DNA of 64,000 nt from Candidatus Sysuiplasma jiujiangense (GCA_019721075.1 JAHEAD010000003.1:1-64000); one strand, 5' to 3'; shown: positions 1 to 64,000, counted from the first letter of the stretch. A program made the numbers and translations. Notes: a model not told the origin generated them from the sequence alone.

Positions 1-460
1 CAATCATGTCGTATTCGCCGTCAACCGTGCCGTCTATCTGCAGTACCCATCTGCCGAGCAGCTGTTTGAGCCTGTCGCCGCCCTTCTCATGTATGTTTGC
101 AAAGACTTCAAGCGCTGTGCTGGAGAGGCGCCTGACATGCCTCTCCGATATGCCTATATCCAATGCGCGTGCAATCTCACTGCAGCTGCGGCCGCCAATG
201 AAGCGCATTGTCGCCGCTGACGCCATCACATCATTGGCATAGGTGCAGTGCCCGTTGACAATGTTTTTCAGCCTCCCGGAACGGAAGACAATGCGGGGGT
301 GGCCATTCCCGCATTGTCTCATGTGCTCGACAGCGACGAAGCAGCCCATATCCGCCGATCTGACGTTCCTTCTCTTCGTCTTGTACGCCAGGAGTTCGGA
401 CGAGCACACCGTGCATTCAGTGGACTCCGTGGTGAAGTGCAGTTCCACCAACAGAATCAC
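1..460 (-). CDS. Transposase, N-terminal part (runs off the window)
   Basis: Not in the ORF track. GTG at 460 overlaps the upstream stop (GTGA). My translation gives a CxxC...C..H zinc-finger-like N-terminus, an HTH (RSCSEIARALDIGISERHVRRL) and WVLQIDGT, the first Asp of a DDE/RNase H core. Confidence 0.75.
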   Translation of the reverse strand, partial: MILLVELHFTTESTECTVCSSELLAYKTKRRNVRSADMGCFVAVEHMRQCGNGHPRIVFRSGRLKNIVNGHCTYANDVMASAATMRFIGGRSCSEIARALDIGISERHVRRLSSTALEVFANIHEKGGDRLKQLLGRWVLQIDGTVDGEYDMI

Positions 461-771
461 TTGAATCTGAGCAGCAGCTTCTTCAGTTTCATGTCATTCT
501 CAATGATGATCTTCGTGATGGGCCACACATCTGTCTCCACGCCCATCTTCTTCAGTATGCGCTGCATCTCGACATCCGTCAGTTCCGTGTCTATGAGCCT
601 CCGCACATACGGGAGGAGCTGCTCGGGTGTCAGCTCCTGTATGGACTTCGGACTCTTTCCGAGATAGCCCACATATTTCATCACGACCTTGCCGCCAACC
701 CTCTTTGCATCCCACAGTTCGTAGTACTCCCTGCCTGCCTTCGTCCTTCTCTTCTTCGGATATACGGTCAT
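457..771 (-). CDS. IS accessory protein resembling the N-terminus of IS1634-like transposases
   Basis: KKRRTKAGREYYELWDAKRVGGKVVMKYVGYLGK motif; translationally coupled to the transposase. Confidence 0.6.
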   Translation of the reverse strand: MTVYPKKRRTKAGREYYELWDAKRVGGKVVMKYVGYLGKSPKSIQELTPEQLLPYVRRLIDTELTDVEMQRILKKMGVETDVWPITKIIIENDMKLKKLLLRFK

Positions 772-774
772 AAC

Positions 775-790
775 AGTAGTATATACTACT
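775..790. promoter_or_regulatory. Perfect 16-bp palindrome AGTAGTATATACTACT, possible operator
   Basis: Lies 3 bp upstream of the ATG of the IS accessory ORF. Confidence 0.5.
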
Positions 791-921
791 AACTATTTAG
801 ACTCTTCGGTCCGAGCACACTGGCAATTCAAAAATCGAATCAAAAACGCTTATTTTCCTAACCCTTTATGGCCGCCATAGGTGTCGACATAGGGTTGAAA
901 TACTCGATCAGATGCTCAGAG

Positions 922-2580
922 ATGATTGCGATGACGATCAAGCAGCCCGAGATTCAATCTAAGAAGTATCATCACTTGATTTCAGACATAGAGCAAGGTT
1001 ACCTGAAAATCCCCAAATTCCAGCGCGACTTCGTTTGGAAGGTTGACCAAGCAGCATCCCTGATTGACAGTGTGCTAAAGGGCTATCCGATCGGTACGTT
1101 CATTCTTTGGAAGACTCGAGAAGAGCTTCGCCATTACAAGGAGATCGGAAAAGCCAAACTCCCCGAAGTTCCGAAAGGAGATGCAGTCACGTATGTCTTA
1201 GACGGCCAGCAACGTATAACGGCCCTCTTTGCAACTCGCATGGGTCTGAGAGTGGACCGCGAAGGAAAGAAGATAGACTTTGGCTCAATCTTTGTCGACC
1301 TCTCGCTAGACCCCCAAACCAGCGATTCTCTTACCACGACTGAGCATGACGTGGGTAACCTCATTTCCGTGAAGGATCTCTTGACTGGGTCTATATCCGA
1401 CTTTGCTGGTTCTTATCCGAAGCGCGATCTTGAGAGGATCGACCTCTACAGATCCCGTCTCACTGGTTATGACTTCTCGACAGTTGTAATATCTGACCAC
1501 CCGATTGATGTTGCGGTCGATGTGTTTACCCGCATCAACACTGCCGGCACGGAGCTCACACTCTTTGAGATAATGGTCGCCAAGACGTATGATGAGACCA
1601 GACGTTTTGACTTGGCGGAACGGTACAACCTTCTGGTTGAGGGCGATGGATTCGAGACCAAATGTCTCAGGGACGCAGGATTCGAAACTATCCATGACAT
1701 AACCGTACTTCAATGTATTTCGGTTTGTCTTTCCAAAGAGGCTCGCAGGGAGACCATCCTCAAACTCGAGAAGACCAAATTCATAGACTCTTGGGACGAT
1801 GTTGTAGATGGAATATTCTCGGCAGTGGACTACATTTCGACCAAGTTTAGAATTCCCGTCTCTGGCCTTCTTCCCTACGATTCACTATTAGTTCCATTTA
1901 CCTATTTCTTCACACAAATGAAAGGAAATCATCCATCTGCGGCCCAAGACAAGCTCCTCTCTCAATATTTCTGGCGAGCTGCCCTGTCGGGGAGATTTAC
2001 ATCAGCCACGGAAACCAAGTTAGGGGCTGACGTTAAGAGAATGGATCTTATCCTCAATGAAACGACTCCGGACTATTCGGACTATGATCCCATCGAGATC
2101 GATGTTGATTCTCTCAAACAGACCTACTTCTCGGCGGGGGAGAGTTTCTCCAAGGCGATCTTATGTCTTTACGCCTATTTTGAGCCAAAATCATTTCGTA
2201 ACGACTCGAAGGTCAAGCTTGACAACTCTTGGCTAAAGATAAGTACGAGCAAGAATTTCCATCACTTTTTCCCTAAGGCTTTCTTGAGAACGCAAACTTT
2301 ACCCAGTGGGAAACACTGGGACGACTGGGAAATGAATGTCGTCCCGAACATCACCTTAGTCGACGATTATCTTAACAAGCGTGACATTGGCGCCAAGCCC
2401 CCAAGCAAGTACATTCGGGCCTTTGCCAAGACTAACCCACGCCTCGAATCAACACTGAAGAGCCATCTTATCGGTGACCTTGGGGAGTTTGGAGTCTTGA
2501 ATGATGACTACGAGAAGTTTCTTACAAAGCGGTCAGAGTTAATTTCAGACGCACTGAATGCGCGAATCAACCCTCCGTAG
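922..2580 (+). CDS. DUF262 (GmrSD-like ParB/NTPase) protein with HNH-like C-terminus; putative defence nuclease
   Basis: IPKFQRDFVW, YVLDGQQR and VFTRINTAG motifs; C-terminal NFHHFFP...NITLV...N. Start uncertain (868, 922 or 931). Confidence 0.85.
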   Translation: MIAMTIKQPEIQSKKYHHLISDIEQGYLKIPKFQRDFVWKVDQAASLIDSVLKGYPIGTFILWKTREELRHYKEIGKAKLPEVPKGDAVTYVLDGQQRITALFATRMGLRVDREGKKIDFGSIFVDLSLDPQTSDSLTTTEHDVGNLISVKDLLTGSISDFAGSYPKRDLERIDLYRSRLTGYDFSTVVISDHPIDVAVDVFTRINTAGTELTLFEIMVAKTYDETRRFDLAERYNLLVEGDGFETKCLRDAGFETIHDITVLQCISVCLSKEARRETILKLEKTKFIDSWDDVVDGIFSAVDYISTKFRIPVSGLLPYDSLLVPFTYFFTQMKGNHPSAAQDKLLSQYFWRAALSGRFTSATETKLGADVKRMDLILNETTPDYSDYDPIEIDVDSLKQTYFSAGESFSKAILCLYAYFEPKSFRNDSKVKLDNSWLKISTSKNFHHFFPKAFLRTQTLPSGKHWDDWEMNVVPNITLVDDYLNKRDIGAKPPSKYIRAFAKTNPRLESTLKSHLIGDLGEFGVLNDDYEKFLTKRSELISDALNARINPP

Positions 2581-2782
2581 TCTGCGGAGGCACTGTCCAT
2601 ACTCGTTTGCAAACTCACTTACATGCCATACCATCAAATAGGCTGAGTCATCCTTACTTCGGATCTTTGTTTACAATGAAGAAGGAAAAGAGTTTTGAGT
2701 CACGCTACTAGTCATATGGAGAAATGGGATAAATAGCAGGCCATGCACTATCCGGCCTCAATTGAATTCTTTATCAACGGAC

Positions 2783-2820
2783 GTAAACGCACCAAAGGGG
2801 CCGAATCCCTCCACGCCCGC
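2783..2820 (+). repeat. att-like cassette junction 1 (GTAAACGC-N11 plus tRNA 3' fragment)
   Basis: GTAAACGC-N11-CGAATCCCTCCACGCCCGC; same layout at 3725 and 4710. Confidence 0.8.
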
Positions 2821-2969
2821 CATGTTAAGGCAGCTGTCGACCTATTGGTTCCGCTGCTGTTTTGAGTCAAGGGTTCCAGCCCTTTTGATCCCACGTCTCC
2901 ATTCCACAACTTGACTTGGGAAAGGAGCGAGCACTGCGTGCTGACAAAATATGAGCTGTCCTGATACCG

Positions 2970-3371
2970 TCAAAAACTCAGCATTTCGAGATTTGTTTCC
3001 TTTTCAATGACTGCAAAGTGCCTGATGTCGTTGGTCAATATTACACATCCGCTATTCAGGGCCTGTGCTGCTATGAGTATGTCCATATCGGGAACTCTCC
3101 CGCCCTTTAATGAAAGCCTTGCCATCATATCAGAAGCAGTTCTTGAGTCGTCATGAGTAAAAGGCAATGTTGCTGCATTGTTGAAAAACGCGCTAACCTC
3201 CTTATAATGGGATTTCAGGCTTTTCCCTTCTGAAAACCTTTCGCCCATCAATACTTCGTATGCGCATAATGAGCCAGTATAGATCTCGTCTGCCTTTTCA
3301 ATTGCAAGAAGGACCTTGGTGTTGTTGGCAAACAACTCTATTATAGCCGAAGAATCGAGAAACAGTTTCAC
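2970..3371 (-). CDS. vapC: VapC PIN-domain toxin
   Basis: LFLDSS...E...DILIAAQAL...LTND PIN motifs. Confidence 0.9.
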   Translation of the reverse strand: MKLFLDSSAIIELFANNTKVLLAIEKADEIYTGSLCAYEVLMGERFSEGKSLKSHYKEVSAFFNNAATLPFTHDDSRTASDMMARLSLKGGRVPDMDILIAAQALNSGCVILTNDIRHFAVIEKETNLEMLSF

Positions 3372-3574
3372 AGTCTCGCCTTGAGACCACTTCTTACCTT
3401 CAACACTGCCTTATGCAGTTCCAGAGCTTCATTCCTGTCGATCAAACCCGCGAATTTCAAAATGGACACTTTGTTGGTCTGCTTTGTGCTATCAGCCAGC
3501 TCAGAGAGAAGTTCGGAAAAGCTCTTGTTTCCCTTGATTCTAATGAGTTTTTCGTAGGCCTGGTCGTTGATCAT
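3368..3574 (-). CDS. vapB: VapB (DUF217-like) antitoxin
   Basis: (KTI)MINDQAYEKL...KSFSELL...FAG; overlaps the toxin start by 4 nt. Confidence 0.85.
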   Translation of the reverse strand: MINDQAYEKLIRIKGNKSFSELLSELADSTKQTNKVSILKFAGLIDRNEALELHKAVLKVRSGLKARL

Positions 3575-3606
3575 AATTGTCTTAATATTACCACCTTAGT
3601 GTTATA

Positions 3607-3646
3607 TGTATACAATCTGTATACAGTCTGTATACAATCTGTATAT
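3607..3646. repeat. 11-bp tandem repeat TGTATACA(A/G)TC, about 3.5 copies; likely TA operator array
   Basis: Seen directly in the vapB promoter; each unit holds the palindrome TGTATACA. Confidence 0.7.
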
Positions 3647-3724
3647 TTAGCTATCCCTCTTTATTCCCGCAAAACAGTCCTCTTCGAAATTCGGAAAGAG
3701 GGGAGGAGCCTGAAAGGATACGAT

Positions 3725-3762
3725 GTAAACGCGCTTCTTGAGTCGAGTCCCACCACGCCCGC
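3725..3762 (+). repeat. att-like cassette junction 2
   Basis: GTAAACGC-N11-CGAGTCCCACCACGCCCGC. Confidence 0.8.
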
Positions 3763-4003
3763 TCTGTTCAGGCGCGCGCCCGTTTATTTCTTCGATTTCC
3801 CCTTCGAGTCGAAAGGCATAATTCAGTCCTTACTTTCCGCTTAGGAGAGTCGTCTTCTAAAAAGATTGGATGTTGCCTGTTTCGATCCTGTCAGTAGTCT
3901 TCTGTTGCCCAAACACAGAATCCAGCCTGCCAGAAAACCGGACCGTGCGTTCGGCAGGCCCATGCCAAGTGATATAAGTGTGTGCACACATACACATACT
4001 TGT

Positions 4004-4237
4004 ATGGCAACGAAAAATATCTCCATCACAAATGAAGCATACGAGTCACTGAAACGAGAAAGGAGGGGGAATGAAAGTTTCACTGAAGTCATCCTCAGAT
4101 TGGCCCATACGAGGGGCAGCCTGTCAGATTGCTTTGGGATCTGGAAGCTGACAGATCATGAGGAGACCAAAATCAATATGGAGCTGTCGAAGGGATGGCA
4201 AGCGATGAGGGAGAGGATCAGGAATGAAGTGCCTTGA
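4004..4237 (+). CDS. vapB: VapB (DUF217-like) antitoxin
   Basis: MATKNISITNEAYESLKRERRGNESFTEVILRL; palindrome GTGTGCACAC upstream. Confidence 0.9.
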   Translation: MATKNISITNEAYESLKRERRGNESFTEVILRLAHTRGSLSDCFGIWKLTDHEETKINMELSKGWQAMRERIRNEVP

Positions 4238-4616
4238 CACAGACTTCCTGATAGCCATCCTGAGAGGGAAACCTGAGGCAAGGGGCAAGCTCAGAGAGCT
4301 GGATGACGAGGGTAGGCAGGCAACCACGATAGTAAACTCGTTCGAGCTCTTCTATGGCGCTCACCGCTCAAGGGATAAGAAAGGAAGCGTACGGAAGGTG
4401 AAGAATCTTCTGGAAAGACTTGACGTACTTCCACTGAGCATGGAATCTTCGGAGCGGGCGGGAGAAAACTCGGCTTACCTGGCTTCACAGGGGGAATCTG
4501 TCGACTTTCGAGATGCCATGATAGCTGCTGTTGCAGTATCGAATGGTCTTACGCTGGTAACAAACAATAAGAACCATTTCTCACGCTTCCAAGACTTGGA
4601 ACTTGAATCATGGTGA
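4224..4616 (+). CDS. vapC: VapC PIN-domain toxin
   Basis: CLDTDFLI...EL...DAMIAA...LVTNN.NHF. Confidence 0.92.
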   Translation: MKCLDTDFLIAILRGKPEARGKLRELDDEGRQATTIVNSFELFYGAHRSRDKKGSVRKVKNLLERLDVLPLSMESSERAGENSAYLASQGESVDFRDAMIAAVAVSNGLTLVTNNKNHFSRFQDLELESW

Positions 4617-4709
4617 AGGACAATGAGCGGAAGTTTCTCCACGAGAAGTGTTCACTTCATTCACAGACTTCGGCTCCGCTGGACAAATGCATCTCAAGCG
4701 TGACACTGT

Positions 4710-4747
4710 GTAAACGCATTAAGAGAACCGAATCCCGCCACGCCCGC
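4710..4747 (+). repeat. att-like cassette junction 3
   Basis: GTAAACGC-N11-CGAATCCCGCCACGCCCGC. Confidence 0.8.
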
Positions 4748-4835
4748 TGGGCAATGTACGGAGTCCGGGATTCGACAGACTGCTACCTGGCCAATTGCAG
4801 CGATCTGTACAGAAAACAGTATGGAATCGATACGG

Positions 4836-5279
4836 TCAAAACAAGAGGCAATGATCTTCAATCTGCTCTTGCCGTTCCGGATGCAGTTTATAACCCAGTG
4901 TCCTGAAATCGGAATCGAATGCGAACACGTCAGTTATCCCGAGAGCGTCCATGGCTACTGAACTTGAGCAGTCTGCAAAACTCAGCATCCTGTCTTTGAA
5001 TCTGAGGAGCTTTTCCAGTGCGAGGGAAAAGTCGTTCTCGCCAATCCGGAGGGTCTTCACGTTTGAGCTCTGAGCGACAGACCCGGCAAAGCGCGCGGCC
5101 AATTCCGTTCCCTTCCTGATCCTCAACAGGGTATATGTTTCTGCAAGAACGTAATCCGTTGTGATCATCTTACCGAATTCGCCGGACGATATGGCTTCGA
5201 GGAAAGCTATTGCAGGAGCATGGTTGATGTTGTCGGCCACGGCGAGAGCATACCATGCGCCAGTGTCGGCGAATATCAT
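4836..5279 (-). CDS. vapC: VapC PIN-domain toxin
   Basis: IFADTGAWYAL...LSFADCSS...FAFDSDF. Confidence 0.9.
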   Translation of the reverse strand: MIFADTGAWYALAVADNINHAPAIAFLEAISSGEFGKMITTDYVLAETYTLLRIRKGTELAARFAGSVAQSSNVKTLRIGENDFSLALEKLLRFKDRMLSFADCSSSVAMDALGITDVFAFDSDFRTLGYKLHPERQEQIEDHCLLF

Positions 5280-5514
5280 TTTTGCAGCCGTAAATTATGA
5301 TATCATTATCAGTCGATGTCTTTTCCTTCCTGCCTGCCTTTCCTGTCATTGGAAACGCCCTGAAAAATGGATCTTTAACATCAACATTGTCTGAGAGCAA
5401 ATGCGATTTCAGTGCTTCTCTTATGACTTCCTGCAGGGTCTTGTGCTCGTCAGTGGCCCTCTTTTTCAGGAGAAGATGCTCCGCTTCTGGAATCTCGGCC
5501 TGAACTAGTTTCAT
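5170..5514 (-). CDS. RHH/CopG-like antitoxin; stop apparently lost, so it reads into the toxin
   Basis: MKLVQAEIPEAEHLLLKKRA...TLQEVIREAL; directly upstream of the PIN gene. Confidence 0.7.
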   Translation of the reverse strand: MKLVQAEIPEAEHLLLKKRATDEHKTLQEVIREALKSHLLSDNVDVKDPFFRAFPMTGKAGRKEKTSTDNDIIIYGCKNDIRRHWRMVCSRRGRQHQPCSCNSFPRSHIVRRIR

Positions 5515-5644
5515 AATTAATGAACCATTTTCCACATATCTCAATATATTGGAGTTACTGAAAAACCGGCTGCCAAAGCACCGGGCCGGTTTGCAATTTT
5601 CAACATTGTTTGCCTTCCAGTCGCACAGGGATTGTGCCACCTTA

Positions 5645-6640
5645 TCAGAAATTGCGAATCAGAAGTTCAAGAGCGCCGGTCCGGCCGGAACCGTTGCAGT
5701 TTATTGCACGCAGGGCCTTCAATTTTTCATAGTAATAATTATGTCCCGCAGGTCTCGTCCTGTCGAAGAGCCTTTTGACGAAAGCCGAATCAGCATTGCT
5801 CACAACAACCTTGCAGCCTCTTTCCGTTAGTATGCTGACAATCTCAGCAAGCCTTGCCTGATCGGCTCCGGTAAACAGAGAGGCGTTGTAACCTGTAAAA
5901 CCCCTGTTGCTGTCAGAGTAGTAAGGCGGATCGAGATAAACAAAATCGTTCTTTCCTGCATTCTGAAGAAGTACTTCGGCATAATCACGCCGAAGCAACT
6001 CGATCCCCTCCCTGTTCAATAGGGCATGAATATTCCTGAGGTTCTTTTCATGGAACAGTGTAACGTCCGGGTAGTCCCCGTAAGGGACGTTGAACTCCCC
6101 TTTGCTGTTGACCCTGTACAGGCCGTTGAATGAGGTCTTATTCAGGAAAATAAACCATGCGGCCCTTTCGACAGGACTGGACTCAAGACCGGGCGGTAGT
6201 GAGCGGATACTGGTATAGAATAATTTTTTGTCTGATCTGCTGTTACGAATAGCCCTGAAATCCCTTTGAAGTCCTGTGAGCTGCCCGATGAGGTTGCCCA
6301 AATCATCGCGTATCACCTCATATGCGTTGATCAGATCGGCATTCAAATCAGAGACTGTTGCCTTCAGGGATGGTTTCAGGTACGCCAGGTGAAAAAAGAC
6401 GGATCCGCCACCCAGGAAGGGCTCAAAATAGCGATTGAAGGATTTCGGAAAATAGCACTCCAGGCGCCTGATGAGCTGAGTTTTGCCCCCTGCCCACTTT
6501 ACAAACGGAGTGCACTTCGGCACATCATGAGGAATGCGGTGCGTCGCCCTGCCACGGCGGCTGCTCATTGCCGGGACCGAAGCATGGAGCAATCTGGTTC
6601 CGCCTGACATCGAATCTTTACTCCCCGGGATAACTCGCAC
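5645..6640 (-). CDS. dam: Dam-family (D12 class) N6-adenine DNA methyltransferase
   Basis: PFVKWAGGK, YFEPFLGGG, FNGLYRVN and FVYLDPPY; true start may be near 6568. Confidence 0.92.
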   Translation of the reverse strand: MRVIPGSKDSMSGGTRLLHASVPAMSSRRGRATHRIPHDVPKCTPFVKWAGGKTQLIRRLECYFPKSFNRYFEPFLGGGSVFFHLAYLKPSLKATVSDLNADLINAYEVIRDDLGNLIGQLTGLQRDFRAIRNSRSDKKLFYTSIRSLPPGLESSPVERAAWFIFLNKTSFNGLYRVNSKGEFNVPYGDYPDVTLFHEKNLRNIHALLNREGIELLRRDYAEVLLQNAGKNDFVYLDPPYYSDSNRGFTGYNASLFTGADQARLAEIVSILTERGCKVVVSNADSAFVKRLFDRTRPAGHNYYYEKLKALRAINCNGSGRTGALELLIRNF

Positions 6641-6830
6641 CGTCCTCAGGAAACTTTTCGGTATATTCAGTCTTATCCCTGACTGCGGTTTGCGGCATCG
6701 GCAGCAGGAGCGGCCTGCCTCTGTTCCTCAAATATCATATTCCGCTCAGCCGGTCTCCTGCCGCCTGGTATTACCGTTCAACACCACCGGACAGACTCGT
6801 TCTGCCTGAATGCATCCCGACAGTATGCCG

Positions 6831-6971
6831 TTAAACCATGGCATCGTGCATCAGCCCGTCGGAGAACCGGACATGCTCGCACCTGCAGAACGCGGGGAAT
6901 TGCCCGCATGTGGGGCAGGCTCCGACGCTGTCCGTGGGCCTTCCGCACTTACAGAACCTGGCATGAGGCAT
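6831..6971 (-). CDS. 46-aa Cys-rich micro-protein, putative metal binder
   Basis: Not in the ORF track. MPHARFCKCGRPTDSVGACPTCGQFPAFCRCEHVRFSDGLMHDAMV with GGTG upstream. Confidence 0.55.
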   Translation of the reverse strand: MPHARFCKCGRPTDSVGACPTCGQFPAFCRCEHVRFSDGLMHDAMV

Positions 6972-7189
6972 TTACCGCACCGGCTTTGCTGTATCTGTTA
7001 ATGGCCTTTCGAAATGATTAACTTTTTCGTTCTACCTGCATTGCCCCTTAATTAGGCTGCTTCCCGTTTGCAGGGCAAAAACAATGCTGTGAAAATGATC
7101 TGCCGAATTTCAGAATAATGCCAGTCCGGAAGCGAAACTGCAGAGGAGCACGGCCATGTCAGGCTGCTGGGGGCAAATGACGCAGCATG

Positions 7190-8653
7190 TCAGTCCATCA
7201 GGACATAAAAGTCGAGAAACCGGTTTGGGCTGGAAAAGAGCGGAAGCGGCGAATACTCCCATGAATGGTTTCTTGACCTCATTATGAAGACGCGCATCTC
7301 ATCTGCCGTGTTCAGATTGCTGTAGGCAACCCGAAGCGCTGCCAAAAGCGACTCTCTCTTCTCGGCGAACAGCCTCTTCAGCGAAGTGAACGGAAGGGCA
7401 AGTCTGTTCTCGAAGCAGGACTTAACCGTCTCCACCGCATCCGGTCCCCGCGTTGAACCGTTCATGACATCCATCAGCAGCGGGTAATGCAGTGAAATGT
7501 AGAAATTGTTCTCCTCACAGAGGAGCGCAGCACGATAATCCGGATACTGCCTGAACACTTCGGAATTTAGCAGGAGCGGAGTTCCGATTTCGCCCTTTTC
7601 GGGATAGTCGAGGCTCTTCACAAAATCGTCATATGCAGCAACAGCCGAACGAAGCGAAGGAAGCAGGAGCGTCTGCGAGCCATGCCGTTCAGAGAATTTC
7701 TTCACGACGGCCGCCATAATCTTCCTTCTGCGTATTATGTCCGACTTCATCGATGCGGCCTGATCGTCGGGAATGAACTTCAGCAGGCTGTTGAGGTTGA
7801 AAGAATTTGCATGCCTTATCAGTGTGCACTCCATCAGTTTACCTGAAGGCAGATCCGCTCCGTTCTTCAGCCTGACGGAAAATTCCTCGTTTGACACGGC
7901 ATCGGTGAAGAGGGCGCTATTTTTCCTGAAACGTGAAATTGTGAAGAGCGAATTTCTCTGGTTCAGGACGCTTTCAAAGATCGGTCTCACCCTGTCGCTC
8001 ATGAGCCGCCTGAATTCGGCAAAATACCATTCAGGCGGAAGAAGCTCGACGGCAGGAAGGACAAACCTGGAATTGAACCACTGGAGAAATTCCATTTCCC
8101 TGACAGCAGGATCGGCAAGAGCCCTGACCTGCTCCTCCCCGGAATACATACCGTCAAACCTCTTTCCGGCGCTTTCCGCAGTTCCCGGGAAAACAAGGGA
8201 GGAGGCCCTGTAAATCTCCGCTTCGGCCTGAAAATGACTGTTTATGGAGGCATAGATGCTCCTTTCCTTCAGAATTCTCGAATAGCTGTCGAGAAGCATC
8301 GGCCTGAATACAGGATAGTTCCTGATTACCATCTCATCCAGGTATCTGTGGCCCTTTTCGGATGCTTCATTCAGGAGATCCAGCAGCTTTTTAAGGGCTT
8401 CCTTCGCAGCCTCCGGAGAAAAAGAGTGTTTCTGTATCTTCGTCCCGAAAAGTAGCTTTACGAGATTGTCTGCGAGTGTGTCCCTGCCTGCAGGCGTATA
8501 ACCGCTGTCCAGCGCGTTTTCAACGGACGACCTGATTTCATTTTCAGAAATCTTCTGTGTGTTCTGAAAATACACGTAGAGCACAAACTCTGCAAGCAGC
8601 AGGGGATCTGCGGAAAGTGCAGCGTCAAGGTCGGCCGGCTTTTCCTGAGGCAT
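7190..8653 (-). CDS. Hypothetical protein
   Basis: Long ORF of about 487 aa; family not recognised. Confidence 0.75.
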   Translation of the reverse strand: MPQEKPADLDAALSADPLLLAEFVLYVYFQNTQKISENEIRSSVENALDSGYTPAGRDTLADNLVKLLFGTKIQKHSFSPEAAKEALKKLLDLLNEASEKGHRYLDEMVIRNYPVFRPMLLDSYSRILKERSIYASINSHFQAEAEIYRASSLVFPGTAESAGKRFDGMYSGEEQVRALADPAVREMEFLQWFNSRFVLPAVELLPPEWYFAEFRRLMSDRVRPIFESVLNQRNSLFTISRFRKNSALFTDAVSNEEFSVRLKNGADLPSGKLMECTLIRHANSFNLNSLLKFIPDDQAASMKSDIIRRRKIMAAVVKKFSERHGSQTLLLPSLRSAVAAYDDFVKSLDYPEKGEIGTPLLLNSEVFRQYPDYRAALLCEENNFYISLHYPLLMDVMNGSTRGPDAVETVKSCFENRLALPFTSLKRLFAEKRESLLAALRVAYSNLNTADEMRVFIMRSRNHSWEYSPLPLFSSPNRFLDFYVLMD

Positions 8654-9061
8654 GATACAACATGAGGGCCAGTTTGCGGTCATTAATTAACATTTGCGGA
8701 GAAACGGCTGCAGAATGCACGCCCTGGATTGAAGGGGAATAAATTCCCATGCCCTTATGTGCCTGCGTTCCGGCCTGCGTGTTTGACTGCCTGCAGCAGC
8801 GTGCAGGAGTCGGCCATCAATGCGGAGGCACAACTGCGGCCATCGCTTTGCCATGGGACGGGACGCTGTCTATGCACAGTGAAATCAGCGCAGAACTCAC
8901 TCAATTGCACAGGAAGAGCATTTCGGACATGAAAGGCCTCCTTCCCGGCCTGCACGTGAATGCAGGCCCGTGAAATAACATGGACCTGCGGCGGGTGTCG
9001 GATTCCGGATGCCGGAGCGCATTAGAAAACTTGCGGCCGGATCGTGCAGAGTTCCGGGCGC

Positions 9062-9976
9062 TCAGCCGCTCAATTCACTTATCAGTTTCCTGAGACCCTC
9101 TTCGACAGTTGTTTCTGCTGTAAAATTGAGCTCCCTCTTTGCTCTGGAGGTGTCGGCGAGTGTCCTGAAGATGTAGTTCCTGATAGGGTTCTTCACATAC
9201 TCAGGCTCAAGTTTCCTGCCCGTGGCCTCCGAAATCATGGATACCATCTGGTTAAGCGATGTCTCCCTCCCCGTTCCTACGTTGTAGACGCCGTTGACAA
9301 TCTTCGATCTGGCAGCCGCTATGTTTGCCTTTGCAATGTCATCGGCAAAGATGAGATCTCTCGTCTGTTCCCCGTTTCCGTAAATCAGGGGCCTTCTTCC
9401 CTTTCCGTCAAGCTCAAGCGCGTCCCAGAGAAACTGCGAAATCATATTGGCTATCTTTCCCTTCTTCCTCTCGCCGATGCCGTAAACGCTGAAATAACGC
9501 AGGAATACTATGCCGACGCCGGTGACAGCAGAAAACGAATTTCCGAGATTTTCCATTGCCAGCTTTGATGCGGCGTACATATTCGGTGCGGCTGTTATGA
9601 ACTGATCTTCCCTTGAAGGGAGCGGCAGACTCCCGTAAATGCTGGAAGTGGATGCTGCCACAACCTTTGAAACATTTTCGATCTCCGCGTTCCTGAACAC
9701 GTTGATGCTGCCTATGGTATTGACAGCGACGCCCTCTGTCGGATCGGGATAGAACATGGGCGAAGATGATGCTGCCGCCTGATGGAAAACGTAATCGCAC
9801 CCGCCGATTGCCTTTTTTAGCGCCTTGGGGTCCATAATGCTCCCCTTCACGAAATCGACATCCGGATCGTCGCATCTCACTATGTCGATGCCGGCTACAT
9901 CCCAACCCCTCTTCCTGCAGGCTGCTGCAATACGCGCGCCTATAAGTCCGGATACGCCTGTGACCAGTGCCCTCAT
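9062..9976 (-). CDS. NAD-dependent epimerase/dehydratase
   Basis: VTGVSGLIG, YAASK and LRYFSVYG. Confidence 0.92.
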   Translation of the reverse strand: MRALVTGVSGLIGARIAAACRKRGWDVAGIDIVRCDDPDVDFVKGSIMDPKALKKAIGGCDYVFHQAAASSSPMFYPDPTEGVAVNTIGSINVFRNAEIENVSKVVAASTSSIYGSLPLPSREDQFITAAPNMYAASKLAMENLGNSFSAVTGVGIVFLRYFSVYGIGERKKGKIANMISQFLWDALELDGKGRRPLIYGNGEQTRDLIFADDIAKANIAAARSKIVNGVYNVGTGRETSLNQMVSMISEATGRKLEPEYVKNPIRNYIFRTLADTSRAKRELNFTAETTVEEGLRKLISELSG

Positions 9977-10009
9977 ATTTTCACTTCCTTTTTTTATTCG
10001 TGCGGCGAA

Positions 10010-10924
10010 TCAGCTGAAGGATTCGCCTGTTATTCTTTCAAACATGTCGGTGTACAGTTGCGTTGTCTTCTTAACGATGTCCCCGGGGAGAGCAGGTATA
10101 GGCGGTTCCGGTTCATGCGCCGATCTCGATGCTTCCAGTTTCGAGTAGTAGCCCGTGTTCCTGTAATACTGCCTGACGAATTCCTTGCTGAGTTCCTCTA
10201 TCTTCCCCTGCGCATATGCATCAAGATCCCACCATCTGTCTTCATCGCAGGTCCCGAAGGTGTCCACGAGGACGGGATTCCTCACCCTGTCGAGGGCGAA
10301 TTCCTTTTTGCCGTCGACATGTATCAGGCCCCTTTTTCCCACTTCCTCCTGAACTGCAGTGTCTATGTTCAGTATCAGAGTGCGGATCTTATCCAGCTCT
10401 TCTGCAGAAAGGCCAGATATTGACTTTGCCTCTTCAAAAGAAAGATGCCTGTCCGTTTTCTCAAACTTGGTCGTGAGTTCAAAATAGGGCTGAGGGAGTT
10501 CTTCACCGTAGCTGACTGCATGGCCCGGCGGAAAGCCGAGTTCAGCCGCCTTCACTTCTCCCTTTGCGACACGATCCATCAGGCTGCCGGCTGCGTAGTA
10601 TCTCATCACGAATTCAAGCGGTATAAGATAATGTCTCGTTTCGCCGTTGATCTTTGCATAATCGGTTATGACATCGAAGCGTCTCACGCGCATCCTGTTG
10701 GATGCGACGAGTTCGGTAAAATGTGTGTTGACGCCCATATCTTTGACGAACTGAAACCAGAAAGCGCTGGTCCTGCAGAGCGACTCACCCTTATGGGGCA
10801 CCGTCACTGGTATGATCTTGTCGAATACAGATATCTGATCCGTAAAAACGAACTCAAGCGTCGAAGAGTCCACTGCATATACCTCTTTGACTTTGCCCTT
10901 TCTGAGAAGCTGCAAATAATTCAC
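10010..10924 (-). CDS. purC: SAICAR synthetase
   Basis: GKVKEVY, FTDQISVFD, DGKKEF and LSKEFVRQY. Confidence 0.95.
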   Translation of the reverse strand: MNYLQLLRKGKVKEVYAVDSSTLEFVFTDQISVFDKIIPVTVPHKGESLCRTSAFWFQFVKDMGVNTHFTELVASNRMRVRRFDVITDYAKINGETRHYLIPLEFVMRYYAAGSLMDRVAKGEVKAAELGFPPGHAVSYGEELPQPYFELTTKFEKTDRHLSFEEAKSISGLSAEELDKIRTLILNIDTAVQEEVGKRGLIHVDGKKEFALDRVRNPVLVDTFGTCDEDRWWDLDAYAQGKIEELSKEFVRQYYRNTGYYSKLEASRSAHEPEPPIPALPGDIVKKTTQLYTDMFERITGESFS

Positions 10925-11077
10925 CGCCTTTTTGAGGTTCTTTCAGCGTCCATAAAATTGGTGCTTATTAACTATTGCCTAGAAACAGCGGACAGCGGTT
11001 CTTCCGCGAAGTCTGTGCGCGGCTGACGCAACGGCAAACGCAGCATCGGCTGGCTTGCATTGCAGCGCAGAATGATT

Positions 11078-11962
11078 TCAGATGGCACCCTGTGACTTGA
11101 GTTCACGTTTCAGCCTGGCGGTTTCCTTTTCGGTCATGTGCCTGAGCGGCGGCCTTACGAAACCGGCATTCACGCCTTTCAGTTTCATAGCCTCCTTAAT
11201 CGGCTGAATGCGCGGATCTGTCAGGAGGGCCCTCAGCCCGGAAATCCTTGACTGGATTGTCATTGCCTTTGAAAATTCGCCGTCCTGGAAAAGTCTGTAA
11301 AGGTGCACGTAGCTTTCAGGGAATGCATTGGAATAACCGCTCACGCATCCGTCCATGCCTGTGATGAGGCCGGGAAGGAAGTAGTCGTCCGTGCCGCAAA
11401 AAACTATCCTGCCGTCTGGCTTTCCGTAAACAAGCTGCTGAAGGTTTCTGAAATCGCCGCTGCTGTCCTTTATGCCTATAATGCTGGAATGTTCCTCCAT
11501 GATTTCAATCGCCGTCTCGGGACTCAAATGGACGCCCGTCATCGGCGGGATGTGATACATGAACATGGGCAGATCGGTAAACGAGGATATAGTTGAGTAA
11601 TACTTCATTACCGCCTCCTGGTCAGGTTTGTAATAGCTCCCTGGAACGGCCGCAATTGCGTCTACGCCCGTCTCCTTTGCATGGAGCGAAAGTTCCTTCA
11701 CATCTTCAATTGCGTTGGCTCCGACATGGACTATCAGCGGTACCTTGCCGCTGCACCTGTCCGCACATATCTCAGCCAGTCTCTTCCTCTGCCTGACCGA
11801 CATGGAGATGCCCTCCCCCGTTGTCCCGGCAGCATAGATTCCGTCTATTTTCCTCGATATAAGATAATCAAGCACATCGACGAGTCCTGTTTCATCCAGC
11901 TCGCCTGACAAGGTGAACGGGGTTATCATTGCAGTAAACACACCGGAGAATTTTTCTGTCAT
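11078..11962 (-). CDS. DHDPS/KDG-aldolase family protein
   Basis: AMITPF, GTTGE, YHIP and GIKDSSG. Confidence 0.9.
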   Translation of the reverse strand: MTEKFSGVFTAMITPFTLSGELDETGLVDVLDYLISRKIDGIYAAGTTGEGISMSVRQRKRLAEICADRCSGKVPLIVHVGANAIEDVKELSLHAKETGVDAIAAVPGSYYKPDQEAVMKYYSTISSFTDLPMFMYHIPPMTGVHLSPETAIEIMEEHSSIIGIKDSSGDFRNLQQLVYGKPDGRIVFCGTDDYFLPGLITGMDGCVSGYSNAFPESYVHLYRLFQDGEFSKAMTIQSRISGLRALLTDPRIQPIKEAMKLKGVNAGFVRPPLRHMTEKETARLKRELKSQGAI

Positions 11963-12052
11963 TAAAACCGGTTTCTGAATGCAGTTATCATATTAATCTT
12001 ATTTCCCTTAAATCGGTCAAGCTTGATAAACAAACAGGTATTAATCCTCTGC

Positions 12053-12307
12053 ATGAAGATGTCAGTGATGCTGTTTGCACGGTTCAGGGAGCTTGCACGA
12101 TCTGATGCAATACAGGTGGAGATGCCGGGAGACGGCAGCTGGACTGTGGAACTGCTGAAAAAACAGATCTCCATCCAGCACCGGTCGCTTTCCGCGATGA
12201 TGGATTCATGTCTTGTGGCAGTCAACGAAGTATTCGCCGGGAACAGCGCAAAGATCTTCCCGGGAGACAGCATTGCGCTGATGCCGCCGGTGAGTGGTGG
12301 ACTTTGA
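12053..12307 (+). CDS. moaD: Molybdopterin sulfur carrier
   Basis: FARFRE...VAVN...PPVSGG(L). Confidence 0.9.
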   Translation: MKMSVMLFARFRELARSDAIQVEMPGDGSWTVELLKKQISIQHRSLSAMMDSCLVAVNEVFAGNSAKIFPGDSIALMPPVSGGL

Positions 12308-12735
12308 GAGTGGAACTGCGCGACGGTCCTATCACGGAGCGGATGGCGCTCGGAAAACTCAATACGGCAGGGTGCGGATCAACCGTACTGTTCACGGGAC
12401 GTGTCAGGCCTTCGGAAAACGGCAGGAGAATTGATTCCCTCTATTATGAGTGCTATCGGAGCATGGCAGAGAAACTGATTTCGGAAATACTGGAAAATGC
12501 GATCAGAAGATACAGGCTGTCTGATGCTGCCGTCATTCACCGAATTGGAAGTGTCGGTGCGGGAGAGCTCAGCATCGTTGTAGCCGTTTCGTCAGTGAGG
12601 AGAAGGGAAGGCTTCAGGGCGTGCGCCGGGATCGTGAAGAGTATCAAGGAAAAAGTACCGATCTGGAAAAAGGAGATCGGGGAGGTTGAGGAATGGCAGT
12701 CAGAAAGGGTGCAGGAACCGAAACATCGATGGTGA
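12304..12735 (+). CDS. moaE: Molybdopterin synthase catalytic subunit
   Basis: FTGRVR, LYYECY, HRIG and VPIWKKE; TTG start overlaps the moaD stop. Confidence 0.9.
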   Translation: MRVELRDGPITERMALGKLNTAGCGSTVLFTGRVRPSENGRRIDSLYYECYRSMAEKLISEILENAIRRYRLSDAAVIHRIGSVGAGELSIVVAVSSVRRREGFRACAGIVKSIKEKVPIWKKEIGEVEEWQSERVQEPKHRW

Positions 12736-13169
12736 ACATCACCTCGAAACCAGTCGTGCGAAGGGTTGCAGTGGCCGAAGGGAGGATAAGGCTGCGGAAG
12801 GCAAGTATCGCATCGATTCGCGGGAAGAACAGAAAGGGGGATGTCCTGACGGTGGCCGAGATTGCAGGCATAGCAGCCGCAAAAAGGACATCCGAACTGA
12901 TACCGCTGTGCCATCAGATACCGCTGACGGGAGTTCAGGTGAAATTCAGGATAGACAGCGCAGGCGTCCGCTGCATGTGCAGGGTTGAGGCCAGATGGGG
13001 CACCGGCGTTGAAATGGAGGCGCTTGCAGCGGTGAACGCGTCGCTGCTGACCATCTGGGACATGGTGAAGAAGACGGAAAAGGATGGGGAGGGGCAGTAT
13101 CCTTTCACGTGCATGAGCGACATAAGGGTTGTGTCGAAGGAAAAGGAGGGATCCGCTGGCAGTCCATGA
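12693..13169 (+). CDS. moaC: cPMP synthase
   Basis: AAKRTSELIPLCH, TGVEMEAL and IWDMVK. Confidence 0.95.
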   Translation: MAVRKGAGTETSMVNITSKPVVRRVAVAEGRIRLRKASIASIRGKNRKGDVLTVAEIAGIAAAKRTSELIPLCHQIPLTGVQVKFRIDSAGVRCMCRVEARWGTGVEMEALAAVNASLLTIWDMVKKTEKDGEGQYPFTCMSDIRVVSKEKEGSAGSP

Positions 13170-13656
13170 CCACAGGGAAACTTCGCCGCAGAAGGTTTTG
13201 TTCGGCATCGTGACGGTCAGTGACAGCAGGACACACGAAACCGACAGTTCGGGCACAATCATAGAAAAACTTGTCTCCGCCGCGGGCCACAGTGTTGCAG
13301 TGCGCAGCATCGTGAAGGATGACGGCCGGGAAATACTCTCCGCGCTGACTGCATCGATTGACGGAGGAGCGGAGGCTGTAGTGTTTACGGGCGGCACAGG
13401 CATAACATCCAGGGATGTGACTTATGAAACGCTAAGACCGCTTATGGAAAAATTACTCGACGGATTCGGTGAACTGTTCAGATATCTGAGCTACATGAAA
13501 ATAGGAAGCGCTGCAATAATGAGCCGCGCATTCGCCGGCGTAATCAAGGGAAAGATTGTTTTCTGCCTTCCGGGCTCACCTGAGGCTGTGAGTCTTGCGA
13601 TGGAGGCCATAATACTGCCTGAGATCGGTCACATAATAAGGGAGATCCGCAGATGA
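13156..13656 (+). CDS. moaB: Molybdenum cofactor biosynthesis protein B
   Basis: IVTVSDSR, GGTGITSRDVT and LPGSP; CTG start inferred from the GGAGG upstream. Confidence 0.9.
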   Translation: MAVHDHRETSPQKVLFGIVTVSDSRTHETDSSGTIIEKLVSAAGHSVAVRSIVKDDGREILSALTASIDGGAEAVVFTGGTGITSRDVTYETLRPLMEKLLDGFGELFRYLSYMKIGSAAIMSRAFAGVIKGKIVFCLPGSPEAVSLAMEAIILPEIGHIIREIRR

Positions 13657-14861
13657 GCGGCAACTGGAACTACAGAACACTTGAACAGGCGGTGAGGACG
13701 GCTGTAGCACATACCAGGGGCATCGGGCGGTCGGAGTTTGTACACATCGATGACGCCCGCGGGAGGATACTGGCACAGACTGTGAGGGGCAGAATAAACG
13801 TGCCGCCATGGGACCGGTCGACGGTCGACGGGTATGCAATAAGGAGCGCTGACACATCTGACGGAAGGATGGTCACGCTTGGGATCATCGGCCACGTGAA
13901 GGCGGGCGACTCCTTCAGAGGGAGTGTCGGAAAGGGGGAGTGCGTCGGCATCGCAACAGGCGCGCCGATGCCTGAAGGTTCTGACGCTTCGGTCATGTTC
14001 GAGCGTGTGGATGAAAACGCGGATGAGGGAAAAATCTCCTTCTCATTCAGGGTGCAGAGGGGAGAGAATGTTTCGTTCAGGGGCATCGATATAGCAAAGG
14101 GGGATGTTGTTGCGGCGAAAGGGCAGAGGATAACGGCAGGAATCCTCGGTGCGCTCGCGTCACAGGGCATGGCAAGAGTGAGGGTGACGGCAAGGCCTGT
14201 CGTAGCTGTAATACCCGGGGGTGACGAGGTTTCCCCGGTGGGACGGAAGACGCGCAGGGGACAGATATATGATGTCAATTCGCACACCATAGCATCCGTT
14301 GTTGAAAAAGCAGGAGGGAGGGCCTTCATAATGGATACTGTGGCAGATGACAACGATGAGGTACGCAAAGCGCTTGTTTCAGCGCTTAAATATGACGCCT
14401 GCGTATTTGCAAGCGGAAGTTCGGCCGGCCAGAGGGATTTTGTTGCCGGTGCAATCGAAAAGGAGGGAAGACTGCTTTTCCATGGCGTGAGAATGAGACC
14501 CGGAAGACCTACGATGTTCGGCGTTGTAAGGGGCAGGCCCGTGTTCGGACTGGCGGGCCATCCGGTCTCCTCCTTCCTCGGCGCACACTATCTGGTCGCA
14601 CCAGCCGTCAGAAAAATGTCGGGGGCAGGAAACAGCCAGCCTGCCATTGTGATTACGGCCCCATTCTCGGGAGAGAGCAGAGGCGATAACGCCACAGAGC
14701 GGCTCATACCGGTGAAGGTGGTTGATGGCCGATGCATTCCGGTTTTCAAGGAATCGGGTGCCATAACAAGCATCTCGATGGCTGACGGAATTGTCAGGCA
14801 GCCTGCGGGAAAGGATATCGGCAACGGTGACATTGTGGGCGTTGAACTGCTGAACTGCTGA
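13653..14861 (+). CDS. moeA: Molybdopterin molybdotransferase
   Basis: PPWDRSTVDGYA, IATGAPMPEG and MRPGRP. Confidence 0.93.
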   Translation: MSGNWNYRTLEQAVRTAVAHTRGIGRSEFVHIDDARGRILAQTVRGRINVPPWDRSTVDGYAIRSADTSDGRMVTLGIIGHVKAGDSFRGSVGKGECVGIATGAPMPEGSDASVMFERVDENADEGKISFSFRVQRGENVSFRGIDIAKGDVVAAKGQRITAGILGALASQGMARVRVTARPVVAVIPGGDEVSPVGRKTRRGQIYDVNSHTIASVVEKAGGRAFIMDTVADDNDEVRKALVSALKYDACVFASGSSAGQRDFVAGAIEKEGRLLFHGVRMRPGRPTMFGVVRGRPVFGLAGHPVSSFLGAHYLVAPAVRKMSGAGNSQPAIVITAPFSGESRGDNATERLIPVKVVDGRCIPVFKESGAITSISMADGIVRQPAGKDIGNGDIVGVELLNC

Positions 14862-14885
14862 TGGAAGACACCGGCGGATCTTCAG

Positions 14886-15308
14886 CTACACCTCTATCAT
14901 CCTTAGTTCTTCGCCTATCCTGCATTCCACCGGTCCGAGGTCGCGTATTATCTTGAATTTCTGTTTCTGCACGCCCTGCGGAAAACAGCACCTGTAACTG
15001 GGGCAACCGACGAAATTGCAGCTCCTCCTGTCCGGAACTATGACCGATCCCTCTACAACCTGCTTCCTGCGTACGGCTATCCTGTGTGTTATCTCTTCGA
15101 CCCTGACAACCCTGACACCGCCTTCATGAATCGCGCAATCGTCGTGATGCTTCGATCTGACTTCAACTACCCTGTAATGCTGTCCCGGTTCAAGATTCAG
15201 GCAGGCTACCTTGAGTCTGCAGTCACGGCATTCAGGAGAGGGCCCGTTGAAAATGAATGCACCTCCCTCCCTGGCGATATGTTCACCAATCAGCGTAATT
15301 CCGGGCAT
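14886..15308 (-). CDS. UPF0179 family protein
   Basis: ITLIG...CRDCRLKVAC-NLEPG, Cys-rich archaeal pattern. Confidence 0.85.
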   Translation of the reverse strand: MPGITLIGEHIAREGGAFIFNGPSPECRDCRLKVACLNLEPGQHYRVVEVRSKHHDDCAIHEGGVRVVRVEEITHRIAVRRKQVVEGSVIVPDRRSCNFVGCPSYRCCFPQGVQKQKFKIIRDLGPVECRIGEELRMIEV

Positions 15309-15578
15309 CCTTTTACCTCAGTCGCTTCTCCAGATCCGACTGTAAGACATACACGGAGGGGCAATAGCAGACTGACGCATATTATATGTTTGCTATCCGT
15401 AAACCTGCAGACCGGATTCAGTGGAAATGCCAGTCAGCACCAGCCTGTCTGGCGCACACCAGCCTGCGCATATAGAGACAGCACATGTCAAACTTTGGAA
15501 ACCAGGAGGAAACGGCTATAGACGTGTCCGGTTGACGGATACGGTATAGTTTGATGTGTCATGAACCGGCAGAACACA

Positions 15579-15839
15579 TCAGGATTCTCTCCCGGATGTT
15601 GAAAGACTGCCGATGTCTCCGGCATTCCTCGGAAGGCGCGAAACCACCTGTTTCAGCACATCGATCGAGACGGTATAGAATTGCTCCGGATCCCTTTCCA
15701 CCCACCCCGGATAGCGTGTTATAAGGGGAGAGGGATAGTCCTTCTGCGCTGCCGCCACTACACGATATGAATCTCCCACTGCGAGCGCCTTTACAGAGCT
15801 TGTTCCCACATCCAGGCCGATCGAATACATCTGACTCAC
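15579..15839 (-). pseudogene. Truncated FGGY carbohydrate kinase
   Basis: IGLDVGTSSVKA...PGWVERDP; stops after 86 aa. Confidence 0.8.
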
Positions 15840-15866
15840 CCGGCAGCCTTCGGGCCGGAAAGCATT

Positions 15867-17286
15867 TCAGACAGAGAACTTACCTGCCTCCCGGATCAGT
15901 TCCGGATTTTTCCTTATCTGGTATTCTATAATGATAACGCCCAGAATTACATAGACGGGAAAGATGAGTGCGCCGTAGAGCAGAATGCCGGAAGGCAGGG
16001 GGACGAATGTGGCGTAAACTATCACAACTGTCATTGCAATTACGACCAGCGGGATGATGACATGGAAGAACCAGTGAACCCTGCCGAGGACTCTCCTGGC
16101 GAAAATCGGTACCCCGGCGGAAGTGGCCATCTTGACAACTATCCAAGAGAGCGTGGAGGTTATTGCCAGCGATATTGTGACATTCAGGGGACCCAGGAGA
16201 AGGCCGGCTGTCAGCGTCACGACTGTTCCTATGACAAATGTCAGTATCAGTACCCTGTGGGGCGTGCTGTACTTTTCATGTACCTTTGCCATAGACTTTG
16301 GAAATACCATACCGTCCCTCGCCATGGAGTACCACATCCTGCTCACGTCAGTCATACCGGCCACGCCGCAGGAGAAATAGCTGTTCATTATGAATCTCGC
16401 CAGTATGATGCCGCCCACCGGGCCGAGGTACCTGTCCCAGACAATCTGGCCAGGATTGGAAAATGTCCCGAATGTTGCCATGTTCGAAATGCCCCATCCG
16501 ACTGTGAGCGCGTAGGATGCCACAATAAGAGTGATGCCTCCCACCAGAATACTTCCGAAAAACGCCTTCGGCAGGTTTCTCTTCGGGTCCTTTATCTCCT
16601 CCCCAGACTTGCGGGCGATATTGCACCTGTCATTGAGTCGGCGGCGAAAAGAAGACCGAAGAAGAGCGGGAGCACAAGGTCATGCGTCGGCGCAAGCGTG
16701 AAAACTGTCAGCGTATTTCCGCGGCCGACATCGAAAATTATCAGCAGGCTGGACGCCAGAAGGAAAAGAGCTTCCGCCCCTCCGGTATACAGAACATAGC
16801 GCAGCGAAGGCTTGATTCCGTAATAGGCGAGCAGGAAAATGGCTATCTGCGGTATAAAGAAGAAGCCGACCCAGAGATATGGTATGGTCTGGAAAAAAGG
16901 AAAATAGAGATAGAGCGTGGTCGCAAAACCCAGGGAGCCGAAGAGTGAATATGTATAGAGCTCATGGAACTGCTGGAACCAGGCGCCATATGCGGAAGCC
17001 CCCCTTGCGCCCAGCCCGTGGGGAATAAAGGTGTAGTAGCCCCCGAGCTTGCGACATTCTTGGAATACGAGTAATTTGTATTACCGACCATCAGATACAG
17101 CACGACGCCAAGAACCATCGCCAGGGGCATAGCGCCGTAGGCGACAATCGCCACGCCTATCAGAAGGGATGCAACATCCGCTGCAGGAGCGGAGTGCGAA
17201 AAACCGAGAAATATTGCATGCCAGGGACCTACGCCATTGCGCATAAGACCCGGCTTCCCATCTTCCGACGGGTGGCCGGAATGCAT
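15867..17286 (-). pseudogene. Frameshifted APC amino-acid permease
   Basis: The N-terminal piece (HSAPAAD, YSKNVASSG) and C-terminal piece (SRMWYSMARDG...KVHEKYSTP) are separate ORFs with broken sequence between. Confidence 0.8.
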
Positions 17287-17601
17287 TCCAACTGCACCCG
17301 GGCACTTTCGATATCGACCGTTTCAGCCTGCATATTAATCCCCGGCGGGCATTTGAGGTCATATTAATACCTTTTTCCTTACTGCCGGGCAGCTGAACGA
17401 ATCAGCTGAAATGTGCGGACAATTTCTTCGCAGATGATATTTTATTCATCTAAATCTTCACAAATTAGATTTTGTTTTAACATTCCTGCGAGAATGAAAA
17501 AGGAGCAGTCATGCGGGGCGGCCGGCATTCCGGAGACCGGGAAGGAGCGAAGCAGTCCATTCCGTTGAAGCATCCCGGGTTATGCGCCGCAAACGGCATA
17601 T

Positions 17602-18669
17602 TCAGATTACGCCTGTCTTCTTTGCAAGCTTCCGCGCCGAATTCAGATCAAGTCTTTTCAAATCAAGTATTGTATAGCGGTCATTCCGCACAGTTCTTGC
17701 AGCCACAAGTGCACTTATTATGTCCTTTTCAGGAATACCGAGTTCGTCTGCTGATACCGGGCAGCCCAGTGTGATAAGTGTGTCCCTTATCTTCTCCCAT
17801 CCGCCGCCATGAAGTGCCATCATCATTATGGCACCGACGCCGCACTGCTCGCCATGGAGCGCACCTTTCTGCGTGATAGCATCGAGTGCATGCGAAAAAA
17901 GATGTTCGGAACCGCTGGCAGGTCTCGACGAACCTGCGGCACCCATCGCGAGTCCCGACGCTATTATCGGCCTGACGGCAAGCCAGGCCGATGTTTCATC
18001 GTTTTCCCTGATCCTCCGCGCTGATGCCATGATTGATTCGCAGGCGTACCTGGACAGGGACGCAGCCGTGGTGCTGTAAATTCCGGCACCCTTCTTCACG
18101 GCAAGTTCCCAGTCGAGAAGGGCAGTCGAATTGCTGACCACATCAGCACAACCGGCCGCGAGCATCCTGTAAGGAGCCTTTGATATTATGACTGTGTCTG
18201 CAACGACTGCCATCGGCATTACGCCTTCCATCGACAGCGGCCTTCCTTCCTTTTTTATGGAGACACGGGGAGAAGCGATTCCGTCATGCGATGCCGAGGT
18301 CGGCACACTTATGAAATCTGAGCCGCATTCCTTCGCGGCCATCTTGCCGAGATCGATTTTGCTTCCGCCCCCGACACCGAGAATAACCTCGGGCCGGAAT
18401 TTCCTGGCGGAGGCGCAGACTGCATGCAGGTTTTCCAGTGTTGCATCGCCGACAATCTCGGTCCTTGTCCGGAGACCGAGTTTTTCGACCATGGAAGCTA
18501 TCCTGCCGCCTGCTATTTTGAAGGTGTGGTCGCCTGTTATGACGAGACACTTCCTCCTGTAACCGAGTTCCTCAATGACAGCCGGAAGTCTCCTTAGGAC
18601 GCCATGGCCCGCAAGCACTTCCCTCGGAAATACCATCGCCTTGTATTTTGTGAAGTGGTCTGCCATCAT
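17602..18669 (-). CDS. egsA: sn-glycerol-1-phosphate dehydrogenase
   Basis: GGGSKIDLGK, PTSASHDG, SRPASGSEH and HGEQCG. Confidence 0.95.
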   Translation of the reverse strand: MMADHFTKYKAMVFPREVLAGHGVLRRLPAVIEELGYRRKCLVITGDHTFKIAGGRIASMVEKLGLRTRTEIVGDATLENLHAVCASARKFRPEVILGVGGGSKIDLGKMAAKECGSDFISVPTSASHDGIASPRVSIKKEGRPLSMEGVMPMAVVADTVIISKAPYRMLAAGCADVVSNSTALLDWELAVKKGAGIYSTTAASLSRYACESIMASARRIRENDETSAWLAVRPIIASGLAMGAAGSSRPASGSEHLFSHALDAITQKGALHGEQCGVGAIMMMALHGGGWEKIRDTLITLGCPVSADELGIPEKDIISALVAARTVRNDRYTILDLKRLDLNSARKLAKKTGVI

Positions 18670-18708
18670 CCGTTCTCACCCGATCAAAACAGCCCGGTGC
18701 GGTCCCGA

Positions 18709-19044
18709 TTACTTCAGCCTGTAGCCAGATGCTACGGCATCGATGCGTTCGGCGAGCTCGAAATCCAGGAGGCTTATGCCGCTCGACACGGTGCCGTCAG
18801 GATTCCTGATTTTATGTGTCGAGAGCCTGATTTCCACCCTGCTGTACTCATTCCTTATTTCAGGATGATGATCTATTTTTTCAATTTCCAGGGCGATTCT
18901 TGCGATGAAGGAGAACGCATCCTCGAAATTACCGAATGTCATTACCCTCAAAAGTTTCCCCTCTTCCATCTTCCAGCCATGGAGGGAAGCCAGTTTTGCC
19001 GATATCTCCCCGTCGCCGAGTTTTCTGTTCTCCATATTCACCAC
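18709..19044 (-). CDS. Pterin-4-alpha-carbinolamine dehydratase
   Basis: EKIDHHPEI...LSTH. Confidence 0.9.
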   Translation of the reverse strand: MVNMENRKLGDGEISAKLASLHGWKMEEGKLLRVMTFGNFEDAFSFIARIALEIEKIDHHPEIRNEYSRVEIRLSTHKIRNPDGTVSSGISLLDFELAERIDAVASGYRLK

Positions 19045-19071
19045 ATCACCGTGACCTGGACAGGCTTCCGT

Positions 19072-19353
19072 TCACCCGTAGAATGCCGGTTTGACTTCCT
19101 TGGACTCCTTCTTCTCGGCCTTCTCCTGCTTCACTATGTCCACATAGAAAACGGAATTGCATGGAAGCAGACGGACTGTTCCCTTGTCCTCTCCATCGCT
19201 TATCCTGACAGAAATGGCGCTCTCATCACCGAAGGGCACATACCCGAGGAAAATCCCCTCTGTCTCAAACTGCTTGTCAGATCCTGCCGCGCTTACAATC
19301 CTGTATACCGATCCTTTTACCAGCGAAAAATTTTCACTGTCATCATTTTTCAT
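19072..19353 (-). CDS. Small hypothetical protein
   Basis: Operonic ORF overlapping the upstream stop. Confidence 0.7.
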   Translation of the reverse strand: MKNDDSENFSLVKGSVYRIVSAAGSDKQFETEGIFLGYVPFGDESAISVRISDGEDKGTVRLLPCNSVFYVDIVKQEKAEKKESKEVKPAFYG

Positions 19354-19805
19354 TTATGTGCCTCCGAAATATTCTGAATGTGATCCACTGTCTTCCTGTA
19401 TGATTCCATCGCCGCCTGAACATTTGATTCGGTGAAATTCCAGGCCTTGCTTATATTTCCGTACCTTATCCTGTATCCTTTCTTCCGCTGACCGTCCTTT
19501 TCTATATAAACTTCCTCAAGTATGTCCAGGCTCTTCAGCTTGTTCACGTGCCTGTACACGGTGGCCTTGGTCGCACTGATATCCGCTGAAATTTCCTCCA
19601 CAAGCCAGGCCCTGTCAGATCTGCGCAGGAAGTAATCCCTGAATATACGGAAGGGAATGCTGTTTTCGACAGCCAGCGCATCATTTCTGGGTGTATAACC
19701 AGGAGGCAGGTAACCTATCTGGGACAGGAATATCGACAGGATTTCATCCAGATCCTGCAGTGGTGTAAGCGGAGTATTTGAAACGACAGAAATTTCAAAC
19801 GACAT
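19350..19805 (-). CDS. Winged-HTH (ArsR-like) protein
   Basis: VEEISADISATKATVYRHVNKL. Confidence 0.8.
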   Translation of the reverse strand: MSFEISVVSNTPLTPLQDLDEILSIFLSQIGYLPPGYTPRNDALAVENSIPFRIFRDYFLRRSDRAWLVEEISADISATKATVYRHVNKLKSLDILEEVYIEKDGQRKKGYRIRYGNISKAWNFTESNVQAAMESYRKTVDHIQNISEAHK

Positions 19806-19906
19806 CTATAATCGATAGAGCATTGACATATAAAAATTTAATACAGTCGAATCACTACATGCTGCCGGCCGCTACGGACTGATTTGCTGAAGGAAGGCAG
19901 AGACAG

Positions 19907-20341
19907 TTGCTGAAAATGGTATTGATCGGTTTCAGGACAGAATCAGTGGATGCAATGGTCCTGTTCTATTCTGCCGTCCTTGAACTGAAACTGCTGAAGA
20001 GGGATGAAGAAAGTGCACTCTTCGACAGCGGCGGAGTTACGCTGGAAATCAGAAAAGGCAAACCGGAGGCGGTGCAGGAATTACGGTTTGAAACCGACGA
20101 TATAGACGGGGAGGTAAAAAGGCTCAGGTCAAAGGGAGCTGACCTGGAACTGTTCGAGATAGGGCTGAACTCCAGAGGCGACGCAGTACTGTCGGAGATT
20201 GCAGAAACCTTCTGGGGAAGATTTGCATCACTGAGCGACCCTGACGGAAACAGGATTGTTGTGTCCGAGCATGACGATGAGTGGTTCCCCTACTTTCCGC
20301 AGTGGTACCGCAGAGAGGACTATCGTCCGACAAAAGGATGA
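19907..20341 (+). CDS. VOC/glyoxalase family protein
   Basis: FYSAVL...FWGRFASLSDPDGNRI. Confidence 0.85.
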   Translation: MLKMVLIGFRTESVDAMVLFYSAVLELKLLKRDEESALFDSGGVTLEIRKGKPEAVQELRFETDDIDGEVKRLRSKGADLELFEIGLNSRGDAVLSEIAETFWGRFASLSDPDGNRIVVSEHDDEWFPYFPQWYRREDYRPTKG

Positions 20342-20379
20342 CAGAAAAGTGGTGCAATCAATGAGCTTATAAATGTGAA

Positions 20380-20640
20380 ATGACGTTACCCCTGACGGGA
20401 TGCACTTTGATGGCTATCAAAGGTAAGGGTGACGAGTGGGTATACGTCTATGCAATAAAAAGCGAAACGCAGTCGCATGTCAGAACTGTCAGCATAACCG
20501 GCGAAAAAATCTTCTGCGACTGCCTGGCATATGACAGGCTTGGGACATGCGAGCACCTTGAGAGAGCCTGGAGACTTCACAAGCGGGAGGAATCCAGGAA
20601 CAAATTCACCGGCCTTGAACTGATACCGAAGAAAGACTGA
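20380..20640 (+). CDS. Small SWIM zinc-finger protein
   Basis: CDC-x7-CEH. Confidence 0.7.
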   Translation: MTLPLTGCTLMAIKGKGDEWVYVYAIKSETQSHVRTVSITGEKIFCDCLAYDRLGTCEHLERAWRLHKREESRNKFTGLELIPKKD

Positions 20641-20765
20641 AGCGCAGGACTGCGGCACTTCATGATTTTGCCCGGTGTTCGGCATATGCTGCAGGGCGGA
20701 AGCAGTGCTGCTGCCTGCCATTAACATTGCCTAAAGGAAGCGGGCATTTCGGGAATCATATTTAG

Positions 20766-21737
20766 ATGCAAAGCCCATGCCCTCTTCAGATGGTTGATCC
20801 TCTCAGCACAATCGGCAGCCGGAAACACCGGGAAGCGCTCGCTGCGCTAAGGGACATCATGGGGACCGTGAAGACAAGCAGGGATCTGCGTAACATGGTA
20901 CCCGGTTTTCGGACACAGAAAGGCATCTACAAGCCGGGCGATTCCAGTTATGCGCTCTGGATCAGACATACGGAAAGAGGAACATACGAAGACAGCGGGC
21001 TGAATGTTCAGCCTGACGGCTCATGGTCGTACAGGTACATGCCGGAGGCACGAAACGGGAAAACAGATATGTCACTGAGCACCAACAGGGCACTCTGGAA
21101 TTGCATGAAAGACCGGGTGCCTGTCGCCGTGTTCCTTCAGAAGAACGTGCCTGATCTTGAGAGAAGCTATGAGATAATGGGACTCGCATACATCGACGGT
21201 TTTGACGGGACCCATTTTACCGTCAGAGGGGAGGCAATAGATGTCGATGCGAGTCCCATGGACAATGAGGAGCCTTCGCCGTTCCAGCCGTTCGAAACCG
21301 GACCGCCGGATTTATCGGCGGCTGTCAGAAGGTTGAGGGAAATCAGATTTGGAATCGCCGTGAGAAGAGCATATCATGAACGCTGCAGTCTTTGTGAGCT
21401 TGGCTACAGATTTCACGGTGAGGCGATCGCGGTAGAAGCTGCCCATGTGATTCCGGTCGCGGATCGGGGAACATCGAAGGACATCAGGAACGGAATACTG
21501 CTCTGCCGGAATCATCACTCGCTTTTTGACAGGAATCTCTGGACGTTTGACGAGGATCTCAGGGTGATTGTTTCAGAGGATGAATATTTCCGGAAATCAG
21601 CCGCAAACAACTGTGTCCTCAGGACCGAGGGAAGAAAACTGCCCAACCTGCCTGAAAATCATTATGACAGGCCGGCGACCGAAGCAATCCGGTTCAGGCT
21701 CGACAGATTCTACAAAGCAGATGCGCCGAAGGTATAA
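20766..21737 (+). CDS. HNH endonuclease, putative restriction enzyme
   Basis: CSLC...EAAHVIP...NGILLCRNHHSLFD. Confidence 0.88.
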   Translation: MQSPCPLQMVDPLSTIGSRKHREALAALRDIMGTVKTSRDLRNMVPGFRTQKGIYKPGDSSYALWIRHTERGTYEDSGLNVQPDGSWSYRYMPEARNGKTDMSLSTNRALWNCMKDRVPVAVFLQKNVPDLERSYEIMGLAYIDGFDGTHFTVRGEAIDVDASPMDNEEPSPFQPFETGPPDLSAAVRRLREIRFGIAVRRAYHERCSLCELGYRFHGEAIAVEAAHVIPVADRGTSKDIRNGILLCRNHHSLFDRNLWTFDEDLRVIVSEDEYFRKSAANNCVLRTEGRKLPNLPENHYDRPATEAIRFRLDRFYKADAPKV

Positions 21738-21927
21738 TCAGCCGCAGTATTATTCCGGCAGCTGTTCCGGTCCCTGCGGTTTGAGATCAGATAGAGTCAG
21801 GCCGACCCCGAGGGCCGCTGATAGACCGCTGATCATGACATGATTGGACATGACTGGAAAAGGCTGAGCGGCACATGCATCAGGGCTACGCAGAAAGAAA
21901 GGGAAGGTATCGGGCAGCGGATTTGCT

Positions 21928-22284
21928 TCAGTTGGGGGTCATATGCCTGCTTATGGCTTCCTTTATCACAGACTTTGGAACGGCACCTATGATTGTGTCC
22001 ACATGACTGCCGTTCTTGAATATGAGAAGCGTCGGTATGCTCATTATGCCGAATTCCTGTGGTACGTTCGCGTTTTCGTCAACATCAAGCTTCCCGAAAA
22101 CAACTTTTCCCTTCAACTCCTTTGCAAGTTCCTCAACAGAAGGAGCAATCATCTTGCAGGGCTGGCACCAGCCGGCCCAGCAGTCTACTACTACCAGAGG
22201 ATATTTCTTTACCGTGTCATGAAATGTCCTGTCGTCGACAACAACCGGTTTATCGGGACTCCCGTTATCAGTCATTCTGTTCAC
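21928..22284 (-). CDS. trxA: Thioredoxin
   Basis: WCQPC and SIPTL. Confidence 0.95.
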   Translation of the reverse strand: MNRMTDNGSPDKPVVVDDRTFHDTVKKYPLVVVDCWAGWCQPCKMIAPSVEELAKELKGKVVFGKLDVDENANVPQEFGIMSIPTLLIFKNGSHVDTIIGAVPKSVIKEAISRHMTPN

Positions 22285-22337
22285 TCCGTATTTTGAAGCG
22301 CGGATGCTGGTAATTAACCTTTACGTCACCGTTTTGC

Positions 22338-23390
22338 CTACGAAATCACGAGCTTTCCCTGCCGGTCCCAGTCGAAACTGAGCCTCTTCCTTCCGCGATG
22401 GAGCCTCTTCTCGATAACATATGCCGCTATCAGCGGAAGACCTATGCTTGCCTCGACATACGCCGTTGCAGTCGTTGCCTTCTTCTGTATTTTCCCCCAG
22501 GATCTTGCCTCGTCGAGCGTGCTGCCGCTGAGCCCTCCCCAGTGCGGGGAATCTGTCGTTATCTGCAGAGCGTAACTGTGTCCCTTTATCTCGGTATTGA
22601 AGGCATAGCCGGCCATTACCTCTGCATCGTTTATCCAGTTCTTCGGCGTTCCTCCGCCCACATAAATTACACCCGTCTTCCTTGAATTGAGTATGACTTC
22701 GACAATCTCGTAGTTGTCCTTTATCGAGTCGAGGACGAAATGCTCCTTCATCCCCTTCTGCCTGGCATGCAGCAGAGTGAGTCCGATGCCTATAGAGCTG
22801 TCGTTCAGCGCCGGGCTGAACACCGGCACACCCCTCCTGTATGCGGTATAGAGTATCGAATTGCTGTCGCTGAGCTTTGACGAAAGGGAGGACATGACCT
22901 CACGCGAAGAATAGGAACCGGGAGGCATTTCATTGATGATGGCTGCGATATACCTGTCTGTTTCCTCGAATTTTATCTCGTCAACATATGTATCGTATAT
23001 CCTGTCGATGGAAAGATCCCTGAGAACACTGTCATCTGCCTGGGGACTTCCGACGTAATGCTTGAATCCCCGGGCCTGGTAGAGATCCTGGTACAGAACA
23101 GCTCCGGTGGAGACAATCACATCGACAAGGCCAAGATCCACGAGATCCCTTATGATCTTCCTGAGACCGGCAGCGATGAGCGGACCCGACAGCCCGAGAA
23201 TGACTGTCGGCCTGTCAGCATCGGTGAGCATGTTTTCGTATACATGGGCGGCCTGTCCGATGTTGCGTGCCTGAATGGAAGCGCCGCTGAATGCCTCAAC
23301 AAGATCCGATATGCGTCTGACTTTCATCAGATCAATGCTTTCTACCTGCTTGGAAAGAAGGGATCGCCTTGTTACCTTTTCCTTTGCCAT
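22338..23390 (-). CDS. dys: Deoxyhypusine synthase family protein
   Basis: IDRIYD, GGGTPKN and GGLSGSTLDEARSWGK. Confidence 0.88.
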   Translation of the reverse strand: MAKEKVTRRSLLSKQVESIDLMKVRRISDLVEAFSGASIQARNIGQAAHVYENMLTDADRPTVILGLSGPLIAAGLRKIIRDLVDLGLVDVIVSTGAVLYQDLYQARGFKHYVGSPQADDSVLRDLSIDRIYDTYVDEIKFEETDRYIAAIINEMPPGSYSSREVMSSLSSKLSDSNSILYTAYRRGVPVFSPALNDSSIGIGLTLLHARQKGMKEHFVLDSIKDNYEIVEVILNSRKTGVIYVGGGTPKNWINDAEVMAGYAFNTEIKGHSYALQITTDSPHWGGLSGSTLDEARSWGKIQKKATTATAYVEASIGLPLIAAYVIEKRLHRGRKRLSFDWDRQGKLVIS

Positions 23391-23589
23391 GCTACCGCAG
23401 ATGCAATACTTTTAATTAAATAAATAACTCCGCAGGAAACGGCTGCCTGCAACGCAACCGGTTTCGGCATGGAGCGCCGGAAGCGGAGTGAGCACAACCA
23501 CGCTTTCGGCGAATGACATGCTGAGGAAGTCTCACATAAAACAGAAAACTAAATAACAGGAAACATACAAGCGGGAAACGAGGAATTTA

Positions 23590-24288
23590 TTGAAGAGCAA
23601 AAGCAAAACGGTCAACAGGGATGCTGCGGTGTCAGGTAAAGCGGATCGTTTCAGAAGAACCGCCGAAGCGAGACTGCCTACCTCATCAGGAAATTTCAGG
23701 GTCATCGCATTTGAAGATATGGAATCTGAAAGGGAGCATCTGGCAATAATCAGCGGGAACGTAGCCGGGGGTGAACGGGTACTGGTTCGGATACATTCCG
23801 AATGCCTGACCGGAGACGCCCTCGGATCGCTCAGATGCGACTGCGGAGAGCAGCTGAAGAAATCACTCGAAATAATAAGCAGGAGGAGGAAGGGAATACT
23901 GCTTTACCTGCGGCAGGAAGGGAGGGGAATAGGCCTGATGAACAAACTGATGGCCTACCACATACAGGATCTCGGAGCGGATACCGTCGAGGCAAACCTG
24001 ATCCTCGGTTTTGAGCCGGATGAACGCAGTTATGATGCTGCTGCATTCATTCTCAGGGATCTTGGCGTAAAATCTGTAATGCTGCTGACCAACAATCCTG
24101 ACAAGATCAACAGCATGAAGTCTCTGGGAATAAAGGTGGCGGGCAGAATCCCGCTGGTTGTCGGCCTGAACAAAACAAACATCATGTATGTTGCCACAAA
24201 AAAAAGGAAAATGAATCATATGATAGACGAAAAACAGCTTTCGCTCGGGAACGCCGTTAAAAGGAGCTTCAGGAAAGGTCAGAGGTAA
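23590..24288 (+). CDS. ribA: GTP cyclohydrolase II (bacterial type)
   Basis: VRIHSECLTGDALGSLRCDC, QEGRGIGL and LLTNNPDK. Confidence 0.95.
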   Translation: MKSKSKTVNRDAAVSGKADRFRRTAEARLPTSSGNFRVIAFEDMESEREHLAIISGNVAGGERVLVRIHSECLTGDALGSLRCDCGEQLKKSLEIISRRRKGILLYLRQEGRGIGLMNKLMAYHIQDLGADTVEANLILGFEPDERSYDAAAFILRDLGVKSVMLLTNNPDKINSMKSLGIKVAGRIPLVVGLNKTNIMYVATKKRKMNHMIDEKQLSLGNAVKRSFRKGQR

Positions 24289-24731
24289 CGGGCTACCTCT
24301 TCGGAATGTCCCTCCGGATTCACCCTGGGAAAGATCTTTTTGATAATTCCTTTCTCGTCGATTACAAATGTGCTTCTCTGTATTCCCAAACTCTTTCGGC
24401 CGTACATGTTCTTTTCAACGAGGACTCCGTAATTTTTGCAAACGCTGCCGTCCTCATCTGAAAGCAGAAGAAAATTCAGTTTGTATTTGGATTTGAACTT
24501 CCTGTGAGAATCCTGACTGTCGCGGCTTATACCGACGACTGCGGCACCGCGGGAAAGGAGACCTGACATTGAGTCCCTGAAACTGCACGCTTCCACCGTG
24601 CATCCCGGCGTATCATCCTTTGGATAGAAATAAACAACGACCTTCTTTCCGCCGAAGTCACTGAGCTTGTGCACCAAGCCATCATCCCCCCTGAGGGAGA
24701 AAGCGGGGGCAGCGTCTCCTTCTCTGAGCAT
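24279..24731 (-). CDS. bcp: Peroxiredoxin Bcp
   Basis: YFYPKDDTPGCTVEAC. Confidence 0.95.
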   Translation of the reverse strand: MLREGDAAPAFSLRGDDGLVHKLSDFGGKKVVVYFYPKDDTPGCTVEACSFRDSMSGLLSRGAAVVGISRDSQDSHRKFKSKYKLNFLLLSDEDGSVCKNYGVLVEKNMYGRKSLGIQRSTFVIDEKGIIKKIFPRVNPEGHSEEVARYL

Positions 24732-24836
24732 ATGGGGATGAATAGCATAACTGTACTTTATAGTTGACTGAATTATAATCGGCTGAAAAATAGAGCGCAT
24801 TAAATAGATGATTGACGGAATTCACAGACGGCATTT

Positions 24837-27617
24837 ATGGCAGGCGCAGTGTCGGCAGGCATCGTCGATCTGTGGAATTCGCACAGGACGGAACTCGAGA
24901 AGAGCATTACAGGGAGGGTGGCAGACAGCCCCATCCAGACACAGACGTATGCCTCGAACGCGGGAATTTTTGAATTGCGCCCGCTCGCTGTAATAACGCC
25001 GGAGCATGAGGAGGACGTTGCCTCCATTATGAAATTCTGCTCCAGGTATGGACTGCCCGTTACCGCAAGGGGAAGCGGCACAAGCGTTACAGACGCGGCG
25101 GTCGGGCAAGGAATAATAGTCGATCTGGGCAGAAAAATGAACGACATAACATCGGTAGACCTTGACAGAGACGAGGTCGAGGTTCAGGCTGGAATGACGA
25201 TAGAGGCATTGAACAGCGAACTCTCGAAATACGGAAAAATGCTCCCGCTGTACCCGGTGAAAGGAAGGGGCTGCACGGTAGGAGGATGCATTGGAATAAA
25301 TGCAGGCGGATTCCTTTCGGCCGGATACGGCAGCATTGACGGTATGCTGATTTCACTCAAGGTGGTACTGCACGACGGCACAGTGACCGAATGCGGCACT
25401 GGCAGTTTCGCCGGCGGTTCACGGCTTCTGGAAATGGCCGTCAGCGTATCAGGCGCCGGTTCCGCAGTCCGCCTGTTTGCCGGAAGCGAGGGAAAAATAG
25501 GAATCATAGTTTCGGCCAGACTGAAAATGGTCGACGTGCCCCGGGAGGAGAAGATTAGTGCCTATTTTTTCAGGAATCTTGAGGACTGCACGGCGCAGGC
25601 GGTTGCGTCGAAATTCAGCGGATGCATTTCGGCCATGTTTGCAGACTCCCTTGTAATGTCATCGCTCACATACAGACTTGGAGACTTTTCTTTTCCGAAG
25701 GAAGCCGACGGGTGCATCATTGCGGTTATGCCCGGAAAAGGCAGCCTTCCGGATCCGGCAGTTCTCGGGGCGATAGAGGCAAGAATGCTGAATGTCAGCA
25801 GCGAACGCCTGTTTGCCGCCATTGCAGACAGCATTCATACGCTGTCGAGGCCGGTTCCGAACGGCCGCTATGTTGTCATGATTGAAGGTTTAAGAATCGG
25901 TGCCGGCGGAGCGAATCAGTTCTGCAAGTTTCTGCTTAACACTTCAGACGAGGAAAATACCCGGAAAATAATATTCGGTGATGCAGTTACCGGAACCGTT
26001 TACTTCAGGCCGTTCCTCAACATGACTGATGAGAGGGACAGAAGGAAACATGAAACGATGCTCAGGAAGGCTGCCGGATATGCCCATCGCCTTAATGGCA
26101 GCGTTACCTCAGAGAACGGGCTTGGCCTTCTGCTTTCGCCCGGATTCAGGGAAAATGATTCCGCCTTCCTGAAGAGAATCCTTGTACTGAAAACTGTGAT
26201 GGATCCGGGTAATCTGTTGAATCCGTCTGCACCGGAGGCAGACGCTTCAAAAGCGCCATATCGTGCCGCGGCCACGCACGCGGAGGAAAAGAAGGATACG
26301 CTTCTGAACTGGAACGTTCCGGATATACAGTCGGTAACGGGCCGGGGATTTCTGAACTTTGAGGAGGAGGTCAACGCCTGCCACGGATGCGGGGAATGCA
26401 GGACAATTTCATTCATCGAAACGCAGTGCCCCGTCTACAAGGCGATAGGGGGTGAGATAACATCGCCGAGGGGAAGGAACAATCTGGTAAGATTGGCAAA
26501 TTCAGGTTCCGCTGCGCCTGGAATAAAAATTGATTCAGATGAGTACGCAACATCCGTATTCGATTACTGTGTGCAGTGCAAGATGTGCGTCATAGAATGC
26601 CCGAGCAATGTGAACACGGCGAAAATAATGATGGAAGCGCGGGCGCAGTATATCAGAAAGGCCGGTGTTGGGCGAATCGGGAGGGCGTCAAAATTCTTTT
26701 CCGATTATGAATTCTACACTATTGTGGCTTCGAGCGTTGCAAGCCTTTCCAACAGGCTCATAACCTCGGGAAAGGCACGTTCGCTGCTCGAGCATGCCTC
26801 CGGCATTGACAGGAGAAGGAGAATACCGGAATTTGACAGTCAGACCTTCTCCGAATGGTTCAGCAGGCATGAAGCAAAACCGGGAAGGAAGGGAGTGGTC
26901 GCCTACTATTCAGACATTTATGCGAACTATTTTGACTCGGCGGTCGGGATAGCGACAGTCGAACTGCTGGAAAGGGCAGGATACAGTGTCATCTATCCAA
27001 AGCAGCGATTCACGGGACTGCCTCTGATATATCTCGGCATGATAAGGGAGGCGAGGAGATATGTGTTTGACAACGCGAGCTTCCTGTTTCCCTATACTTC
27101 GAAGGGAATGAAAATTGTATGCTCGTCCCCTTCCGCAGTAATGGCCCTGAGACATGATTATCTCAGCATTCTCGCGGATGACAGGGCGATGGCCCTCTCG
27201 AAGTCTGCGACAGACATAATAGAACTGTTACATGACGACATTCAGGGCAGCAGGCTGCAGTACAGTTTTGCTCCCCTCAGGCAGAAAATATACTACTTCC
27301 CCTCCTGCCATGCCAGGGCACTGGGCAATCATACCAGGACCAGGTCCCTCCTTGAACTCATTCCGGAGACAGAGGTGGAGATGCTTCAGGAGGGGTGCTG
27401 CGGCGCCGGCGGAAGTTACGGTTTTGCAAAGGAAACATTTTCAATGTCTATGGACATGGGCTCCCATCTCTTTGGCGTGGTTTCATCCAAACTGAAAAAT
27501 GGAGGAATACTTGTGACTGACGGAGAGGAATGTGCCCTGCACTTACGTCAGGGAACGGGCATAAGACCGGTGCTGGCGGTGACAGTTCTGGCGGCACAGC
27601 TGTCCAGGGCGTCCTGA
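24837..27617 (+). CDS. FAD-linked oxidoreductase with Fe-S and CCG domains (GlcD-GlpC type)
   Basis: RGSGTS, GSEGKIG, CHGCGEC, CVQCKMC and CCG. Confidence 0.88.
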   Translation: MAGAVSAGIVDLWNSHRTELEKSITGRVADSPIQTQTYASNAGIFELRPLAVITPEHEEDVASIMKFCSRYGLPVTARGSGTSVTDAAVGQGIIVDLGRKMNDITSVDLDRDEVEVQAGMTIEALNSELSKYGKMLPLYPVKGRGCTVGGCIGINAGGFLSAGYGSIDGMLISLKVVLHDGTVTECGTGSFAGGSRLLEMAVSVSGAGSAVRLFAGSEGKIGIIVSARLKMVDVPREEKISAYFFRNLEDCTAQAVASKFSGCISAMFADSLVMSSLTYRLGDFSFPKEADGCIIAVMPGKGSLPDPAVLGAIEARMLNVSSERLFAAIADSIHTLSRPVPNGRYVVMIEGLRIGAGGANQFCKFLLNTSDEENTRKIIFGDAVTGTVYFRPFLNMTDERDRRKHETMLRKAAGYAHRLNGSVTSENGLGLLLSPGFRENDSAFLKRILVLKTVMDPGNLLNPSAPEADASKAPYRAAATHAEEKKDTLLNWNVPDIQSVTGRGFLNFEEEVNACHGCGECRTISFIETQCPVYKAIGGEITSPRGRNNLVRLANSGSAAPGIKIDSDEYATSVFDYCVQCKMCVIECPSNVNTAKIMMEARAQYIRKAGVGRIGRASKFFSDYEFYTIVASSVASLSNRLITSGKARSLLEHASGIDRRRRIPEFDSQTFSEWFSRHEAKPGRKGVVAYYSDIYANYFDSAVGIATVELLERAGYSVIYPKQRFTGLPLIYLGMIREARRYVFDNASFLFPYTSKGMKIVCSSPSAVMALRHDYLSILADDRAMALSKSATDIIELLHDDIQGSRLQYSFAPLRQKIYYFPSCHARALGNHTRTRSLLELIPETEVEMLQEGCCGAGGSYGFAKETFSMSMDMGSHLFGVVSSKLKNGGILVTDGEECALHLRQGTGIRPVLAVTVLAAQLSRAS

Positions 27618-27674
27618 TTTCCGGCGGCCTGAAATCCGGGCTGAATGAAGAGCAGCGGACATAGGAGCATCGTG

Positions 27675-28157
27675 ATGACAGGGAAGGCAGTTTTCATCGA
27701 CAGGGACGGCACAATAATCGCCGACTGCCCTTATTGCAAATCGAAGGATCAGGTAAGGGTCATTCCAGCCTCAGCTGAAGGCATAAGAATGCTCAACAGA
27801 CTGGGCGTCCTTGTCATAGTCCTGACAAACCAGTCCGGCATCGGGCGCGGTTATTTTACGGTTGACCAGATGAACGAAGTTAATGATGAGATGACAAGGC
27901 AGCTGAGGGAATACGGCGCAGAGATAGATGCTATTTTTCACTGCCCGCATAAACCGGAGGACGGCTGCGGCTGCAGGAAACCTGAAACCGGCCTCATAGA
28001 AAGAGCCAGAAGGGAATTTCACACGGAGGACGAATTTGTGATCGGTGACAGGGATGACGTCGACGGCGAGCTTGCAAGACGTGCGCATCTCAGATACAGC
28101 ATAGTAGGGGACAGGACAGTAAAGGACATAGTGACGGAATACCTGAAACCGGCATGA
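27675..28157 (+). CDS. HAD IIIA phosphatase (GmhB/HisB-like)
   Basis: FIDRDGT, TNQSG and CPH...CRKP. Confidence 0.9.
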   Translation: MTGKAVFIDRDGTIIADCPYCKSKDQVRVIPASAEGIRMLNRLGVLVIVLTNQSGIGRGYFTVDQMNEVNDEMTRQLREYGAEIDAIFHCPHKPEDGCGCRKPETGLIERARREFHTEDEFVIGDRDDVDGELARRAHLRYSIVGDRTVKDIVTEYLKPA

Positions 28158-28470
28158 AAACCGGCCTTCCTGATTTATTGCCTGCGGCATTGACTGTGCG
28201 TCTGCGTCAGCCGCAGGTTTCGGTGGCCGGACTGTTTCCGCACATGATCCCAAGATCTGTTCAAGCATGTGAATTCGGGATCATCATTTGAAATTCCTGG
28301 TAGTGCATTGGAGTGATACGCAGACGGCGAGCAAATCAGCCCATGTCGGCTGTTCCGGTCGGAACCGCAATGAGGATCATTCCGATAGTTTTATTGCTAC
28401 AATCAAAGTTTGAGCGGACCAATTGCACCTCATCTCTTGTCCGTAAACAAAAAAAGGGGATTGCCCTCAA

Positions 28471-29268
28471 TTGGATGCAAGCATTGTCGTTACTGTCAGA
28501 AACGAGGCTAGGAATATAGAAGGACTGCTTGACAGCCTCGTCAGGCAGACGGGCGACAAGGAAATAGTGGTTGTCGATGCATTCAGCTCGGACGGAACTG
28601 CAGAAATAGCAGGGAAATATGCCGCCGCTTACCCGTACATAAAACTTTACCGGTGGCCTGGAAAGAGAGGGGAAGGAAGGAATTACGGCGTATCGAAGTC
28701 CTCGGGGGATTACGTTGTCTTTATCGACGGCGACTGCATTGCGTCCGAACACTGGCTGTCTGAAATAATCTCTTCGCTTCGTGTGTCGGATGTGGTGGCC
28801 GGCAGGACCGTCTATATCGGCAGAGCCGCATACCTCGGATTCGAAAGGGTTGAACTGTACAGGAAAGGAATGGATGTCACCTATCCTTCGTGCAACCTGG
28901 CCTACAGAAGGAAGGTTTTCACTGAACTTGGCGGTTTCGACAGATGGTTCATAACTGCCGAGGACATCGACCTCAACATCAGGGCTGTAGACAGCGGGCA
29001 TGCAATAAACTACAACGATCTCGCTGTCGTAAGAAGCAGGACAAGAGACAATATTTACGGTTTCTCAAGGCAGGCCTTCTGGAACGGCGCCGGGAGAAAG
29101 CAGCTCACGCTAAAACACGGCAGCCTGTGGAAAAACTACAGACCGCTCGACATGTTCAGGAGGAAGATGAGCTTCCATGGCCTGCTGCGTGTGTCAATGG
29201 CGCTGCTCGGTTACCTGGGATACAAACTGTTCGGCGAAAAAAGAACAGCTTCCACTAAAAAGAATTAA
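28471..29268 (+). CDS. Glycosyltransferase family 2
   Basis: VVDAFSSDGT and FIDGD. Confidence 0.9.
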   Translation: MDASIVVTVRNEARNIEGLLDSLVRQTGDKEIVVVDAFSSDGTAEIAGKYAAAYPYIKLYRWPGKRGEGRNYGVSKSSGDYVVFIDGDCIASEHWLSEIISSLRVSDVVAGRTVYIGRAAYLGFERVELYRKGMDVTYPSCNLAYRRKVFTELGGFDRWFITAEDIDLNIRAVDSGHAINYNDLAVVRSRTRDNIYGFSRQAFWNGAGRKQLTLKHGSLWKNYRPLDMFRRKMSFHGLLRVSMALLGYLGYKLFGEKRTASTKKN

Positions 29269-29300
29269 TAACCCAGCAATCTTAAACTCGGCAGGATCAA

Positions 29301-29984
29301 TTGATTTCAATCGTTATTCCTACAATAAACGAAGAAGATTCCATTGCGGGAGTCATTGACAGGATCAGAGAGAGCATGAGCTCTGTTGACGAGCCGTATG
29401 AAATATTAATCATTGACACGAATTCCAGCGACAGGACAGTGGAGATAGCAAGAGAACGGGGCTGCAGGATCATCAGGGAGTCGGAAAGGGGTTACGGCAG
29501 GGCATACAAGACCGGCTTCGCGGCTTCGGCAGGAACAACCATAATAGCCCTTGACGCTGATGCCTCATATCCGCCTGAGGCAATACCCGCACTTTTTTCC
29601 GTTTTTAAACGGGAGGGGCTGGACTTCCTTACAGCAAACAGATTCTCCTCCATGAACAAGGGGGCAATGAGCAGGACGCACCGTTTTGGAAACTGGATTC
29701 TGAACGTTGCGACAAGATTCCTTTTCAGTGTTTCGGTGAGGGATTCGCAGAGCGGCATGTGGATACTGAAAAAGGATGCTTTTGAGCGGCTGGATGTACG
29801 GAGCGACGGATTCCCCTTTTCCGAGGAAATAAAGATAAAGGCTGCAAAGAGGCTGAAGTTTGCAGAAGTTCCTGTTCATTTCATGGAAAGACAGGGAGAA
29901 AAGAAGCTGAATACCTGGAAGGACGGCTGGAACAATCTGAAATTTCTTCTGAAACTGCGATTTTCGAGACGCCTGCGCAACTGA
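29301..29984 (+). CDS. Glycosyltransferase family 2 (DPM1-like)
   Basis: IPTINEE, GYGRA, DADASY and DSQSG. Confidence 0.9.
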   Translation: MISIVIPTINEEDSIAGVIDRIRESMSSVDEPYEILIIDTNSSDRTVEIARERGCRIIRESERGYGRAYKTGFAASAGTTIIALDADASYPPEAIPALFSVFKREGLDFLTANRFSSMNKGAMSRTHRFGNWILNVATRFLFSVSVRDSQSGMWILKKDAFERLDVRSDGFPFSEEIKIKAAKRLKFAEVPVHFMERQGEKKLNTWKDGWNNLKFLLKLRFSRRLRN

Positions 29985-30100
29985 GAATCGATTCGTTTAT
30001 CGGAAGCAGCATACGATTAAAGCAATTCCCGGTTTACTATAATGGTATTTAAATAGTTATTTAAGCACTCATGAAATTCCTTAATCCGCGGTGTTAACCA

Positions 30101-30649
30101 ATGCCGAACATCAAAATCGAAAATGTCGTTGCATCAACTTCACTCGGTGAAGAGCTGGATCTGCAGGCAATAGCGCTGGCGCTCGAAGGCGCGGAATACG
30201 AGCCGGAACAGTTTCCCGGACTCATCTACAGGCTGAAGGAGCCGAAGACGGCAACCCTGCTTTTCAGGAGCGGAAAGGTTGTATGCACGGGTGCAAAGAG
30301 TCTCGAGGAAGTAAAGCTCGCCATAAGCAAGGTTTCAAAACAGATTGAGAAGGCCGGGATTATAATAAAGATCGAGCCCAAGATCGAGGTGCAGAATATT
30401 GTTGCATCGTCTGACCTGGGCCAGGAAATCAACCTGAATGCCATCGCAATAAGTCTCGGCCTCGAGAAGGTTGAGTATGAGCCGGAACAGTTTCCGGGGC
30501 TTGTATACAGGCTCGACTCGCCGAAGGTTGTCGTCCTCCTTTTCGGGAGCGGAAAGCTTGTATGCACGGGTGCGAGGAAACCATCCGATGTCGGTGACGC
30601 CGTTCAAAAGATAATGATAGAGCTCCAGGGCGCGGGCTTGCTGCACTGA
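30101..30649 (+). CDS. tbp: TATA-box-binding protein
   Basis: Two EYEPEQFPGL repeats. Confidence 0.98.
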   Translation: MPNIKIENVVASTSLGEELDLQAIALALEGAEYEPEQFPGLIYRLKEPKTATLLFRSGKVVCTGAKSLEEVKLAISKVSKQIEKAGIIIKIEPKIEVQNIVASSDLGQEINLNAIAISLGLEKVEYEPEQFPGLVYRLDSPKVVVLLFGSGKLVCTGARKPSDVGDAVQKIMIELQGAGLLH

Positions 30650-30650
30650 G

Positions 30651-31499
30651 ATGAGCTATCCGGTATTCGACAATCACGTACATCTGCGCAGGGAAGGACG
30701 TTTCATAGCCGCTGCAGATGAATTCAGGCGCAGGGGCGGTACGGGAATGATGCTTGTAAATCTGCCCCCTGCGGTCCCGGTTACTGAGAGTTCATATTTC
30801 GAGATAATGTATAGCGCTGCTGAGAAACTCAGAGATGAAGTGAAGAGCACGCTGGGGCTGACGGTTCTCCTTGCAGTGGGGCCATATCCCGTCACTCTGC
30901 TGGAGATGGCGGAAAAACTGGGCATTGAGGAAGCGGAGGGAAGGATGACTTCGGCTGCAGTGCTTGCCGCACGCCATGTGGTGGAAGGCAGGGCGGATGC
31001 GATCGGTGAGGTGGGCAGGCCGCATTTCCCCGTTCCGGAGGAAATCATGGAGGCAAGCAACCGCATACTCCGGGCATGCATGGAAGAGGCAAAAGGGGCC
31101 GGATGTGCGGTGATAATTCATGCTGAAGATCCGAGTCCGGAAAGCATGTCGGATCTCGCGCGCAGGGCTGACAGGGCGGGACTGGACAGGGGAAGAGTTG
31201 TCAGGCACCACTGCACTGATCTCATACTGCCAGGGGAAAATCATGGCCTCTTTCCCTCCATAACCGCAAAGAGGGATACTGTGGCGCAGGCTGCGAAAAA
31301 GGGAAGCAGATTCATGCTGGAGACAGATTATATCGATGACCCGCGCAATCCGGGTGCGTTCCTGGGCATCGGAACGGTGCCGAAAAGGGTGAGGGAACTG
31401 GTCGACGCGAGCGGTTCGGACGATAAAATTGCCTGGAAAGTCGGATTTGAGAATCCGTCCGCGGTTTACGGCAGCGACAGGTTTCCGTCCGGCAGATAG
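30651..31499 (+). CDS. TatD-family metal-dependent hydrolase
   Basis: DNHVH, IGEVGRPH and LETDYIDD. Confidence 0.88.
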   Translation: MSYPVFDNHVHLRREGRFIAAADEFRRRGGTGMMLVNLPPAVPVTESSYFEIMYSAAEKLRDEVKSTLGLTVLLAVGPYPVTLLEMAEKLGIEEAEGRMTSAAVLAARHVVEGRADAIGEVGRPHFPVPEEIMEASNRILRACMEEAKGAGCAVIIHAEDPSPESMSDLARRADRAGLDRGRVVRHHCTDLILPGENHGLFPSITAKRDTVAQAAKKGSRFMLETDYIDDPRNPGAFLGIGTVPKRVRELVDASGSDDKIAWKVGFENPSAVYGSDRFPSGR

Positions 31500-31503
31500 C
31501 TCC

Positions 31504-31791
31504 CTATCTTATTGTGAAGCACTCCGGCGAATCTGTGCACGCGATCTCATTGGCATCGATGCGTGTTATCCGCGCGTACGGATTTCCCTTCCTGCACAGT
31601 TCGAGGACAGCGTACACCGCGTCCCTTCTTCCCTGAAAGACAGCCTCGACACTGCCGTCGCTCAAGTTCCTGATCCATCCCTTCACGCCGCCGCCGTCGG
31701 CGAATCTCTTTGCATATGCACGGAATGAAACACCCTGAACGGTTCCATAAAAAACGGCATGCAGGCATATATCCGCTTCTTCCACGTGCAT
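31504..31791 (-). CDS. acyP: Acylphosphatase
   Basis: GTVQGVSFR and GWIRNLSDGSVE. Confidence 0.92.
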   Translation of the reverse strand: MHVEEADICLHAVFYGTVQGVSFRAYAKRFADGGGVKGWIRNLSDGSVEAVFQGRRDAVYAVLELCRKGNPYARITRIDANEIACTDSPECFTIR

Positions 31792-31839
31792 GTCTTTGAC
31801 AGGGCAGTAGTTAATTATTTCTCCGCTGCGCATTAGCCC

Positions 31840-32640
31840 ATGTCGTGTCCAATGACGAGAATCGCGCTGAAATTCGGCTATGACGGCAGCTGCTTCAGCG
31901 GTTACCAGAGACAGCCGGCGAAGAGGACGGTAGAAGGGGACATAATACTGGCTCTGCAGCAACTCGGAGCAATAAAGGATGTGGAAAGCTCCGGATTCCA
32001 GAGCGCAAGCAGGACGGACACTGGCGTTCATGCCGTAGCGAATGCAATGGCATTCACAACCGAATTTGATCCGCTCGAGCTGATCAGCGCACTTAACGCA
32101 AAGTGTGAGGACATATACTTCCATTCATACATTGAGGTTCCGGCCACATTCAATCCGAGGAGGGCGCGGATGCGCCATTACCGCTACCTCCTTCCGGAAC
32201 ATCTGGACGAAACGAAGCTACAGCAGACCTTTGATTTGTTTGTGGGAGCGAACGATTTCAGGAATTTTGCCAAGAGCGACGCTTCCGGCCGATACAGAAA
32301 AATTGATGTCATAACGGTGGCCAAAAGGAACGGATGGACAGTGGTTGACTTCATGGGAAAAAGCTTTCTTCACAACATGATCAGGAGAATAACCGGAGCG
32401 GCGCTCGGCGTAATGGACGGAAAGACAACACCTGATGAAATCAGGGAGGCGCTGAAGGGGGAGAAGGTTGAGAGCTTCGGCCTGGCGAGGCCTGAGTTCC
32501 TGATACTGATGGACGTGGATTACGGAATGATGTTCCACCCCGCTGCCACATCGGCGAAAACAAAAAAGCAATGGATTCAGAGGCTCTACAGGCTCAGGGC
32601 ACTGGAATATCTTTATAGGGAGTTCAAACTGGAAGTGTAA
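31840..32640 (+). CDS. truA: tRNA pseudouridine(38-40) synthase
   Basis: YDGSCFSGYQRQ, SRTDTGVHA and FLHNMIR. Confidence 0.95.
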   Translation: MSCPMTRIALKFGYDGSCFSGYQRQPAKRTVEGDIILALQQLGAIKDVESSGFQSASRTDTGVHAVANAMAFTTEFDPLELISALNAKCEDIYFHSYIEVPATFNPRRARMRHYRYLLPEHLDETKLQQTFDLFVGANDFRNFAKSDASGRYRKIDVITVAKRNGWTVVDFMGKSFLHNMIRRITGAALGVMDGKTTPDEIREALKGEKVESFGLARPEFLILMDVDYGMMFHPAATSAKTKKQWIQRLYRLRALEYLYREFKLEV

Positions 32641-32644
32641 TGCG

Positions 32645-33184
32645 ATGATGCGTGTTGTTGCACTTACCGGAACGCCTGGGACCGGCAAAACAACCGTGGC
32701 CGGAAAGCTCTCCGGCATGGGTTATTCGGTTGTGCAAGTCGATGAACTCATACGTTCACTTAATGTCCGCACGACCGCAGAGAGGGGGAAGTCCTGCATC
32801 GCAGTTGATGTCACGGATCTGAAAAGAAAGGCGACCTCGCACTGGAATGCTGTCCGGGAAAAGCAGGTTATAGTGGCAGGACACCTTTCGCATTACGCAG
32901 GTGCCGAAGGGGCGGTGGTGCTGAGGTGCGCTCCTTCAGTTCTGGAAAAGCGGCTCGAGGCCAGGAGATGGAGCAGAGAGAAGATAATGGAAAACGTTCA
33001 GGCGGAAGTCCTGGACGTCATACTCGTCGAAGCTGCCGAAAGCCTGGGCTGGGTACGCGAAATAGACACAACACGATCCACGCCCGCGGAAACCGCCGCC
33101 GCAGTAAGGGAAACGCTTGAGGGGAAAATGAATAATCATCCTGTTGCGTCACGTTGGTCCGGTGAGATTGAAAAATGGTTTTAG
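32645..33184 (+). CDS. Adenylate kinase family protein (AK6/Fap7-like)
   Basis: TGTPGTGKTT and GHLSH. Confidence 0.9.
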   Translation: MMRVVALTGTPGTGKTTVAGKLSGMGYSVVQVDELIRSLNVRTTAERGKSCIAVDVTDLKRKATSHWNAVREKQVIVAGHLSHYAGAEGAVVLRCAPSVLEKRLEARRWSREKIMENVQAEVLDVILVEAAESLGWVREIDTTRSTPAETAAAVRETLEGKMNNHPVASRWSGEIEKWF

Positions 33185-33807
33185 ACAGGGCAAGGGAAGC
33201 TTCCGAAAGACTGCTCTCCCCTGTTGCAGTGCGCATGAGCAAGTGGAATCCAAACAGGATCAGCTGGTTCTCTTTCCTGCTTGCTCTGTTCGCCTCTCTT
33301 TCGATAGTGGGATCGTCCGCACATACCGCGTATCTTCTTCTCGGAGGCATTATTTTTCTGGCGGCAAGCGGCATACTGGATGCCCTCGACGGGCTGGTTG
33401 CAAGGCTTTCAGACAGAAGCGGCCCGAAGGGAGACTTCCTCGATCACATACTGGACAGGTATTCGGACATTGCTCTCATTCTGGGTTTCACATTCAGTTT
33501 CTATTCCGGCAGCGTTGCGCTGGGCATCTTTGCACTGACGGGCATATTCATGACGAGCTACCTTGGAACACAGGCACAGGCTGCGGGGCTGAAGCGAAAT
33601 TACGGCGGAATCCTCGGGAGAGCTGACAGAATCGTTTACATGCTGGTTGTCCTGCTGCTCGAATACATTTACGGCGGTACACACTATGGAGCACATGGAG
33701 CGACATTCCTGTTTCTTACTCCCTTTGACTGGCTGCTGCTGTTCTTCGGGGTGGCGGGAAACATCACTGCTGTCTGGAGGGCCCTTTCTTCGTGGCGACA
33801 GCTTTGA
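33175..33807 (+). CDS. CDP-alcohol phosphatidyltransferase
   Basis: DALDGLVAR...GDFLDHILDRYSD. Confidence 0.92.
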   Translation: MVLDRAREASERLLSPVAVRMSKWNPNRISWFSFLLALFASLSIVGSSAHTAYLLLGGIIFLAASGILDALDGLVARLSDRSGPKGDFLDHILDRYSDIALILGFTFSFYSGSVALGIFALTGIFMTSYLGTQAQAAGLKRNYGGILGRADRIVYMLVVLLLEYIYGGTHYGAHGATFLFLTPFDWLLLFFGVAGNITAVWRALSSWRQL

Positions 33808-34846
33808 ATTCCCTGCCTTTGGTTATATAATATGTCATAGGGTGCTTCATCCATTCTTTGGCACAGAGAGAATCCGGATTGAAACAGATGCCGTACGACT
33901 TCATCGTGCTGCATTCAGGCACAGAATATTCTGTGGAGGAGATGCGGCCCGTTATGTGCTCTATCTGGTATCTTGTTACATCGGCCCTGAAGTCAGGCAC
34001 TGAGCTGAAAAGATCGAATATCTGCTCGGCTGTCATGCCTATCGCATGCAGAAATGTCACGATGGCGAATCTTCCCATCTGCGGCACGTTCTGTGATGTC
34101 CGGATCTGGTTCAGTATGGCCTTCATGCAGGGGGGGTAGCGTCTTTCGTCGATTTCGCCAAGATTATTTTTCTGGAATTCCTCCTTCATCTGATTCAAGG
34201 CGATGACAACCTCCCTGATTTCTGCATCCAGTGCGCTTCTGATCTCGTCCGTGTATGCCGGAAGCCTTTCGGAGAGGCGATCCGTTACGGCCTGCTCGAT
34301 AAGCCTGACAAGACGCTGCCTGTCTACGGCAACATAACCCCTGTGCAGTTTCTGATAAAGCAGTTTCCATTCAGGCGATCTCATTTTGGAGGATAATTTC
34401 AGGAATGATGTGAAGTGTATGGTGTACACGCCATCATCCCGGGTCTCGCCGACAACGATGCCGAACTCCTTTGCAAGCCTGAAGAGCACGGAATTGTTCC
34501 GTCCGATCAGCTCACCCGCCCTCTTTCCTTCCGTAACCGCTACACGGTTTACAAGGAATCTGTCGCCTATAACAGAGCAGATCATTCTGGAAACTGCAAA
34601 TGAAAGTATTTCCTGGTTGCACTGCTCCTCGCTGGACAGGAGTGCCTCGGGAATTTTCATCTCACGCAATGAAGAGAGGACTCGTTCCTTCCCCCTGACT
34701 CTTACCATTTCATAAACAGGGCTCCTGAGTATTTTCGGGAGATCGAACTGTTCCTGTCTCTTTGAAATATAATCCCTTACATCGCTGATATAAGGAAAAA
34801 GAGCCATTGTCCTCAGATCTACCATTCCGGCCAGCATTTCAGCCAC
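33764..34846 (-). CDS. priL: DNA primase large subunit
   Basis: YPPCM, TRYQIEHI and C-terminal Fe-S cysteines. Confidence 0.92.
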   Translation of the reverse strand: MAEMLAGMVDLRTMALFPYISDVRDYISKRQEQFDLPKILRSPVYEMVRVRGKERVLSSLREMKIPEALLSSEEQCNQEILSFAVSRMICSVIGDRFLVNRVAVTEGKRAGELIGRNNSVLFRLAKEFGIVVGETRDDGVYTIHFTSFLKLSSKMRSPEWKLLYQKLHRGYVAVDRQRLVRLIEQAVTDRLSERLPAYTDEIRSALDAEIREVVIALNQMKEEFQKNNLGEIDERRYPPCMKAILNQIRTSQNVPQMGRFAIVTFLHAIGMTAEQIFDLFSSVPDFRADVTRYQIEHITGRISSTEYSVPECSTMKSYGICFNPDSLCAKEWMKHPMTYYITKGREFKAVATKKGPSRQQ

Positions 34847-34911
34847 GGAAGAGAGTCCCGGCGTTATAAATAGTGCAGCCCGGATGACCGCAAGCCGGTC
34901 CGCAACCGAGT

Positions 34912-35178
34912 TCAGAGAAGAGTAATTTCCACAGATTCAACGCTCTGTATCCCGCCGATTGAAGCCAGTGCCCTTTCCACCTCATCGGTAGTGCCTTCCC
35001 TGTCTTCCGCCACAATCATTATTTCGTAAGAACTGAGACCGAACGCTATCGGCACCACCCTGCTGTCGCGGAGTTCGGCTCCGTTCGGCAGTCTCCTCGC
35101 TATTTTCTCATCAATGCCTTCAAAATTAAATTTCTCAGAGTCTGGCATGAGCCTGTAAGTCATTACAACCTTTCCCAT
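34912..35178 (-). CDS. ef1b: Elongation factor 1-beta
   Basis: VPIAFGL; 88 aa. Confidence 0.92.
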   Translation of the reverse strand: MGKVVMTYRLMPDSEKFNFEGIDEKIARRLPNGAELRDSRVVPIAFGLSSYEIMIVAEDREGTTDEVERALASIGGIQSVESVEITLL

Positions 35179-35187
35179 CAGAACACC

Positions 35188-35358
35188 TCAGGGTCCCGAA
35201 AATCCGCAGGAGACGCAGGTATACCTGACGCCCTGATCACGGCACTGGGCACAGCGCCCTATCCTGGTCTGTCCGCAGCTTGGGCAGAGAAAAGTGACCG
35301 TGCCTGTGCCAACGAGTCTTATACCGCACGAACTGCAATTTGCATCCTCGTCTGTCAT
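35188..35358 (-). CDS. Small zinc-finger protein (DUF1610 / HVO_2753-like)
   Basis: Not in the ORF track. [11 protein letters not shown]...FLCPSCG...RCAQCR...[11 protein letters not shown], in its usual position upstream of EF-1beta. Confidence 0.9.
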
Positions 35359-35638
35359 AAACGGAATTCTGAAAGTTTACACATATTTAAGCACATGGAG
35401 AAGCGGGGGCTGCCCGATGGGAAACGGCTGAACTGAAAAATCAGGCATATTTTTGCCATCGCATCATGCGCCGGATTATCCCGGACGGATTATCGGCGCA
35501 CAGTGGCTTTGTGCAAAAAAGTCCGTAACCTGTGAAAAAACCTCCGACCTGTGAAAGAAGTGATTGAAAACAGATGTTCTTTCACAAGGCTGCGCACAGG
35601 CTAATCATTTAATAATGACTGGTCATTGGCGATGTCAA

Positions 35639-35746
35639 GGGGCCGTAGCTCAGCTAGGTAGGGACAGTATCCCCTGGAAAGAGCAACTGGCTTTTAACCA
35701 GAAGGTCCGGGGTCCGAAAGCTATGCCGGAAATCCCCGCGGCCCCG
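35639..35746 (+). tRNA. tRNA-Lys(UUU) with introns at 20/21 (35660-35679) and 59/60 (35719-35732)
   Basis: Acceptor GGGGCCG/CGGCCCC, anticodon loop CTTTTAA; both insertions fold into BHB motifs. Confidence 0.85.
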
Positions 35747-35985
35747 AATATATCCGCGGATGCATAAACGGTGGAAGATGATCGCTGAAAAAGAATGAAA
35801 GCGGGGCTGCCAGTCTTTATCATCCCAACATGAAAACTGCTTTCACGGCGCTTCTGAGCAGCGTAAAAATGATTCGATTGATCATCTGACCGCAACACGG
35901 CAGGCGATTACGGCAAAGCGGAAGAGGAAATTGCCGGATAGCATTAAATCACAACAGTTCATCCCAAAGGCAGAGAGATGATAAC

Positions 35986-36909
35986 TTGGCGGACAGCAAG
36001 GGAGTTATACTCCATAACGGCAAATATGTTGAGTGGAAGGACGCCAGAGTCCATGTGTCAACCCATGGGCTGCTTTACGGGAGCGGTGTTTTCGAGGGCA
36101 TCAGGGGCTATGCCGGAAACGACAGTGCCCAGGTCAATGTATTCAGGCTCAGGGAGCATGTTGAAAGACTTTACAGAAATGCTTCGATCCTAAGACTGAA
36201 ACCGCCTGTTGACAGTGAGAGTTTTGCCAGGCAGGTGGTCGAACTTCTCAGGAGGAACGAATTCCATGCTGACGTTTATATCAGGCCCATGATCTACTTC
36301 GGCGAAGGAGGAATAGGCATAAAACCGACAAATCACTCAACCGATTATTTCGTATTCGCCACCAAGTTCGGAAATTATTTCGGCGAACCGAAGGCACTCA
36401 ATGTGGCAGTCAGTTCCTGGGTCCGTTCGAGCAACAGCGCATCCCCTCCCAGCGCGAAGATAAGCGGCGCCTACGTCAACAGCATGCTCGCTTCGGTTGA
36501 CGCAAAGGAGTCGGGTTTTGACGAGGCCATAATGCTGACCCAGAACGGTTATGTATCGGAGGGATCGGGAGAAAACATATTCATTGTGAAGAAAGGGCAG
36601 CTTGTCACACCCCCTGTCTCTGCCGACATACTTGAGGGCATTACCAGGGAATCTGTAATGGCACTGGCATCGGATGCAGGCATACCGGTAATTGAAAGGG
36701 ACATAACCAGGACCGAACTCTATACATGCGAGGAGATGTTCCTGTGCGGAACCGCTGCCCAGATAACCCCCGTGGGAAGTGTCGACAGACGGACCATATC
36801 CGGCGGCGTCATAGGGAGGATAACCTCAGGACTCATGAAGTCCTTCGAAAATGCGGTGAGGGGAAGAGACAGAAAGCACATGGACTGGCTGACACCCGTT
36901 TATGAGTGA
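35986..36909 (+). CDS. ilvE: Branched-chain amino acid aminotransferase
   Basis: YGSGVFEGIR, EGSGENIF and LEGITR. Confidence 0.95.
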   Translation: MADSKGVILHNGKYVEWKDARVHVSTHGLLYGSGVFEGIRGYAGNDSAQVNVFRLREHVERLYRNASILRLKPPVDSESFARQVVELLRRNEFHADVYIRPMIYFGEGGIGIKPTNHSTDYFVFATKFGNYFGEPKALNVAVSSWVRSSNSASPPSAKISGAYVNSMLASVDAKESGFDEAIMLTQNGYVSEGSGENIFIVKKGQLVTPPVSADILEGITRESVMALASDAGIPVIERDITRTELYTCEEMFLCGTAAQITPVGSVDRRTISGGVIGRITSGLMKSFENAVRGRDRKHMDWLTPVYE

Positions 36910-37094
36910 CTCTGCCCGGCTTGCATGAATGTACTGTCGGACGTTCGGCAGCCATGGACGGACTTTCCCGAACATGGTACAGGGATATGCGTATGTGAAA
37001 ACGGGCTTCCCGTGCATAATGATAAATAGCACTCAGGCGATAATACTGTCAGCCGATACAAGGGCGTTCGTCAGACAGAGAACAACGAACGGAG

Positions 37095-37418
37095 GTGTTT
37101 GAGACGGTTGAGTCCGAAAGGGTTACGATCAGGCTTGATAATGAAAGTCTAAATGCGCTTGAAACGCTGGTTTCCAGCGGGAAATATTCCAATATTTCCG
37201 AGGTGATGAGAGCAGCCATTGATCAGTTCATAGATAGAAATTTTTCGCCAAGGCACATTGAGAAGATAACAGTGGAACTGCCCAAGGGAAATGCAGTGGA
37301 GCTGCAGCGTCTCGTAAGAAAGGGCGATTCCGTATCCGTAGACGATGCGATAAGAAATGCCGTGCGCGAGTATCTCAGACGGAGACTGTCTCCTAAAGTT
37401 CTGGAGAAGAAAAGATAG
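37095..37418 (+). CDS. Double ribbon-helix-helix regulator upstream of ftsZ (CdrS-like position)
   Basis: RVTIRL...YSNISEVMRAAI and KITVEL...SVDDAIRNAVREY. Confidence 0.8.
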   Translation: MFETVESERVTIRLDNESLNALETLVSSGKYSNISEVMRAAIDQFIDRNFSPRHIEKITVELPKGNAVELQRLVRKGDSVSVDDAIRNAVREYLRRRLSPKVLEKKR

Positions 37419-37431
37419 CCAGCCGGATGAA

Positions 37432-38394
37432 ATGAAGAATCCATTTTGGGAAGATGCCGGGTATCCGGCAAAAGACGGGCTCAGCATAATGGCCGTCGGT
37501 TGCGGCGGAGCCGGAAACAACACGATAGACAGCCTCTCGAGGGGAGGGGGTGTCATTGCAAGGACCCTGGCTATCAACACCGATGCGGCCCACCTTCTCA
37601 GAATTTCAGCAAACAGGAAACTCCTGATAGGGAGGGAGGCGACAAAGGGCAGGGGAACCGGGGGAGACGTGGAGCTAGGCAGGCGCCTGTCGGAGCAGGC
37701 GAGAGAGAGCATAGCCGCTGAACTCAGAGGGTCGGACGTGGTGTTCATTATTGCAGGCATGGGAGGCGGCACAGGCACGGGATGTTCGTCGGTGGTTGCA
37801 TCTGCCGCAAGAGACATGGGAGCTCTTCCAATTTCAATTGTCTCCATGCCGTTCAGTTTTGAAAGGGCGAGGCTTGCACGCGCGAAGGACTATGTCCGGG
37901 AGCTCATATACAGCTCGGAAAGCACCGTCCTGCTGGAAAACGACAGAATTGCCTCGGTCTTCCCTGAGCAGAACATATACAATGCATTTGCCGTGATGGA
38001 TACGCTTGTCTCGGGCCTGATTGACAATATCACCGGCACACTCCTCAGGCCATCGGTGATGAATATCAATTATTCCGATCTCCGTTCTGTCATGCGTTGC
38101 GGAAAGACGGCAACGATGATTTTCGGGGAAAACAGCGACGCATCGTCACTCGTCAGTGATTCGTTAAGGAGACCGCTGTTCCAGAATTCAATAAGCGATG
38201 CCAGGGGTGCCCTGATCCATCTTTCGGGCGGGAGGCGTATGACGCTGGAGAAAGTTCACAAAGTGCTGGAACAGGCACATAACGCATTCTCCGGATGCCG
38301 CAACATAATTCTTGGCGCAAGAGAGGACGGAAGGGATGATGACGTAATGAGCCTGACAGCAATCATCACGGGCATAACAGCGGACGGTTTTTAG
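37432..38394 (+). CDS. ftsZ: Divergent FtsZ (FtsZ2-like)
   Basis: GCGGAGNN, INTD and GMGGGTGTG; T7 loop reads NINYSD. Confidence 0.85.
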   Translation: MKNPFWEDAGYPAKDGLSIMAVGCGGAGNNTIDSLSRGGGVIARTLAINTDAAHLLRISANRKLLIGREATKGRGTGGDVELGRRLSEQARESIAAELRGSDVVFIIAGMGGGTGTGCSSVVASAARDMGALPISIVSMPFSFERARLARAKDYVRELIYSSESTVLLENDRIASVFPEQNIYNAFAVMDTLVSGLIDNITGTLLRPSVMNINYSDLRSVMRCGKTATMIFGENSDASSLVSDSLRRPLFQNSISDARGALIHLSGGRRMTLEKVHKVLEQAHNAFSGCRNIILGAREDGRDDDVMSLTAIITGITADGF

Positions 38395-38397
38395 CCT

Positions 38398-39099
38398 TCA
38401 TTTTTCGCTCAGCGCCCGCAGTGTCTTGGAAAGGACGCCCATCATTATGAAGAATTCCCACTTGGACATGTTTGCCCGCCCGATCAGCCTTCTGAACATC
38501 AGCCTTGCCTTTTCCCTCTTATGGGGAGGGTAGTCAACAGCATCCAGCAGAAGGGCGAAATACTCATTGACCTTCTTCCTGTCCAGCTCGACCGATCTCT
38601 TTATTGCATACGGCTCATATCCGCTCAAAAAAAGCTCATACAGTATAACGGAAACTGCATGGGAAAGGTTCATTACAGGATATTTTTCGGAAGTCGGTAT
38701 GCTTATGAGCATATCACATGAACCGAGTTCAGGGTTTGAGAGACCAAGCCCTTCCGGACCGAAAAGTATTGCAAAAGTCCTGCGTTTGTTCGCAGCATAT
38801 TGCGCAAACCCGTGCGGCGTCTCGAAATTTCGAAGAAAACGTCTCTCCCCCGTATTTCTGATGCCGGTGGTCCCCACTACTGTGTCACAGCCCTTCAGGG
38901 CGTCATCGAGCTGCGTGACGATGACAGCGCTGTCGAGGATGAAATTGCCATGCTTTGCCCTTTTCCTTCCCTCGTCCCCGATTTTCACGGGGGAAACGAG
39001 GTAGAGTTCGGACATGTCGAAATTCGCCATCGCGCGTGCGACTGCACCGATGTTACCCTCATTTTCGGGCCTTACCAGAACGATCCTGAATCTGGGCAT
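38398..39099 (-). CDS. trmJ: SPOUT tRNA methyltransferase TrmJ
   Basis: NIGAVARAMANF, FGPEGLGL and MNLSHAV. Confidence 0.9.
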   Translation of the reverse strand: MPRFRIVLVRPENEGNIGAVARAMANFDMSELYLVSPVKIGDEGRKRAKHGNFILDSAVIVTQLDDALKGCDTVVGTTGIRNTGERRFLRNFETPHGFAQYAANKRRTFAILFGPEGLGLSNPELGSCDMLISIPTSEKYPVMNLSHAVSVILYELFLSGYEPYAIKRSVELDRKKVNEYFALLLDAVDYPPHKREKARLMFRRLIGRANMSKWEFFIMMGVLSKTLRALSEK

Positions 39100-39315
39100 T
39101 GCAGGGGGATTGCTGACCCATATGTTAAAACGTATTGCGGGGAACGGACACATCCAGTGTTTCTGAAAGATTCCGAGCGGCAGCACGCGGATGGCAACAG
39201 GAAAGGCGGTCCGGTGAGTAGAGCATGCCGATAGAAACATTAAAATGAGGAAATTCATTAAGGTGTAACAGCACTGATTCGCTCGGTGCGACTGATGGGA
39301 TGCGAGGTTGAACTT

Positions 39316-40425
39316 ATGAAATCTTTAGTGAATGATGCCATATCGAGAGTTCCTGCGGATGAAATGGAGTCAGTGCAGTCTTACACTGAGGAAAGCTACA
39401 GTGCTGAAGATGACGAATTAATCAAAATACTGTCTGGTCTCAGGACAAACATCAAGATCATAGGCTGCGGCGGTGGCGGCACAAACACCATCGACAGGCT
39501 TGTCGAAACTGGAATTACGGGTGCGGAAATGTATGCTGCAAACACCGACGCCCAGCACCTCCTTATCATCAGATCGCCTCATAAGATACTTCTGGGAAGA
39601 AGGAGCACGAGAGGGCTAGGTGCCGGAGCTCTCCCGCAGGTGGGAGAGGAGGCCGCACGGGAAGCCGAAGACGACATAAGAAAGTCGATTCAGGGCGCGG
39701 ATATTGTTTTTATAACTGCAGGACTCGGCGGGGGGACCGGAACAGGGGCCGCTCCTTTCATAGCACAGCTGGCGAAGGAAATGGGCGCGCTGACGATAGC
39801 CATATGCACCTCCCCGTTCAAGGCCGAGGGTGCCATAAGGGCTGAAAATGCCGAGTGGGGACTTGAAAGGCTCAGGAACGTCGCGGATACCGTAATTGTC
39901 ATTCCGAACGACAAGCTGCTTGAACTCGTACCCAGGCTCTCGCTTAATGCAGCTTTCAAGGTTGCCGATGAGGTACTGGTGAGAAGCATAAAGGGCATCA
40001 CGGAGGTTATCACAAAACCCGGCCTGGTCAATCTGGATTTCAATGATCTAAAGACAATCATGAAGGGCGGCGGCGTCGCGATGATTGGACTTGGAGAGGG
40101 AGAAGGCGAAGAAAGGGCAAATGATGCGGTAAACGAGGCCATCAATTCACCCCTGATAGACGTGGATATATCTGGTGCGAACGGTGCACTTGTCAACGTC
40201 GTCGGCGGAAACGACATGACAGTGAGCGAGGCTGAAAAGGTTGCTGAGATGATACAGACAAAGATCAGTCCTTCCGCGAGGATAATCTGGGGAGCGGCAA
40301 TTGACCCTACACTTGAAAAGAAGATGAGAGTCATGGTAGTCCTGACGGGTGTCAAGTCGAAGCACATTCTGGGACCTGCCGACAGTGTCCAGACCAAGAG
40401 CATCGACATGGACTTCATAAAATGA
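39316..40425 (+). CDS. ftsZ: Cell division protein FtsZ (FtsZ1)
   Basis: GLGGGTGTG and NLDFNDL. Confidence 0.97.
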   Translation: MKSLVNDAISRVPADEMESVQSYTEESYSAEDDELIKILSGLRTNIKIIGCGGGGTNTIDRLVETGITGAEMYAANTDAQHLLIIRSPHKILLGRRSTRGLGAGALPQVGEEAAREAEDDIRKSIQGADIVFITAGLGGGTGTGAAPFIAQLAKEMGALTIAICTSPFKAEGAIRAENAEWGLERLRNVADTVIVIPNDKLLELVPRLSLNAAFKVADEVLVRSIKGITEVITKPGLVNLDFNDLKTIMKGGGVAMIGLGEGEGEERANDAVNEAINSPLIDVDISGANGALVNVVGGNDMTVSEAEKVAEMIQTKISPSARIIWGAAIDPTLEKKMRVMVVLTGVKSKHILGPADSVQTKSIDMDFIK

Positions 40426-40499
40426 GCTGAAAGAGGCACAACAGCCGGAAGCAGAATCAAAACAAAAATCAGATATAGTCTCCGGATGTAAACGCCGGC

Positions 40500-41036
40500 A
40501 TGACAACCGACAGAAAATTCTGTGCCTTTGCAAGAGATTCCAGAGGAGGGCTCGGTCTGAGCGCCGTACCGGAGAGCGGATTCTGCATTTCAGCCTTCCT
40601 GATAATACGTCCGAATGCCGGCGGGCACGGCGTCCTTATGGGCCACATCAATCCGGAAGGGCCGTGGGATCATATCGGTGCTCTGGATCCTGACAGGATC
40701 GAGGCGCACAGACACGGCTGGATGCTTCCATCGAGCCATCTCATTTACGGCGAATCGCCTGACGAATGCGCCAGGAGAATTGCGCGGGAACAGCTCGCCA
40801 TGGATGACATGAGATTCGAGGGACCCGCCATATACTCCGAGGTTTATGAGCCGCGGAGACATCCCGGCAGGAAGAACCACTGGGATCTTGAGTTCATGTA
40901 CACCGGACAGACAGATCGGGAAAGACTCCATCCTCCGCGCGGCATATGGGCTGACCTGAAATTTGTTGATCCTTCGGCCGTTCAGACCGGCGATATTGCA
41001 CGCTCACATGAGGATATACTCGCACGTTTAAAGTGA
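40500..41036 (+). CDS. NUDIX-domain protein
   Basis: GESPDECARRIAREQL. Confidence 0.75.
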   Translation: MTTDRKFCAFARDSRGGLGLSAVPESGFCISAFLIIRPNAGGHGVLMGHINPEGPWDHIGALDPDRIEAHRHGWMLPSSHLIYGESPDECARRIAREQLAMDDMRFEGPAIYSEVYEPRRHPGRKNHWDLEFMYTGQTDRERLHPPRGIWADLKFVDPSAVQTGDIARSHEDILARLK

Positions 41037-41135
41037 TGAAGAGCCTGCTGTGATGTCTGGTTCGTGGCCTGTGGTAGAAGCCGGGAACGGAACGGCATCT
41101 GCCCTGAGCCCTTAACCCGGCAAAGATTAAGTTGG

Positions 41136-42017
41136 GGCTTTGCTCCCAAAATACCGAAAATAGCTGAATTTAGGAACAGATGGGTTTCAGAGGGGAATTC
41201 CTTTCCAGCAAAAAGTATAAGGCTGCACTCGCAGTATTAGAATGTCCGGCATGGCAATTATGTCCTGAATTCGAGTTTTGTGGAGCAGTATGGTTCGGAG
41301 GCACAGTTTTGATTAGGGGCAACAGGAAAGCTTTGAAAGGCATTACGGTAGTTGTGGTCGTTCTCATTATGGTGGCCGGCATTTATGTAATCGGTTTCAC
41401 CGGCAGGAAGGGCACTGTCCATGTTATATATGCAAAGGGGCAGAAGCTGTACGGACTGAGCAACCTGCTTTCCGAATATGATATAATAGTAAACGTGACA
41501 GGCGGCAGCACGGTTGAAGGGACATGGTCATCACCATGGCACATAATGCCATCGATGGATCTGAATGCGTGGTTCACCGGCAATTCGACAAGTAACATTA
41601 AAGCCTATCCTATTATCAACAGGACCGGCCCTCGACTTGCCGCTCTTTCATTCAGGGAGGCGCCGCCACCGTCTGCCTTCCCGACCAATGGTTCTTTTGT
41701 AATCCGTATCACCTTCCTGAAGGATGGCCGGTTCACTATGTCGGGACATTATACATACATATTCAACCAGACCGTATTCTACAATGCAAGTCTCGCACTT
41801 CCGCCGATCGCATTGAAATACGGACTGCTGCTTGACTTCGTCTTCATTTATCCGACAAACAGCACGCTATCAACACCATACCTGCTCATCGCCAGGAATT
41901 TCATCATTATTTCAGGATAACCGCATGCAATGATGCCATTCTGGTCTGTTTGGCTTTGCCCCTGAAATACCAAACGCAGAGGGATTCAGGAGCAGAATGG
42001 GTTTTGGGGGCAAAGCC
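41136..42017 (+). mobile_element. MITE-bracketed composite cassette 1
   Basis: Related 66-bp units at 41136-41201 and 41952-42017; ends GGCTTTGC...GCAAAGCC; flanks TAAGTTGG/TTAGTTGG (8-bp TSD-like, one mismatch). Confidence 0.7.
41309..41920 (+). CDS. Membrane-anchored putative surface glycoprotein (paralog of 44117-44743)
   Basis: GGAGG then TTG start; N-terminal hydrophobic helix; many NxS/T sequons. Confidence 0.75.
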   Translation: MIRGNRKALKGITVVVVVLIMVAGIYVIGFTGRKGTVHVIYAKGQKLYGLSNLLSEYDIIVNVTGGSTVEGTWSSPWHIMPSMDLNAWFTGNSTSNIKAYPIINRTGPRLAALSFREAPPPSAFPTNGSFVIRITFLKDGRFTMSGHYTYIFNQTVFYNASLALPPIALKYGLLLDFVFIYPTNSTLSTPYLLIARNFIIISG

Positions 42018-42093
42018 TTAGTTGGGAAAAGAATATTAAGCAGAATGCTTGATGCATTGAGCAGAAAGCGTAAGCGCTACAGGCAACGGAAAG

Positions 42094-42360
42094 GTGAATA
42101 ATTTGGATAACACCAACTCCTCGTTTGACTTTACCGAGACGACATACGAAGTCCAGCGCAAACTGGAGGAGCGTTTCAGAAATGTCGGAAAGGGGAAGTA
42201 TGGCAGAATATTCAAGATGGCCAAGAAGCCGACAATGGATGAATATGTCAGGGTGGTCAAACTGGTCGCGCTTGGATTGATCCTGATTGGCGCCCTCGGG
42301 TTTCTGCTCTACTGGCTCTGGACCTACTTCCCGCATTACGTTCCGGGCCTGTTCGGCTGA
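42094..42360 (+). CDS. secE: Protein translocase SecE/Sec61-gamma
   Basis: KYGRIFKMAKKPTMDEY plus a TM helix. Confidence 0.92.
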   Translation: MNNLDNTNSSFDFTETTYEVQRKLEERFRNVGKGKYGRIFKMAKKPTMDEYVRVVKLVALGLILIGALGFLLYWLWTYFPHYVPGLFG

Positions 42361-42374
42361 AAGGGGTAATTGTT

Positions 42375-43241
42375 TTGACGTCATTTGATCTTGAATCGAA
42401 GATGACTGAAGGTCAGGGAGGAAAACACTTCAGGGTAGATACTGACAGCCCTGCAGAGGTTGTTGCTCCGATCGGTGTGCAGTCTGAATTCATTTACAGA
42501 ATTGAGGTGGAGAGCGAGAGCCAGTTTACAATAGAGGTCAAATCGGAGCTCAGTTCAGATGTGGAAGGTTCCCCCGAATGGCAGGTGAAGCTTTACCTGG
42601 ACGGCATACTGAAATGGGACAGTCTCACCAATCTTCCGAGCGTGTTTGAAGCGAAGCTCGGGCAGGGAAGGCATTTTGCAACCCTTCAGGTATCTGTTGC
42701 ATCCGGCGCCTCTTACGGTGACAGGACAGCGGTTTCGCTGACTGTATCCTCGAAGGGAATCACCGAAACAAGAAATTTCAGGGTGGCTGTGAGACCGTCA
42801 ATCCTGGCGGTGAAGGCGGCGATAGGACAGGAGAGAGAAGTTGCCGATTCCATAGCAGCAAAGGCGAAGACAGGGAATCTTGGCATCTATTCGGTTCTCC
42901 TGCCGTCCACAATAAGAGGATACGTTTTTCTCGAGGCGATGAACACAGACAAGATTGAAAATGCGGTGAGGGGAATAAGGAAATCGCATGGCCTCGTCAA
43001 GGGGGAGACATCGCTTGACGAAGTAAGTCATTTCCTGACGCCGAAGCCGACCGTCAGCGGTATTGTCGAAGGGGACATAGTCGAACTCATATCCGGACCG
43101 TTCAAGGGCGAAAAGGCAAGGGTGCAGCGTATCGACAACGCAAAGGAAGAGATAACGGTTGAACTTTTTGAAGCGGTGGTTCCCATACCGGTGACGGTAA
43201 GGGGAGACCATGTCAGGGTTCTTGAAAAGGAAAGGCAGTAA
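42375..43241 (+). CDS. spt5: Transcription elongation factor Spt5 with about 140-aa N-terminal extension
   Basis: NGN domain (GQE...RGYVFLE) and KOW (GDIVELISGPFKGEKARV). Confidence 0.93.
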   Translation: MTSFDLESKMTEGQGGKHFRVDTDSPAEVVAPIGVQSEFIYRIEVESESQFTIEVKSELSSDVEGSPEWQVKLYLDGILKWDSLTNLPSVFEAKLGQGRHFATLQVSVASGASYGDRTAVSLTVSSKGITETRNFRVAVRPSILAVKAAIGQEREVADSIAAKAKTGNLGIYSVLLPSTIRGYVFLEAMNTDKIENAVRGIRKSHGLVKGETSLDEVSHFLTPKPTVSGIVEGDIVELISGPFKGEKARVQRIDNAKEEITVELFEAVVPIPVTVRGDHVRVLEKERQ

Positions 43242-43265
43242 TTGTGCTATTTGAGGTAGAGCAAG

Positions 43266-43739
43266 ATGGCAGACAGAATAAATGTTCTGGTTGATGCAGG
43301 AAAGGCAACACCTGGTGCACCGCTGGGTCCGGCTCTCGGGCCGCTTGGCGTGAACGTGGTTAAAATCGTTGCAGAGATCAATGAGAAGACGAAGCAGTTC
43401 AGCGGAATGAAGGTGCCGGTAACAATTGAGATCAATGCGGACAAGACGTTTCAGGTTCAGGTGGGCACGCCTCCGACGACGGCCCTCATACTGAAAGAGA
43501 TAGGCGCAGAGAAGGGCTCTGGAAGTCCAAAAGGCACCAAGGTGGGAAATCTCTCACTTCCGCAAATTCTCAGGATAGCCGAAATGAAGAAAGAGGCGTC
43601 GCTCGGCTCTAGCACCAAGGCAAGGGTCAAGGAGGTTGTCGGCACATGCGTTTCGATAGGTGTCACGGTTGAAGGGAAGGAACCGAAGGCGATCATTGAC
43701 GAAATCAACTCCGGTTCATGGGACAGCAGGCTGAAATAG
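43266..43739 (+). CDS. rpl11: 50S ribosomal protein L11
   Basis: GKATPGAPLGPALGPLG. Confidence 0.98.
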   Translation: MADRINVLVDAGKATPGAPLGPALGPLGVNVVKIVAEINEKTKQFSGMKVPVTIEINADKTFQVQVGTPPTTALILKEIGAEKGSGSPKGTKVGNLSLPQILRIAEMKKEASLGSSTKARVKEVVGTCVSIGVTVEGKEPKAIIDEINSGSWDSRLK

Positions 43740-43902
43740 CACACACGCCGTTTAACCTGAGGTGTTCCGGCTTGCATGAAGCGGGGGAACGGAACAAATT
43801 GTATGTTCCATTTATCCCTGCAGGGGATGACCTCAATATTCAGGCATTATTTCATCGCCGGTAACGGCCCGGCTGGCTGTACCGACACGCACGGCTGACA
43901 GC

Positions 43903-43988
43903 CGGTCATATCCAAAAGATGCAAATCCGCAGAATTCGGTAAGGGGGCTTCCGACTTTGGGAGCAGAATACATTTCAGGAGCAAAGCC
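43903..43988 (+). repeat. Additional degenerate MITE-like unit
   Basis: Ends GGAGCAGAATACATTTCAGGAGCAAAGCC, 8 bp before the next unit; left boundary approximate. Confidence 0.55.
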
Positions 43989-43996
43989 GGTCACTT

Positions 43997-44958
43997 GGCT
44001 TTGCCCCTGAAAACCATACTACTCTTAAAATCAAGTTTTTGCTTCTAAATTCTGCCGTTTCTGAATCTTAGGAAAGAAATACTCGAAAACAGAGCACTGC
44101 ACTCACTACGATCTTCTCAGGAGCGAACGACAGCGAAAGCCTGAGTGACGTTAAGATAGGGTGTAGCAAAATTCGTCGTATTCATCCAGGCCGGGGCATA
44201 GACGAATACAAACGAAAAGAGGAGACCGTATTTGAGTTCGGCGTGCGGATATATTATATCCGGATTGAACCTGTAGACAGTCGGTCCTGCAAGTGTGCAG
44301 TAGCCTGACAGTCTGAAGCCCCCACCGGCAACAAAGGTAACAGTGATGCGAAACGATCCGTTTGTCGGATAGTATGACGGCGGCGGCGGAAAATGATTCG
44401 CAATCAATTCAACCTGTGCGGGCCCTGTGTGATTCACAAGCGGTACCACTTCAGGAGGACTGGTTGTGCTGTTTACAATCAGCGTATTTGGACCAGCATC
44501 TGGCATGATGTGCCAATCCGTGGACCATGCTCCTTCCACGGTTGAGTTCGAACTTATATTCACCACAAGGTTGTACGCGGAAGTCACCTGTGAGTTCAGC
44601 CCGTAGAGTTTGGTTTTCGCAGGATAGATTACCTCACTCTTTACGGCTGCAGGCTGGAGTCCTGCGTATATGACGACAGTGATCAGCATCGCGGAAACTG
44701 CTGCTGCGGCCAATATCAATATCGGTGACCTAACTCGCCCCATGCACCGTCACCTATCCGCCAAGCTGTTGCGAATATTTCCACTGTATTGTACCATGTC
44801 GTAATTGATTTGAAGGCACATGCATCATATAATAATGCCTGGATATGCTGTCTTCTACTTTTTGCTGGAAAAGACTTTCCCTCTCAAACCCATTCTGCTC
44901 TTAAAGTCAAAAATCTGCTCTTAAATTTTCTCCGTTTGGGTATTTCAGGAGCAAAGCA
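43997..44958 (-). mobile_element. MITE-bracketed composite cassette 2
   Basis: Units of about 86 bp at 43997-44082 and 44873-44958, homologous to the cassette 1 units. Confidence 0.65.
44117..44743 (-). CDS. Membrane-anchored putative surface glycoprotein
   Basis: Shares KLYGL, STVEGxWSxxWHIMP, PTNGSF, LKYGLL and TPYL with 41309-41920. Confidence 0.8.
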   Translation of the reverse strand: MGRVRSPILILAAAAVSAMLITVVIYAGLQPAAVKSEVIYPAKTKLYGLNSQVTSAYNLVVNISSNSTVEGAWSTDWHIMPDAGPNTLIVNSTTSPPEVVPLVNHTGPAQVELIANHFPPPPSYYPTNGSFRITVTFVAGGGFRLSGYCTLAGPTVYRFNPDIIYPHAELKYGLLFSFVFVYAPAWMNTTNFATPYLNVTQAFAVVRS

Positions 44959-45004
44959 GGCGACAGGCAAAGGTTTAAATTCATCCATTGCTAACCTCTT
45001 TTCA

Positions 45005-45037
45005 CTGTAGGAGAACCGAAGGTTCGCCGCACTACAG
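45005..45037 (+). promoter_or_regulatory. Putative L1-binding autoregulatory leader hairpin
   Basis: CUGUAG-GA-GAACC-GAA-GGUUC-GCCGCA-CUACAG directly before rpl1. Confidence 0.55.
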
Positions 45038-45688
45038 GTGTGTGATTGTCTGGCAAATGAAGAAACAGTTGAAGCTGTGAAGAAGGCACTCTCGTTAGCG
45101 CCGCAGAGGAAATTTGAGGAAAGCGTTGAGATTGCCATTAATTTGAAGGATGTTGATCTTTCAGTACCGAAGAACAGAATACAGGAGGACATCATTCTGC
45201 CCAGCGGCAGGGGAAAGGATGTCAGGGTATGTCTCTTCGGCGGGGCGGAGATGGCGCTGAAGGCAAAAAACGTGGCTGACCTGATCATATCTCCTGAGGA
45301 TTTCAACAGATACATGGATGACAAAAAGGTGGCAAAGAAACTCGCAAGGGACTACGACTATTTTGTTGCAGAGGCGCCGCTGATGGCCACCATCGGTAAA
45401 AGGATGGGAGTTGTCCTCGGCCCCAGAGGGAAGATACCGAAGCCGCTTCAGCCGGGCATTGATCCGGCACCGGCAATAACTACACTCAAGAAAACAACGA
45501 CTGTCCGGTCGAGGGAAAAGAGGACGTTCCAGACGCTTGTCGGAACGCGCAGGATGAAACCCGAGGAAATAGCCGAAAACGTGGATGCAGTACTGAACAG
45601 GGTCATCGGGAAGCTTGAAAAGGGGAAATTGAACCTCGATTCCGCATATGTCAAAACGACGATGGGGCCCGCCGTGAGAATAATGTAG
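45038..45688 (+). CDS. rpl1: 50S ribosomal protein L1
   Basis: RKFEESVEI, LGPRGKIP and YVKTTMGP; start may be CTG at 45050. Confidence 0.97.
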   Translation: MCDCLANEETVEAVKKALSLAPQRKFEESVEIAINLKDVDLSVPKNRIQEDIILPSGRGKDVRVCLFGGAEMALKAKNVADLIISPEDFNRYMDDKKVAKKLARDYDYFVAEAPLMATIGKRMGVVLGPRGKIPKPLQPGIDPAPAITTLKKTTTVRSREKRTFQTLVGTRRMKPEEIAENVDAVLNRVIGKLEKGKLNLDSAYVKTTMGPAVRIM

Positions 45689-45696
45689 GTGAAAAA

Positions 45697-46548
45697 ATGG
45701 CACATACCAGGGAGTGGAAGGAAAACAACCTCAGGGCGCTTTCCAGCACCATCAGAAATTCACGTGTTGTTGGCATCGCAAGCATCAGGGGGCTTCCTGC
45801 ATCGCAATTCCAGCAGATCAGAAAGAAGCTCTACGGCGTCGCTGAAATTCATGTTTCAAGAGGATCAATACTGAGACGCGCGATTGAGGACGCGGCAACC
45901 GAGAAGAAGGGCCTCAAAGAGCTTGAGAATGAAATATTCAATGACCAGACGGCAATAATTTCGTCGCAGGAAAATCCCTTCAAGCTCTTCAAAACACTTG
46001 AAAGAAACAAGACACCGCTGGCTGCCAGGGGCGGTGAAACAGCGCCATCCGATATCGAGATAAGGGCCGGAGAAACTTCTTTCAAGCCCGGGCCCATTGT
46101 AGGTGAACTACAGAAAGCTGGCATCCCTGCCGCAATAGAAGGCGGAAAAGTTGTCATAAAGAAGGACAAACTGCTTGTAAAGGCGGGGGAACAAATCTCG
46201 CCCGGCATTGCTTCGGCACTTACAAAACTTGAGATTTATCCATTGATAGCCGGCCTTGACGTGAAAGCAATATTCGAGAACGGGCTGGTATTCAGAAAGG
46301 ATGTTCTGAATGTGGATGATACAAAGACCATGCATGATATCGCAACAGCTTATTCCGGCGCGTTTGCGCTCGCGGTCAAAGGCAGGTATTTCACAGGCCA
46401 GACAGTCGCGTACCTTATCGGGGAAGCGCATGGCAATGCAGTCGGCCTTAGTCTTTCCGCAGGCATTCCAACGAAGGAAACAGTTGGCCTGCTGCTGGCC
46501 AGGGCTGCGTCCGAAGCCGTTGTGCTCAGGGATAAGACAGAAAAATGA
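45697..46548 (+). CDS. rpl10: 50S ribosomal protein L10 (P0)
   Basis: ENPFKL and GETSFKPGP. Confidence 0.97.
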   Translation: MAHTREWKENNLRALSSTIRNSRVVGIASIRGLPASQFQQIRKKLYGVAEIHVSRGSILRRAIEDAATEKKGLKELENEIFNDQTAIISSQENPFKLFKTLERNKTPLAARGGETAPSDIEIRAGETSFKPGPIVGELQKAGIPAAIEGGKVVIKKDKLLVKAGEQISPGIASALTKLEIYPLIAGLDVKAIFENGLVFRKDVLNVDDTKTMHDIATAYSGAFALAVKGRYFTGQTVAYLIGEAHGNAVGLSLSAGIPTKETVGLLLARAASEAVVLRDKTEK

Positions 46549-46586
46549 ATAAGTAACCTAAGAATTGATACGGAGAAGGATTTGAA

Positions 46587-46895
46587 ATGGAATACATATA
46601 CGGTGCTCTGCTTCTGCACAGTGCTGGAAAGGAAATAAACGAAGAAAGCGTATCGAACATAATAAAGGCGGCAGGCGTAGAACCTGACCCGGCCAGAGTG
46701 AAGGCTCTAACTGCCTCCCTGAGCGGAATCAACATAGAGGAAGCAATAAAGAGTGCGGCAGTATCCTCTGCGCCGGCACCTCAGCAGGCACACGCTCCAC
46801 AGGAGAAGAAGGAAGAGAAGAAGAAAGAGGAAAAGAAGGAAGAGGCGGTTTCGGAAGAAGAGGCTGCTGCCGGACTTGGCGCACTGTTCGGCTGA
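46587..46895 (+). CDS. rpl12: 50S ribosomal protein L12 (P1)
   Basis: [11 protein letters not shown]...GLGALFG. Confidence 0.98.
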
Positions 46896-47136
46896 ATTCT
46901 GCGAATTCCTATCCGGCCGATATGCTTTCCTCTCTGCACGATTAGCTCATGCTCTTCCGGCAATAGCAGGGGCGGAGGAGCGCTTTTTTAAAGGCGGATT
47001 CGCGCCCCGCGCTTATGATTCTGCTCGAATGGAAATATGCATCCGAACAGGAACAAATACCCCCGGTCCCATATATTTTACAGATACATTTATATATGAG
47101 TGGCAAAGTGGTGGAATATAAACTTTTGGTGAACTG

Positions 47137-47415
47137 ATGCGTCTCCTCGGTGTGAGCAGGTGTGCCTCTTCGGCAGCACGTATTGTTGTTGAGGCAAAAT
47201 TTGTTCCTGATGAAAATCAGAATGTTTTCGACAGGCGGGGGAGAAGCATCGGATTCGTCAAAGAGATAATCGGAAGGGTTGATGCACCTTTCGTTTTGAT
47301 CAGCACACAGAAAAATTTCGGCACCGGAAATCTGAGCGGCCTTGAAGTGTATGTTGAGGAAAGTGTTACGAATGGCAAGAGCAAAGGAGACAAGGGAAGG
47401 AACAGAAGAAGTTGA
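47137..47415 (+). CDS. gar1: Gar1/Naf1 H/ACA RNP protein
   Basis: [15 protein letters not shown]; usual position upstream of tfb. Confidence 0.75.
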
Positions 47416-48313
47416 GAGATGCCCTGAATGCGGAAGCACCCATCTTGTGCGGGACTACGAGAGAGGGGAACTCATCTGCGAAGAGTGCGGACTCGTTATA
47501 GACGACCAGCTGATCGACCAGGGACCCGAGTGGAGGGCTTTCGACGTTGAGCAGGGAGAAAAAAGGGCGCGTACAGGAGCTCCGATGACTTACACCATTC
47601 ACGACAAGGGACTGTCGACGGAAATATCATGGAAAAACAAGGACAGCTACGGCAAAAGCATTCCCACAAGGAACAGAGCGCAGCTATACAGACTGAGAAA
47701 ATGGCAGCGAAGAATAAGAGTGAGCAATGCAACAGAGAGAAATCTGGCCTTCGCGCTCGGGGAGCTTGACAGGATGGCTTCAGCGATGGGGCTTCCCAGA
47801 AATGTCAGGGAAACAGCCGCAATGATCTACAGAAAGGCAGTGAACAACAATCTCATACGCGGCAGGAGCATTGAGGGAGTGGTCGCTGCATCGCTTTACG
47901 CAGCATGCAGGCAGTGCAATGTACCGAGAACGCTTGACGAAGTCGCAGGATCCAGCAGAGTCGGAAGAAAGGAAATCGGCAGAACATACAGATTCATGAC
48001 CAGGGAGCTGAAACTTAAGCTCATGCCGACTAAGCCTCAGGACTACGTGTCGAGGTTCTGCAGCGAGCTGAAACTTAGCGGTGATGTCCAGGCCAGAGCC
48101 ACTGAAATACTGAAAGAGGCGAGCAAAAGGGAGCTGACTTCGGGACGCGGGCCCACCGGTGTTGCCGCCGCTGCCATCTACATCTCATCCATAACGGCAA
48201 ATGAAAGACGGACACAGAGGGAAGTGGCAAACGTCGCAGGCGTTACGGAAGTCACCATAAGGAACAGGTACAAGGAACTCACGGAAAAACTCGGAATCGA
48301 AGTCGAATTGTGA
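47372..48313 (+). CDS. tfb: Transcription initiation factor IIB
   Basis: CPEC zinc ribbon, GPEWRAF and [10 protein letters not shown]. Confidence 0.98.
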
Positions 48314-48322
48314 GTCCACAAG

Positions 48323-49387
48323 TCAGAGAACAAATCTCCTGAGTTCAAGATAGTCTACGGCCGAACCGCCGGTACGTGCGAAAAGTATCTCTTTCCTCAC
48401 ACCATGCGCTAGCCGTACAGTACCTGAAATGTCGGGCCAGGTTGATACGTAACCGGGGGGAACGGCAATGACCAGGTACTTCGCATGCGCCTTTTCCGGG
48501 TCATCGTCATACGCCCTGAAATGCGATCCGTACTTGAAGCCCGTCTTTACAATGAACCCCCTGCCTTTGAGATCCTCGTAAACTGAAACCTTCTGGCCGA
48601 ATGCAGGATCCAGTCTTTGAGACAGGTCCACAAGAGAGTTGAGCGGAACATGCCGCCCGGTCTTTGCGCTCGTAAGTCTCAGGCATTTTGCCGCCATCAG
48701 ATGGACAGCTTCTATAAGAGACAGCTGCAGCCCGCTGCCGAGTCTGTTACCGTAAAAGCCTTCGGCTCTCAGCGTGTCTGCGCCTTCGCCGTCTGGAATT
48801 ATTACCCTGTCGGACAACAGTATGCCGGAAAATTGGCGGGAAAGTTTTTCAGCAGCGTGTGCCCGGGGCTTCTGTGTCCTGATTCTGTAGTAGGTGATAT
48901 CGCCTTCCTCGTCCACAACTGACATGACAATCTCCTTTCCGGTGCCTTCGCTCCCCTTTGCGGCAGAAATAAGGAGGTCTATATCGAAAAGCTGCCGTTC
49001 GGATGCTACAATCACATAGGCTTCCGGAGATGCATTCTTGGGTGTGTCGCCCCTTCTGTAAAGGGTGAAATCAATTCCGTTTTCCTCATCCTCTGAAAGA
49101 TTGACGATTACGCCGCTCCGCCTCATGTCGCTGTATACAATATACCTGACTTCGAAATTCCTTATCCTCCTGGAAGCGTATGTTACAAGTTCACCGAAGC
49201 CCATTGCCCTGCCTCCGGGACCGGCGATATTCAGCCTTTCGCTCTCGAAGAGATACAGCGCCTCAAGCAGGTTCAGCTTGAGAGAGCCTCCGCTCTGCGG
49301 CTCGCCAAAGCAGCCCTTGTTGTGTATCCTGCTTGCTTCCGACTCATCCTTTATCAGTGCAGAGTCCTTCAGGAATGTCGCGACCAT
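48323..49387 (-). CDS. endA: tRNA-splicing endonuclease (two-unit, alpha2-size)
   Basis: KTGFKYGSHFRAY...HAKY...RLAHGVRK; duplicated unit. Confidence 0.93.
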   Translation of the reverse strand: MVATFLKDSALIKDESEASRIHNKGCFGEPQSGGSLKLNLLEALYLFESERLNIAGPGGRAMGFGELVTYASRRIRNFEVRYIVYSDMRRSGVIVNLSEDEENGIDFTLYRRGDTPKNASPEAYVIVASERQLFDIDLLISAAKGSEGTGKEIVMSVVDEEGDITYYRIRTQKPRAHAAEKLSRQFSGILLSDRVIIPDGEGADTLRAEGFYGNRLGSGLQLSLIEAVHLMAAKCLRLTSAKTGRHVPLNSLVDLSQRLDPAFGQKVSVYEDLKGRGFIVKTGFKYGSHFRAYDDDPEKAHAKYLVIAVPPGYVSTWPDISGTVRLAHGVRKEILFARTGGSAVDYLELRRFVL

Positions 49388-49484
49388 TGAAAGTGCAGTA
49401 CAGTGGTCACTGATAAATAGTCACTCCATAAGTTCCGGGCCGTGTGATGGAAACAAATTAAGCACCCATCGCTATACACCGGCT

Positions 49485-49766
49485 ATGGCACACGATCAGG
49501 TTGAAAAAATAACGGCTAAAATAATGCAGGAAGTACAGGAAGCTGAAAAAAAACTGAGGAAGAGTGTTAAAGAACTGGAGGGCCTGTCCAGAAAGTCTGT
49601 CAAACTGCTTGAAGGAGGGAAGCCGATAGCCGGAGACCTGATGTCACTGGCGGATGCGATCGCAAAGGATATTGAGAAGACTGCCCCCTTGCTGGCCAGA
49701 GATCTCATTGAAGCCGAAAAGAAGGTTGTGGAGAAGACAAGGGAAAAGATGCGCAGAAAGAAGTAG
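49485..49766 (+). CDS. Small helical hypothetical protein
   Basis: MAHDQVEKITAK... charged, coiled-coil-like. Confidence 0.6.
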   Translation: MAHDQVEKITAKIMQEVQEAEKKLRKSVKELEGLSRKSVKLLEGGKPIAGDLMSLADAIAKDIEKTAPLLARDLIEAEKKVVEKTREKMRRKK

Positions 49767-49780
49767 ACATCGTAACAGGG

Positions 49781-50128
49781 GTGAGTTTATTGACTGGAAA
49801 TACAGAAAAGAATGATCTGGAGAACGTGATGAGCTCGTATTACGGGAACGAGACCGTGACTGCAATAGTGCAGCTGAAGGTGGACACAAAGGAGGCGGAC
49901 ACCATTGCGATGACGGTCGCAAAGCATGAGGCAATTTTTGATGTTTTCATGGTTACAGGAGACGCGGATATAGTGGTCAAGGCGAAATTCACCAACTATT
50001 CGCATGTGAAGAAATTCCTTGTTGATACCCTGGGCTCGATCAAGGGCGTCAAGGAGCTGAAGACTATGATGGTGGTAACAGCATTCAAGGAAAACGGAAA
50101 AATGGAGGATATCGGCGCAGTAAGATGA
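49781..50128 (+). CDS. Stand-alone Lrp/AsnC ligand-binding domain
   Basis: VFMVTGDADIVVK...IKGVKELKT. Confidence 0.85.
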   Translation: MSLLTGNTEKNDLENVMSSYYGNETVTAIVQLKVDTKEADTIAMTVAKHEAIFDVFMVTGDADIVVKAKFTNYSHVKKFLVDTLGSIKGVKELKTMMVVTAFKENGKMEDIGAVR

Positions 50129-50315
50129 ACTGGCAGCTATCAGAAGCGGCAATTCACTTCACATATCGGACAGTTTGCCGGCCGTATTTCCCGCCCATGC
50201 CGGTATGGCAACAGATTTAAATAGGTTCAGTATGGGAAAGGCACTGCAGGGCAATGCAAAAGTAAAATAGATAATTCGGGTACAATGAGACTGCAGAAAC
50301 AGGACAGGATAAAAA

Positions 50316-50588
50316 ATGGTTGGTGAACTGATAATGTCGAACGAGGAGAGAATGAAGCAGATTATTGATGTTTTGAACCAGCTTGCGGAAGACACTTCAG
50401 TTCCGCGGAACATAAGGAAGGGGGCGACCGACGCAATAAACAAGCTCATGTCAAAAAATGAGGCGCTTGATGTCAGATCTGCAAGCGCAAACATCATACT
50501 GGACGAACTTGCAAACGATCCGAACATACCGCTGCATGGAAGGACAATTATCTGGAATATCATGAGCCAGCTGGAAACGCTGAAGTAA
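50316..50588 (+). CDS. UPF0147 family protein
   Basis: DTSVPRNIR and DPNIPLHGRTIIW. Confidence 0.93.
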   Translation: MVGELIMSNEERMKQIIDVLNQLAEDTSVPRNIRKGATDAINKLMSKNEALDVRSASANIILDELANDPNIPLHGRTIIWNIMSQLETLK

Positions 50589-50592
50589 ACCG

Positions 50593-50663
50593 GCGGCTGT
50601 AGTCTAGTGGTAGGACTGAAGCTTCCCAAGCTTCAAACTCGGGTTCGAATCCCGGCAGCCGCA
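50593..50663 (+). tRNA. tRNA-Gly(CCC)
   Basis: Acceptor GCGGCTG/CAGCCGC; GAAGC-TTCCCAA-GCTTC; GGTTCGAATCC. Confidence 0.97.
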
Positions 50664-50791
50664 CATTGTATTTCTGAGCACCAAACACGACCAGGTGACC
50701 GCGTCTCCACCCAAGTGGCTGAAGTGGGTTTGGACCTATAGCGGTGGTGGGTAGGGTCAATCTTTATAGCTTAATAAATTAATCTATATCC

Positions 50792-51022
50792 ATGGCAAAG
50801 CTAATCGCGATTTCGGAGGATGTGTACAACAGACTTAGCAAACTCAAGGAAAGGGAGAAATCAAGGTCATTCACAGCAGTCATATCTGAACTTCTAGAGG
50901 CTAAAGAGAGAGATATCACGGATCTGTTTGGCGCTTGGAAGATGAGTGAAAAGGAAGCATCCGAACTAAATAGGCGGATCAGAAAAGAGAGAAGAGAGTC
51001 GTTTTCGAGAAGTGGTTTATAA
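50792..51022 (+). CDS. vapB: VapB (DUF217-like) antitoxin
   Basis: MAKLIAISEDVYNRL...SFTAVI...FGAW. Confidence 0.9.
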   Translation: MAKLIAISEDVYNRLSKLKEREKSRSFTAVISELLEAKERDITDLFGAWKMSEKEASELNRRIRKERRESFSRSGL

Positions 51023-51023
51023 C

Positions 51024-51407
51024 ATGACAATTTTCGATACTAACATTGTTATTGACTATCTGAGGGGGAAGCAGCAAGCTTCGGAGATTATGGCGGATAA
51101 ACACTCCGAGATAGCAATTACAGTTATCACTGGTTACGAACTGCTCAAAGGTTACAGAACTAAGAAGGAAGAAACGACCGTCAACGAGTTATTAAACAGA
51201 GTCAGGATATACTGCATGGACAACAAGTCAATGCGCGTGTCAGGCAGCCTATACCGAGAATTGAAGAGCCGCAGAAAATTGAAGAATGAAGCGGATGTGT
51301 TGATTGCCGGCATTGTCCTGGCAAACAACGAAACTCTCATTACGGCAGACAGTGACTTCTCTGAACTTGAGGAAGCAATGGGTGAAAGCCTAATACTGCT
51401 GGAATAG
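51024..51407 (+). CDS. vapC: VapC PIN-domain toxin
   Basis: IFDTNIVIDYL...DVLIAG...LITADSDF. Confidence 0.92.
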   Translation: MTIFDTNIVIDYLRGKQQASEIMADKHSEIAITVITGYELLKGYRTKKEETTVNELLNRVRIYCMDNKSMRVSGSLYRELKSRRKLKNEADVLIAGIVLANNETLITADSDFSELEEAMGESLILLE

Positions 51408-51434
51408 GCAAATCCCAATTATGAAGCACAAACC

Positions 51435-51510
51435 CAGATTCGAACCTTAATGCGTATATCCGGGAGCCGCACACATTCAAAGATCGCAGAAAATTCGAAC
51501 TTGGAGTGAA
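51435..51510 (+). repeat. att-like junction A (arm plus tRNA-Gly 3' fragment)
   Basis: CAGATTCGAACCTTAATGCGTAT-ATCCGGGAGCCGCAC...ATTCGAACTTGGAGTGAA. Confidence 0.8.
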
Positions 51511-51714
51511 TAGTTGCTCCCGTGAAGTCCTGATACCTGAGATTCTAAGTCGCCATATCTTGGAATGCGAATAACCTGAACGAGACGCTCCAATCACTGG
51601 TATGGCGTGAAATGCAGAGTCCGTTCCAGGCGCTGCAATCCACAACGAGTGTCGGATAAATTACCATTATACCAGCAGAAAGATTAAATGGCATTATGGT
51701 ATATACATAGATCA

Positions 51715-51981
51715 ATGGAAGAAATAGCCGGCATAGACAGGGCGGGTAGGATAGTAATACCGAAGGAAATCCGAAAGGCGGCCGGAATCGACGAAGGTGC
51801 GAAGATTCTTATCACGATCTCTGGAGGCGGTCGCATAATACTCCAGAAATTGGATGTGAAATCAATAGCTGCGCGCCTTGAAAAAGAACTGGAAGGCAAA
51901 GACATCGATGAAATAACCAGCCGTATCAGGAAGGACGTAAATGCGCTTATCAGAAAGGCCTATCCGGTCCTTTCTCCTTGA
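51715..51981 (+). CDS. AbrB/MazE-type antitoxin
   Basis: IDRAGRIVIPKEIRKAAGI. Confidence 0.9.
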   Translation: MEEIAGIDRAGRIVIPKEIRKAAGIDEGAKILITISGGGRIILQKLDVKSIAARLEKELEGKDIDEITSRIRKDVNALIRKAYPVLSP

Positions 51982-52414
51982 TACAAACGTCTTTGTAGCT
52001 GCTGTGAGGCATCCAAGCAGGGAAACAGGCACACTTCGCTTCCTACTGGAAGTTATACAGAATGACAATTTGTCACTTGTTGGAAACGAATTTTGGGTAG
52101 AGGAGATGCTGCGTTATGCAGAGGAATTTCATTCCGAAACAGCAGCCTTGCTTGTTGAAGCACTACTCGGCAGGGCGCGTATGATACAGGTTGGAAACAA
52201 CTTCGTTTCCATATGTACCAAATATATGCCTGCAAACGATCCGGCAGACATTCTTCATGCAGCTACTTGCCTTCAGGAACGTGCAATCCTCATCACCAAT
52301 GACAAACACTCCAATCGGATAAGTGATGAGCACATCATCGAGGTCTGGAGCATAACCAAGGCCATCAGGTCCGGCATTGTAACGGCCAAAGCCGTCCATC
52401 ATGCTAAAGACTGA
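51941..52414 (+). CDS. vapC: PIN-domain toxin
   Basis: LLDTNVFVAA...DILHAATC...LITNDKH. Confidence 0.88.
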   Translation: MRLSERPIRSFLLDTNVFVAAVRHPSRETGTLRFLLEVIQNDNLSLVGNEFWVEEMLRYAEEFHSETAALLVEALLGRARMIQVGNNFVSICTKYMPANDPADILHAATCLQERAILITNDKHSNRISDEHIIEVWSITKAIRSGIVTAKAVHHAKD

Positions 52415-52483
52415 AATCGACCGCTTAATGCAAAATGGCGCTGGTCATTTAAACGTGTTCTCTAAGCATGTACCATCCAATCT

Positions 52484-52560
52484 CAGATTCGAACCCTGAT
52501 ATGTATATCCCGGCAGCCGCACATAGTCCACACTGGCCTGAGATTCGAACCTAAAGTGAA
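52484..52560 (+). repeat. att-like junction B
   Basis: CAGATTCGAACCCTGATATGTAT-ATCCCGGCAGCCGCACAT (exact match to the tRNA-Gly end)...ATTCGAACCTAAAGTGAA. Confidence 0.85.
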
Positions 52561-52634
52561 CGGAAAGTCTGGGGCCCCTTTCGCAATGTCTAAAATCAGG
52601 GCTACACACCCTACCAGAGAAATGCGACGCATTT

Positions 52635-53084
52635 TTACGGAGATTCCTTACCGGGTTCTCTCAACCATGGGGTATAAACAAGACCTAGCAGGATGCCTTC
52701 TGGGCTGAGAAATCTGGAGACGATCTGACCGTAAGGCTCCTTGTACGAGTCCAGGAGGAGTGTGTGACCCTTTCTTTTCATTTCTTCAGAGGCCGCTTTC
52801 ACATCTTCTACTTCAAACTCCAGCCACGCCTGCGGTCTGGGGATATCATCCGGCCAAATCTTTCTTCCAAAACAGCCTTCTGCTGCCAATGAAAGTGGCC
52901 ATATGGCAAACCCTTTGCAACCATCAACATTCTGACCGTGCATATACCCCCCCTCATATTCTTTGAATTCTATTTCAAGATCCTCCGAGTATAATTTCCT
53001 GGATAGGGATAAGTCATCAGTTACGGGTCCAAAGCCCGCTATAAACAATATTTTCATTGAGTTTGAAAGCTGGGTCAATGCCAT
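52635..53084 (-). CDS. VOC/glyoxalase family protein
   Basis: FIAGFGP...WLEFEVEDV...EPYGQIVSRFLSPEG. Confidence 0.85.
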   Translation of the reverse strand: MALTQLSNSMKILFIAGFGPVTDDLSLSRKLYSEDLEIEFKEYEGGYMHGQNVDGCKGFAIWPLSLAAEGCFGRKIWPDDIPRPQAWLEFEVEDVKAASEEMKRKGHTLLLDSYKEPYGQIVSRFLSPEGILLGLVYTPWLREPGKESP

Positions 53085-53534
53085 AAGTCTTATTGTAATT
53101 GCAGCATTATAGGCTCAATAGCCTATTTCTTGAACCTATGAGAGATCGAACAGGTAGTCGGAGGACTCCCTCGTCTCTGATATCCCGTTTTTCATGGAGT
53201 AATCTCCTGAGAAGCAGCTTATGCCTTAGCCACTCATTAGCAGTTAGCCGATTGCGATGAGTGGGCTCCAATTCACACGTTTTCCGATGCCAAGTATGTT
53301 TTGTTTCGACACTGCTCGTCTTCTTTAAGGAAGACGAGCTTTATTTGAAGGAAGGAACTTCACACTCAGGTTGAAACAACAGGCGCAATTATCCTGTTTC
53401 CTTATGGAAGAGCATGGTCAGTAGACTTGTAGACTTTTTCACCATTTTTGTCGCCCGTCAACTTCTATGAGCTTACGTGTCAACCTTAGTAAATGAAAAC
53501 ACTAAATATATGAAAAATAATAATTGTTTTTGAT

Positions 53535-53771
53535 ATGTCTAGTAAAAGCAAAATATCCAGGGGATTCCTGACAGTCGTTCCAAAAGAGGTGCGCAGGAAA
53601 GTCGGCCTCAAAGAAGGTGATACAATTGAATGGACTGTCAATGGAGAGTCGATAAGAGTCCTGCCGCACAAGAAAGTGTGCATTGACGACATTATCGCCA
53701 TCGCATCCCATGGCGGGGATGCGGTGGTTTCCAAGAAAGAAATTCAGGCGGGAAAGCGTGATCGTCGCTGA
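53535..53771 (+). CDS. AbrB/MazE-type antitoxin
   Basis: SKISRGFLTVVPKEVRRKVGLKEGD. Confidence 0.9.
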   Translation: MSSKSKISRGFLTVVPKEVRRKVGLKEGDTIEWTVNGESIRVLPHKKVCIDDIIAIASHGGDAVVSKKEIQAGKRDRR

Positions 53772-54144
53772 CTCCTCATATTTCATAGCGCTTGCCGACA
53801 AGAAGGATCAGTGGCATCGTAATGCTGTTGCAGTCAAAAGCCGGATTCCGCAAGAGTTCAAGATTTCGACACTGACTGTATCTGAAGCGGTTACCGCAAT
53901 CGGATACAGAGCCGGAGGAAAAGCAGCAAGGACACTTTATGATTATTTCGCCGACAACTGTTCAGTGGAGACTGTTGACAGACAATTGATGGATCTGGCC
54001 ATGACTGTTCACCTCAGGTTCGACGGAATCCTTTCTGTTGCCGATTCGGTTTCTGCCGCGATAATGACCAGGGATGGATTCAGGCAAATAGTGTCTTTTG
54101 ATAGCGACTTCGACAAGATCAAGGGGATACAACGTATCTACTAG
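53758..54144 (+). CDS. vapC: VapC PIN-domain toxin
   Basis: VADSSYFIAL...LSVADS...SFDSDFD. Confidence 0.9.
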   Translation: MIVADSSYFIALADKKDQWHRNAVAVKSRIPQEFKISTLTVSEAVTAIGYRAGGKAARTLYDYFADNCSVETVDRQLMDLAMTVHLRFDGILSVADSVSAAIMTRDGFRQIVSFDSDFDKIKGIQRIY

Positions 54145-54289
54145 GCAGGCGCGCTCATTACTGCTGACCAACTCAGGAAATTGCCAGCCACAGAGTGTGC
54201 CTTTGTCCCTGCAGGCGGAGCAAGGTGTCCAGGTCTCTCACGATTAGTGGTCGAGAAGTCTGCCGCATTTCCTTAATGATTCCGTGAAG

Positions 54290-54331
54290 GAATCGAACCT
54301 TGATGCGTATATTTCGGCAGCCACACATAGT
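54290..54331 (+). repeat. att-like junction C
   Basis: GAATCGAACCTTGATGCGTAT-ATTTCGGCAGCCACACATAGT. Confidence 0.75.
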
Positions 54332-54436
54332 TCTGGTTCGGATTCACCTGCGATCAGATGGTTTCATGAACGCTGAATGGAAATACACCCTCATGTGATG
54401 AGCGCATCCTACATTTTTCAACCGCCCGGAGTAACC

Positions 54437-54551
54437 AGTAGATGAAAACATTAAACAAATGAGACAATAATTATTATTGATATGTCTGGCAAAAGCAAAA
54501 TATCCAGGGGATTCCTGACAATCGTTCCGGGAGAGGTGCCCAGGAAAGTCG
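54437..54551 (+). pseudogene. Truncated duplicate of the AbrB antitoxin promoter and 5' end (copy of 53488-53604)
   Basis: MSGKSKISRGFLTIVPGEVPRKV, then homology ends. Confidence 0.8.
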
Positions 54552-54842
54552 ATCGGAAAAGCTTAATCAATACCTCCGGAATATCCGCTTGCTGTGACAC
54601 GAAATAAAAGGTGCGAACTCTGCGGGAACGAGTTTGTGTGCGGCGGCCTGTCAGGATGCTGGTGCAGAAACATCAGCATATCCGCACAGAGGAGACAGAT
54701 TCTTTCCTCAATAGCAGAGGATTGTGTCTGCCGGAATTGCATTTCGGATAAAAAATGATCCGGCCAGAACAAATAACAGTGACGGGAGTCCCGTTACTGC
54801 AAACGCGGAAATCCGTAATGCCGAAGAACGGATGCACATACA

Positions 54843-55628
54843 ATGACCTCAAATACCTACCCGACTGGAAATCACTCAAGAGCCGCGTCTAAATTCGTCG
54901 AGCTCTTCAGCAGTGAGAAGAGGATCGTTGCCATACTGCTTGTTGGATCCTGCGCGCGGGGATCAGCGAGCCCGGACTCATGTCTGGACATAACAGTCAT
55001 GATGGACGATGAACGGGATGCAGATGTTTTCGCAAAGCATGTAGAGAGCATCTGGAACACCACGGAGGAAAGTTCTGAACTGCAACGGACAGGCAGATTT
55101 TCGAACCTCGACCTCAACTTCACCGATGGGAAATTCAGACCTGGCAAGAGAGGCTGGACTTCAGGACCGGACTCTTTCGAAATTGAAGTGGGCAATACTT
55201 ACGTCTACTCTGTGCCGCTGTTTGACAGGGACGGGGCATTTGAAGAACGAGGAAGGGCATTTCTGCCCTATTACGATGATGAGCTGAGAAAGGAAAGACT
55301 CGCAAATATCGAGAAATATTTCTACAACAACCTTGACCACATACCGCTTTACGTCAGGAGAGGACTGCATTTCCAGAGCCTGGAGAGACTGATCAATGCC
55401 TCCAGGGAATATCTGCAGGCACTCTTTGTTTACAGCAGAATTTATCCAATTTCCTACGACAAATGGATCAGATTCCAGCTCGTGGATATGCTGAAGAGAT
55501 CTGACATTTATTTCGAACTTGTTGAAATGTTCCAGATAAAAAGGATCGAGAGCAACGAGCTCATTGACAAGAGCGCCAGGCTGAGGGACATGGCGGAGAG
55601 AGATCTGGGGTTCTCCGACTTCGGCTGA
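54843..55628 (+). CDS. Nucleotidyltransferase-domain protein
   Basis: LVGSCARG...SCLD with a helical C-terminus. Confidence 0.75.
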   Translation: MTSNTYPTGNHSRAASKFVELFSSEKRIVAILLVGSCARGSASPDSCLDITVMMDDERDADVFAKHVESIWNTTEESSELQRTGRFSNLDLNFTDGKFRPGKRGWTSGPDSFEIEVGNTYVYSVPLFDRDGAFEERGRAFLPYYDDELRKERLANIEKYFYNNLDHIPLYVRRGLHFQSLERLINASREYLQALFVYSRIYPISYDKWIRFQLVDMLKRSDIYFELVEMFQIKRIESNELIDKSARLRDMAERDLGFSDFG

Positions 55629-55684
55629 ACCTGTGAGACTCCTTTTGATACTGCACCCCGCTTTTCATTGCACGGAATCAGATA

Positions 55685-55927
55685 TCAATCAGATATCAGC
55701 CTGGAGCCGGACTCGGTTATGAATACAGTGAAATCGTCAGGTCCGTTTTCTTCGACAAGTATCGCCTCGTTCTCACTGAGCTTGTGAATCCTCTTTGCAA
55801 GGTCTGCGTATGCTATGCCTTTTACAACCTTTCCTAGCTCAAAAAGGAGCTCTTCCTTGTCAATTCCAGCCTTTCCTTTTTTGCTTGCGATCTTGAGGAT
55901 GTCTATGTCAATTGCGCTGAGATTCAC
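55685..55927 (-). CDS. Small winged-helix-like protein
   Basis: IDIDILK...VFITESG. Confidence 0.6.
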   Translation of the reverse strand: MNLSAIDIDILKIASKKGKAGIDKEELLFELGKVVKGIAYADLAKRIHKLSENEAILVEENGPDDFTVFITESGSRLISD

Positions 55928-56027
55928 AGTTTCACCGCAGGAGCATAGTGATTATATCCGTTAAAGTTTATCCCTGCGATTCGCGAAAACACTTTCCGCC
56001 GTAGTCTGGTCGCGGGAGACATATAAG

Positions 56028-57002
56028 TTGGCCGAAAAGAAGTTTGCACTCGGATGCGATGTGGGAGCAACAAAGGTTTCTGTCTCGCTGGGCACGCAGC
56101 CCGGCATCATTGCAGACAGGATGGTTGACAGGACGCACAGAATGGAGTCCCCTGATGAAATGATATCGGAAATATCCGGTATGGCCCACAGGATGATGGA
56201 CAAAAACCAGCTGAACATATCCGACTGCCTGGGGATCTGCTTCGCGTTCGCAGGATTTACTAACAGCGAGGAGGGTGTCATCATAACCTCTCCAAACATC
56301 AAAGGCTGGCGCAGAACACCTGTAAGGTCAATGCTGGAGAAGGAAATGAAGGTGCCTGTAATTGTTGAAAATGACGCGGACGTCGGAGCATACGGGGAAT
56401 TCAGGCATGGAGGAAGCATCAGCAGCGAAGATTTCATGTATATGACGATCAGCACCGGCATAGGCGCGGGAATTATAATCGGAGGCAGGCCGTACCATGG
56501 GCAGAATCATAACGCAGGGGAGATTGGCCATACGACTGTGCTGGCAGACGGCCCCAAATGCAACTGCGGCAAGAACGGATGCCTGGAAACATTTTCTTCG
56601 GGTCTGGGAATAGAGAGGGCTGCAAACGACAGGCTGCAGACGGAGAGAACATCTCTGAGGAGCAGGGCGGATGACAACGGAGGGAGGGTCGACGCCAGGA
56701 TTGTGTTTGAGGAGGCAAGGAAAGGAGATCTGCTTTCCCTTGAAATTGTTGATACCGCGTGCAGGTATCTGGGGATGTCGATATCCACCGCAGTCATGCT
56801 TCTCAGCCTTTCGAGTGTTGTCATCGGCGGAGGACTGTCAAACGAGGGAGAATTTCTTCGTGAAAGAGTCGAGCATCACATGAGGAAGAACATTCCCGCG
56901 GGGCCAAACGAAAATGCAAGACTCCTCGTTTCAAAGAAACCGCTTGATGTTGTCGATCTTGGCGCACTTCAGATGGTTTTCGACGCTTTCGCGGGCCGGT
57001 AA
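56028..57002 (+). CDS. ROK family sugar kinase
   Basis: DVGATK, VENDAD, GEIGH and CNCGKNGCLE. Confidence 0.93.
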   Translation: MAEKKFALGCDVGATKVSVSLGTQPGIIADRMVDRTHRMESPDEMISEISGMAHRMMDKNQLNISDCLGICFAFAGFTNSEEGVIITSPNIKGWRRTPVRSMLEKEMKVPVIVENDADVGAYGEFRHGGSISSEDFMYMTISTGIGAGIIIGGRPYHGQNHNAGEIGHTTVLADGPKCNCGKNGCLETFSSGLGIERAANDRLQTERTSLRSRADDNGGRVDARIVFEEARKGDLLSLEIVDTACRYLGMSISTAVMLLSLSSVVIGGGLSNEGEFLRERVEHHMRKNIPAGPNENARLLVSKKPLDVVDLGALQMVFDAFAGR

Positions 57003-57087
57003 CTTCATTTCGCCATGTAAAACCGGAAACCTAGGTTTAAAAAGTGACATGGGATACTATATGACAGGCAGGCAGGTGGCATTTCCA

Positions 57088-57402
57088 ATGAACCCAGAAA
57101 AGAATCTGTTGACGAGCAAGATGGAAGTTGAGATAGATCTGTTGAAGAGGCATGTTGCCGTTCTGAAGGCAATTATCGGCAGCCAGCCGATAGGTATCCT
57201 CAAATTATCGGAGCAGCTCAGCTATCCGCAGCACAAGGTAAGATATTCGCTTCGAATCCTTGAACAGGAAGGGCTTATAGTTCCGTCGCCGAATGGAGCG
57301 GTGACCACATCGGAGATAAGGCCGTTCCTGGAGCATCTCAAAGGTGTCCTCATGGAGATGAGCGAAACAGTCAACCAGCTGAAACTGGCAGTCGGCGAAT
57401 GA
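57088..57402 (+). CDS. Conserved archaeal HTH protein
   Basis: PIGILKLS...HKVRYSLRILE. Confidence 0.75.
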   Translation: MNPEKNLLTSKMEVEIDLLKRHVAVLKAIIGSQPIGILKLSEQLSYPQHKVRYSLRILEQEGLIVPSPNGAVTTSEIRPFLEHLKGVLMEMSETVNQLKLAVGE

Positions 57403-57457
57403 CCTCGGACCCTTCAAAAAGACTTAATACCATTCGGCTTTTGGACGATGTGTGACT

Positions 57458-57545
57458 GCCGTTGTAGCTCAGCTGGCAGAGCGTGTGGCTGTTAATTGAT
57501 GCAGCTACCATAAGGTCGACGGTTCAAATCCGTCCAACGGCGCCA
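57458..57545 (+). tRNA. tRNA-Asn(GUU) with a 12-nt canonical intron (57495-57506) and encoded CCA
   Basis: Acceptor GCCGTTG/CAACGGC; CTGT pairs with intron GCAG; GGTTCAAATCC. Confidence 0.92.
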
Positions 57546-59588
57546 CTAAATAGCATCCATCTCTCTTTCCAGTATCGCCAGTTCCTGTCTTCCGAGCGTT
57601 TCCCTGCCAACCGAGACGAGAAGAAGCGAATTTCTTTCAGACATCTCATCCATCATCCTTCTTATCAGCCGGACGGTTCCTTCAAAGTTTGTATTGCTGA
57701 TGACGTACTGCAGATCGTCGATGTTGACAATGACCTGGACACCTGCCCTGGAATATTCCTCCAGAAAACTCTTTATTTCGTACTCTATTTTCTCAAGTGA
57801 CGGAACGAGTGTTGTCTCCTTTTCGCTTTCCCTGTCAGTCAGCCAGACAACCCTGGCATTTGCCAGCCCCGGATATTTGTTCCTCAGCCTGGACGGGTTC
57901 ATCCGCGTTATGTCGAGCGCCGCCCAGTTTTCAGACAGCTTTTCCTGGACCAGCAGGTGGCATAGGTCCGGCCGATCCTCCTCAATCAGGTATCCATGAC
58001 CGGATTTGAGCTCAACATGCTCCCTGTTTTCCTTCTTCTGCTCCTGTGAACCGTGAACTATCCTTTTTGCAATTTCGACGGAAGGGGGAAGTTTCATAAG
58101 AACACTGTACGCTACAATCCTGTTCAGGGCGCCTGTAAGTTCCCTGATATTTTCTTCAAAGGACTCGGCTATGAATTTAACAACGGCAGCGGGCACTGAA
58201 TAGTTCTCCTGCTTGATCTTCATGTCAAGTATTCTCTCCCGCATTTCAAAGTCAGGCCTGCGTATGTCCACGATAAGACCCGACTCGAGCCTGGAAGCAA
58301 TCTGTCCGTCGAGACCTTTGATCTCCTTTGGCAGCCTGTCCGATGCGCAGACAACATGCTTGCCCTCCTTCAGCATTGAGCTCATCACGGCAAGGAATTC
58401 GGCCTGTGCCTCCTCCTTTCCCGCCAGAAACTGAATATCGTCGAGAAGAAACAGATCAAGGTTACTGTATCTCTTGACTGCAGAATCGCGGCCGCCGGAT
58501 CTACGGCTTTCGGCAACCTCGTCACAGAATCTTTCTGCTCCTGTATAGAACACGTGGGCGCCCCGATTCTGTGAAACAAATCTGTTGCCAATGGCGTTGA
58601 GCAGGTGAGTCTTTCCCAGACCGGATGCGGAATAGACATACAGAGGGTTGTAGTTTTCCTCCTCCCCGTTGGCTATTGAAAGAGATGCGGCATACGGGAA
58701 TTTGTTCCCTGCTCCGACAACATAGTTTGAAAACTGCATTGACGGATTCAGACCGCTATGGACGGCATTCCTGGTGGAGTAGCCGCATGAACTGCAGATG
58801 CCTCCGGACATCCTGCTGTTGCAACTCGGGCAAAGGTTTGAACCGTTGACCGTCTTTTCAGCTCCGAATACAAGTGAGTAGACGCCGTCGTAATCTCCCT
58901 GAACCTCTGAATAATTGCCGCCAGATCCTGACTGCTTTTTTGCCCTGCGCCTGTCGTCTTCTGCAGGCCCTTTTCCGATCTGCTCCACTTTCATTGAAGA
59001 AGTAATCGCACCGTCGATGCGTTTGTCTGGCTTTTGCCGGATGGCGCCGGAAACATCCTCTCCGGCATCGGCCGCTTCGGTCCCGCTCCAGGAATAGGTC
59101 GTTTCGCCTTCATTGCCTGATGCCTCCCGTCCGATTGTTCCGGCACCCCTGGCGATCGACTCTTTCGGAGAAACCACGGTCCTGTCTGCCGCCCTGTCTT
59201 TCAATTTTTTAAATTTTTTTTGCCTTTCCGTATGCTCCGGCACGGATGGCTCAACGGCGGGTCCGGCCTCCTGGCCGGGAATGTAATATACCCTGAGCTT
59301 GCTCATTTTATTAAGCGCCTCATGCCAGACATTTTTCAGTGCCTCTCTTCCCTGCTTTGCCTCAACTGTCCCTTCGGGAAGCGATTTCTTGTAAAGTGCC
59401 TCTGAAACGGAACCGTTTTTGAAGGATATGTAGCCGCGGATTTTCTCCCTGCCTTCTGAGCGTTCGAGTATAATGACTGCTGAATGCCTGCCTTTCTTGA
59501 GTTCATCGGACAGTGTCTTCATGCTGTCTGCTCCGCCTGAAACCGTCCTGATGGCATTCGTTCTTGAGCGATCGCTATCCAGTTGCAT
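57546..59588 (-). CDS. DnaA/Hda-like AAA+ protein with zinc ribbon and DUF835-like C-terminal domain
   Basis: FSNYVVGAGN, YNPLY..GLGKTHLL, DDIQFLAGK, SRLESGL and NIRELTGAL; C-terminal VWLT...LQYVISNTNF. Confidence 0.85.
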   Translation of the reverse strand: MQLDSDRSRTNAIRTVSGGADSMKTLSDELKKGRHSAVIILERSEGREKIRGYISFKNGSVSEALYKKSLPEGTVEAKQGREALKNVWHEALNKMSKLRVYYIPGQEAGPAVEPSVPEHTERQKKFKKLKDRAADRTVVSPKESIARGAGTIGREASGNEGETTYSWSGTEAADAGEDVSGAIRQKPDKRIDGAITSSMKVEQIGKGPAEDDRRRAKKQSGSGGNYSEVQGDYDGVYSLVFGAEKTVNGSNLCPSCNSRMSGGICSSCGYSTRNAVHSGLNPSMQFSNYVVGAGNKFPYAASLSIANGEEENYNPLYVYSASGLGKTHLLNAIGNRFVSQNRGAHVFYTGAERFCDEVAESRRSGGRDSAVKRYSNLDLFLLDDIQFLAGKEEAQAEFLAVMSSMLKEGKHVVCASDRLPKEIKGLDGQIASRLESGLIVDIRRPDFEMRERILDMKIKQENYSVPAAVVKFIAESFEENIRELTGALNRIVAYSVLMKLPPSVEIAKRIVHGSQEQKKENREHVELKSGHGYLIEEDRPDLCHLLVQEKLSENWAALDITRMNPSRLRNKYPGLANARVVWLTDRESEKETTLVPSLEKIEYEIKSFLEEYSRAGVQVIVNIDDLQYVISNTNFEGTVRLIRRMMDEMSERNSLLLVSVGRETLGRQELAILEREMDAI

Positions 59589-59654
59589 GAAATTTCATGA
59601 TCTGAAACTTGTCGTCATTAAAAACATCATTCTTTTGAATTTGAGATGTGATAA

Positions 59655-60929
59655 TCAGACATAGCCCATTTTGCTAATCTCTGAACGTGCCAGCAGCAGA
59701 AAGGCAGCAAGCAGCGCAAGCGCAAAACCGAATATTTCGGCACCGGCGGCAAGACCCGAATAGAGAATAAGTATGCCTAGTGCGAGGTTCCCGCCTCCCC
59801 TTCCCATTCCGCGGAGAAGGTATGCGTTGCCCTTCACCCTTGCCATATGGTCGTGATCGACAGTGGACTGAATATATGAGTTATAACCGTTGTAAAAAAT
59901 CGGATCGAAAGAGCCTACCAGGAACCATATCATGTCAGTAAGCACAATACTGTGCACTGTCACCGGGCTGAGCGCTATCAGAAAGCCTTCGACAAAAGTG
60001 GTCAGCAGCATTACGCGGCCAATTCTCGGTGTAGGATTCAGCTTGCCAAAAATGAAATTGCCGGCAAAACCGCCCGCAAGGAGCAGTGCATTGAGTATTC
60101 CGTACTCGGTCACATCGTCATGCAGATAGGTGAACGATATGACCGTTATCAGGAGAATCGGTGCGACAGAGAAAAATCCCTGCAATCCCGAGACGAAGAA
60201 GAGCTCTCTGAGATCCTTTCTTGCGCCATGCATAACATATCTCCATCCCTCGATCAGGCTGGAAGAGAGGGCACCGGCAGAGAGGGAGCGTTTTTCCGTA
60301 TGCGGGACATTGACTGTCCTCATAATCGCAGCCGAAGCCAGAAAAGTAATCGCATAAATTGTTGAAACACCCTGGACACCCACAATCGCGATGACAATGC
60401 CCGCAAGCGCGTTGATGAATATTGTTGAGCCGCCACCAAACGCCTGCATCAGCGAGTTTGCCTGGAGCAACTTCTGCCTCTTCAGAATCAGCGGGAGCAT
60501 CGCTGATTGCGCAAGCCAGGGAAAATCCCAGAGAAATGCCATAAGGAATGCAATAAGCAGAATGAGCGGGACTGTCACAGCCCTGAAAATTATCAGTACG
60601 GTTACGATGACTGCAATGCCGGCCTGTATCGGAAATACCTTCGTGATAAACAGCTTTTTGTTTGATGTGCTGTCTATGAGCGGCCCGACCACGGCGGTAA
60701 GCGAATATGTTGAAAATTCAACAAACAGGACACCGCCTGTGACTGCGGCAGAATGACTCGTCGTTATGACAAGCCATGTAATTGCCAGCTCGAACATGCC
60801 GTATCCCAGATCGGCCGAAAGGGTGGATGCCCAGAATCTGAGGAAGTTTCGGTCCTGGAACAGTGCAGAATAATTTCCGCGACTCATCCTTCCGCCAATC
60901 CGGGATCCGGAATAATATGCCTTTGTCAT
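59655..60929 (-). CDS. MFS transporter
   Basis: RNFLRFW and about 12 hydrophobic segments. Confidence 0.88.
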   Translation of the reverse strand: MTKAYYSGSRIGGRMSRGNYSALFQDRNFLRFWASTLSADLGYGMFELAITWLVITTSHSAAVTGGVLFVEFSTYSLTAVVGPLIDSTSNKKLFITKVFPIQAGIAVIVTVLIIFRAVTVPLILLIAFLMAFLWDFPWLAQSAMLPLILKRQKLLQANSLMQAFGGGSTIFINALAGIVIAIVGVQGVSTIYAITFLASAAIMRTVNVPHTEKRSLSAGALSSSLIEGWRYVMHGARKDLRELFFVSGLQGFFSVAPILLITVISFTYLHDDVTEYGILNALLLAGGFAGNFIFGKLNPTPRIGRVMLLTTFVEGFLIALSPVTVHSIVLTDMIWFLVGSFDPIFYNGYNSYIQSTVDHDHMARVKGNAYLLRGMGRGGGNLALGILILYSGLAAGAEIFGFALALLAAFLLLARSEISKMGYV

Positions 60930-61016
60930 CGTAAAACGGCGGAAAGATTGAAATTCAATGCTGCCTGAAAGGCAGCGAACATAAAAAATACTTTCAAATC
61001 TTAGTCCGGGCCGGAA

Positions 61017-61090
61017 GCCACTGTAGCTCAGATGGCTAGAGCGACGGTTTCGTAAACCGTAGGTCGGGGGTTCAAATCCCTCCAGTGGCT
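61017..61090 (+). tRNA. tRNA-Thr(CGU)
   Basis: Acceptor GCCACTG/CAGTGGC; ACGGT-TTCGTAA-ACCGT. Confidence 0.97.
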
Positions 61091-61670
61091 ACTGACAACG
61101 GTTCATATGGAAGTGTGCCATAAAAAGAACTCAGGAACCGGAGAGACTAATGCATGTGCAGCATGTCTTGGTAACTGAACTCCGCAAAACGTTTATCATT
61201 CTGATGACCGGTTTGTCTTCAATAATACCCGGGTCAGTTCAGGATCACGCTAATCGCCGGTGGTTACCGGCTAGCCGGCCCAGTGGACAATTCGGCGAAG
61301 ATAACGTCAGATATAATGATGCAGCCTTAGCCCGGCTGAGACAGGGCGAATTTCTTATCAGAAACTTCTGGCTTTCGTTCGAGCCTACCCGGCTTGGGTG
61401 GATGAAAGTCGACTCGTACAGGCCTGAGATTCCTCTGGGCGAAGTGGTGCGGGACATTGCAGTCTGGCAGGTTGTCGAATCGCTGCACACCGGATTTAGG
61501 GCCGGGAGATGGTTACATGTCTGTTCGGCTGGCAGGATTACGTCATCACAAACGGATATGACGTGAAACTTGGGCCGGAGGAGAGAGGATAACTTAAGAT
61601 TAAAACCTGCGCCCGTCATGATGAAAGGCACACAATAGTTTTTTACTGTATGCTTCGATACACTCTCCAT

Positions 61671-62144
61671 ATGGAGAAGAATACTGTCTCTAACCCCCTC
61701 AAACTCAAATCGGTTCTTGTCGCCATCGACTCATCAAAGAAATCCATGAAAGCGCTTGAGTTCTCCTTCCGTCTTCTGAGCAGCAACAAGGAAGGCAAGC
61801 TTTACATACTCAACGCCGTGAACCCGGTGCTGCTGCGCGTCAGCGGTGATGCACCGCAGACTGGCATCATGGTCATCGAGAAGCAGGAAGAGGAGCTGAG
61901 GGAAGCGAAACAGCTCATAAATCATGCAGTCGCGCATGCGAAGGCGAACGGTATACTGAATGTTGAGGGAATAGTCAAGGAAGCAGATCCGGTAAGGGCA
62001 ATAATACAGACAGCCGATTCGGTGAAACCGGATCTGATCGTCCTGGGAAACAGGGGGAGGGGGTTCAGGAGAGGTATTTTCTTCGGTTCCGTTTCACAGA
62101 GAGTTGCCGCCGATTCGCCTGTATCGGTGATGATCGTCAAGTGA
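61671..62144 (+). CDS. Universal stress protein
   Basis: VLVAIDSS...DLIVLGNRG...GSVS. Confidence 0.92.
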   Translation: MEKNTVSNPLKLKSVLVAIDSSKKSMKALEFSFRLLSSNKEGKLYILNAVNPVLLRVSGDAPQTGIMVIEKQEEELREAKQLINHAVAHAKANGILNVEGIVKEADPVRAIIQTADSVKPDLIVLGNRGRGFRRGIFFGSVSQRVAADSPVSVMIVK

Positions 62145-63141
62145 TGTCCAGTACTGCGGCACCGTTTATTCTCGATTCCCTGAGAGCGAGGAGCGCCTCA
62201 TTTGCCCGGAGCATCGGATATTCCTCCAGGACGCTCCTGATTTTCAAACTACCTGCAAGTCTCATAAATTCATTCGCGTCTGCCCTCGTGTTTGCCTCTA
62301 CCGTTATAACCTTCTTTTCATGGAACAGATGCTTCTCATAATCCATATCCGATACCGCATTCATATGAATCAGCGGTATCGAGAGCGTGCCGCCGGGCTT
62401 CAGGCATTCAAGTGCATCTTTCATTGCAATACCGCTCGGTGCAAAGAGCAGGGCAGAATCAAGTTTTTCCCTGAGGGCTGAAGGGGCATCGCCCGATACA
62501 AATGACCCGGAGGCACCAAGCCTCCGCGCTAGCTCCAGGTGTTCTTCGGATCTGGACACGGCGGCAACTTCATAGCCGAGCATGTATGCGACCTGGCAGA
62601 TTATATGAGCCGAACTGCCAAAACCGAATATACCTATTTTCCCGCCGGGCGAGGGTCTTGCAATCTTGAATGCGCGGTAACCGATAATACCGGAACACAT
62701 CAGCGGTGCAGCCTGCGCGGAGGAAATTTCATCCGGTATGCGCAATACATAGGAGGAACGGGCAAGAACAAACTCGGCGAATGCGCCGTTTACGGTATAG
62801 CCGGTAAAAATCTTTTCCGGGCACAGATTTTCCCTTCCGGAAACACAGTATTCGCATCTGCCGCATGTGCCGTGAAGCCAGGGCACTCCGACCCTTTCAC
62901 CCGCTTCAACCTCAGTAACACCGCTGCCTGTGGCAACGACCCGTCCGATGCCCTCATGCCCGGGAATCAGCCGTTTGTCTGTCACGCCGAGATCGCCCTC
63001 GGCGATGTGCAGGTCTGTTCTGCAGACACCGCAGTTTTCCACCTTCACAAGCACTTCCCCTTCCGCGGGATTGCCGATTTCGACATCTTCCTGCTCCAGC
63101 CAGTAACCCGTCTTTCTGCTCGCAAGAGTCATTGCCTTCAT
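62137..63141 (-). CDS. Zinc-dependent alcohol dehydrogenase
   Basis: CGVCRTDLH, GHEG and CGRCEYC. Confidence 0.93.
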   Translation of the reverse strand: MKAMTLASRKTGYWLEQEDVEIGNPAEGEVLVKVENCGVCRTDLHIAEGDLGVTDKRLIPGHEGIGRVVATGSGVTEVEAGERVGVPWLHGTCGRCEYCVSGRENLCPEKIFTGYTVNGAFAEFVLARSSYVLRIPDEISSAQAAPLMCSGIIGYRAFKIARPSPGGKIGIFGFGSSAHIICQVAYMLGYEVAAVSRSEEHLELARRLGASGSFVSGDAPSALREKLDSALLFAPSGIAMKDALECLKPGGTLSIPLIHMNAVSDMDYEKHLFHEKKVITVEANTRADANEFMRLAGSLKIRSVLEEYPMLRANEALLALRESRINGAAVLDIT

Positions 63142-63210
63142 CGTAACACAGATAAAAATTAACAGTTCTGGAACTAATAGTTTTTTATCGGATGGCTCAA
63201 TCCCCAATGC

Positions 63211-64000
63211 ATGATAGGCGTTCAGGAAGTCAACCCGGCTGTTACGGACATAAAGAAGTTCATAATCCAGTTCGGCGAGCTGGTAAGAGCTTCCGGAGAG
63301 GATCTTCCAGCGCAATGGGCAGAAGAAAAGATAGACTCGATAAAGAACAGGCAGGAATACTGCTATGCGGCCGTCGATGGGAACAGGATCCTGGGCATTG
63401 CCGTGTTCAGCCAGAAGGAGGGAAGGGGTTTCTCATTTGTGTCGTGGGAAAACGAGGAAGTTGACAGGGAAGCGCTGCTTTTGCTTGTCAGAGAATATGT
63501 CAGCCGGCTCTCCCCAAGCTCATGGCTGAGAATCAGCGGAATACATCCGAATATACCTGAAGAGACGATGACATCCGTATGCGCCGGCCTCGGATTTCAG
63601 AAGAAGAAAAGAATCGAAATGTCAAGGGGTCTGGCAGACATACCGGAGGCGACTGAGCCGGAAGGCTCGTTTGCTCTTGTCCCTATAACGGATTTCACTG
63701 AAAGCGTCCTTTCAAGACTCGACTGGGAAAGCTACAGGAACACGCCCGATGAGGGCCTCTTCGCGAACAGTGCAGAGGAAAATGAGAAGATGATGCATTC
63801 TCTTCTTACGGGGGACTACGGACCGGTGATAAAGAACGCATCCGTATGTGCAGTGAACGACGGTAACCCGATTGCGATGATTGCCGTTACCGACATGGGT
63901 GACAAGGCATTTCTTGCAGATCTGAGCGTATCGCAAAATTACAGGAGAAAGGGACTGGGACGTTTCCTGATAACCAGGGCAATGAAGGAGGCTGCTCTGC
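63211..64000 (+). CDS. GNAT acetyltransferase, partial (runs off the window)
   Basis: Not in the ORF track. Frame from ATG 63211 reaches LADLSVSQNYRRKGLG. Confidence 0.8.
   Translation, partial: MIGVQEVNPAVTDIKKFIIQFGELVRASGEDLPAQWAEEKIDSIKNRQEYCYAAVDGNRILGIAVFSQKEGRGFSFVSWENEEVDREALLLLVREYVSRLSPSSWLRISGIHPNIPEETMTSVCAGLGFQKKKRIEMSRGLADIPEATEPEGSFALVPITDFTESVLSRLDWESYRNTPDEGLFANSAEENEKMMHSLLTGDYGPVIKNASVCAVNDGNPIAMIAVTDMGDKAFLADLSVSQNYRRKGLGRFLITRAMKEAAL

What the first reader, a model, noticed from the sequence alone, without database searches (positions are those of the whole stretch)
50593..54551. tRNA-Gly-anchored tandem array of integrase-free TA cassettes (integron-like capture system)
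Seen: tRNA-Gly(CCC) is followed by three segments of about 0.8, 1.05 and 1.8 kb, each with a different TA pair (one also has a VOC gene). Each segment ends in the same hybrid site, GA(T/A)TCGAACCYTRATRYGTAT joined to a copy of the tRNA 3' end (ATCCCGGCAGCCGCAC), at about 51435, 52484 and 54290. A decayed fourth antitoxin follows. Established: tyrosine integrases that target the tRNA T-arm leave a displaced tRNA 3' fragment at the far end of the element. Inference: the cassettes carry no integrase but share an arm, so they look like non-autonomous cassettes stacked one after another by a trans-acting recombinase, with the tRNA as the insertion site.
Basis: partly seen in the sequence, partly recalled or inferred. 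Interest (0 to 1): 0.88.

Follow-up and report, generated by a model that had tools for sequence, protein, structure and literature searches.

The report
tRNA-anchored array of toxin-antitoxin cassettes
Behind a glycine tRNA gene of an uncultured archaeon lie three small toxin-antitoxin cassettes, each ending in a copy of the tRNA's tail; relatives carry them in other numbers and orders, some beside an integrase-bearing island, so they look like integrase-less cassettes moved by a borrowed recombinase.

Summary
tRNA-Gly(CCC) at 50593-50664 is followed by three segments of 0.8, 1.05 and 1.8 kb. Each ends in a conserved 21-nt arm plus a copy of the tRNA 3' end (3 sites found, 0.02 expected). Each holds a different VapBC-type pair.

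Seven of 10 genomes of the family carry the same junction. They hold 0 to 6 segments in conflicting orders, with breakpoints at the tRNA-derived core.

No cassette encodes an integrase. In a sister genus a Xer-like tyrosine integrase abuts the same tRNA and heads 6-18 kb elements that end in the same arm. The window's own genome has only 38-39% paralogs.

One metagenome contig joins the right end of cassette 2 to the left end of cassette 1 and closes on itself. That fits a circle or a tandem copy.

My reading: an accretion array of non-autonomous, att-flanked TA cassettes, like cis-mobilizable elements (CIMEs), recombined by an island-borne integrase. It is not an integron, because it has no attC-like hairpins and no adjacent integrase. 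A second array built on tRNA-Arg(CCT) copies lies at window 2783-4747. Verdict: a new variant of a known kind, of moderate to high interest.

The parts
50593..50664 (+). tRNA-Gly(CCC). Its last 16-17 nt (50649-50665, ATCCCGGCAGCCGCACA) are the recombination core (attL side).
   Evidence: ARAGORN; core copies.
50666..51473 (+). Cassette A (about 0.81 kb). It has a degenerate left arm, VapB (50792-51022), PIN (51024-51407), the right arm 51437-51457 and a core copy at 51458-51473 with a 1-nt deletion.
   Evidence: Pfam PF02697 E 1.2e-12 and PF01850 E 3.8e-13. Homologous cassettes: G005 at 81% and the end of the G002 segment at 76%.
51474..52523 (+). Cassette B (about 1.05 kb). It has a left motif at about 51491-51515, an AbrB-type antitoxin (51712-51981), PIN/PIN_3 (51941-52414), the right arm 52486-52506 and a perfect core copy at 52507-52523.
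   Evidence: Pfam. It is 88% identical over 1048 nt to the last cassette of G006.
52524..54327 (+). Cassette C (1.8 kb), a composite of V and T. It has a left motif at 52541-52567, a VOC-like gene on the minus strand (52635-53084), AbrB (53535-53771), PIN (53758-54144), the right arm 54290-54310 and a core copy at 54311-54327 with 3 mismatches.
   Evidence: Pfam. V alone occurs in G007 and G003, and T alone in G002. Cassette C is 99.3% identical to G001:C11.
54328..54349 (+). About 20 nt (TAGTTCTGGTTCGGATTCAC) identical to the left end of the integrase-bearing elements that abut the tRNA in G006, G008 and G009. In G006 these bases encode the integrase's C-terminal tail on the other strand.
   Evidence: No integrase coding remnant lies beyond it (tblastn).
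54437..54607 (+). Decayed copy of the T module's upstream region and the 5' end of its AbrB gene (truncated 41-aa ORF at 54482-54607).
   Evidence: the repeat finder families D1 and D7; blastn 85% over 117 nt.
54594..55628 (+). Rest of the variable region: a Cys-rich CWC protein (54594-54758) and a 261-aa nucleotidyltransferase (54843-55628). G002's array lacks both.
   Evidence: Pfam. A 99-100% identity patch with G001:C11 ends at about 55590. Synteny with G002 resumes at 55716.
55685..55927 (-). Conserved 80-aa gene, followed by the ROK kinase at 56028-57002. This is the chromosomal right flank of the variable region.
   Evidence: Homologues flank the arrays of G001:C11 and G002.
2783..4747 (+). 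Second, independent array. Three copies of the tRNA-Arg(CCT) 3' end lie at 2802, 3744 and 4729, each preceded by a GTAAACGC arm. They bound VapB/PIN cassettes at 2973-3574 (minus strand) and 4004-4613 (plus strand). A PIN gene (4839-5279, minus strand) follows.
   Evidence: The tRNA itself is at G000:C11:2735-2810.

Best explanation
This is an accretion array at the 3' end of tRNA-Gly(CCC). It was built by site-specific recombination of a Xer-like tyrosine integrase that small genomic islands of this archaeal family (Thermoplasmata, 'Ca. Sysuiplasmataceae') carry. Each 0.8-1.8 kb cassette is a non-autonomous element. It consists of a left motif of about 45 nt, a self-stabilising toxin-antitoxin (or other small) module, a 21-nt right arm, and a 17-nt core identical to the tRNA tail. 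A circularised cassette would therefore carry a minimal attP of about 85 bp (arm, core, arm). An integrase supplied in trans, or in cis by an integrase element inserted in the same array, can insert such circles at the tRNA or at any core copy. It can also excise one or several cassettes between two cores. The TA pairs keep the cassettes from being lost. In the window's genome the cognate integrase is not found and two of the three core copies are decaying, so this copy of the array is probably mostly fossil. The two perfect cores (the tRNA and site 2) still appear to recombine in the natural population. Shown: the repeat anatomy; variable content with breakpoints at the core; an integrase element with the same arm at the same tRNA in relatives; alternative junctions in metagenomes. 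Inferred: that this integrase catalyses the events; the circular intermediate; action in trans; origin of the cassettes by internal deletion of integrase elements.
For: (1) Anatomy. Across 18 junctions from 8 array haplotypes, mean identity to consensus is 0.84 in the right arm and 0.88 in the core, against 0.43 in the outer flank, although the cargo is unrelated. (2) Variable occupancy. A 34-nt junction pattern (up to 3 mismatches) hits 15 sites in 7 of 10 family genomes and 0 for the reversed control. Arrays hold 1 (G001, two haplotypes), 3 (window, G003), 4 (G002) and 6 (G006) junctions. (3) The same cassettes sit in conflicting positions. B precedes V in the window, V precedes F and P in G003, and F and P precede B in G006. 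Loss from one ancestral order cannot explain this cycle. (4) Integrase. In G006 a 334-aa PF00589 protein (E 1.1e-27) converges on the tRNA, its last codons overlapping the core. It opens an 18-kb island that ends in a consensus arm plus core. Orthologues at 95% (G009) and 91% (G008, abutting the tRNA) exist. The G009 element is about 6.3 kb and has an AbrB/PIN pair next to its right arm. Of 116 ORFs scanned in cassette regions of relatives, 0 hit PF00589. (5) Sites are best kept where the integrase is present. G006 has 3 perfect 17-nt cores and one with 1 mismatch; genus g1 cores carry 0-3 or more mismatches. (6) Population data. In run X19 an 1888-nt contig (2 mismatches to the window) starts with 12 nt of B's right arm plus the core and A's left end, and ends with B's arm plus the core. 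Its first 30 nt equal its last 30 nt. The same runs hold tRNA|C, tRNA|integrase-element and other-cassette|A junctions. (7) A 99-100% identical patch (52690-55590) is shared with G001:C11, whose flanks are 57-84% identical and which lacks cassettes A and B. (8) A second TA array on tRNA-Arg(CCT) copies lies in the same genome.
Against: No cognate integrase is in G000 (97% complete). The best tblastn hits are 38-39% identical paralogs, one of which abuts tRNA-Gly(TCC). No experiment or read-level evidence shows catalysis. The X19 junction comes from one assembled contig of one of the 4 runs laid. It cannot tell a circle from a tandem duplication or another cassette order, and library chimeras at the 18-nt identity are not excluded. 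Cassette identities between genera (76-88%) are close to that of the neighbouring housekeeping gene (78-82%), so most of the variation may be old. Internal decay is common: a truncated T copy, an antitoxin-only cassette in G002, and composite segments without a site between modules. Integrase elements themselves end in a TA pair. Both facts fit simple decay. The hybrid left end in G001:C74 shows that arm-to-arm homologous recombination also acts. No right-hand att remnant was found at the end of the variable region.
Confidence: 0.6

Rival explanations
1. Pure decay. Each segment is what is left of a separate, once autonomous integrase element that integrated at the tRNA and then lost everything but its addictive TA pair. 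The segments have never moved as small units, and differences among relatives come from independent integrations and deletions.
For: Integrase elements of 6.3 and 18 kb use the same site and arm. The G009 element ends in an AbrB/PIN pair right next to the arm. Decay products are visible: a truncated antitoxin at 54482-54607, V plus a T tail in G003, an antitoxin-only segment in G002. The CIME literature describes exactly this path (PMC5704250, passages read).
Against: At least six unrelated cargo types (A, B, V, T, F, P) recur as units of 0.8-1.3 kb with arm and core at the right end and, for most, the ~45-nt left motif. They keep the same size in two genera: A is 809 and 812 nt, B is 1049 and 1050 nt, F is 1297 and about 1262 nt. 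In the integrase element the left motif overlaps the integrase's 3' end. Random deletions that remove the integrase should therefore usually remove the left motif too. The same units stand in conflicting orders. A B-to-A junction exists in a metagenome.
Confidence: 0.22
2. Shuffling by homologous recombination. The arrays were seeded by integrase elements, but present-day gain, loss, duplication and reordering of cassettes run through the host's general recombination (RadA) or replication slippage between the ~40-85-nt repeated junctions. No site-specific enzyme is involved.
For: G000 has no cognate integrase. G001:C74 has a hybrid left end: its first ~14 nt match cassette B's left end and the rest matches cassette C's. 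That points to a crossover inside the left motifs, not in the core. The 99-100% patch shared with G001:C11 fades over about 170 nt at its left edge instead of stopping at the core.
Against: The tRNA context and the site-2 context share only the 18-nt core, yet the X19 contig joins them exactly there. The right arm is as conserved as the core across unrelated cassettes (0.84 against 0.88), which is unexplained if it has no protein partner. P'-like motifs also stand behind tRNA-Gly(CCC) in another family of the class (L074, L088).
Confidence: 0.13
3. A true integron: an IntI-type integrase captures promoterless cassettes through folded single-stranded attC sites at an attI site next to its own gene.
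For: It is an array of ~1-kb cassettes, many holding TA pairs, at one fixed site. Integrons have been reported in archaeal MAGs (10.1101/2022.02.06.479319; search listing and abstract start only).
Against: There is no integrase on the 141-kb contig. The junctions fold no better than shuffles on either strand (z from -0.54 to +0.80, 6 folds). The repeat is a tRNA 3' end. The related integrase is closest to archaeal XerA (4a8e E 1.1e-18) and far from IntI4 (2a3v E 4.3e-7). Genes lie on both strands.
Confidence: 0.02

Closest known systems
Cis-mobilizable elements (CIMEs) and tandem accretion of ICE/IME at tRNA genes in streptococci (review PMC5704250; passages read)
   Same: The elements lack integration genes but keep attL and attR. 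They stand in tandem with an integrase-bearing element at the 3' end of a tRNA gene. Any pair of att sites can recombine, so neighbours can be captured and co-mobilised.
   Different: Here the host is an archaeon with a Xer-like integrase and no conjugation genes are seen. The units are far smaller (0.8-1.8 kb, mostly one TA pair), more numerous (up to 6 junctions), recur as conserved units in two genera, and carry a short conserved motif at both ends.
Tycheposons and tRNA-flanked genomic islands of Prochlorococcus (10.1101/2020.12.28.424599; passages read)
   Same: Tyrosine-recombinase elements integrate at tRNA genes. Neighbours are separated only by a partial tRNA copy. Degenerated remnants and further partial tRNAs lie in the islands. 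Cultures hold excised and tandem-junction subpopulations.
   Different: As defined there, tycheposons carry their own integrase and usually a replication module plus up to 10 kb of cargo. The passages I read do not describe integrase-less ~1-kb TA cassettes as recurrent units.
Integrons, including sedentary chromosomal integrons with TA cassettes (recalled) and archaeal integrons (10.1101/2022.02.06.479319; search listing only)
   Same: Function: a fixed chromosomal platform that stacks small, exchangeable cassettes, many of them TA pairs that stabilise the array, using a tyrosine recombinase not encoded in the cassettes.
   Different: There are no attC hairpins, no adjacent IntI or attI/Pc, the attachment site is a tRNA tail, the arm-core-arm sites look double-stranded, and the cassettes appear to carry their own upstream regions.
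Archaeal tRNA-integrating plasmids and viruses (SSV-type and pNOB8-type integrases) and 'cryptic integrated elements' (PMC3119797 and PMC6563490; passages read)
   Same: Integration is into tRNA 3' halves. Successive integrations at one tRNA are known. Captured elements degenerate. vapBC pairs concentrate in variable regions.
   Different: The integrase stays intact when integrated, so it is not the SSV-type partitioning class. Those papers define elements by their integrase (2.6-98 kb). Arrays of att-flanked integrase-less TA units are not described in the passages read.
MITEs versus autonomous transposons (analogy; recalled)
   Same: A short non-autonomous derivative keeps only the ends that the enzyme needs and spreads using the enzyme of an autonomous relative.
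   Different: The chemistry here would be site-specific recombination at one tRNA site, not transposition. These units also carry a functional selfish cargo.

Membership tests
Integron | IntI-type tyrosine integrase gene directly beside the array (attI, Pc) | tested here: not met
   G000 has 7 PF00589 matches, none on contig C23. No serine recombinase is on C23 either. Upstream of the tRNA lie a UPF0147 gene and the tRNA-intron endonuclease gene.
Integron | Cassette ends are attC sites: imperfect palindromes that fold as single strands | tested here: not met
   Six folds (3 junctions, both strands, DNA parameters) gave z from -0.54 to +0.80 against 200 shuffles each.
Integron | Cassettes mostly promoterless and co-oriented with Pc | tested here: not met
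   The VOC gene lies on the minus strand. In the second array, 2 of 3 modules are on the minus strand. Promoters were not assayed.
tRNA-targeting tyrosine-integrase integrative element (accretion array) | Each unit bounded by direct repeats of the tRNA 3' end, with the intact tRNA at one end | tested here: met
tRNA-targeting tyrosine-integrase integrative element (accretion array) | Element encodes its own integrase | tested here: not met
   No integrase is in the window's cassettes or in 116 ORFs of relatives' cassette regions. The feature is met only by the 6.3-kb and 18-kb elements of G009 and G006.
tRNA-targeting tyrosine-integrase integrative element (accretion array) | Occupancy varies among relatives with breakpoints at the att core | tested here: met
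   No truly empty site of this family was seen, except G004, which has no junction in 10.8 kb.
CIME (cis-mobilizable element; definition in PMC5704250) | No integration or transfer genes, but attL and attR retained | tested here: met
CIME (cis-mobilizable element; definition in PMC5704250) | Arose by decay of an autonomous element | tested here: inconclusive
   The arm is shared with integrase elements that end in a TA pair. However, the cassettes' left motif differs from the integrase-type left end apart from GATWCGAACCT.
CIME (cis-mobilizable element; definition in PMC5704250) | Excises or moves with the recombinase of a neighbouring or incoming element | not testable with these tools
   Indirect evidence only: the G006 array has an integrase element next to five cassettes, and a B-to-A junction contig exists in run X19.
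SSV-type (partitioning) archaeal integrase | The int gene is split into intN and intC by integration | tested here: not met
   The integrated G006 gene is one open 334-aa frame covering PF00589 positions 4-171 of 172. Only its last codons overlap the core.
Type II VapBC toxin-antitoxin | Adjacent small antitoxin (VapB, AbrB or MazE type) and PIN-domain toxin genes | tested here: met
   Three pairs in the array and two pairs plus a PIN in the second array, with Pfam E values from 1e-9 to 1e-18. Toxicity and neutralisation were not tested.

The most novel reading that the evidence does not exclude
These archaea run a dedicated cassette platform that has converged on the integron's function by other means. 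Single defence or TA modules, each carrying a minimal arm-core-arm attP of about 85 bp, would be captured, stacked, reshuffled and exported at tRNA genes (Gly-CCC, and with another arm Arg-CCT). The enzyme would be Xer-like integrases that travel on small defence islands. The cassettes would then be a distinct, long-lived class of non-autonomous site-specific elements rather than decay debris.
Probability: 0.3. Interest if true: 0.8.

Novelty: new variant of a known kind. Interest (0 to 1): 0.6.

Why it matters
How the many vapBC pairs of archaea move between genomes is poorly understood. Papers on Sulfolobales only note that they sit in variable regions and are gained and lost (PMC3119797, passages read). 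Here the TA pairs come as discrete units with recognisable recombination ends at a defined site, and a candidate enzyme has been identified in relatives. That makes the question directly testable with an integrase assay on an 85-bp site. If the cassettes are mobilised in trans, this is a second way, beside integrons, to build exchangeable cassette arrays. It would also be a simple marker (arm plus tRNA tail) for finding such arrays in uncultured archaea. If they are only decay products, the locus still documents unusually orderly accretion and TA-driven retention at a tRNA gene.

Tried and rejected
- Junction pattern in JGI metagenome contigs and in IMG/VR: 0 matches each. No free plasmid or virus form was found there.
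- Relatives of the G006 integrase in JGI contigs: 9 loci, at most 56% identity over short parts and at most 50% over longer ones. None was informative.
- A decayed att site at the right end of the variable region (about 55630-55690): not found by eye or with an nhmmer profile of 18 junctions.
- The window's arm motif behind other tRNAs of G000: not found.
- The junction pattern of the second array in 9 relatives: 0 exact matches.
- kb-scale tRNA-Gly(CCC) tail copies in 19 loci of other families of the class: 0 of 19. The downstream sequence available ranged from 0.27 to 15 kb.
- attC-like folding: rejected.
- I first read G006, G008 and G009 as 'empty sites'. That was wrong: the flank is the end of an integrase element.
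- Reading the 20 nt after site 3 as proof of a former integrase gene in the window: softened. Only about 20 nt are shared, G009/L038 diverge after the same 20 nt, and tblastn finds no integrase remnant on C23.
- The store of earlier findings was not open.
- An NCBIfam scan of the integrases failed on a coordinate slip and was not repeated.
- Parts of the stretch without contig cover, and depth differences, were not used as evidence.
- Searches for prior description of att-flanked TA cassettes in archaea returned nothing specific. The library lacks most subscription journals, and no supplements were read.

Full report
**Observation**

ARAGORN places tRNA-Gly(CCC) at 50593-50664. The arm TCGAACCYTRATRYGTAT occurs three times in the 64-kb window, at 51440, 52489 and 54293. 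Shuffles gave 0.02 matches on average, and 0 of 100 shuffles reached 3. A copy of the tRNA's last 16-17 bases follows each arm directly:
- at 52507 the copy is perfect;
- at 54311 it has 3 mismatches;
- at 51458 it has a 1-base deletion.

In the whole genome G000 (2.29 Mb, 55 contigs; the window is C23:1-64000) the 23-nt arm pattern with up to 4 mismatches hits only these three places.

Pfam confirms three different TA pairs:
- segment 1: VapB (PF02697) and PIN;
- segment 2: an AbrB/MazE-type antitoxin and PIN/PIN_3;
- segment 3: AbrB and PIN, plus a weak VOC/glyoxalase match on the minus strand.

The truncated fourth antitoxin is also real. Positions 54466-54551 are 90% identical to 53519-53604.

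It lies about 19 nt after each core (CAGATTCGAACCTRAAnTGAACGG) and marks the left end of a cassette. A junction therefore reads arm (about 21 nt), core (17 nt), about 19 variable nt, then the left motif. GATTCGAAC occurs on both sides of the core. It is the reverse complement of the tRNA's own T-loop region.

**Relatives**

Record titles of related MAGs name them Thermoplasmata / 'Ca. Sysuiplasmataceae'. The order holds 10 genomes in the collection. A 34-nt junction pattern with up to 3 mismatches hits 15 sites in 7 of these 10 genomes. The reversed control hits none.

Behind the same tRNA I found the following (the letters are cassette families defined just below):

| Genome | Content behind tRNA-Gly(CCC) |
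|---|---|
| G001:C74 | one junction |
| G001:C11 | one junction; it holds only the window's cassette 3 |
| G002 | four junctions |
| G003 | three junctions |
| G005 | at least one junction |
| G006 | six junctions (four strong, two decayed) |
| G007 | a cassette-type left end, then a VOC gene and an IS before the contig ends |
| G004 | no junction in 10.8 kb |

All-against-all blastn groups the cargo into recurrent units:
- A: VapB/PIN; window 809 nt, G005 812 nt at 81% identity, and the end of a 5-kb segment in G002;
- B: window 1049 nt, G006 1050 nt, 88%;
- V: the VOC gene;
- T: AbrB/PIN;
- F: Fic/DOC;
- P: another AbrB/PIN;
- R: an unnamed unit.

The window's cassette 3 is a V+T composite. 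V and T also occur separately.

The orders conflict. The window has A|B|V+T, G003 has V|F|..P|T, and G006 has integrase island|F|P|..|R|B. So B comes before V, V before F, and F before B. Loss from one ancestral order cannot produce that cycle; it needs at least one insertion, duplication or rearrangement.

Of 116 ORFs of at least 55 aa scanned in the cassette regions of relatives, none hits an integrase. The hits are PIN, VapB, AbrB/MazE-type, Fic, VOC, a wHTH (DUF7343/MarR), DUF234 and an IS transposase.

**The recombinase**

I first took the flank TAGTTCTGGTTCGGATTCAC, which follows the tRNA in G006, G008 and G009, for an empty site. It is not.

In G006 a 334-aa tyrosine recombinase (PF00589, E 1.1e-27) converges on the tRNA, and its last codons run across the core. 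It opens an island of about 18 kb. The island holds Dcm and Vsr, HATPase_c_3, Z1, DUF4420, AIPR, Mrr_cat and IS elements. It ends in a consensus arm plus a perfect core. Five more cassettes follow, the last being the window's cassette B.

Orthologues stand in G009 (95%, at a contig edge) and G008 (91%, abutting the tRNA). The G009 element is only about 6.3 kb. Its right arm is preceded by an AbrB/PIN pair and followed by another PIN cassette.

The gene stays whole when integrated, so it is not the partitioning SSV type. Its closest solved relatives are archaeal XerA proteins (4a8e, 5hxy).

Genus g1, which includes G000, has only 34-54% paralogs. Two of them are informative:
- one abuts tRNA-Gly(TCC) in G000 in the same convergent way;
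- one in G003 overlaps a tRNA with a CAT anticodon.

This looks like a family of integrases, each tied to one tRNA. No tyrosine or serine recombinase lies on contig C23.

The window keeps about 20 nt of the integrase-type left end just after its last site (54328-54349). No integrase coding remnant lies beyond it.

Cores are best preserved where the integrase is present. G006 has three perfect cores and one with 1 mismatch. In genus g1 the cores carry 0-3 or more mismatches.

**Recent exchange and population data**

Against G001:C11 the window is 99-100% identical from about 52690 to 55590. That stretch covers cassette C, site 3, the decayed antitoxin, the CWC gene and the nucleotidyltransferase gene. 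The flanks are only 57-84% identical, and G001:C11 lacks cassettes A and B. Synteny with G001:C11 and G002 resumes at the 80-aa gene at 55685-55927. The variable region therefore spans 50665 to about 55680.

Twenty public runs from 7 studies hold at least half of the stretch's sampled words. They are mine drainage, tailings and sediment metagenomes, and two of them may be the source. All are kept as assembled contigs. I laid 4 of the 23 runs listed.

In run X19 an 1888-nt contig with 2 mismatches to the window has this structure:
- it begins with 12 nt of cassette B's right arm, the core, and cassette A's left end;
- it runs through A and B;
- it ends with B's arm and the core, so its first 30 nt equal its last 30 nt.

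That is what a k=31 assembler gives for a circle or a tandem repeat of A+B. (The assembler's k is recalled, not taken from a call.) The nine or so k-mers that mix arm-specific and A-specific bases do not exist in the window's arrangement. The junction must therefore be in the reads. Library chimeras are a caveat.

The same four runs also show:
- tRNA joined to cassette C;
- tRNA joined to a G002-type cassette;
- tRNA joined to the integrase-type end;
- a different cassette end joined to A.

Contigs cannot give frequencies, and other strains contribute to them.

**Mechanism**

The simplest reading is an accretion array. An integrase element and many integrase-less cassettes share one attP design (arm, core, arm). 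Recombination between any two cores inserts, excises or reorders units. The TA cargo resists loss.

The right arm is as conserved as the core (0.84 against 0.88 mean identity over 18 junctions; outer flank 0.43), even though the cargoes are unrelated. That argues for a protein-binding role.

In the integrase element the left motif overlaps the integrase's 3' end. Deletions that remove the integrase yet keep the motif should therefore be rare. Their recurrence as same-sized units in two genera suggests that units retaining both ends persist or spread. This is the logic of non-autonomous elements.

What is not shown: catalysis by this integrase, the circular intermediate, and action in trans. 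In G000 itself the array may be largely fossil.

**Rivals**

- Pure decay of separate integrase elements (0.22). It fits the visible decay products and the TA pair at the end of the G009 element. It fits poorly with recurrent complete units in conflicting orders.
- Shuffling by general homologous recombination between the repeated junctions (0.13). The hybrid left end in G001:C74 and the graded edge of the 99% patch support it. It does not explain arm conservation or the junction at the 18-nt core.
- A true integron (0.02). It fails on attC folding (z from -0.54 to +0.80), on the absence of an adjacent integrase, and on the tRNA-derived site.

**Comparison with what is known**

Re-use of one att site to form arrays is known in archaea and bacteria (PMC6563490, passages; PMC3119797, passages).

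[quoted passage not shown] Tycheposon islands show tandem elements separated by partial tRNAs, remnants, and excised or tandem-junction subpopulations (10.1101/2020.12.28.424599, passages).

This locus differs in four ways:
- the units are about 1 kb, single-module, and mostly TA;
- they have short conserved motifs at both ends;
- they recur across genera, with up to six junctions in a row;
- they occur in an archaeon, with a Xer-like integrase.

Four full-text searches found no description of att-flanked TA cassettes in archaea. The library lacks most subscription journals, and I read no supplements.

**A second array**

Copies of the tRNA-Arg(CCT) 3' end stand at window 2802, 3744 and 4729. 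The tRNA itself is at G000:C11:2735-2810. Each copy is preceded by a GTAAACGC arm. The copies bound two VapB/PIN cassettes, a PIN gene follows them, and GmrSD and Dam genes stand beside the array. The sequence after the tRNA in C11 nearly equals the left end of the cassette after site 3744. C11 and C23 are therefore probably joined through this array. The exact junction pattern is found only in G000 among the 10 family genomes.

**Verdict**

This is a new variant of a known kind (CIME-like accretion). Interest 0.6.

Noticed in passing
window 2783-4747 (with G000:C11:2735-2810): A second TA-cassette array, built on three copies of the tRNA-Arg(CCT) 3' end. Each copy is preceded by a GTAAACGC arm. 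It holds VapB/PIN cassettes on both strands, with GmrSD (868-2577) upstream and a PIN gene and Dam methylase (5648-6640) downstream. Contig C23 probably joins C11 through this array.
   Followed up: partly
window 52947-53000 region (C7 tract at about 52947-53953 inside the VOC gene; tract itself 52947-52953): The run of 7 C inside the VOC-like ORF differs in length among metagenome contigs of the 4 runs laid: +1, +2, +4 and -2 (table 4). The VOC ORF looks broken in G001:C11. This could be frameshift-prone or phase-variable sequence, or assembly noise.
   Followed up: no
window 52690-55590 against L029 (G001:C11): A 2.9-kb patch is 99-100% identical between two lineages whose flanks are 57-84% identical. 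This points to recent exchange of cassette C and the genes behind it. The left edge fades over about 170 nt instead of stopping at the core.
   Followed up: partly
G000:C1:285892-317383 (L062, L063): A 322-aa integrase paralog (39% identical to the G006 integrase) converges on tRNA-Gly(TCC), overlapping its 3' end. A copy of that tRNA tail (2 mismatches) lies 31 kb away. This is probably an integrated island with its own, different arms. Another tyrosine recombinase and a serine recombinase lie inside it.
   Followed up: partly
L033/L044 (G006:C6, about 68.3-86.4 kb): The 18-kb integrase island is a defence island. It holds Dcm methylase with Vsr, HATPase_c_3, Z1, DUF4420 (PD-(D/E)XK), AIPR and Mrr_cat, plus two IS elements.
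   Followed up: partly
L077 (G019), L074 (G011), L086 (G017), L088 (G036): In other families of the class, tRNA-Gly(CCC) is followed by tail copies only 70-250 nt apart, with no genes between. L077 has 104-nt tandem units. L074 and L088 carry a GGGATTYGRACCTNAGAGGAAAG motif that resembles the cassette left motif.
   Followed up: partly
L028 (G001:C74) 368-420: The left end is a hybrid. Its first ~14 nt match cassette B's left end and the rest matches cassette C's. This suggests a crossover inside the left motifs rather than in the core.
   Followed up: no
window 57458-57545: ARAGORN calls a tRNA with a 4-base anticodon (gtta), 88 nt long. It is probably an intron-bearing tRNA. A two-domain tRNA-intron endonuclease gene lies at 48323-49387.
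   Followed up: no
L098 (G003:C19) and L097 (G001:C28): Further array pieces lie on separate contigs: junction sites flanked by IS3 and IS605/TnpB elements, a B-like PIN_3 cassette and a Fic cassette. IS insertions seem to break these arrays in assemblies.
   Followed up: partly
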